The position numbers and the translations under genes were made by a program. A model generated the notes under the pieces. The model was not told the DNA's origin. It did not search any database and saw only the letters and a program-made list of their open reading frames with translations. Below, in pieces: positions 1-64,000 of a stretch of 64,000 nt of DNA (positions are counted from its first letter, which is position 1; the number at the start of each line of letters is the position of its first letter). Source of the stretch: Bugula neritina (lineage: Eukaryota; Animalia; Bryozoa); contig OZ037770.1 of NCBI GenBank assembly GCA_964035545.1, positions 5,838,729 through 5,902,728 on the forward strand, read 5' to 3'.

Positions 1-431
1 GAGTCTAATAAAAAAAAAATCAACAAAATAGAGCAAAGAGATATTTCGTCTTAGCCAGAACTTTTTGGCTGCAACGTTTGGGCTGGTGTAAGTATTGATA
101 GTTTATTTTCTCAAGGCATGCATGCAGTTGATTGAATTTATAATGGTTAAATAATTTACTAAAAAATAGTGAGTAACTCAAATAATTGGAATTCTTTTAA
201 AAAAATAACTTGTCAACATTTGAAGCTTTGCGTTCAAAAAGACACGACAATTGTTTTATAAAATTTTGAAAAGTACATTATATAGCATCTTAAAAATAAC
301 TCGTTGATAATATTTCATAATTATTGATTTGCAGTTTTAGCTTTAAAACCTGTGTATGTAGGAGGTCTTTTGTGCACTGCTTGTCTACATACACATACAT
401 ATGCAGATAATATAAACACACACGCACACAC

Positions 432-432
<1 letters not shown>

Positions 433-479
<47 letters not shown>

Positions 480-582
480 TTTAGTAAAACTATAAGTTTT
501 ACTATTGCAAAGGTGTGGGCCATGGTACTCTGTTCTGTGCTGATGAGGGGACAAATCCCAAAACAGCTGCTGTCCACAGATT

Positions 583-657
<75 letters not shown>

Positions 658-672
658 TATATATAAAATATA
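433..672. repeat. Two (TA)n microsatellites (433-477, 586-672)
   Basis: Directly visible. Confidence 0.97.
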
Positions 673-2610
673 TAGATCATATTTGATTATACGAGTCTGT
701 ATATATCTTAGGCGAAGCATCAAAGCAGAAGAAGGAACCTAAAACTTATGTAAGTATTCTTATAATTAAATTTATACCTATATATGTTATTGAAAATACT
801 TTAGTAAATCACCAGTGTTATGTTTAATAAGTTATAAACATCATAAATAGACATATATATTGACACTTTATGTTCTGTTTATTTTGCATGAATCAAAGTT
901 TCTATCAGATACGATCAGGTCTTTATATAGCAATGAACAAACAGTGTCATGAGTTTATAGAGAAATTGAATAAAAAAATTTGCACTCTTCATAACTGTGC
1001 AATAACTCTTAGATTATCTTTATCTGATTAAAACACTGCTTTGATGCAAATAGCTTTATATCATTTGCTTTGAGCTTTTTCTATAAAATACATGTGTAAG
1101 GTGACAAAGAAGGGTTAACAATCCGACAGTTTTTACTTGTAAAATGAAGTTTAGCTGGCCCTCTAGCCTAACTATTGCTAAATATTCTAAAGTTTCAGTC
1201 ACCTATTTTGCTGTTCTGTTTCATTGAATTCTAGAAATTTTTTTTATTGCAATAACTTTTGGACAATTTGAGCAATCGATTACTGTAAATTGCAGAGGTT
1301 GTTTGTAAAATTTTGCAATTTTGGTAAAATGAAACCTAATATCTGAAAACATTGGCAATTGCCAAACATAGAATTCATGTTGTTAAAAATATTTACTAAC
1401 CTGCGAAATACAAAACCTCCTGTTGTTTGCTGACAAACCTTGTTACTCATTTACAACACATTTTTTAAGAAAAACAGAGTAAAATATTTGTCATGCTACT
1501 TCAATTGTAGAGCTCTTTTCAATATTCTGACCTCGGATGAGCAATGAATCAACTAGCAACTCTGGAAGATTTAGCAACTATATATCATATAATTATAAAA
1601 TTATAGAGTCCAATTTTGTTGATATATAATCTTTAAAATCTGTGTTCCGGCTTATTGATCATCATATATATTGTTAAATAATTTTTTTCTGGCTGTTAGT
1701 TATATCAGTGATATTTTTATATTGTAAATTCTAAATAATAATTATATGTTAAATTTTTTGCTCTCCCTTTTGTCTGAGTCATTTTACAGCATTCTAATAT
1801 AAGTGTGTTCTAAAAACCAGATATAGTGATATTTTGATTTTGAATGCTTTATTCAGCTATTTATCCAACAACTTTATCAATAGTCTAAATACCCATATTT
1901 AATATAAGAAACTGAACTAAATTGAATAAAACCTTGTTTAAAGACTTGAAATATATGCTGTTTATCTCTTTCCTGACTAACGAATTTTCAACTAAAACTA
2001 TTGCATAGGCACCAACTGCAGTAATATCACAGTTAAATTATTTTTTGCAATGAAGTAATGGCCTATTATGGATGACAATGTATTACCTGTAGCACAAACT
2101 CATGGCTAAAACAGTTAATAACTGTTCAAGAGCAAACAACTCCCAACTTTTAAAAATAGTGCCTATAGATTTTTTTGTGAATTGAATATATAATAAATAA
2201 CTAACTCAAACACTTAGTGAGACAAGTTGGTGTAGTTGATAGTTTAGGTAATGTTGCTATAATATTATTTAGTTGGGTTTTTAAACGGATTTGAGCTGAA
2301 CAAAATAATTGCTAATAATATATATTCAATCGTAACTCCCATATATATATGATTGACTAACACAATTTAGCTAAAACTGTAATCAGTGTTTTGTCACACT
2401 TATGCAAATACTGTATACAGATCTGCTATCTGTAGAATTGCTTACGTTTAGCTTACTATAGTCACAAGATCAAATCTAGCTTATAGGAATCGCGATAATA
2501 AAGTTGGGGTAAAAGAAAAATTAAGAAAAGCATGTGTTCTACAATAAAAGATTTACCAAAAGAAAATATGTTCTTCCAAAGTAATCAACCCCAAACAAAA
2601 CTCCATTAAC

Positions 2611-2850
<240 letters not shown>

Positions 2851-3489
2851 TTGCTCCTGTACCTGATGTTGAGTTGGAGACTGATGCCATCTTGTTTATG
2901 TGAAATATTAGGATAAAATTGGTAGAGTTGTAGTTGACAAGACTGTTATATTTTACGTATGTAGAAGAAGAGAAAGGACGAGAAAAAGTATTGTGGGTAA
3001 TATAAGAAAGTATTCATACAGAGAGAAGACAATTAATAATATGGTTATTTGTCAGTTATAAATGTTTATTGTCACAACAGCGGAAGATTGTATCCTATCA
3101 ACACCTGATTTAAATAAGTCCTTAGCCTGATTTAACAAATACTCTTTCTATCAGGGGTTTCTCACAGGCATAGCGACTATGAACCTACTTGAGTTAAGTG
3201 TTTGCATGACTATCAATACAACAGAGCAAAATTTGCTGATAGTTTCCAAGGTAGCTGTTTACTTATCCATGATCCACTGATAACTTAATACACACGGAAT
3301 GTATATTAGCTGAAGCTAGGGCTGTGATAACATATACAATATTATATACTGTGAGAGCAGAGTGATAAATAGTTACTGTAACTCTTGATATTTAAGTAGT
3401 ACTTATTTAATACATCAACACAGATGTGTAGATGACTGAATTCAAGCATTCCAACAAAACAACACAGCACATAAACAAAAGTTGCTACT

Positions 3490-4234
3490 ATGAGTGTGAG
3501 AAAAGCCCACACATATGTTTCAGTAGGACACGTGGTGATTGGAATAACATTATTGTTAGCTGGGAGTATATGGCTGGGTCTCCTGTATGAATACCCACCT
3601 TTTCTTTTACGTCAAGGGGTAACTATACTCATTGACTTCCCAGCCTGGAGCCTCTTTGTATTGTCATCAAAAGTTTTCTGTGGATTTTGGGTAAGTCAAA
3701 CTTTGATTATTACAATAAAATTATAATATACTTCTACTATATTGTTTTTCAGTGCATAGTATAATATAATACAAAATATTCTCAATATATGTATGTATAT
3801 AGACAAAGATTATTACATTTAACATCTTTTCATCTATATTTCATTATATAATATATGCTATAGCATTTGACGAGGTCATCTTAATTCTTGTTAGGTTAGT
3901 ATCGACAAAATTACTAAGCTTTATTGAGTATTTTTTATTACTATGATCATATAAAAAACAGATAAAAGCAGCTAAAAAGACTTTCAAGACAATAGAGGAA
4001 AAATAATTGCTCTATTTTCTAAAGGATTTATTATAATTTTCTTACACAAATAAGCTGCTTGTATATGATCTATTATTACTTCATATAGCTATGAATTATT
4101 TTACAGTTTACAATTGTTGGAGTTGTTGGATTGTGTGCTAGAGCCAATGAATCTTTGGTAAGTCACGTGGTTAACAGAATCTCTGTAACAGCATGCAGTA
4201 CATTGGAATCATCTTGATGAGATATAAACATGAG

Positions 4235-4308
<74 letters not shown>

Positions 4309-4321
4309 ATATATATATATA

Positions 4322-4402
<81 letters not shown>

Positions 4403-4403
4403 G

Positions 4404-4473
<70 letters not shown>

Positions 4474-7400
4474 GCTAGGTCTGGTCTTCTATAGAGAGCT
4501 GTTTAGTGTTGACTTGATTTAAAACATCAATTCAACATGTTAGAAAAAATTGTATGTAAGCCAAAGATGCAACACAAAAATAAGTCCGCAATAGAATTTT
4601 AACAATTTACAAAAAGACAGCAATATGACGTTTATAATAAGTCAGTTTTATATTTACAATTCCTTGAAACATATTTAAATGAATACTCTGTAGCCAATAT
4701 AAATTTTTATAGTATAGTATATATACCCATAAGAGTAATTAGAGCATTGAATTAGATAATTTATGTGTTTTGTAGGCTGCTTTGTCTATAAGTATAAACA
4801 TTTCTATCATATTTCTCTTTGCTCCATACAGTGTGCTAGCTATGTCTTGGATTATTATGGCTCCGTACATACCAATAGTGAGTAATATACATAAATCTTC
4901 CTTATATCCCTTTCATGCATTAATTATCTTTTAGCAGCAAATTTCCAATTTCTTTTTGCCTAATTTATTTAATTTCATGTCTCTTAACATGAATTTATCA
5001 TTTTTTTCAATTTTCATCGAAAACATCAAAAAAAATTACTGTCCACATATGTGGACGCCACGCAGCTATTAAGCCATCTGATTGTCTACATATGTGGACA
5101 AAATAATAATTCTGCGAACATTTAGTGTGTAAATAGTTTATTTTTCTTCTAAATTTAGTGTTTAAAATTTGTTTACTGAGTTGAGTTAGTAACACTATAT
5201 CAGTTGCATCACTGTTTAGAGAAGTTTAGGTAAAGTCACAAGATAGATCATTTCACAAGGAAAAAGTCACGATTTTTGGTTTTCAAATGCTTTTTTAGCT
5301 AATCTGAAGTTGAGAATTTTTGTACTTTTCTTCTGAACAGTGTGAAAAATGGTATAGTCACCGATGTACTACCAAGCAATAGAGCACTTATCACTTATAT
5401 CTAGTTTTCTTCCGTTATGTCTCCTTTTGAGGTAGCAATGTTAGTGGCGATTGTTGCAGTAGCTTTTTGGCAACTTTCCAAAAATCATTGTGTAACGGAA
5501 GCTATTTGTGAAAGCTTTCGCGATAACTATTTACTGACAGTTTTTGGTCGATGAGTCAGTGTAGCTCAATTTTCCTCTTGTTAAAGATGCAGGCAATCTA
5601 TACTTTATTATCAAAATAATTGTAAGTAAAGTTGGAGTTCAAGTATGAGTATGAGTCTAAGTACGAGTATGAGTCTAAGTACAAATGTGAGCTCAAGTCT
5701 AAGTCTAACTTAGAAAATATACTATTGGCAATAGACAAAAAATAGAGTTGTGGCCTGCATCTGTGTCCTCCATCCATTAACCTTTCATTAAGTGAATTAC
5801 AATACATAGGCATCCGTGCCAAACAGCATCCGTGCTGACGCAGCTACAATTATCAGCTGATACAGTAACCATTATTGGCTGGCACAGCGATTCAAATAAA
5901 ACTCTCAAATTTCTGTTTTATTTCAACAAATTTGTGAATGAAAAGTAAAGAGGTGTTTTAGTAAGTTTAAAACTAGCATTCCTTGTCACTTCTGAATTAT
6001 GTAGAGAAAACAGCTTTCAAATTTGCTTTGGAAGCTCACAAATACTATTATTTTGATAATTCCAGCCATTTCAAACTTGTAGAGGCATAATTAATTGTTG
6101 TAAAAAAAGTCAAAAAAACAGTACTATGACTAAAAACTGAAACAAAACACTCTAAAGTTGGAAAAAACCACTTTTTTTCAACAATGAAATGCACTATAGG
6201 CTACTAGTTGCATAGGCTACTGTCGAGATATGTGGACGTCCAACACTTGAATTTGTGCATGATGTCCACATATGTGGACAGCAATAAAAAGCCTTCTTTT
6301 TTGAGCATAGTAACATTTTCCATCCAAAACTTTCATAAAAAATTAGTTCTGATTGTGGAGATGGCAAAATAGAAATATGGCAGTTGAGCTAAACATTTTT
6401 AGGCTGAAAAACACAAATAGTGTACTACGGAAAACTAAAAAAGCTTGCAAGTGAAACAGCAAATCGAAATCTGCTTCCAATCAGTCTTCCAATCAGTTGA
6501 CCTTGACCTTATTGCACAATTTAATTTGTCAATAGCATAAAAAACTCTTTAACAATGCTGATTAATCTACTAGAAAATGTGAAATATCAAAATTTGACCT
6601 GTTTTGATACAAAAAGGTAGTGACCACATGCGTGGACGCTGCGCTTGAAAGGGTTAAGATTATTTAATAGTTGAAGAATAAAAATGCCTTAATTTTGACA
6701 AAAATGCAACCGAACACTCACCAAGCATAAATATAAATATTGCTGCTATTACTGCTCTAGCCTACAATAATATCTATTGTAGGATATATCTTCTCAACAC
6801 TAACTCAATCATTTCATATTAAGCTAGGACTAGCAAATTGCCCAATGACAACTTTTATTATGGCTTCCTGCAGATCTACACATAACTAGCAAAGTAATGC
6901 TGTGTATTTTTAAAATAGGTTTCTATAGCAGAATTATTGATTTTTATAAACAAAAAGCAGATAAATCATCTAATGTAAAAAGTTTAAAAACCTTGAAGGC
7001 AAAATATTACAGTCACTAGTAGAATATAACTTTATCTTCACAGAAAACGCTTAGTTTAATCGAAAAGAAGCCACTATTACGCTTCCTGGATTATTATGTG
7101 TTGACCGTTGGAAAGTTTCTTTATTCTCCATACGGTATATTTGTTTTAAGGTTTATTGGTAGCCTTATAGATTAGATTTGAATATTTTTCAAAGCCAAGA
7201 CCATGTTTTATATAACGTACGCTGGCGATCTCATATATCAAGATTTTTTTCATCTTACAAAATGAGCCGTTGTAATACTGTTCAAATTATAAATTACATA
7301 TTATTCTTTGCTTACAGAAAATTGGAGGGCTGGACCTATTTTTGTTGACTGACATTCTGTTTCCTCATAACATCTGGCTGTTTGTCTTTCCTGGTCTTGG

Positions 7401-8284
7401 AATACTGCTGGGGTTTACTGAACTTTTTATTTCATCCATTTACTTGGCTGCCATGTTTTATTACTCATTCATCAAACACGAGGTGATTTTTTGCAAGCAT
7501 ATATTATACAGACACATAATTTGCACATGATGTTATTTCAAATTGATGCTCCATGCTTTAATCTCTCCCACAGTTTTAGCAGTGGGAGAAAATAAAGCAT
7601 TTTCCAGGATTTGATGTTTTAATATCGCAGTAACATCAGTAATATAGGTTAACGTAAGCTAGCTATGAGGTTTATGCTTGCTATATGAGAAATAGAACCC
7701 TAGTGCTATATGTTCAAATCAATATTACATTATAATTGCTGTGCAATAACTAGTAAGTATGTAAGTTAAACTTCTAATTTAGTTATTTAGTAATAAATAT
7801 TATAACTAGTTTTTTATATAAACGTATGACCAATTGTGCTCTTTTGGTATTTTCTCGTGAACCATAATTTTAAATGACTGCTGCATGTCTTATCACAAAA
7901 CAAAGTTTTTTCATGCCATAAAATATCTCAACAGCCAAACTATCTATAATATTTTGAACAATAAAATTTATTGTCATCATGATTAAATTCTACATTGTAT
8001 ACAGGCATAATACTTTTCAAAATGCTTAATCTATGACGCCATAGAGGATTGATTAGCAAACATCTTTTTTTGTCATTCTAGGACATGTATCTGAAGCTTT
8101 CTTCCATGAAGTAACCCGTCATACGTGTTACCTTGTGCTCTCAGGTACTCTCAGGTGACACAATGCCTCTGAATGTAGAAGTCATGCTTCATTTTGTATT
8201 TTACAGGTAACAGAGCCCAAAGAACAAGAAAACAGAGGCTTTGTGGGTAGTTCTGAGTTGTCCATAGAAGTGTCAGCTCTATGA
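3490..8284 (+). CDS. MS4A/CD20-like four-transmembrane protein, 5 exons (3490-3690, 4107-4157, 4776-4877, 7318-7482, 8207-8284), ~198 aa
   Basis: All introns are GT-AG, phase 0, and join into an open frame: [32 protein letters not shown]...KVFCGFW|[17 protein letters not shown]|[34 protein letters not shown]|KIGG...[27 protein letters not shown]|[12 protein letters not shown]...SAL*. Four hydrophobic segments and a GxWxxxxGxxG TM2 pattern resemble MS4A-type proteins. The last exon is the least certain (alternative acceptor at 8082). Confidence 0.7.
4238..4468. repeat. (TA)n microsatellite with TG interruptions
   Basis: Directly visible. Confidence 0.97.
4908..6653. mobile_element. piggyBac-like non-autonomous element in intron 3 of the MS4A-like gene
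   Basis: Left end CCCTTTCATGC and right end GCTTGAAAGGG followed by TTAA (6654-6657); the left TTAA is not preserved. Five copies or variants of the palindrome GTCCACATATGTGGAC (5041, ~5084, ~6227, ~6264, ~6622). Confidence 0.55.
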
Positions 8285-9295
8285 AACTGAGAAAGTAGTT
8301 AGTATATAAACCTTCTAAAGAAATCTTGACTCAGAAACTACTTTTAAAAGTAAAACACTCAACTACCTAATTTTGATTTAGACAAAAGTCTTTTTTATGA
8401 GTAAAATAACTCTAGTAAAATATTGAGCTTTTTATGCAATTTTCCATAGTATTGTTTAGGCTATAAGTTTTCACACCTCAGAAGCATAAATAATGCAGTT
8501 TTATGACTGGCTAATTAAGTATGAACTTACACAATATTAAAATAATATTGTAATAGTTTTAACTGCATTGTTCTTATAACAGAGGACTTGGAATAAAAAA
8601 CGTTGTTTTACTAGTTGAAAGTACTTGTGTTAATCAGTGTACAATGAATCAGTTGAAAAGTTTTGCTGTACTCAGATTATCATTAACTTTAGTTTGTGTA
8701 GAACCTGTGCAGCTGACTTTTGACTTATTAGCTGAATGATTGCAAGTATTTATTTACCATTTGTTTAAAATATTGTAGAAAATTATTCTTATGCAGTAAA
8801 TTCTATCAGCTGTTAACTTCATCAAGAAAGCTATATTTATTTGTAGGCTTTTTCTATAAAATGAAATATTTGACCTGTATTCTAGTGATTTTTATATATC
8901 AATGAAATTTTAAAAACTTTTGTAATAAAATGACTGCTTCTAGCTGCGGTTTTATGATATAATTTGTTAGATTATCGGGTTCAACATAGAAATTGAATGT
9001 TGTGCATGACATGTTGCATGGTATATTTATGTACTTCTCGATGTGACTCATGGACAGCGAACAATCTCAGTAAACTTCGCATGTGGTAACTTGAATCGAA
9101 ATCTATGAGAATTTGCATTTTATGTTGTTTGCAAGTTTGTATATTTCTATAAGTTTGAATATATTTTTTTTAAAAAAGCAATTTCATTACATAGGAAAAG
9201 CATGCGACTTGCTTCATTTGAGAAAAACTTTGACGCAAGTAAATTTTAGAATTTTATGAGTTGAGGCCACTAGAGAGTGTCTGTTTCGATCTTCT

Positions 9296-9298
<3 letters not shown>

Positions 9299-9382
<84 letters not shown>
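9299..9382. repeat. (TA)n microsatellite left of the CACAG MITE
   Basis: Directly visible. Confidence 0.97.
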
Positions 9383-10389
<1,007 letters not shown>

Positions 10390-10509
10390 TAAAGGTTTCA
10401 TACTAAAATCAGCAAGCAGGCATGAGGGATTTAAATGGTACAGGGAGAGTAAAATGTTTGGCTACGTTAGTGAACCGGGATCTTGCCCTTCAAGTATAGC
10501 TAGGTCTCA

Positions 10510-12760
10510 TTCTAGCTGTTGTAAAAAGAAAAATTAAATTTGTCTAGACCAAAATGTGGGTTGAGTGTTCCCTGATGTGTTAAATATGAAGTATTGAAAG
10601 AAATATAATCAGTAAGCTGTAATTCATTTAAACCCAACTCAATTATTTTCAGAAAATTCAAATCGAGGTGTTGTCTTCTTTCTTTGAGTTGTTCTATATT
10701 ATTTTTTATCATGCACTCTGAAACACTCTCCACAGGACCGAATCTGTACGCCCACTTAACAGCCCGTCTCTGAAATGTTTCCACCTTGTCTATTAATGTT
10801 TTAATGTAGGGTGACCATACCTGACTAGCATACTCAAGAACTGGTCGGACAACCGTATTAAAGGCTATCATTTTTGTCTCGGTACTAGCGCTAAACAGGC
10901 ATCTTCCAATCATTGCTAACAATTTGTTTCCCTTTTAACAGTGTTTATTGTATGTGGGTCATTTTACCTAATTTATTACACACTGGAAATCTCCAGTTTT
11001 TAGCTATTTTTCACGATTTAGCTGCTAATAAACATGGGTTTTTGCCCAGAATTAGTGAAATATCAAAAAGTACACCTAAACAATCAAGGTTCTTCTTAAT
11101 TTTGCATGATTTCTCATGTTTTTCCTGTTTATTCAACTTATTTGGATTGTCGATCGCTACGAAACTTAACCGTAACGATCAGCAATCAAAAGTAACTGTA
11201 ATTAAGAAAAAACATGAAAAATTTAGGCAAAATTAAAAACAACCTTGATTATTCAAGTGTATTTATTTATATTTTGCTAGTTTTGGGCAAAATTCTATGT
11301 TCATTAGCAGCTAAATTGTAAAAGATAGCTAAAAACTTGAGATTTCCAGTATATACTAATTTAGGTAAAATGAACCATGTTCATGCCACTTGAGGTCACT
11401 TTGAATGTATACATCTATAAGTATTTTAAACTGCAGGTTTGGGGTATCGCGACGCCATTTATAAAAAGCTTAAAACTGGGAAGATTTTCCTAGGGCCATA
11501 TGCATACATTTGTTTGGGTTAAAACTCATGCCCCATTTAATAGACCAGTCATACAACGCTGTTCACTTTCTTGGAGTTTGGATGGTTCACATTCTGTTAT
11601 GTCTATACCTAACAAAGTATCATCAGCATATAGTCGACAATATGAATCATTTACACAGAGTGGCATGTCATTTATAAATAACAAAAAAGAAAAGGTCCTA
11701 AAACTGAGCCCTGAGGCACACCTGATGTAACGGCAAATTTGTGGGACTTCCTACCATTAACCAGTGCCATAGATGTTCTATTTGATAGCCACTGTTCAGT
11801 CCATTTCACTACATTCACATCAAACTTATAGGCTTTAATCTTGTGTATTACAAGTTTTTGTGGGACTTTGTCAAAAGCCTTTGCAAAATCAAAAAATATC
11901 AGATGGTATGATTTGTGCTCGGCTAGTGCTTTGGCCGTATGATGGACAACATCAAGCAATTGTGTGGTGGTACTGAAATTTTTGCAAAAGCCGTGTTGAT
12001 TACTATGGATAAGGTTGTAGTTATCTATGTGTTGTCACATAGAACTAGCAATAATATGTTCAATCAACTTTGATGTTATCGATGTGAGGCTAATAGGTCT
12101 ATAATCTTTTGGCAGATCTCGTCTTCCACTTTTAAATATGGGAATTACATTGGCTGTTTTCCAGTCTTGTGGTACACTATTGTGATCTAAATTGGCCTGC
12201 ATAACTAAAATGAGACATGAAAGAAATTTTGGTACATTTTTACTAAATTATTTGATACAGTACGAAGATATTTCACCTGGTCCACTGGCCTTTCGAATGT
12301 CTAGTATCTTGAAAAGATTGGTCAACCTTTCTATTGTTATGTTTAACATGGGCATGACCCGTAATGGTGGTGATTATAATGCAAATTCTGGTATGGGGTG
12401 ATTGTTGTCATTAAACACAGAAGAGTAAAAATCTGCAAATGAGTCAAGAATTCTTTCTGGCAAGGTATTTTCCAAGCAGCCAATATGGTTTGACTGTCCA
12501 CGGGATTTGCTGATAAAGTTGTAAAGAGATTTGCTGTTGCCATTTTGTAATTCGTTTGCGATTAGGCACTCTATGACTAAGATATTGATGGTGGTTAAAA
12601 CTACACCACTAGAAAGACAATTTCATAAGTATTATTCAAAATGTATGGACACCTCAAAATTTTCATTATTCTCATTGAAGGTAGTGTTATTGAAGAATCT
12701 ACAGTTAACTAAATATTTCTTTCAATTTTTTCTAAATGTGCTGAAAGTTGAATTGCTGGA
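10510..12760 (-). mobile_element. Degenerate CR1/Jockey-group LINE ORF2 (reverse transcriptase) remnant
   Basis: Frameshifted RT motifs: FDFAKAFDKVP, SGVPQGSVLGP, CRLYADDTL (~11613-11639), VRPVLEYASQVWSP, FQRRAVKW. Interrupted by a foldback MITE. Confidence 0.9.
10955..11377. mobile_element. Foldback (palindromic) MITE inserted in the LINE
   Basis: ~210-bp imperfect arms TGGGTCATTTTACCTAATTTA... / ...TAATTTAGGTAAAATGAACCA, centred near 11165. LINE sequence continues on both sides. Partial family members at ~14325-14505 and ~50755-50990. Confidence 0.8.
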
Positions 12761-12769
12761 GCTAGACAA

Positions 12770-13030
12770 CAACGCTGTGCTAAACTGTACTATGCTATGC
12801 TATGCTATATGCTACACTATGGTAAACTATACTTTACTATGTTCTGCTATATTATGCTGTACTATATGCTTATAATTAAACTGTACTATGCTACGCGATG
12901 CTATACTGTTTTAAAACTAGCCTATATCACACTAGCTATGCTGTACCATACTATACTCTACTAAACTATTAAACATTATAATATACTATGCTGTACTACG
13001 CTGTACCATGCTATACTATACCATATCATT
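12770..13030. repeat. Degenerate 5-bp low-complexity repeat (CTATG/CTATA/CTGTA)
   Basis: Visible 5-mer periodicity. Confidence 0.7.
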
Positions 13031-13371
13031 ATAGGTAGTTTGTCGGGTCGAATATGACTGTTCTAGGTTTGGGTCTACTTATCACAGTTTTCCAGACAGT
13101 TTAGCTGCAGACTGTCAAGTATCCCGTCTAATGCCTCTCCGGTTTAAGTATTTCTTACTGAATCTTTAACTTTAAGACAGAGATGTCCCTGCATGGCTTC
13201 ATTTCTCTAAACTGAGTTGTGAGTAGATCAGCTACCTAGGTAGTCTTTCTTCATTTATTCCATGATCGTGTACAGTCCATCTAAGATAGCGCTCAATGAG
13301 CATATCTGCAATCAGAGCTAAATCACTTCTTGTGTATATTTTGTTGTTTGAAACATTATCTTTTCAAGTTA

Positions 13372-16300
13372 TAGTCTGGCAGAACTGGGGGTTAGGTTCG
13401 CAATCTCGGATAAAGTTTTTTTCTCTTTTCATTATTTATCTTGAGGGTCCAGGTACATGTTTCCAGGTGGGTGTGGACCTGCCACCCTTGAGCATTTCGA
13501 GAAATGCAAGATGGCCGCCAATTATGAAAAATCGTAATCTAGTAGGCATAAAGTCTATATTATGTTGCAAAAACAAAATTTTTTTTGATGATTCAAATAG
13601 ATGTGCATTTTTGGAATGAATATGTGCCATGCCAGTGAAAAAGGAATCAAAATAAAGAGCCAAGAGACATGTTTCTCAGCTCAAAAATCGGAATTGCTTC
13701 AATAAAACATCACATATGGTGCAGAGAAATGACACAAGGTTTTTGAATAACTGTTTGGACACTGGACAGATATATAAAGAAAAACATTGCTTATTGCCAG
13801 TGAATAGAAAGTTAAAAAAGATACAGATGCAGCATATTGCTCAGCTAAAGTTAAAATGGAACATATATATAATTGTACAAATGCGACAAACTTTCACTCA
13901 TGTTCATATTAAACACCTTTTCATTTTTTTCTATCATTAGCATTTGTCAGAAATGTTAGTTCATTGCAGCACACTCCTGTTGCTGCTTCACAAGGGCAGA
14001 ACTCTGTGCATTGGATAGATGTACTAGAATAGCCACATCTTGTTATTTTGCATGATTGTTGGCTTCCACAGGAGCATTTAATGAATTTGGGCCATTTTAC
14101 TTTATTTAGTACACATCAGCAGATTATGATCAAACATTTTAAAGTTTGCTCAAAATTCATGAAAACTTACTATATGGGGTAATAGACTTTGCTGATTCTA
14201 TCTATGTATAACAAAAATAACTGGGAAGAGGTCCTGCAACATTTAACCGCGGCGTCATTGTCATACGAGCTACATATATATTTGTGAATCATTACGGCCT
14301 ATATAATATCTCAATGTAATAATAAATTAGGAAAAGACATAGAAAATCATGCATAACTGGAAAAGCCTTAATTATTCAGAGTTTTATTTGTTAAAATTTT
14401 AATAGTTTGAGGCAAAAATCTATAAACAATAGCAGCTAAATTGTAAAAAATCGCCAAAAGCTAGAGTCATCGAGTGTACACTGAATTAACTAAAATGATC
14501 CACTTCATAATACTGTCTGGTGTAAGCACAACATCATTTCCTACTTTTTTTGAGAGAAGAGATTTTATTAGATCCCCTTTCACCTACCAATGTTCTAGTG
14601 GGTTTAATGCCAAAGTTTCATATGGCTACCTGGAGGTGTGCTCTGGTGACATTGTCCAATAGCTTCATCTGTAGGAGGCAAAGTACATAAGTTAAAGGCA
14701 CATCGCAAATAGCATTGCTGACCTTGGTTTCCCAAGTCTTTTGTCTTGTAGATGTCATGAAGGAGCACTTTGCATAATTGTAGCAACATAGCATAAACTT
14801 GGTAGCTTGTATGAATAGTCATCCTGAAAAAAAGCACTAGTGTCACCAAATCACACTTTTCTTCTACCAAGACATTTTGTATGACTCCCTTTCCAATATT
14901 TTACATTGTTGCTCCTGAGAGGCCATGGGAAAGCAGCAAATTGTTCATTATAGGACCTTGTCTCGGACTTTCTCACCTAGTATGCTGTGGTCCAGGATGA
15001 GTAGCGGTTTTGCAGGGCACCAAGTGCTATCAGAGAGTGTCATCTGATTCTATTGTCAACATCTTCATCTGAGAAGCCACATTTCAGTATGCCATCCTCC
15101 ACTGTATCCATTAACCTTTTTTTGGCCCCTCTCTTCCTCTTTCTCTATATCTTCATCTCAGCCACCATTATAATACCTTCCTCCCTATCTCTTCTGCGCA
15201 CATGTCCATACCATTGAGGAGGTCTCCTTCTCATGTCTATTGCGATGGCTTCTATTTTGGCCTCCTCCCTTATATTATCATTTGTTACATGGTCTTCCCA
15301 ATTTATATTGTAAATATGTCAAAGCATCCACATCTCAGTTGCACTCATCTGCTTCAATATTGACAAGAGCAACTGGGTGGCATCATTCTTTGAGTGGGTC
15401 ATTGCAGAGTTCAATCTTCCGTTTGACAGACTCCCTGTCCTTTGAATCAGATTGGATTCTTGATTGCATCTCATCATTATGAGTAGTGAAAGCATTTATT
15501 TCAGACTCATCCCTCATGTCACTGAGGCCTTACTGTATCTTGTTGCATGCAAAAGTGCTGTACACCCACACCTTGAGAGTTTCAGATTTAGTGGTGATGC
15601 CAATGATTCCCCCTTGCTGTGACCAAATCTCACGAAAGTCACCTCAATGGTCATGTCCGAGCAGATGCCGTCGAGCTGGCCGCGTTTATGATGCATTGTG
15701 TGGTTACCAGCCGTGAATTCAATCCTCACATCTTGGGGCATGACCTCCATGCTGTGCAGATAGCGCATTTCCTCTTCCATTGCTAGGTGTAAGGCTCAGT
15801 CTCCTTCTTTAACAGCTATGATGTGGGTGTTGATGATAAAAATTGGTCCAATAAAGCACATGACCCACAGTTTTGCTGTTATTGAGCTCTCTGCAATCTT
15901 AATCAACATCTTTTCAAGGTCTTTCATGCTAGTGATTACACTTTCATCCAGAGTAGCTTTAACAGTTCTTCCACCAATATTCTCAAACCTCGTACATTCT
16001 GGGGAAACTTTTTCTATTTAGCATTTTAGAGAAACCACCAAAAGTAGAATTAACTATTTCTACCAAATCACTTTTAGCTATTAGTGTTCCAGTGCACCCA
16101 ACATAGGTCATTAAAAAGGGAGAAATTAATAGTAAACGTTAATGAAAGGAGATTGGTATGAAAAAGGTAGGAAACCACTGTTCTAATAGATGTATTACTT
16201 CCCCCAGCATGAAATACATTTTCATTCATAAAAAACTGTTTACAAATGCTTTTAGAGAAAAAGTCGAATGTGCTGATTGTAGAAATAATTTTGAAAGCAA

Positions 16301-17010
16301 AAATGTCAGATAAATGATGCTTCAATAATAAAGCAATCAAATTATGTTAAGAAGCCATGGTGCTGTGTTATTAAGGTTGTTGACCCCTTTTTATAACTTT
16401 AAAAAACATAGCTAAAGTTTTAAAACTGAAAATAACCATTAAGTTGGCAGCTCAACAAACCTTTTTGATAGGCATGCTAGTTTGAAATAAATTGCTATTT
16501 AGCTCATATGGCAATGACGTTGCATTTTAAGTTTGCAGAACCTCTTTCAGCTTTATTTGGTGGACATATTTGTAATCAGCATATAAAATCACACCATATA
16601 GTAAATTTTCATGAAGTTAGAACAAACTGATGCAGAGATGCAAGGAAATTATAAACACGGCAAGGCTAAAATGAATGATTAAGGCTTAGCTTAGTTACCC
16701 TTGGGTATCATTTGCCTATTACTCAATAATGCACATGATAAAGGCACATGCATCTTCATTATATTAATTTCTAAAGATTTCAAAGCATTGGAACCTTAAA
16801 TTTAGCCCCAATGGGTAGGTACATTTGAATTAGAAAAAATCGTTTGGTGCCTGGCAGCCATTTTGAATTTCTCAAAATGCTCAAGGGTAAGAAGTCCACA
16901 CCCACCTGGAAACATTTACCTAGACCCTATATTTGAATAATCAGGAGAGAAAAAAACTTTATCCGGGGTTGCGAACCTAAGTCAAAAATTGGCATTTTTC
17001 TGCCAGACTA
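13372..17010 (-). mobile_element. AcademX-like DNA transposon remnant (internally deleted, with nested insertions)
   Basis: TAG...CTA termini, ~150-bp imperfect TIRs (TAGTCTGGCAGAA...TTAGGTTCGCAA...GGATAAAG...GGTGGGTGTGGAC...CCCTTGAGCATTT), and a 3-bp TSD TTA (13369-13371, 17011-17013). Internal minus-strand fragments: GNHTMHHKRGQLDGICSDMTIEVTF (15514-15780), LPPTDEA..AHLQVAI (~14620-14690), and Cys-rich KCSCGSQQSCKITRCGY...CTEFCPC..CCN (~13955-14080). Confidence 0.75.
15070..15330 (-). mobile_element. Short LINE 3'-end fragment (RTE-like) nested in the Academ-like element
   Basis: WYGHVRR-like motif and degenerate RxRGxPKxRxxDxV-like codons typical of the RTE C-terminus. Confidence 0.5.
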
Positions 17011-18339
17011 TTAGCTTTATAATTTCTCTCAAGTGCCTCATCATATATGAATTTAGCTTCTTGACTTGTATCATGTAAGCTGTCCATGTTTCGGCCCCAC
17101 ACAGCAAAGTAGGTAAGACTATTGCCTTGTATACTTGGCATTTCACTCGAAGGGACACATGGTGGTTGTGCCACAGTCTTCCTCTCAGTTTCCCATAAGC
17201 TGCACTAGCATTTCCCATCCTAAAGGTCAGCGGCCAAGATATATAAAGTTTTCGCCTGCGCTAGAACTTCATCAAATATACTATAATAAATTGACCAGAA
17301 AGCTGTACTACATGTTGGTTCTTAACTGGATAGAAAAGGCACTCTGTCTTTTTAATATTTATTTTTAGGCTGAACTGTTTAGCAGCTATAAGGAGAATCT
17401 ATCTACTAGCCGCTGTATACTCTCCACATCATGAGCTACCATGCAGAGCACTGTCGTCAGCAAATAGCATTTCTCTTACGAATTTCTGAGATATTTTCGT
17501 TTTTGCTTTAAATTGAGCTACATTGAAAAGGGCTGCATTTTATCTTGTTTGCATCGATACTCAATATTTAAGCTGTCCTTAAAGGCAACCTCCAGCATGG
17601 CTGACAGATAAAGAGAAAAGAGAGTAGGTGCTAGAATACACCTTTGTTTAACACCGTTTGTCACTGCAAACTCTTCAGATTGATCATTTCCATATAATTG
17701 TGTCACGGAAGCTTGCATACCACTATGTAGAAATTTGATAATGTCCACAAATTTGGCAGGGAATCCAAACCTAGCGAGAACCTCTCAGAAGCCATCTCTT
17801 GATACAGATATGTTAAAGGCTTTAGTCAAGTTAATGAACAAAGCGTAAAGCGGCATGTTTTGCTCTATACACTTTTCCTGGGTACATTTACCACGCCTGA
17901 AGCCACCCTGAGACTCTGATAGCACAACCGGAGCAATATGCATGTGAATCCTGTTTAGCAGAATTCGTGAGAGTATCTTCCCAGCAGTTGATAGTAAGGA
18001 TATTTCTCTGCAGTTTCCACAATCTCTTCAGCTGCCTTTCTTGAATATTAAAATGACGCTAGCATCTTGATGTGCCCGTTCTTCTCTCCAGAAAGAACCA
18101 GCTGGTGTAGCTTAGACACATTTCTGATCCTTCATGTTTCCATATTTATGATGGAATTCTACACTTGCCAGGTGCTTGAACTTCACTTGTAGCGTCAATC
18201 GCATCTATTACTTTCCTCGAGTCTGAAGGTTTAAAGAAAGCGTATACCTCCGGTATTTTTTTTATACCGATCGCAGTCCTTACATCCAGAGTACCAGGTA
18301 TATTCAGGAGTTGACCAAGGTGGTCAGCAAATCTGAATG

Positions 18340-18842
18340 AGTGTAATTAATTAATGTAATGAATAGAATTAATTACAATTACAATTACATGATAATTTGT
18401 CAATTACAATAAAAATTATAATTGCAGTTGAAATAAATGTGATGAATTACAATTACAATTGCTTTTGTTGTCACAGGAAACAAATAAAAGATATATAATC
18501 TCACTTCTGGGGTTCAACTACCCAGGTCAATTTTGACAACGGAAGACCTTCTTTGTTCTCAACAGTAACGAATAAGGTGATAAATACAACATTAAATTAA
18601 TTTGAACTTTTTATTAAACAGCAGGCAAGGCAAGAAAATATGAATTCTATAAAATTTAAAAATTTGAAATAATTGTTATGTAATTATAAAGTAATTGTAA
18701 AATGCAATTAGCATAGCAAAGTAATTAATTACAATTACATTTGTATACATCAATTACAAATTAAATTCAATTACTTGAAAAAATGGATTTAGTTACAACC
18801 AATTACCAATTACAATTGCAAACTACAATTACCCCAACCCTG
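18340..18842. mobile_element. AATTAC-rich MITE-like repeat with a hAT-type right end
   Basis: Many (A)ATTAC/GTAAT units ending in CCCCAACCCTG next to (TA)n. Left terminus not found. Confidence 0.45.
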
Positions 18843-18981
<139 letters not shown>

Positions 18982-19037
18982 TTTGTGTCATGCATAACGT
19001 CTAACATAACATAATAATTTTTGAATTTCATTCATTG

Positions 19038-19079
19038 CTACTCTGAAGATGGGTACAGTGGTACCCGAAATATCAGTGT
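19038..19079 (+). ncRNA. Minimal type I hammerhead ribozyme motif
   Basis: CTACT-CTGAAGA-T-GGGTAC-AGTG-GTACCC-GAAA-TATC-AGTGT: catalytic core boxes and a 6-bp stem II. Stem I is partly degenerate in this copy. Confidence 0.7.
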
Positions 19080-19246
19080 AATTACTTTACCTAAAAAAGT
19101 AATAAAGAACAATGTTTCTCGTATACCTATTTATAATATATATATATATATATATATTTAAATATATCTTTACGAGCTAGCAATTTGATTATAAGTAGGT
19201 ATACGAGAAACATTGTTGATTTATTACTTTATTAGGTAAAGTAATT

Positions 19247-19288
19247 CTACTGATATTTCGGGTACCACTGTACCCATCTTCAGAGTAG
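19247..19288 (-). ncRNA. Minimal type I hammerhead ribozyme motif
   Basis: CTACT-CTGAAGA-T-GGGTAC-AGTG-GTACCC-GAAA-TATC-AGTAG: 5-bp stem I (CTACT/AGTAG), loopless self-complementary stem III (ATAT), AUC cleavage triplet. Confidence 0.78.
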
Positions 19289-19420
19289 CAATGAATGAAA
19301 TTCAAAAATTATTACGTTACGTTAGATGTTAAGCATGAATGTGTTCTTTATTGGTTTTATCTTTGAGATTAAAATGTGAACTTAAGGGGGTTCCTTTAAA
19401 TAAAATCCGGGCAGTGAGTT

Positions 19421-19605
<185 letters not shown>

Positions 19606-21150
19606 CATATACATATACAAAACTCGCAGCTTTACAAAGTAAAGCTGTAAGAAGCAACCCCATAGTAAGGTAGTAATGTCTGCATATCTCCCGCAGAGTA
19701 CATTTTTATAGAAACTAGCTCAATTGGTTTTCTAAAAATATCAGCATTGTCACAACCAACAAGAAATTTGGTAGAACAATCCAAAATTAGCAGTAGTTAG
19801 TTTGCGATATGGCTGAAGTGCCATTAATTGTTTAGCTGTCCTTTAATGGCAAATGTGCCTTATTGCATGGAATAAATCTTTGAGTATGTTTTTTTCTGTA
19901 ACAGGTCCACTTTTTTTTTATTGTGTTGTATTGCATTGCAATTTTTTTAGAGTTTTCAAAAGGTTGTAGCTAGAAGCTTCGAATGCAATGTGTGATCTGT
20001 TAGTGTTGACTGTTGTGTACTAAAAGACACAATATATATTGGAGTAAATATGTTGAATAGTCAAGCATAGCAATCTTGCCAGCCCATTCACGGTATTCGT
20101 TTCTTTGGTTGCTGCAAAGTGTCTGATGAAAAAGTATAATAATATGTTGCAGTTTCTTCAGCATTATTCCTGTCAATAGTGTTGTGCTGTTCTTAGCCCG
20201 TGGGGGTCTTTTTGAAAGAACTTACAGCTTTATTTATTGATTCACTTACTTTATGGCTTGGCTCTTCACAGCAAAGCACAGTCGGTTTCTTTGAAGAATT
20301 GTAGTATATTTTTGTATGCAGATTTTGCTAACAAATTACATTGCATGGTGAACTGGTTTCTTTTGTCACACTTCTTACAATAGCACACCTTGTTGCTGAT
20401 CTCTATAGCAATTTGCAGTACTTGGGTTATCTTCTTAGACTAGACAGCTTTCTGATCATTATGCACTATATCTGCTTGAACTGTATATTGTGTGTTGTCA
20501 GACAATCATTTTGATTGGTGCCAAGAATGTAAGAACATTTTAGGTTTTGCTAGTGCTGTTAAAAAATTTCATTTGATGCTTTTATATCACTGCAGTTTAG
20601 ATTACAAACATAATACTTTGGCCATATAGTTAGAAATGTAAATACAGACATCAAATCCTTCTTTAATGAATAAAATTTTTAATTTTCAAGGCTCAACAAT
20701 CTAATGAACAAGCTTCAACTGCCAGGGAGTCTTCCAGCACGCTTGTAGGAGTCGTGCCTACAACTTGATAAAATCAAAATTAAAATAGGAGCACTTCAGA
20801 ATTTTATGAATTTTATCTCAAATTTCCAATTCACATATTTACAAAAATTAAATCATTATAATATATAAGCTTCAACAGCTGACAGGTAATATTCACACAA
20901 GTCACAAAAGCATAAGTTTTACATATCAAATACAAACAAGAAACCTAGTGCTGCTAAAAATGTGTAACTTAAAACTGTTTGAAGCAGCACTGGGTTGGTG
21001 GTCGCTGGTTGCATTGGTTGAAAATACTAAGTTTGGAGTTGGGGTTAGATTTTTGAACAATGAGGTGTATAGAAAAAGCTATACTCGGTCACCCTCAACT
21101 CAATTCTGTTTTTAGCAATATTATATTATGTAACTACTAACTTTTAATAA

Positions 21151-30541
<9,391 letters not shown>

Positions 30542-32459
30542 TCTTCAAATAGCAATTTGCTCCTGGTACACATGACACATCAGTAACTGGAACGCGGCAG
30601 TATTCTTTCATCAGATGTATACGAGAACATAACTCAATAAAATATATTCTACATCTGCAGACTGGATAAAGGAATATAGTGATAAAGAAATGCTCACTTC
30701 AAAACGCGAAGTGAAACAGAATAAATTTGACATCATTTTCTGCCTTAAAAAGTTAGGTTTAAGTGTAGTACCGCAAGTGGCGTGACATGCCAGAAATCAC
30801 TTTTAGCTTAAAAACTGGATGTCATGAGCAGGATTTTCATGCGTCTAGCATGCTGAACGAGTTCAGCGGCAAGCTGGTGTGTGTTTGATCTAATTGGCTT
30901 ACTATCATTTAGCGAGCACATTTCTTTTATTTCAATTCACGCTTAGCTTTTAGCGAACTGAATTAAAACAGTTTCATATAATTTGCATTTCGCTTTTATA
31001 ATATCTAATCTAATCGAATCATTTTGCCGATAACGTAATTTTAAAAACAAATGTCTGTAGGCAAGCATGCAGTAAAGTTTACGCTAACATCATTGGCTAA
31101 TAAATTTTTGCACTCTCGACACACGCACTGTGTGTGGCAGGTCACTAGCGTGTATTCTTGCACGTCGCGAACGTGTAAAAACGTGTCGCGTGGCCCTACA
31201 CTAATAGTTTTCCAACTGCCACATATTTCCAGTATTTAACATTAAGATACTCTATACTCTATATGATAGTTATACTGTTCACAAATTATTTTGTCAGTTT
31301 GGTTTAGCTATTATTATATATAACTAAATTATACTATATGAAACTAATGTGATATGAAAGTTAAATTATATGGCAGCTACACAATATGAACGTCATACTA
31401 TAATACGATAGTTCTGCCATATCATTTCCTAAATTGACTCTTCAGCTGGTTTAGTTATTTTAGTATTTCTAATATTTGTAAAGCTGATAGCAGTTATCAT
31501 AGTATGTTGGTTTAAGTACGAATATAAAGCTAATTTAGCTGCCAATTATCATTTAGCACAAACATATTAAGTTGAAACTTACTTACCTGAAGAAGTGCAA
31601 GGCATCAATTTCCAATTAGTAGATGATAGTTACAAGTTAGCAGGTACAAGTTGGTATTTGCTACTTAGTAGTTAGTGGTTGTTAATTACTAGTTAGTAGC
31701 TTTTATTTATTAGCTGGTAATCGTACTGCGCTGTTTGTACTACTACAGAATGCTTCAAGCCGAGCTATCGCCAAGATGCATTTGACTCTAATTTTACTAT
31801 AGTACCATTCAGCGCCAACAAAGGAAATCATAGTTGATCAATACATTTACTGAATGCACAGTGTAACACAAATGAGCATTGTCATTTCCAGTGTACATTT
31901 AGTATTGTTCAAATTCTTTAACAAAGGCCTTTCTGAGAGAACAAACAATTTGCAAAAATTGTGTTTTCTGTGAATAGATTATGAAGGAACTTAAACTCAT
32001 TCAATCAAATGGACTAATTTATTATAAGGCTGATTTTTTCATTTATACAGTTGTGATGGAAACATCAATGTGAGTTAAAGCAGCATCCAGCTAGCTGAAA
32101 GTGCATGAGGATAATGCAACTATAACACTTAATGGATTGCTCCCATCTTTTGTGCCATATTATCAATACTCACTATAGCACACTCCCACTAGCACACTCC
32201 CACTAGCATACACTCCCAGCAAAGTGATGTACCAAAGGTTGCCTCAATAAAACATTATATCCACCATTATCCATACGATTTATCAAAGGGTACATGGCTC
32301 AAAGTACTACTTATTTACAGAGAACAACTATACGTAAAAAATTGATCCAGTTTCAAAAACCTATGCGCCTTTGTTACATGTTGGCACAAAAAGTCATCAT
32401 GATAAAAATAAATATACTTAGACTCAGAGAAATTATATCTAATAGTTGGAAGAAAGAGG

Positions 32460-32494
32460 ATATATATATATATATGTGTGTGTGTGTATATATA

Positions 32495-32583
<89 letters not shown>
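32460..32583. repeat. (TA)n microsatellite
   Basis: Directly visible. Confidence 0.97.
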
Positions 32584-32587
<4 letters not shown>

Positions 32588-34294
32588 ATGTAGTGGTACC
32601 CATACGGTCCCATACGCCGTATGGCCTAGAAGAAAATAGACTGTTCTAGGCCATACACCCGTATGGGCATAATATTTTTGAAAGATGATTAGTGCACAGG
32701 ATAGTTTGGGCATCCTCACTGAGAATATCATAAATTTCGCTCACAATCTAGTTTAAGTTCTTGTTATGTTGATGCTATGTGGGTGGCATGCGTGTTGCCT
32801 ACTTGTGATTGTTTAGGCTGAGATTACACTATGAATAATAAGAGCTATTAACATTCTGTCTTCTTATCTTTACGTGTTAACTGAAGCGCAAAGTGCTGCG
32901 CATTGGTGATTGCTAAGGAAAAAATATTTCATTTCAGTGTGTAAATCACTAATTTGTAGAAAATCTATGAAGGCTATTGAAAGGATCAAAAAATTTGCTA
33001 TGCATAAATTTCTCAGGTTTCCGACAGTGTTTGTTCTATTCCAATACCATACTTTCCTGCTGAGATATTTGGCAGATTTTGAAAAATAAACTTTCAGATA
33101 AAATTGGCCAAAATGAGTAGTTTTTTGTCTATAACTTTGCAAAAAGATATTGAAAACTCGAAAAAGCAGGTGCTCTGAAGAACACGAAGATCTACAACAT
33201 AGTTTTTAAATTTTTGTTCTAGCACAATTAGGCAGTGACAGCTAGAAGGTTGCCCATATCTATCTTGTGTGGACTTGTATTTTGTCAATAAGCAATAGAA
33301 TTTTGAAAAACCAACATGAAATCCAGAAATAAAATCAAAATGTCTTCAAGAAACAGTACCAGTTATGTAGGTGAGGTTAACGAAAATTTATCACTGAGGT
33401 CTACAGGTACTATGTCCACATTTTGCTCAAAACCTAGTGTTATTGCATGTTAATTATCAATGCAATGAGGTTTTGCAAAACTGTACACCACCATAAGTAA
33501 CCGTTTATGTTTGATTGTACTAACTAACATCTGGCTTTATATTTAATTATCTTCTAGGTTAACACATATTAAACCTGTCAATTTTTTTCGTTTGGGGTAT
33601 GTTTCCTTGATGTGTCTAGTGAAAGTTCAGGGGTTTTATTTTAAAACCAAGTTAACATACTCTTCTTGGGTGTGCTTTATTGTGTTTTAGAAAGTGTGGT
33701 GGTATCTCCTTATGGATTGGACTCCAATAAACTCCAATTAGGTTTTTAACCAATTTATGCTTGCCAATGAGTTATCAATTCAAATTGCTCTTTATAAATA
33801 ACCAACACACATTTTCTGATTTGCCATCTGCCTCTCTTCTGATCTAGTATTCTTTTTCTGGGCACGTCAGTTTATTAGTTATTAATAAAATAATCAGGTT
33901 GCATTTGGAGAGCACTTGTTACCTGCCTCTATCCTTCCATCTTTTTGAGATCTTCAGCAATTTTTCTGTACAGTTTGGACTTGGTGCATGTCAGAACCAA
34001 CCTAACTGCAGTTGAGTAAGACTTTACCTTTAAAATTACAGTCAACAAGTATGGGACAATACTGAATATTTATATAGTTTGCAGCAATGCCCAGTCGTCA
34101 TGTAGCTGGTATGGTATGAAAATAATAGTGAGGTACGTGCACATTTCAACACAGATTTTTTCAGAAGAATTAAAATTCACAATGGCTTTAAATTGCATAA
34201 ATTTGCATCAGAAGAGCTCTGAGGGCTTCGGCGGGGCCCCCTGGACCCCCGGCTTGAGAGTATGGCCTAGAATATTTTTACCACTACATTCCTG
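32583..34294. mobile_element. hAT-like MITE (TAGGGATGTAGTGG...CCACTACATTCCTG) with nested CACAG element at 32695-33269
   Basis: Outer imperfect 14-bp TIR flanked by (TA)n. The inner element CACAGGATAG...CTATCTTGTG is flanked by TG on both sides (2-bp TSD). Confidence 0.8.
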
Positions 34295-34319
34295 TATATA
34301 TATATATTTGGTACTAATA

Positions 34320-35284
34320 TAATTTTGGATATAAAAATAGACTTAAATCTTCATATTATCGACTACAATATTGTTTCACGTAGTGAGAGCTACGATCATC
34401 AGGTCGTTGTGCGTACGCTTGAGTGATTTTGTTTTGAAATTAGTATTGTTAGTGTATTACTACGCTGGAATGTTTCAACTAGCGTCTGTTAAGTGCGCAA
34501 GTAAAAATTTGCGTTTATGTCTACACGTGGTGGAAAGCTCTTTTCGTTTGTTGAGGGAAGATAATTCCGGTTGTTTTAAAATTATATACTTCTCTTCTCA
34601 TGGTTGCATAAGTTACATCTGTTGGTTAGGTTTGAGTACGATTTGCATATTTTTAAAATATTCCATTTTAAGCTGAATTTCGTGTTGTTGTCTTTTAAAT
34701 TCCAGATGTGTCTGCTGAGTTGCGTGCTGTTGGCTTTATTTGCATGTAGGAAAGAGGCTTTGTGGTTATTGAATATGGTTTTGAAGGTAGTCGAACAGAG
34801 TCCTATGTATGAATGGCTGGAATTATTGTCATGTCTTATTACAGTTGCTTGGTATATTACGTCTTTGTATAAGCATTTACCATTCAATGGACAGTGGGAA
34901 GGTTGTTTGCAGTCACATTGTGTGTCATTTAGTTTAGTAGCGGTAGTATAGGGGTGTGTGCGGTTTTAAGTTTGTAATGGTTCGAGCCATCAATAATATT
35001 TTTCATGTTGGGCATGCATGAATAGCTAATTTTTATGGTTTTTCTATTAAAATTTTACTTAGTTGGTTGGATGGTGAAAAGCATTTGTCGATGATTTGAA
35101 AAAATTTCTTCCCTATTTTGGTTTTTACTGTTGAACTAAAAGGTGGGTTGTACCACAATATGTTTATATTTCTATTTTTATTATTGTTGTTGGATTTAGG
35201 TGTTGGGTTATATTTTAATTTATAGTCATATCCACTGTTTGATAGTGCTTCTTGGTACGGTTGTTTGGTGGTAATAAACTCTTC

Positions 35285-35288
<4 letters not shown>
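34320..35288 (-). mobile_element. Penelope-like retroelement 3' remnant (GIY-YIG endonuclease, Naiad-like), 5'-truncated at (TA)n
   Basis: [47 protein letters not shown]...SYIGLCSTTFK..FNNHKASF...LSRHIW...CNLCNHEK, then LNKRKELSTTCRHKRKFLL. Contains frameshifts. Hammerhead motif in the 3' UTR. Confidence 0.88.
34360..34406 (-). ncRNA. Type I hammerhead ribozyme motif in the PLE 3' repeat
   Basis: CGAC-CTGATGA-T-CGTAG-CTCTCA-CTACG-T-GAAAC-AATATT-GTA-GTCG: stem I CGAC/GTCG, stem II CGTAG/CTACG, palindromic stem III ACAATATTGT, GUA triplet. Confidence 0.8.
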
Positions 35289-35658
<370 letters not shown>

Positions 35659-35693
35659 GAAGTAAAATGAGATTTGATTAATATAATGGCGTT

Positions 35694-35740
35694 TATTACT
35701 AGTAGTTTCGTACACAAGAACGATGTGCACTCGTCAGATA
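35694..35740 (-). ncRNA. Type I hammerhead ribozyme motif (inverted twin)
   Basis: Exact reverse-complement copy of 35751-35797. Confidence 0.72.
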
Positions 35741-35750
35741 AATTAGCCAC

Positions 35751-35797
35751 TATCTGACGAGTGCACATCGTTCTTGTGTACGAAACTACTAGTAATA
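35751..35797 (+). ncRNA. Type I hammerhead ribozyme motif
   Basis: TAT-CTGACGA-GTGCACA-TCGTTCT-TGTGTAC-GAAACTACTAGTA-ATA: canonical core, 7-bp stem II, GUA triplet. Stem I is only ~3 bp (truncated). Confidence 0.72.
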
Positions 35798-35899
35798 AAT
35801 GCCATTATATTAATCAAATCTCATTTTACTTCTTCTAATGTTTACGCTCTAGATTTATTTCTATAGAGCACTCTAGTAACGTTTTATAAACACTCATTT

Positions 35900-35941
<42 letters not shown>

Positions 35942-36648
35942 GTGTATATTGTATTCATTCCAACACTGAGGCTCGGTTTCCCTAACTCTTAAATACATAT
36001 TCCTATGTGTCTCAGGTTATTAAAGTTAAATGAAACCATATAAAATATTGATGAAAAGGGAATTTTTACTTAGTGGGAATTAGTTGACAATTTCTATCAG
36101 TGTCATCATCAACATGCAACATGAATGAATGTGATATTGATAGTCTCAAGTAAGTCAGGTACCATCACCATACATTTTAGTTTCTTTATTCACTATAATA
36201 CCGTTATACTTATATGTGATATTGTGATATTGCAATACTGCAATTGTATTATGGAGATATAATGCTGTTATATCACCAAATTGTTTTAAACTGTCATTTT
36301 TTGTTATAATAGTGTTATAAAATTAAAAGAATTAAATAGCATTAAATCTACAATTAGCTTAATTAGGCTGTAAATTTGTGCTTTTCCAGATTGAATTACT
36401 TGAAAGTGTCTGTTCAAAATTCTTAGAAAACACTATCTTTATTAAGCTAATGTATGATCGTTCTACTTTAAGTAAACCTGAGCATGTAGCAAAACACACA
36501 TTTGGTCAAAAGGTGCTCTTGGCAGTTCATTCTGTTTGTAATTTATTTCTTCCAGCTGCTAATTAATAGCTATATAATTTACCATTATTTAGAAAAGGTT
36601 TTATTTTTAAAATGTTTAAAGTGTTAACATTCTAGAAAGAAGAAAATT

Positions 36649-49876
<13,228 letters not shown>

Positions 49877-52800
49877 ACTGCAGGAAGTACATAGATTATT
49901 AACTCTGGATAGCTTGCTTGTTATTTGGCTACAAATTCAATTTAAATGTGAAGTTTTACATGTAACAGTTTGGTAGCTGTTTAGTAATGCTGCATATAAA
50001 CTATATATATTTGTTGTTTGAAATCTTGCAAGAAAATTAAATTGCATTCCCTTTTCTCATCAAATATGCTATTTCAAAACATTTTATTGTTGTGACTCAT
50101 TGTGATTATTTGTTCTTTTTTTGGATCGTAAGCAATATATCCACTAAAGATTATATTCCTGAGTGTAGTTTTGTTATTAGGCATATACTTTTTGGTAACA
50201 CACTTTAAAGAAATTCCAACATACATTGTTTTGTTTGACAGCGTTTTTACAATTTTCAAAAACAGTGCTTATAGTGAGTGAGTAATATAAAACATCATAC
50301 GGCTTTTGAAACTGTGTGATGCTGTACTCCATCAATTACTCCTACGCCTTTAACATAGAACAATAGTAATATGAGCAGTAAATTTTAGTTTTGGAGCTTG
50401 TAAATTACATTAATAATAATTGATTCATAAAAAATACAATACAATCCAACAATGAACATTTACCACTATCAAAAACAGAAGTTTTGAATTCCTGTAAGTT
50501 GGTTTTTACAAGTACTTGTTTAGAATAGGAAGCATAAAGAGAATAAACCAATTGGACTTGTGTCAGTTTACTTCATTTAGTACAGACCAGCAAATTATGA
50601 CCTAACATTAAGGTTTGCTCAAAATGAATTGAAATTTACTGTACATGGTATTTTTATGTGCTGGTTCTAACTACGCATTACAGAAAAGGCTGGGAGGGGA
50701 TTCCCCAACATTAAAGCACATGTCATTGTCATATGCACTTAATATTCTATAGGCCTATGTGCGGAGTTACGAAAAAAGCCGTAGCAATCCGTAACCAAAA
50801 CTGGCTGATTAATTATGGAAGAACATGGGAAATGAAGCAAAATTAAAAAAAAATTTGATTATTTGGGTGTATTTATTGGTGTTCTATTGGTTTTAGCCAA
50901 AAAAACATGTTCATTACCAGCTAAATTGTGAAAAATAGCCAAAAACTGAAGATTTCGAGTGTGTACTAAATTAAGTAAAATGACCCACTTAGAAATTACA
51001 GCATTCATGCATAGCAAATCTACACGATCCTCTGAACAGCTTCATAAGTTGGCTAGAAGTGAATTTGCAGTTTTGTAAAATGAGTTGATATAATATGTAG
51101 GTTTAGAAAATGATACAGCAATGATATGAATGAATTAGAATATAATCAGTTGAATTGTTTGTTTGAAAATGAAATTATTGATGAAACAATCTGTAGGTTA
51201 TTTTTAGTGCTTGATAGTGAGTGCAAGTGTAATATTAACATAGTTAGCTCACACCTAGATGAGATGGACAATATAAAGACTGAGAATGCACGGAGACAAA
51301 ATGAAGTTTTTAAAAGGAGCCTCGCTAAGTTGGAAGAGTTAAACAAATTGCACACACTATTTTAAGAAGCCTTCCAAAAAATTACAAAGCAAAAACAATT
51401 GCCTGACAACTAACCACGGGATGCCCTAAATATTTCTATCACTCTTTTTAACACCATGAAGCCACATATGAGGGCGCCGCTAGAACATAGTGTACCAAGT
51501 GAATAATGAAAAAATTATGCATGAAATAAATATGTCGTGCTAACCTGTGGTCTCTTGCAAAAATCTTTTTTAAAAGTTATGCCAAGTATTCAAATTTCAT
51601 TAAGTGCAGTACCACAACATTTTCTAGAAACTGAAAAATCTAAGAGTTGTCTTTCATGTATGGGTGAACTTGGCATTTATACAAATATATATCAGATAAA
51701 TTCAAAAATCAAATAGAATAAAGATGCTGTTTTGAAAAATATATAACTATGTGCGGAAATAATAATAATTGAAAATAATTTTGAATTGAAATAGTAATTA
51801 GGAAAAATTGCAAAACTATGAAAAATCAAAAGTTGTATTTCAATTACCTAATATTCGGTTTTCTATGATAAATAAACAATTTTAAAGTATTGTTGACATC
51901 TAATATATATGTTATTATTTATATTTGTATATAAAATTCGCAGTGCATAAATTCAAATAACAAACATATCCAGTGATATTGACAGCATTATGATACAAAG
52001 CAACCATCCCTGTAAAGTAATTATAGTGGGAAAGATGAAAATAAATTTTAACTTCAGGTAGCTGGTTAAAAAGCTATTTAATATTACATGATTACGTAGT
52101 ATTCAATGCAAAATTCAGATTACATAATTTGTACTGAATTGTCAAAAAATTTTATATAAAAAATATAATTAGGAAAAAAGCTATCTGGATAAAAAGCAGA
52201 AAACAAGGAGATAAATTTTAACAGTAACTACTGGTTATATAAAGTAGAAGTGCATGATATCAAAGAAGCTACAAGCATACATAATAATTTGAAGTTATAT
52301 TTTAAAATGCAATTTTGGTCTATAATTATATGTTTTTATTATTATATTAGTACTGAATACTTGCATCTCAAAGAATATTAAACATAGAATGACAGTTAAG
52401 GTTCTTGTCTTCTGTGAACTGGCACCAAATAGTCTAAAACAAAGAGTCAAAATATAGAATTTAAAAAAAACATAATATATTCGAAGGTAAAATGCACTAA
52501 AATTGTGACAAATTTCAGAATTTCAGCATGTAGAAAAATCAGTGTTTATAATATAATAGGTATTTTTATTTATAGTTTTACTAAAAATCAAAGTATTTGT
52601 ATAAAGCAAAAATTGCATCAGCATCAGTTTAAGTTATGTTTGTTTTTTACACAGTAATTCTATAAGTCTGGTCACTTTTGATCACCTTACCCCGCCTCGA
52701 TCCTGCGCAGGTGGCATAAGTCTAAGACTATATAATCTCTCAAATATATTAAATAATTAGTAAAGTCAGAAATTACCAAATTAATTAGCTTTAATTAATG

Positions 52801-53843
52801 AATTCGTAATTAGTCCATTAGAAGCTATAGCAACAACAAAATTTATTTTATTGCTGCATCAGATTTCTCAGGAAAATTACCATGTTATTGATTTTTACTC
52901 AGTTGCAACTTTTTTGCAATCGTAAAATATACATATACAGTCATATTCAAATTTGTGAGAGCACCCTTGAATAGTTTATTTTTTTCTGAGGGTTGGTATT
53001 GCTCTCAGTATTTATACAGTACAGTAGGAAAATATGCACTTCAATGAAAAGCTAGTCATATGCTTTACAAGAATCTTTCAAAATCTTTAGCATTGATCTT
53101 GAAAGATTCTAGAGCAAACTGCACCTATATTTCTTTCTAAAACTATACTATATATCTTGAATAATTCAAAAATGTGTTTTAACTCAATTAGTAGCCTTGA
53201 GAAACAATATTGAGGTTAATTATTGTATCATAATCTTTGATTGGCCAACCAGTACTACCAATCATAGCTTGACAACGTCTTGGCATACTGACAATCAGGT
53301 TGGAAAGCAATTCCAAAAATACCACTCAAAGTATAATATGGAAAATAAGTTAAATTGCATAAAACATTTTAAAAAGAATTGGCTGCACAAAAATGTATGT
53401 TTAGATCATAATAATTAGCAAGGACCTTAAGGTGAAACATTGAATTAGCCTGATGGCAGGTGTTTAAAGAGAAGGTCATTGAGTGCATTATTCAAAAGTT
53501 AGTCAGACATCTCTCCTTGACCAACATTTCACTAGCTTTCAGTTGAGCAAAGTTCTTAAAGAGTCTACTCAGATTTAACTGGCACCATCCACTATTTCAG
53601 AAAAATTCTGCAAGTTTTGCATGATGACATTTCAAGATGTTATTCAACCTGACGACCTTCACTCTTTAAAGGAGATAGGAATCCAGGCTCTTTAACACTT
53701 TGAATAAGTTAAAAACACATATTTGAACTAATCTATTGACTTTCTATACAATTTATTATACAAGAACATTAAAAAAATGCAAGTGAATGTTGTCATTTTA
53801 GCTGCTTTAGACATGCCCGGACTTGCCCGCTAGCGCAGCTTGG

Positions 53844-53864
53844 TGACGTGGGGCGGCTGATAGA
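53844..53864 (+). promoter_or_regulatory. Subterminal TGACGTG-GGCGGCTGA motif (left), upstream of KolX
   Basis: TGACGTGGGGCGGCTGATAGA, 19/21 identical to the reverse complement of 61863-61883. Confidence 0.55.
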
Positions 53865-54151
53865 GCTCTTTTGTAGCGCGAGTTTATCTCGCATAAAGTT
53901 GAAAATAGCGGGGTAATGGAAATTTTGCGTCGTTCATAGTTCAACTCTCAGAAATGTTCTTCTTCGGGTGGCTACTAATAACCAACGTTAGCTAACAAGC
54001 AGTAAGAACCAGAACTAATTTGCCTCTTTGTACATTGAAATAAGTTATTCCACTTCGTTGGTTTTTAACCTGCTGCAATTGAAAGAACAAAATATTATTA
54101 GTTGTTTAGTATAGATCTTATTCTTTGTGTGATTTAAAAATTTAAACTGTC

Positions 54152-55578
54152 ATGTTGAGCACACCATCAAAAACCGACTCTCTTAAATATGCAGCAAATG
54201 ATATAGTTCAACCGTTTCGTTTTGAACCAGAAGTTAAACTTAATAGTTGTCACACTCTGACTCATAGTCATACTGATAGTGATACTGATAGTGCATCCAA
54301 GTTCCAAAATCCGTCGGACACCAACTCCAATCACAATGAGATTGATTATCAGTACATCTATGACGATACTGATAGTCATAGTGATACTGATAGTCACAGT
54401 CAGTTTGAGGGCCATGATGATCAAGATAGTTCTTCTTTTTCGGTAAGCTGGACTTTTAAACCCTACTCATTTGACATTTCCCATTACTGTTAGTGTTGGT
54501 GAGGATAAACTAACTTTTTTTATTAGTATTACTATTAGTATTTGATGATAAACTATGTTTTACAGCAATTTTTAATTTGATATTCTATTACCATTAGTAA
54601 GAGTATTCCAATGACTATTACTATTAGTATTACTATTAGTATTACAGTATTAGACTTAGAGCTACAGTTAATGTTACTCTATTAGCGTCAATTTCAACTT
54701 GAATTAAATTTAATTATACTATTAGTATAACTATATCAATATGTATTACTATTTCCGATTTGCATTAGACTTACTAATACCAATAGTAATAATGTTAGTA
54801 ATAATATTACGGATTACTAAAGAATGTTACTTTAAAATATGTGGTTCAACTTTTTAAAATTAAACTAGCAAAATTAATTAAGTTGAAAACAAAGGATATC
54901 TTGCAATGAATTGCTTTTTACTTAGCTCACTGAGTGTGTTATTTTTTAGACCATTCCATCAGCAGAAGAATGGTGTAAGTGTAACAAATGTCAGGTTCAG
55001 CAAACTAAGGAGCAGTCAGTATGCTGCCATAGCTGTAAAGAGGCATTTACAAAGCTGGATTTTAATAAAGGTGTAAAATGTATAACGGATCATCCTGGTG
55101 TATTCGAACTGACACGGCCTACAGTTCTTGAAGTAACATACAACAGCTATTTACGTTATCACGGTTAGCTTAAATTTTATTTGGCATATCAATATTTAAT
55201 ACATAGTTGGATCTTTGCTGTAACTTTACACAAAGAGCGTAAAGATAACAAAAACAATATAGTAATATTTTTTGAGTATAATTACCAAGATAAGTAATTG
55301 TTCTTATACATCCACAGTAAAATTTTATCAATACAACAATTATTGTTTTAGATGATGCATTCGATAACACAAGACACTCCATAAATTCTAAAAGACGGTT
55401 TTGCAGTTATAGAGCACTAGTTTTCTGGCTGTTTCCAAACCTTCGTAAAAGGCAAAGAAAGCCACTGCCAGCTTGCCTGTATGACTGGGTGCAAGCATCT
55501 TTTCCACCTACAGATGATGAAGAACAATTTGGTGATTGGGAATTTTCTAAGTTTGTTTACAATGAAGAAAGAGTATAA
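54152..55578 (+). CDS. KolX / P2X7 C-terminal 'ballast' (nanor-like) Cys-rich protein, 3 exons (54152-54442, 54950-55163, 55352-55578), ~243 aa
   Basis: QPFRFEPE, WCKCNKC...EQSVCC...CITDHPGV, RRFCSYRALVFWLF, RKPLPACLYDWVQASFP. Phase-compatible GT-AG introns and no internal stop. Confidence 0.88.
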
Positions 55579-56031
55579 GCCATAACTATTTTAAATTTGG
55601 AAAATCCTATATGAAAAAGTTCTCAAGTTTTGTTGTAATCAAGAATAATTTTGGTTTCAATAAAACAGTTGAATAGACAAACTTTTTTAAGCATTTTAAT
55701 ATTTTTATATTTACTACCTAAACAATTATTTAACTAATACTTGTAAACACAAAATAATGCTTCAGATGCGCAATAAACTGACCATAAAAGTTAGAATGAG
55801 TTGGAGGTGTAGAACAAATGACGGTCACCGTTTTTCTGTGCTGTTGGAACTTTTTACTCCAGAACACTATATTGAACAAGCATATGTAAATATATGACAA
55901 TTCACGAGTAATAATAATGTGAAATTAATTGATAAATCTAATATTTACTATTTGCGTAATGCTTTATCTTATTTTTGTGACGTTATAACCTATATGTCTG
56001 TGTAGTAGATACATGATTTCGTACCAGTCTT

Positions 56032-59000
56032 CTATCTGAGTAAAACAATAGTTTGCGCTACCAAAATATTTTGCAAAATTAAAAGAAAAAACTTTCTACT
56101 GGGTAGAACACTTGCCATTTCTTTCCTCATAATGCCTCTACTGCAAACTTTGGATGTCTCTATTACAACAGCTTTATCTATTTGTGGTCCTGTTGACGCT
56201 AATGTAGGAATATTTATGGCCGGAAGTTGAGGGCGAGCTGCATTGTGTAGATAGTTTTCTAATCTTAGCATTAAATCATCAACATGTCCTAAAACAATGA
56301 ATATTTTGTGAACAAAATGTTTGAGTTAGTTGTATTTAAGCAAATTTTGCTAAGTTTTCTTACTGTATGTTGGTGGCACTCGTAACTTCGTAGCTACAGG
56401 TTGTAATTTGGAGTGTTTAGACCGGCTAATGGAATACATGGCTTCTCCTGCCTTAGAAACTCTATATGGCCTATTCACATTTTCATTGTGATACATCACA
56501 GCTAATTGGTACCTAAAGTTTAAAAATAACGGTTTCAACAATTTCAGAATGTGCAAATCAAACAATCATTGAACTTTCAAAAGTTTAAGACATAGCCTTT
56601 TTTACCTGGAAGACATTCCTTGATATGTGTATCCAGTCATTTTTGGAGCATAGTGGTTTATTTTAGCATGAAATGCTTCGAGCTCACTTGTATTCTGTTT
56701 TCCTGCTCTTTTTATATCCTTAATGAGTCTAGAGCTGAGCAGTATTTCTCTTAATATGATCTCACATGGACTACCTGATCGAGATAAAAAAGAGCAATTT
56801 CATGGAAGTTTTAGACTGCTTATGCTATAAACTACAGGCACTTAAAATAAGCCAAACAGGCAATGCGATACTTGAAGCTAGCACCTTGTACAATCCAAGC
56901 TTTAGTAGATGGTTTCGTTTCGTGTTGGCATTTGGTATGATCATTTGTTATATGGCTCAGTAGAAGTCGCCATTTCTCCTCTCGATCACTCTCCTCCTCA
57001 GAAGACCAAACACACCAATATAGATGGTTACAAATGGATTTGATCCATGGAGCAATCGCTCTATATTTCGCTGTTCGAGTTTTCTCTGCCAATCTTTTTT
57101 TTAATCCTATGATTCAGAATACATTATCAAACAATTATTATAACCATAGTTTTGCTTTCCATACCATGATGTGAATAACAGTGATCAATATTGATAATCT
57201 GGTGCACCTTTGCTAATATGCCATGTATCAAAGTAGTGCTTTACTTCTGGCCATTGCTGTCGAACATATTTGGTTACGCCTGTGTGTCTATCAGTTGTTA
57301 AAGAAGACACCTTTATCTGATTTAGAGCCAACTCTTCCCTACAGCGTTTGAGACCTTCCAACTCCATGGCATTTGAGCTGCTCACTTCTGTGCTCTTCAA
57401 AATATGCAAGTTAAATTAAAATATCTATACACATAAAATAGCAAAGGAAATTGCAATATACATTGGCCTAACCTTGACTAGTTTTGATGAAATTATACGG
57501 TGATTTTTTAGTTCCATCAAAGTTGTTATGCCATAAAGTGCACTGTGTCCTGGAGAATCACATCTTCCATCACCAGCAATATCTACTTTCCCTTCCAGCA
57601 AAACTTCTCTAAAAAGCTCTTTCTGCTTTAGCTCGTATTCTTCTTTCACAACCTTTTAGTTTATAATACCATTTAATACATAGTTTCAAACATTGATATT
57701 ACCAGTTTAGTTATACCTTTGTAGAAAAAACCATGCCAGCTGACTGGTACAGTCACCTACTTACTATGCTATTGCTAATATTTTAGGTAACGTAATCATC
57801 CATCTTGTAAAATACTAACATACCCCATGCAGATACTTTCTTTGATGTGCGGTAAATGTTCTGTAAGTTGGAACTGCAATGTTGATGCTGGAAAGCATTC
57901 TTAAACACTTGGTAGCATTACCACCAGCAAACAAAATTGCAGCTGAAATGAAGTTGTTGATAGAATAATTCCGCCTAATTTTTGGAGCTGAAGCCCACAC
58001 CAACTCATGACCACATGTCAAACATACAACTTGAAATTCAACATGTGCTCCTTCCCTTTTGTGTGTGCTGTATGTGGTTTCCTCTCCGCAACATGTACAA
58101 GATCTCAACAACATGTGCAAACTGCTCATTGAAACAATTATCTTTTTTTCCTTATATACGTTGTCAAACGACCTATAAGTTTTAAAAATAAATTAAACAG
58201 TTGAAATAACATGTAATATTTTTCAATAGAAAAGGCACACTTCAATTTTGCAATATAATGCTAATGTGGAATTAGTTTTACACACTACAGGCCAGCAAGA
58301 ATAAGTTTGTTCATTGTAAGTGATTATCATGCAACCTTCTGCAACCCCTTGAATCAATTTCGGTACCAGCAACTCGTCACTTGTTTTGATACAACCCTAT
58401 ACAGGCATTTCATCACATTGGTTATGTTTTCTCAGTAAATTTTGAAATTATAAGTTCTGATTTGATCACCTTGTATGGACTTTCCAAAGCGCTTAGTATA
58501 TTAGCACTAGTAGGATTTGCACCTACAATACTTGGTTGCATCAAAGCAGAGTGATTGATCTTGAGTTTGACAGCAAGAAATTTGAGAAAGCATAACCAAC
58601 ACAAAGCAACTTGGTCAAATATGATAGATAGTAGACCATTGAACTAATAAAGTTGAATTAGAAAACTCTCTGCCTGCAACATGCAAAAACATTCCCTAGT
58701 AGTATGTTAATACGCAAGTCACCACTGTTAATTTTATAAAAAAAAATATCGATAGGTCTGGTCAAGGGTAGTTTAGCCATTCATGCAGTTTCAGTAAAGA
58801 ACATTACATTTCCATAAGATTATCATCATCAAAATCCATTTTAAACTCCTCCAAATCTATTTCATCTGGGATGTAATCCTCATCTTTGAGGTCTTCACTT
58901 TCTTCGAAATCATCTTCTACAAACTAGTGAATCAACTGCAGCATGTGAGACTACCTTCAATGTAACAACTAAAGGAAATACAATGTCAACACATAAACTA

Positions 59001-61479
59001 ACATTAAATTGAAAATGATATTCCACAGCCTTCAATACACTCCTCATTTTGAAACTGATATTACCTCCATAGAACCAGATGGCAAATTTACTATCTCTTC
59101 ATCTTGCCAACGCTCATGTTCAACAGTTGCAATATCTACATTCTCAGTTTGGCAAGATATATCTCTTCTTTTAGGCCTCACCATATATATTTCTGTCGAT
59201 GTACCTGTAATATTACAAACATCCTTAACAATAAACAATGACATTAAATCATTTTAAAAAGGTAATTGCATATAATTTTAGTTAACAAAATTGAGTTCTC
59301 ACTTTTACAATGTTGATCTGCACGATAACGAAGAGATGTCACAGAGGATTTTCTTCTTTTTTTTGCTTTAAGAAACTTTTCTCTCTGTTCTTTATGACTT
59401 TCAAGAACATTATCAACTTCTGCTTGACTATTGAAATAGGAGATAAGAAATACAGTCTGCAATTGACAGAATATATCGAAAAAAGATTATCAAGTTCAGC
59501 CATGTACCTGTAAAAACGCACCAGATAACTCAGAACCCAATCAGCAATATCAACCATTGTATAAGGATACAGAAATAAATTTTTACTGAGATGAATGAGC
59601 CTTTTCTGCATCATGAACAAGTAACCGTCTCTCCCGAGTCTCTAGTGGACGTTTTGATTTCTTTCTAGGTGTTTGTGCATCATCAGCTTCCTGCTGTGAT
59701 CGAAATCTTATGGAAGGAACGGCAACGTCAGTATCTAGTCGTAATCTATTCAGTGCATAATACACATTGTACAAGTTCATTTAAAAAACGTAGGAACAAT
59801 TTTTAATAAGAAATGACAAAATAAAAAGAATCAATTTTCTATCAGACTGTGCATCAATTATGCTATGGAGTAAATACTGCCAAAGGTTATAAAGTCTACC
59901 AGTCACATTTATGGAGCTGTCGAAGAATAAATAATTTTTACAGGCAATAAAAACAATTAGTAACATAATGTAAAACTAGTAAAATTGAATCATACAAGTC
60001 ATAGATACTTTTGGTATAATTACAAAGAATAGTCAGTTGTATGAATTTAACATCAACTTTGAATTATAATTAACTGACAATATATATTGTAATACAATTA
60101 CACTTTACTTTAGCTGTTTGAAGTGCATTTAGTGCCATATTTATATTAGTAGCAGTGACTTGAATCATTACCAATAAATCTTTATAAATGATAAGTTAGG
60201 ATGTCTAATAATGTTCAACACTCCACTAACCTAGCATTATAGTTATTTTGACAAATCATAACCATGATTAGTTAGTATTTTGGTTCAATCTATTAACTGT
60301 GGCAGGTGCAGTTGTAATAAATCCAAATTTTAATGAACAGAAGTAATGAGTATAGCAGTCCATATCCAATTACAATTAATGTTTATAGTCTTATAGCCAT
60401 AGTTACTAAGAATTGCTGAATTGTAAAACTCATACCGATACCATGATGACAATCTCATCGAGATCAGTGTTATATATATTTTTCATATTGATAACGGTAT
60501 TTATGAATAATAGACCTCATAATTACAATGAAAATCAGTGTTGTTTGCCAAATTCATATTTTTGATCTAATTTATTAATATAATAATAACTTCAACTTAA
60601 AGTTAAAGTAATTAGGCAATATAGTAAATAACAATAAATGATTGCTAAGCCTAATGCATGACATTGACTAATAATAAATTATATATTAGTATGTTATTTT
60701 AATTATTGAAATATTTTTATTTTTAATAATAATGATTGCATCCAATTTATTTACCATAAACTTACCATCTTGATTATTATAATATTATTATTAATGGTGA
60801 TCTCATTAAATTCAAGGCAAATACTAATAGTAATAATAATATTAATAGTCATATCAATAGGCAATATGGTTACCATTACTATTACTATCACAGTGATACT
60901 ATTAGCATCAGTATCAAAATAAAATTTAATGTAATCATTATGATTAGCCATTGAGATTATTCGATAGATATATTATTATTATCAAAAATAAATTTAACAA
61001 AATTAACTATAATAGTTATTACGTATTATTATCAGTAATAAATGAAAATATAAATAATTTCAAAATATTATTATTAGTTACTTATAGTTAATAAGATATA
61101 GCTTAAGCTATACTTAATCTTATAGTTATAGTTGTAATTGTAAAACTAAATCACTAAATTTAAGTTATACTTATAGTTATAATAAATAATATTTATACTT
61201 TATTAACAGCACTAAAGTCAAAGTGTATTTTAATTATACAATTACTTTAACTTACATTTGATCCTGTTCCGTAACATAGCGATATAAATTCAAAAAATAA
61301 TTTTCTTCAAAATGCTTGCAACATATTCTACTATTAGAATTCAACTTGAAATTCGCAACATCTGTTGCAACCCAAGTGGACCATGCCTTGTGTAAATGTG
61401 GCTTTTTTTCTTTGTCAGGCCATTTAAAAAGCTTGTTTGTGCTGTCACAATATGCGGCAGCACATATTCTTCCAGACAT
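56032..61479 (-). CDS. Kolobok-type transposase with N-terminal THAP domain, 12 exons, ~756 aa
   Basis: Exons 61479-61256, 59745-59587, 59427-59309, 59204-59065, 58923-58808, 58172-57824, 57652-57473, 57394-57208, 57106-56885, 56774-56606, 56512-56364, 56288-56032; all phases are compatible. THAP: CAAAYC..FKWP..W..ICCKHF..AVPSI. CxxC pair, GDGRCDSPGHSALYG, SNAMELEG, LTTDRH, FDTWH, NHLYWC, TSELEAFHA, YHNEN. The 3' end of the last exon is uncertain. Confidence 0.88.
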
Positions 61480-61862
61480 TGTAATTGTAAAAGTAAATCT
61501 GCGTTTGAAAATTAAACTTGAAGAATTGCAGTTGCAGAAGACTCAGAATTTTTCAATAAAATCATCGTAAAACATTATTTGACCTTGACATCTTCATTCA
61601 AGTGCCTTCCACGCCAAGCCCCCGAACCAATTAGTAAATATTTTGGTTTTTTTGCTTTTGCTTATTTTTTAAGAAAACAGCTTCAAAAAAAATTTAAAAA
61701 AAAGTGAGCTTTTGTCCACATTGAAGAAAATATGTGAGTTAATTATCTAAACTCAAAAAGTTACTAGAGAGGCCTAAAATTATTTTAAAAAATCTTGATT
61801 TTCAGACCGATCTCTATGTATTAGTATAGAAAAATAATGGATAACTCCCGTTCAGGAATTTT

Positions 61863-61883
61863 TCTGTCAGCCGCCGCACGTCA
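61863..61883 (-). promoter_or_regulatory. Subterminal TGACGTG-GGCGGCTGA motif (right), upstream of the transposase
   Basis: TGACGTGCGGCGGCTGACAGA on the minus strand. Confidence 0.55.
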
Positions 61884-62532
61884 TTTTCAGTACTATTAAC
61901 CAACATATTTTAATTAACTTTTTTGGTATATTAGACTGATTGTTTTTTTTTAAAAGTTTTTCAGATGCAACTAACAAAACATGTTCTTTTACTTAACAGT
62001 GATTGATTATTTCAAAATAACATGGATTCCTAGAATGTTTAATGAACACCGACGAGAGGCATCATTGACTGTACATTAACACCCCAGCAGCTAGTAGCAA
62101 GAAGTATTTTTCAGTAATTTAAAAGTATTTTTGAGATTTAAATTTACAATTGATCATATAAAGAAATGGTTTGACAAAAAGCTGTCTCCCAAGAGCATTA
62201 TTTGAAACATTAAGCAACCAAGTTCTGCCACAATTTGGAGACGCTTTGCAACAAGTGATATTGTCTGACTAACGCTGCCAACACATGATAAATGCTACTA
62301 AATACTGTAAAAATTGAAGCAAATGATGCTTTCATTAGCAAAAGACCTGTTTTATGAACAATGGCTTTGCCAACAAGACGGTGAGCTTTGCAACACAGCT
62401 AAGGAGGAAAGGAAAGAATGGAAAACAATGACATTAACTCTCAGATCTCAATCCTAGTGCTGAGTTCTTGTGTAGCATTAGTTACCACATTGCTACCAAG
62501 CAATAGTAAGATGTTTGAGCTGATGCTACAGT

Positions 62533-63401
<869 letters not shown>

Positions 63402-64000
63402 CTTCAAGTAAAAGCATTTGGTATTCTTGACTGTTTGACTGACGATCTCAATGCACAATCAATTATATAATGATTGGATGAATAGTAAAATATTTCGATG
63501 TAAATAAATTGGGAACAAAATCAAATTAGCAAAAAGGTTTTATAAAGGCAAATAATCTCTTCAGTGATTATCAATGTTGCTACTCTAATTTTTTTTCATT
63601 ATTCCTTTTGTTTTCTTATGCCTCAAATATATGTGCTGATCATGTAAGATTTTTAGCAAGTTATTGACCTACATGTATGTATTTCGCTGCATAATAAAAA
63701 AGTCAGTTTGTAACAAAAGATCAATTTTTATTTTTTTTAAACTGGTGTCTATTGTATCATAATTATTGAAAAGCTGTTTGTGTAATTTTATGGTATTGCT
63801 GTGCTGTTCTAAATAGTTGGCTCACGTCTATTTGTTATTGCGTAACATATATGTTTTAATATCCATCTATAGTCAAGTTTTCAATGCATGCGAAATAGAA
63901 AAGTTTTTGCTTAATTTTTTTATAATTTTGAACTATTGGTATATAATATCTAGTATAAAAATTTACATATCAACCTACTGGTTAGTATATTTTAAGCTCT

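What the first reader, a model, noticed from the sequence alone, without database searches (positions are those of the whole stretch)
53670..62038. Apparently intact, intron-rich Kolobok transposon pairing a THAP-DDE transposase with a P2X7-ballast-like protein
Seen: TTAA on both sides, matching ends, and two convergent genes whose 12 + 3 exons all join in phase with no stop or frameshift. Every other coding TE in the window is decayed. Known (from recall): Kolobok elements have TTAA TSDs and a tail-to-tail transposase + KolX layout, and the P2X7 C-terminal ballast domain binds Zn and guanine nucleotides. Inference: this is a young or active two-component element, or a domesticated pair under selection. 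The accessory protein could be a Zn/GTP-GDP-sensing regulator of transposition; I know of no established function for KolX.
Basis: partly seen in the sequence, partly recalled or inferred. Interest (0 to 1): 0.8.

Follow-up and report, generated by a model that had tools for sequence, protein, structure and literature searches.

The report
Intact Kolobok transposon with KolX gene
This is a complete, transcribed jumping gene of the known Kolobok "Kol0" type, carrying a transposase and a small zinc-binding helper protein (KolX) related to the tail of the P2X7 receptor; that pairing was already published in 2022, so it is a good specimen and not a new kind of element.

Summary
An 8,369-bp element (53670-62038) is flanked by TTAA on both sides. 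Related families in the same genome begin and end at exactly these bases. It carries two convergent, uninterrupted split genes.

My transposase model has 14 exons, not 12 (816 aa: THAP, DDE, H2CH). KolX has 3 exons (243 aa). RNA-derived contigs show both KolX junctions. For the transposase they show three junctions directly and about six more by length. Four predicted introns (I4-I7) are retained in those contigs.

KolX keeps all seven zinc-coordinating cysteines of the P2X7 ballast domain, but only one of five GDP-contact residues. The KolX/ballast link, and the derivation of the P2X7 tail from KolX, are already published (Kojima & Bao 2022, PMC9587614).

This is the only intact transposase gene of its lineage in the 216-Mb assembly. 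Its three sister copies are decayed (80-90% identity). Non-autonomous relatives with homologous ends are numerous and young: at least 40 copies at 98-100% identity.

Against the closest sister copy, both genes show purifying selection: dN/dS 0.33 for the transposase and 0.08 for KolX.

Most likely reading: a low-copy autonomous "source" element. Domestication is not excluded. It is a new member of a known kind.

The scan had already noted THAP+KolX elements without a DDE core elsewhere in this genome.

The parts
53666..53669 (.). left TTAA target-site duplication
   Evidence: related families are also flanked by TTAA
53670..53693 (+). left terminus (AGGAGA-TAGGAATCCAGG...)
   Evidence: six other loci align from exactly this base
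53844..53860 (+). subterminal 17-nt motif TGACGTGGGGCGGCTGA, repeated inverted (16/17) near the other end; possible shared promoter element or transposase-binding site (inferred)
   Evidence: read; the TGACGTG part is conserved in the 5.26-kb family
54152..54442 (+). KolX exon 1 (97 codons; acidic Asp/Ser-rich, low complexity)
   Evidence: joint 54442|54950 seen in RNA contigs of X8 and X9
54604..54643 (.). intronic repeat, 88% complementary to 60820-60859 in transposase intron 1
   Evidence: I1
54950..55163 (+). KolX exon 2: ballast/ZCD cysteine clusters 1 and 2 (WCKCNKC; VCC...KCITD)
   Evidence: spliced contigs
55352..55578 (+). KolX exon 3 with stop: ballast cluster 3 (LPAC...FP) and the R546-equivalent arginine
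   Evidence: joint 55163|55352 in X8, X9 and X10
56032..56288 (-). transposase exon 14 with stop
   Evidence: an RNA contig piece ends at 56288
56364..56512 (-). transposase exon 13
56606..56774 (-). transposase exon 12 (catalytic E motif NTSELEAFH)
56885..57106 (-). transposase exon 11 (H2CH zinc finger SHITNDHTKCQH)
   Evidence: spliced
57208..57394 (-). transposase exon 10 (second catalytic D in TTDRH; DxxH signature DTWH)
   Evidence: spliced
57473..57652 (-). transposase exon 9 (first catalytic D region, AGDGRCDSPG)
   Evidence: spliced
57824..58172 (-). transposase exon 8 (Cys-rich region and start of the PF20700 core)
58284..58396 (-). transposase exon 7 (predicted; flanking introns not seen spliced)
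   Evidence: retained
58470..58530 (-). transposase exon 6 (predicted; flanking introns not seen spliced)
   Evidence: retained
58808..58923 (-). transposase exon 5 (acidic linker; predicted). Its only indels against two other versions are 6 nt, so in frame
59065..59204 (-). transposase exon 4 (predicted). The acceptor coincides with the end of an RNA contig piece
59303..59427 (-). transposase exon 3 (basic, NLS-like)
59587..59745 (-). transposase exon 2 (AVPSIRF, the C-terminal AVPTIF box of the THAP domain)
   Evidence: the same split is seen in the 4.83-kb family
60820..60859 (.). intronic repeat, partner of 54604-54643
61256..61479 (-). transposase exon 1: THAP C2CH zinc finger
   Evidence: 27.2 bits, cut-off 23.9
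61867..61883 (-). subterminal motif, inverted copy (TGACGTGCGGCGGCTGA on the minus strand)
   Evidence: read
62015..62038 (-). right terminus (reverse complement ACATTC-TAGGAATCCATG...)
62039..62042 (.). right TTAA target-site duplication
   Evidence: the C5 sister copy's alignment also runs through this TTAA

Best explanation
This is a full-length autonomous DNA transposon of the Kolobok superfamily, Kol0 lineage, inserted at a TTAA.

One gene encodes an 816-aa transposase. It has an N-terminal THAP zinc finger (inferred to recognise the element's ends or subterminal sites), a basic/acidic linker, and an RNase-H-type DDE core with the DxxH signature and an H2CH zinc finger. The core is inferred to cut and rejoin the element at TTAA.

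The convergent gene encodes KolX, 243 aa. It has an acidic disordered N-terminus followed by a zinc-coordinating 'ballast' domain, the same module that vertebrate P2X7 captured.

Shown: both genes are transcribed, and KolX is spliced as modelled.

Inferred: this single intact copy is, or recently was, the transposase source for several non-autonomous relatives with homologous ends that amplified recently in this genome. KolX is an element-encoded factor needed for propagation. It more likely acts as a Zn-structured protein-interaction module than as a guanine-nucleotide sensor.
For: Boundaries and TSD:
- TTAA lies on both sides.
- Family-level alignments start and stop exactly at 53670 and 62038.
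- Relatives have the same terminal architecture next to TTAA.

Domains:
- THAP and PF20700 score above their cut-offs, and P2RX7_C hits are colinear on two exons.
- P2X7 is the best PDB hit of KolX exon 3, and the Atlas neighbours carry PF20478.
- By inspection, against the motif lists in PMC6004289 and PMC9587614, the transposase has C2CH, P/W/F, AVPSIRF, D, D, DxxH, H2CH and E.

Intactness: 14 + 3 exons, all GT-AG and in phase.

Expression: spliced KolX contigs appear in 3 runs from 3 studies, and spliced transposase contigs in 2 runs.

Selection:
- dN/dS against the C5 copy is 0.33 for the transposase and 0.08 for KolX.
- Against the ~95.5% version in other samples, every listed non-3n indel lies in a predicted intron or in intergenic DNA.
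- KolX exon 3 shows only a synonymous change and TAA>TAG there, against about 38 substitutions in the next 500 bp.

Sole source:
- Transposase exons E8 and E9 occur at only 4 loci, and the other 3 are broken.
- The 5.26-kb family, with ends 70-80% identical to ours, has at least 40 copies at 98-100%.
- The only other Kolobok family found with an intact transposase has unrelated termini.
Against: - There is no second intact or near-identical copy, and no empty site was found. Both flanks are unique in the assembly. Mobility of this copy itself is therefore unshown.
- The termini of the amplified families are only 70-84% identical to ours, so cross-mobilisation is an assumption. Their true source could be absent from the assembly or lost.
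- In the RNA contigs four predicted introns (I4-I7) are retained. As such, that transcript would give a truncated THAP-only product and not a full transposase.
- The right terminus ends in ...GT, not the canonical YY.
- Single-copy status, purifying selection and presence in every sample examined also fit domestication.
Confidence: 0.6

Rival explanations
1. Domesticated pair. The transposase and KolX at this locus are now host genes kept by host-level selection. The still-recognisable ends and TTAA are leftovers, and the element no longer moves.
For: - It is the only intact copy in the assembly, and its relatives are decayed.
- dN/dS is below 1, very low for KolX.
- A ~95.5%-identical version is present and expressed in all four other runs laid (4 studies). 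Exons differ less than the intergenic spacer, as expected for an old, vertically inherited locus.
- Kolobok transposases are known to be domesticated repeatedly (PMC6004289), and KolX itself was domesticated as the P2X7 tail and Nanor (PMC9587614).
Against: - Both termini and the TSD are intact.
- Non-autonomous families with homologous ends amplified very recently, and no other cognate transposase is present.
- dN/dS below 1 between TE copies also arises from selection on active lineages.
Confidence: 0.2
2. Intact-looking but functionally dead or self-repressed element. The mRNA keeps introns I4-I7, so only a roughly 220-aa THAP-plus-linker protein is made. This could act as a DNA-binding repressor, as the intron-retaining P-element transcript does, or as nothing. 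The downstream DDE frame would be open merely because too little time has passed.
For: - Contigs from two independent RNA runs (X9, X10) share the same structure: I8-I13 removed, 57824-59202 unspliced.
- dN/dS of E2-E7 is higher (0.55) than that of the core (0.24).
- Elements encoding only THAP plus KolX are common in this genome.
Against: - Logan contigs keep one path and drop minor isoforms, so the spliced form is not excluded.
- Indels in E4 and E5 are multiples of 3 in two comparisons, while the neighbouring introns carry 1-2-nt indels.
- The DDE core shows clear purifying selection (dN/dS 0.24) and no lesion, whereas sister copies at similar divergence have 3 frameshifts, 4 stops and a 7.2-kb insertion.
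Confidence: 0.15
3. One reading: KolX is a Zn- and GTP/GDP-sensing regulator that couples transposition to nucleotide state.
For: - All seven Zn-coordinating cysteines of the ballast/ZCD motif are present, along with the conserved Tyr (Y550 equivalent) and FP (read against PMC7016195).
- The R546 equivalent is kept.
Against: - Four of the five GDP-contact residues of rat P2X7 are replaced: H547 by F, R574 by Y, R578 by Q, K583 by P (alignment; residue list).
- Rump et al. report that invertebrate ballast-like proteins usually keep R546 and R578. This KolX lacks R578.
- No binding data exist for any KolX.
Confidence: 0.1

Closest known systems
Kolobok superfamily, Kol0 lineage (type family Kolobok-1_XT; Kapitonov & Jurka 2007; Kojima & Bao 2022, PMC9587614)
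   Same: TTAA target-site duplication. Two genes: a DDE transposase with the C/DxxH signature and a zinc finger before the last E, and a separate KolX protein with the cytoplasmic-ballast fold. An N-terminal THAP domain and an H2CH motif, as listed for Kolobok transposases (PMC6004289). The lineage is known from vertebrates, annelids, cnidarians and sponges.
   Different: - The termini are AG... and ...GT, not strictly RR...YY, and the outer six bases of the two ends do not match each other.
- Both genes are highly split (14 and 3 exons).
- The element is single-copy in its genome, accompanied by several abundant non-autonomous derivatives.
P2X7 receptor C-terminal ballast domain / ZCD proteins such as Nanor (Pfam PF20478; McCarthy et al. 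2019; Rump et al. 2020, PMC7016195)
   Same: The three cysteine clusters (WCxCxxC; CC...GxCIT; LPxC...FP) are present. The segment around R546/Y550 aligns to rat P2X7 residues 539-587.
   Different: - It is a free-standing 243-aa protein with an acidic Asp/Ser-rich N-terminus and no channel part.
- It has an 11-residue insertion with an extra Cys in cluster 2.
- Four of the five GDP-contact residues are not conserved.
Drosophila P element (THAP-containing transposase regulated by intron retention; KP-type THAP-only repressors). This comparison comes from my own knowledge, not from a paper read here.
   Same: An N-terminal THAP DNA-binding domain. Transcripts that retain introns and would encode a truncated THAP-only protein. 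Co-resident internally deleted elements that still encode the THAP part.
   Different: - It belongs to a different superfamily, with an 8-bp TSD and a GTP-dependent transposase.
- Tissue-specific splicing is not shown here.
- P elements have no KolX-like second gene.
piggyBac superfamily
   Same: TTAA-specific target-site duplication. A few piggyBac families reportedly encode a protein resembling the KolX C-terminus (PMC9587614).
   Different: - The transposase here matches THAP plus PF20700 (Mutator-like/Kolobok), not the piggyBac DDE domain.
- The termini are not CCC...GGG.

Membership tests
Kolobok superfamily | 4-bp TTAA target-site duplication | tested here: met
   TTAA at 53666-69 and 62039-42. 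Relatives in the same genome are also flanked by TTAA.
Kolobok superfamily | Termini 5'-RR ... YY-3' (PMC9587614) | tested here: inconclusive
   The left end starts with AG (RR). The right end finishes with GT (reverse complement AC), so it is RY and not RR. The 5.26-kb relative shows the same AC/AG asymmetry. The intronless Kolobok family in this genome has canonical GG...CC.
Kolobok superfamily | DDE transposase with the C/DxxH signature and a zinc finger (H2CH) between that signature and the last E | tested here: met
   PF20700 scores 31.8 bits on exon 8 (cut-off 26.5) and MULE is weak on exon 10. By inspection: AGDGRCD (E9), TTDRH and DTWH (E10), SHITNDHTKCQH (E11), NTSELEAFH (E12). The last motif aligns weakly to the intronless Kolobok transposase. 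The catalytic assignment is by motif only. No full-length profile alignment was possible, because the spliced protein was not searched.
Kolobok superfamily | N-terminal THAP domain (C2CH, P/W/F, AVPTIF box) | tested here: met
   Pfam THAP scores 27.2 bits against a cut-off of 23.9 on exon 1. AVPSIRF lies at the start of exon 2, in phase.
Kol0 lineage | A second gene encoding KolX | tested here: met
   A convergent 3-exon gene, spliced in RNA contigs, homologous to P2RX7_C.
Kol0 lineage | Phylogenetic placement of the DDE core within Kolobok0 | not tested
P2RX7_C / ZCD ballast domain (PF20478) | Seven conserved Zn-coordinating cysteines in three clusters | tested here: met
   WCKCNKC, VCC...KCITD and LPAC in exons 2-3, compared with the consensus in PMC7016195.
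P2RX7_C / ZCD ballast domain (PF20478) | Profile match above Pfam's gathering score | tested here: inconclusive
   Each exon alone is below the 23.5-bit cut-off: 16.3 bits (profile 77-101) and 17.8 bits (profile 137-186). The hits are colinear and sum to 34 bits. The joined protein was not scanned.
P2RX7_C / ZCD ballast domain (PF20478) | Ballast fold (structure) | not testable with these tools
   The domain is split by an intron, and the spliced sequence has no reference, so it was neither folded nor compared.
P2X7-type guanine-nucleotide site | R546, H547, R574, R578, K583 contacts | tested here: not met
   Only the R546 equivalent is conserved in the phmmer alignment to 6u9v.
Domesticated transposase gene | Fixed, syntenic single copy across individuals and species, with loss of mobility | not testable with these tools
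   The genome has no relatives in the collection. The reads tool was limited to one call, and the flanks were not in the laid stretch.

The most novel reading that the evidence does not exclude
This genome may run a three-part Kol0 system. One single-copy autonomous element supplies the DDE transposase to more than 100 young non-autonomous copies. Some of those copies still encode only a THAP protein and KolX. The output of the autonomous element would itself be gated by retention of introns I4-I7, giving a THAP-only product as in P-element regulation. KolX is the most constrained component (dN/dS 0.08) and has a degenerate GDP pocket. It would then be an obligatory Zn-structured cofactor or regulator, not a nucleotide sensor. 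That would give the first tractable setting in which to find out what the ancestor of the P2X7 ballast domain does.
Probability: 0.2. Interest if true: 0.55.

Novelty: new member of a known kind. Interest (0 to 1): 0.3.

Why it matters
KolX is the transposon protein from which the P2X7 ballast domain and Nanor are thought to derive, and its function is unknown. This locus offers a complete, expressed Kol0 element in a small genome. It sits alongside decayed sisters and recently amplified derivatives that keep or lose KolX, which makes a natural comparison set for asking whether KolX is needed for transposition. As a sequence feature, though, it is an ordinary member of a described lineage, and the headline 'pairing' is already in the literature.

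Tried and rejected
Searches that found nothing:
- Paralogous empty site. Both 500-bp flanks are essentially unique in the assembly.
- A second intact cognate transposase. Exons E8 and E9 give only 4 loci, and 3 of them are broken.
- PDB search with KolX exon 2. Only chance-level hits.
- Pfam on exons E2, E9, E11, E12, E13 and KolX exon 1. No hits.

Ideas considered and rejected:
- The intronless 3.8-kb Kolobok family (673-aa PF20700 transposase) as mobiliser of the Kol0 derivatives. This is unlikely, because its termini (GGCTGGACT...) are unrelated.
- An exon-swapping inversion between the inverted intronic repeats (54604-54643 and 60820-60859). THAP exon 1 ends in phase 2 and KolX exon 2 starts in phase 0, so a swapped transcript would be out of frame.

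Steps that failed or were cut short:
- Reading McCarthy et al. 2019 directly. The paper is not held, so I took the residue list from Rump et al. 2020.
- Fetching the 4.6-5.3-kb family whose two ends are 83-84% identical to ours.

Steps left out on purpose:
- Every step that needs the joined (spliced) proteins: full-length Pfam scan, large protein searches, structure prediction and ballast superposition of KolX, and KolX-transposase co-folding.
- The two large protein searches. The family scans had already settled the families.

Full report
**What is at the coordinates**

The window is AT-rich eukaryotic DNA, about 30% G+C. It corresponds to contig C6:5838729-5902728 of a 216-Mb assembly.

The stretch 53670-62038 is flanked by TTAA at 53666-53669 and 62039-62042. 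The two ends share only a 10-bp inverted core (TAGGAATCCA) inside a 31-nt pair that is 71% complementary. That pair alone would not stand out among the 545 inverted pairs in the region.

Homology settles the boundaries:
- Six other loci in the genome align at 82-87% identity starting exactly at 53670.
- About forty loci align up to exactly 62038.
- A related 5,262-bp family has the same terminal architecture directly next to TTAA in all four copies inspected: a six-base variable tip followed by TA(A/G)G..TCCAGG.

**Gene models**

KolX lies on the plus strand and has three exons: 54152-54442, 54950-55163 and 55352-55578. They join in phases 0 and 1 and give 243 codons.

The transposase lies on the minus strand. 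All introns are GT-AG and all junctions are in phase. The model is 2,451 nt, or 816 codons, running from the ATG at 61479 to the stop at 56032-56034.

I checked phases and split codons exon by exon. This is the main limit of the report.

**What the proteins are**

Pfam results on single exons:
- THAP on exon 1: 27.2 bits, cut-off 23.9.
- PF20700 (Mutator-like transposase) on exon 8: 31.8 bits, cut-off 26.5.
- A weak MULE match on exon 10.
- P2RX7_C on KolX exon 2 (16.3 bits, profile 77-101) and exon 3 (17.8 bits, profile 137-186). Each is below the 23.5-bit cut-off alone, but the two are colinear.

Other evidence for KolX:
- The best PDB hit of exon 3 is rat P2X7, residues 539-587 (6u9v, E = 0.012).
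- 24 of the 30 nearest ESM-Atlas clusters of exon 2 carry PF20478.

By inspection against published motif lists, the transposase has:
- the THAP C2CH residues with the conserved P, W and F;
- an AVPSIRF box that lies in exon 2, in phase with exon 1;
- the two catalytic Asp regions;
- a DxxH signature (DTWH);
- an H2CH finger;
- the last-Glu motif.

KolX has all seven Zn-coordinating cysteines of the ballast/ZCD motif and the conserved FP. Only the R546 equivalent of the five GDP-contact residues of rat P2X7 is kept. The others are replaced: H547 by F, R574 by Y, R578 by Q and K583 by P (alignment; residue list).

**What is already known**

Kojima & Bao 2022 (PMC9587614) describe the Kol0 lineage of Kolobok. 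It has a TTAA TSD, a DDE transposase, and a second protein, KolX. They show that KolX has the P2X7 cytoplasmic-ballast fold with seven conserved cysteines. They conclude that the P2X7 tail and Nanor derive from KolX.

The function of KolX remains unknown.

**Expression**

Only assembled contigs were available, not raw reads. Spliced contigs nevertheless show the following:
- KolX junction 54442|54950 appears in runs X8 and X9.
- KolX junction 55163|55352 appears in X8, X9 and X10.
- One 954-nt contig carries all three KolX exons.

For the transposase, a 2,436-nt contig (X10) and two contigs from X9 join E8|E9, E9|E10 and E10|E11 at my predicted sites. Their remaining lengths fit E2(part)-E3-E4 upstream and E11-E12-E13 downstream. 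Another contig breaks at the E14 acceptor.

In both RNA runs, 57824-59202 is one contiguous piece. Predicted introns I4-I7 are therefore retained in the assembled form. Read as such, that transcript would end a few codons after exon 4 and encode only the THAP domain plus linker.

Contigs drop minor isoforms, so the fully spliced form is not excluded. It is also not shown.

**Evidence that exons 4-7 are coding**

- Against the ~95.5% version in other samples, every listed non-3n indel falls in a predicted intron or in the intergenic spacer. The one indel inside an exon (58822, in E5) is 6 nt.
- Against the C5 sister copy, indels in E4 and E5 are 3 and 6 nt, while the neighbouring introns carry 1-2-nt indels.

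**Copies and relatives in the genome**

Only one full-length copy exists. Transposase exons E8 and E9 are found at four loci in total:

| Locus | Identity to ours | State |
|---|---|---|
| This element (C6) | - | intact |
| C5 | 86% nt | lacks the left ~960 bp; 7.2-kb insertion inside E7; frameshifts in E1, E11 and E14; four in-frame stops |
| C2 | 80% nt | exons (16.2%) diverge almost as much as introns (18.0%); many frameshifts |
| C1 | 90% nt | 1.5-kb fragment |

Non-autonomous relatives, by contrast, are abundant.

(i) A 5,262-bp family:
- It has at least 40 copies at 98-100% identity, from 113 first-look candidates.
- Its ends are 80% and 70% identical to our right and left ends.
- Its KolX remnants are frameshifted, and most of the transposase is deleted.
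- Its internal segment is inverted relative to the ends, compared with our element.

(ii) A 4.83-kb family:
- It has at least 20 copies at 95-97% identity.
- It has TTAA TSDs and 145-bp TIRs.
- It keeps an open KolX-like gene (56% aa identity) and a THAP exon, but has no DDE core.
- Earlier notes of this scan describe the same kind of element on other DNA of this genome.

(iii) A 4.6-5.3-kb family:
- It has at least three cleanly paired copies.
- Both ends are 83-84% identical to ours, in our arrangement.
- I could not fetch it.

A separate Kolobok family also exists. It is 3.8 kb, with an intronless 673-aa PF20700 transposase, canonical GG...CC ends and at least nine copies above 99% identity. 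Its termini are unrelated to ours.

**Selection**

Between this element and the C5 copy:

| Region | dN/dS |
|---|---|
| Transposase, all exons | 0.33 |
| THAP exon (E1) | 0.20 |
| E2-E7 | 0.55 |
| E8-E14 | 0.24 |
| KolX exons 2-3 | 0.08 |

Against the ~95.5% version present in all four other runs laid, KolX exon 3 shows one synonymous change and TAA>TAG. About 38 substitutions and five indels follow in the next 500 bp of spacer.

Both genes have therefore been kept by selection, KolX most strongly. This does not tell element-level selection in an active lineage from host-level selection (domestication). For Kolobok in Xenopus the two have been argued not to be exclusive (PMC6004289).

**Reading**

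The identification as a Kol0 Kolobok element is secure. Whether this copy is a working autonomous element is an inference.

For:
- intact ends and TSD;
- intact, expressed and constrained genes;
- it is the only candidate source for young derivative families with homologous ends.

Against:
- no second close copy and no empty site;
- the derivative termini are only 70-84% identical to ours;
- the four retained introns.

I put 0.6 on 'functional low-copy source element', 0.2 on domestication, and 0.15 on a self-limited or dead element producing mainly a THAP-only product.

For KolX, the sequence supports a Zn-structured module with an acidic disordered N-terminus. The guanine-nucleotide-sensor idea is weakened, because four of the five contact residues are lost.

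**Verdict**

This is a new member of a known kind, of moderate-to-low interest. Its main value is as a clean natural system for testing what KolX does.

Noticed in passing
G000:C6:52925-58186 (L013:7926-10000 + L019:1-3187); about 40 or more further copies, e.g. C2:7409551, C1:27771937, C9:7223263: A 5,262-bp non-autonomous Kol0 derivative with at least 40 copies at 98-100% identity (113 candidates) and TTAA TSDs. Its ends are homologous to those of the window element (80% and 70%), but its internal segment is inverted relative to the ends. Its KolX remnant is frameshifted, and the THAP exon and DDE core are missing. The copies are near-identical, so it was mobilised very recently.
   Followed up: partly
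L036:3310-8139 (G000:C1:13118909-13123738); also L037, L038, L039: A 4.83-kb Kol0-type element with TTAA TSDs and ~145-bp TIRs, in at least 20 copies at 95-97% identity. It keeps an open three-exon KolX-like gene (56% aa identity to ours) and a THAP exon plus an AVPTIH exon on the other strand, but has no DDE core. Earlier scan notes (s1-467059, s1-481353, s1-481440) describe similar elements.
   Followed up: partly
G000:C3:30888762-30893377; C1:21102507-21107143; C1:21935139-21940444; C8:3331718-3336268: Paired matches to both ends of the window element (83-84% identity, same arrangement) delimit a 4.6-5.3-kb family. This may be its closest deletion derivative.
   Followed up: no
L031:3395-7202 (G000:C3:2002394-2006201) and 9 or more other loci (C5:8147839, C7:336185, C8:12986738 ...): A separate 3.8-kb Kolobok family with an intronless, open 673-aa PF20700 transposase (about 204 bits), TTAA TSDs and canonical GGCTGGACT...AGTCCTGCC ends. 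Its copies are 99.2-99.9% identical, so it looks currently active.
   Followed up: partly
window 54604-54643 and 60820-60859: A 40-nt inverted repeat (88% complementary) made of ATTACTATTAGT-like units lies in intron 1 of both genes. The inversion breakpoints that distinguish the 5.26-kb family fall in these two regions, which suggests recombination between them.
   Followed up: partly
window 53844-53860 and 61867-61883: A 17-nt G+C-rich motif (TGACGTG-G/C-GGCGGCTGA) occurs in inverted orientation 174 and 155 bp inside the two ends, upstream of each gene. The TGACGTG part is conserved in the 5.26-kb family. It could be a shared promoter (CRE-like) element or a transposase-binding site.
   Followed up: no
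window 54100-60099, as seen in runs X2, X8, X9 and X10: All four other public runs laid (four studies) carry a version of the element that differs from the reference by about 4.5%, sharing the same substitutions. Only run X1 holds the reference version (0.86 of words). The reference individual therefore carries a divergent allele or belongs to a divergent lineage.
   Followed up: partly
G000:C5:13494783-13502012: A 7.2-kb insertion interrupts exon 7 of the C5 sister copy. Its content was not examined.
   Followed up: no
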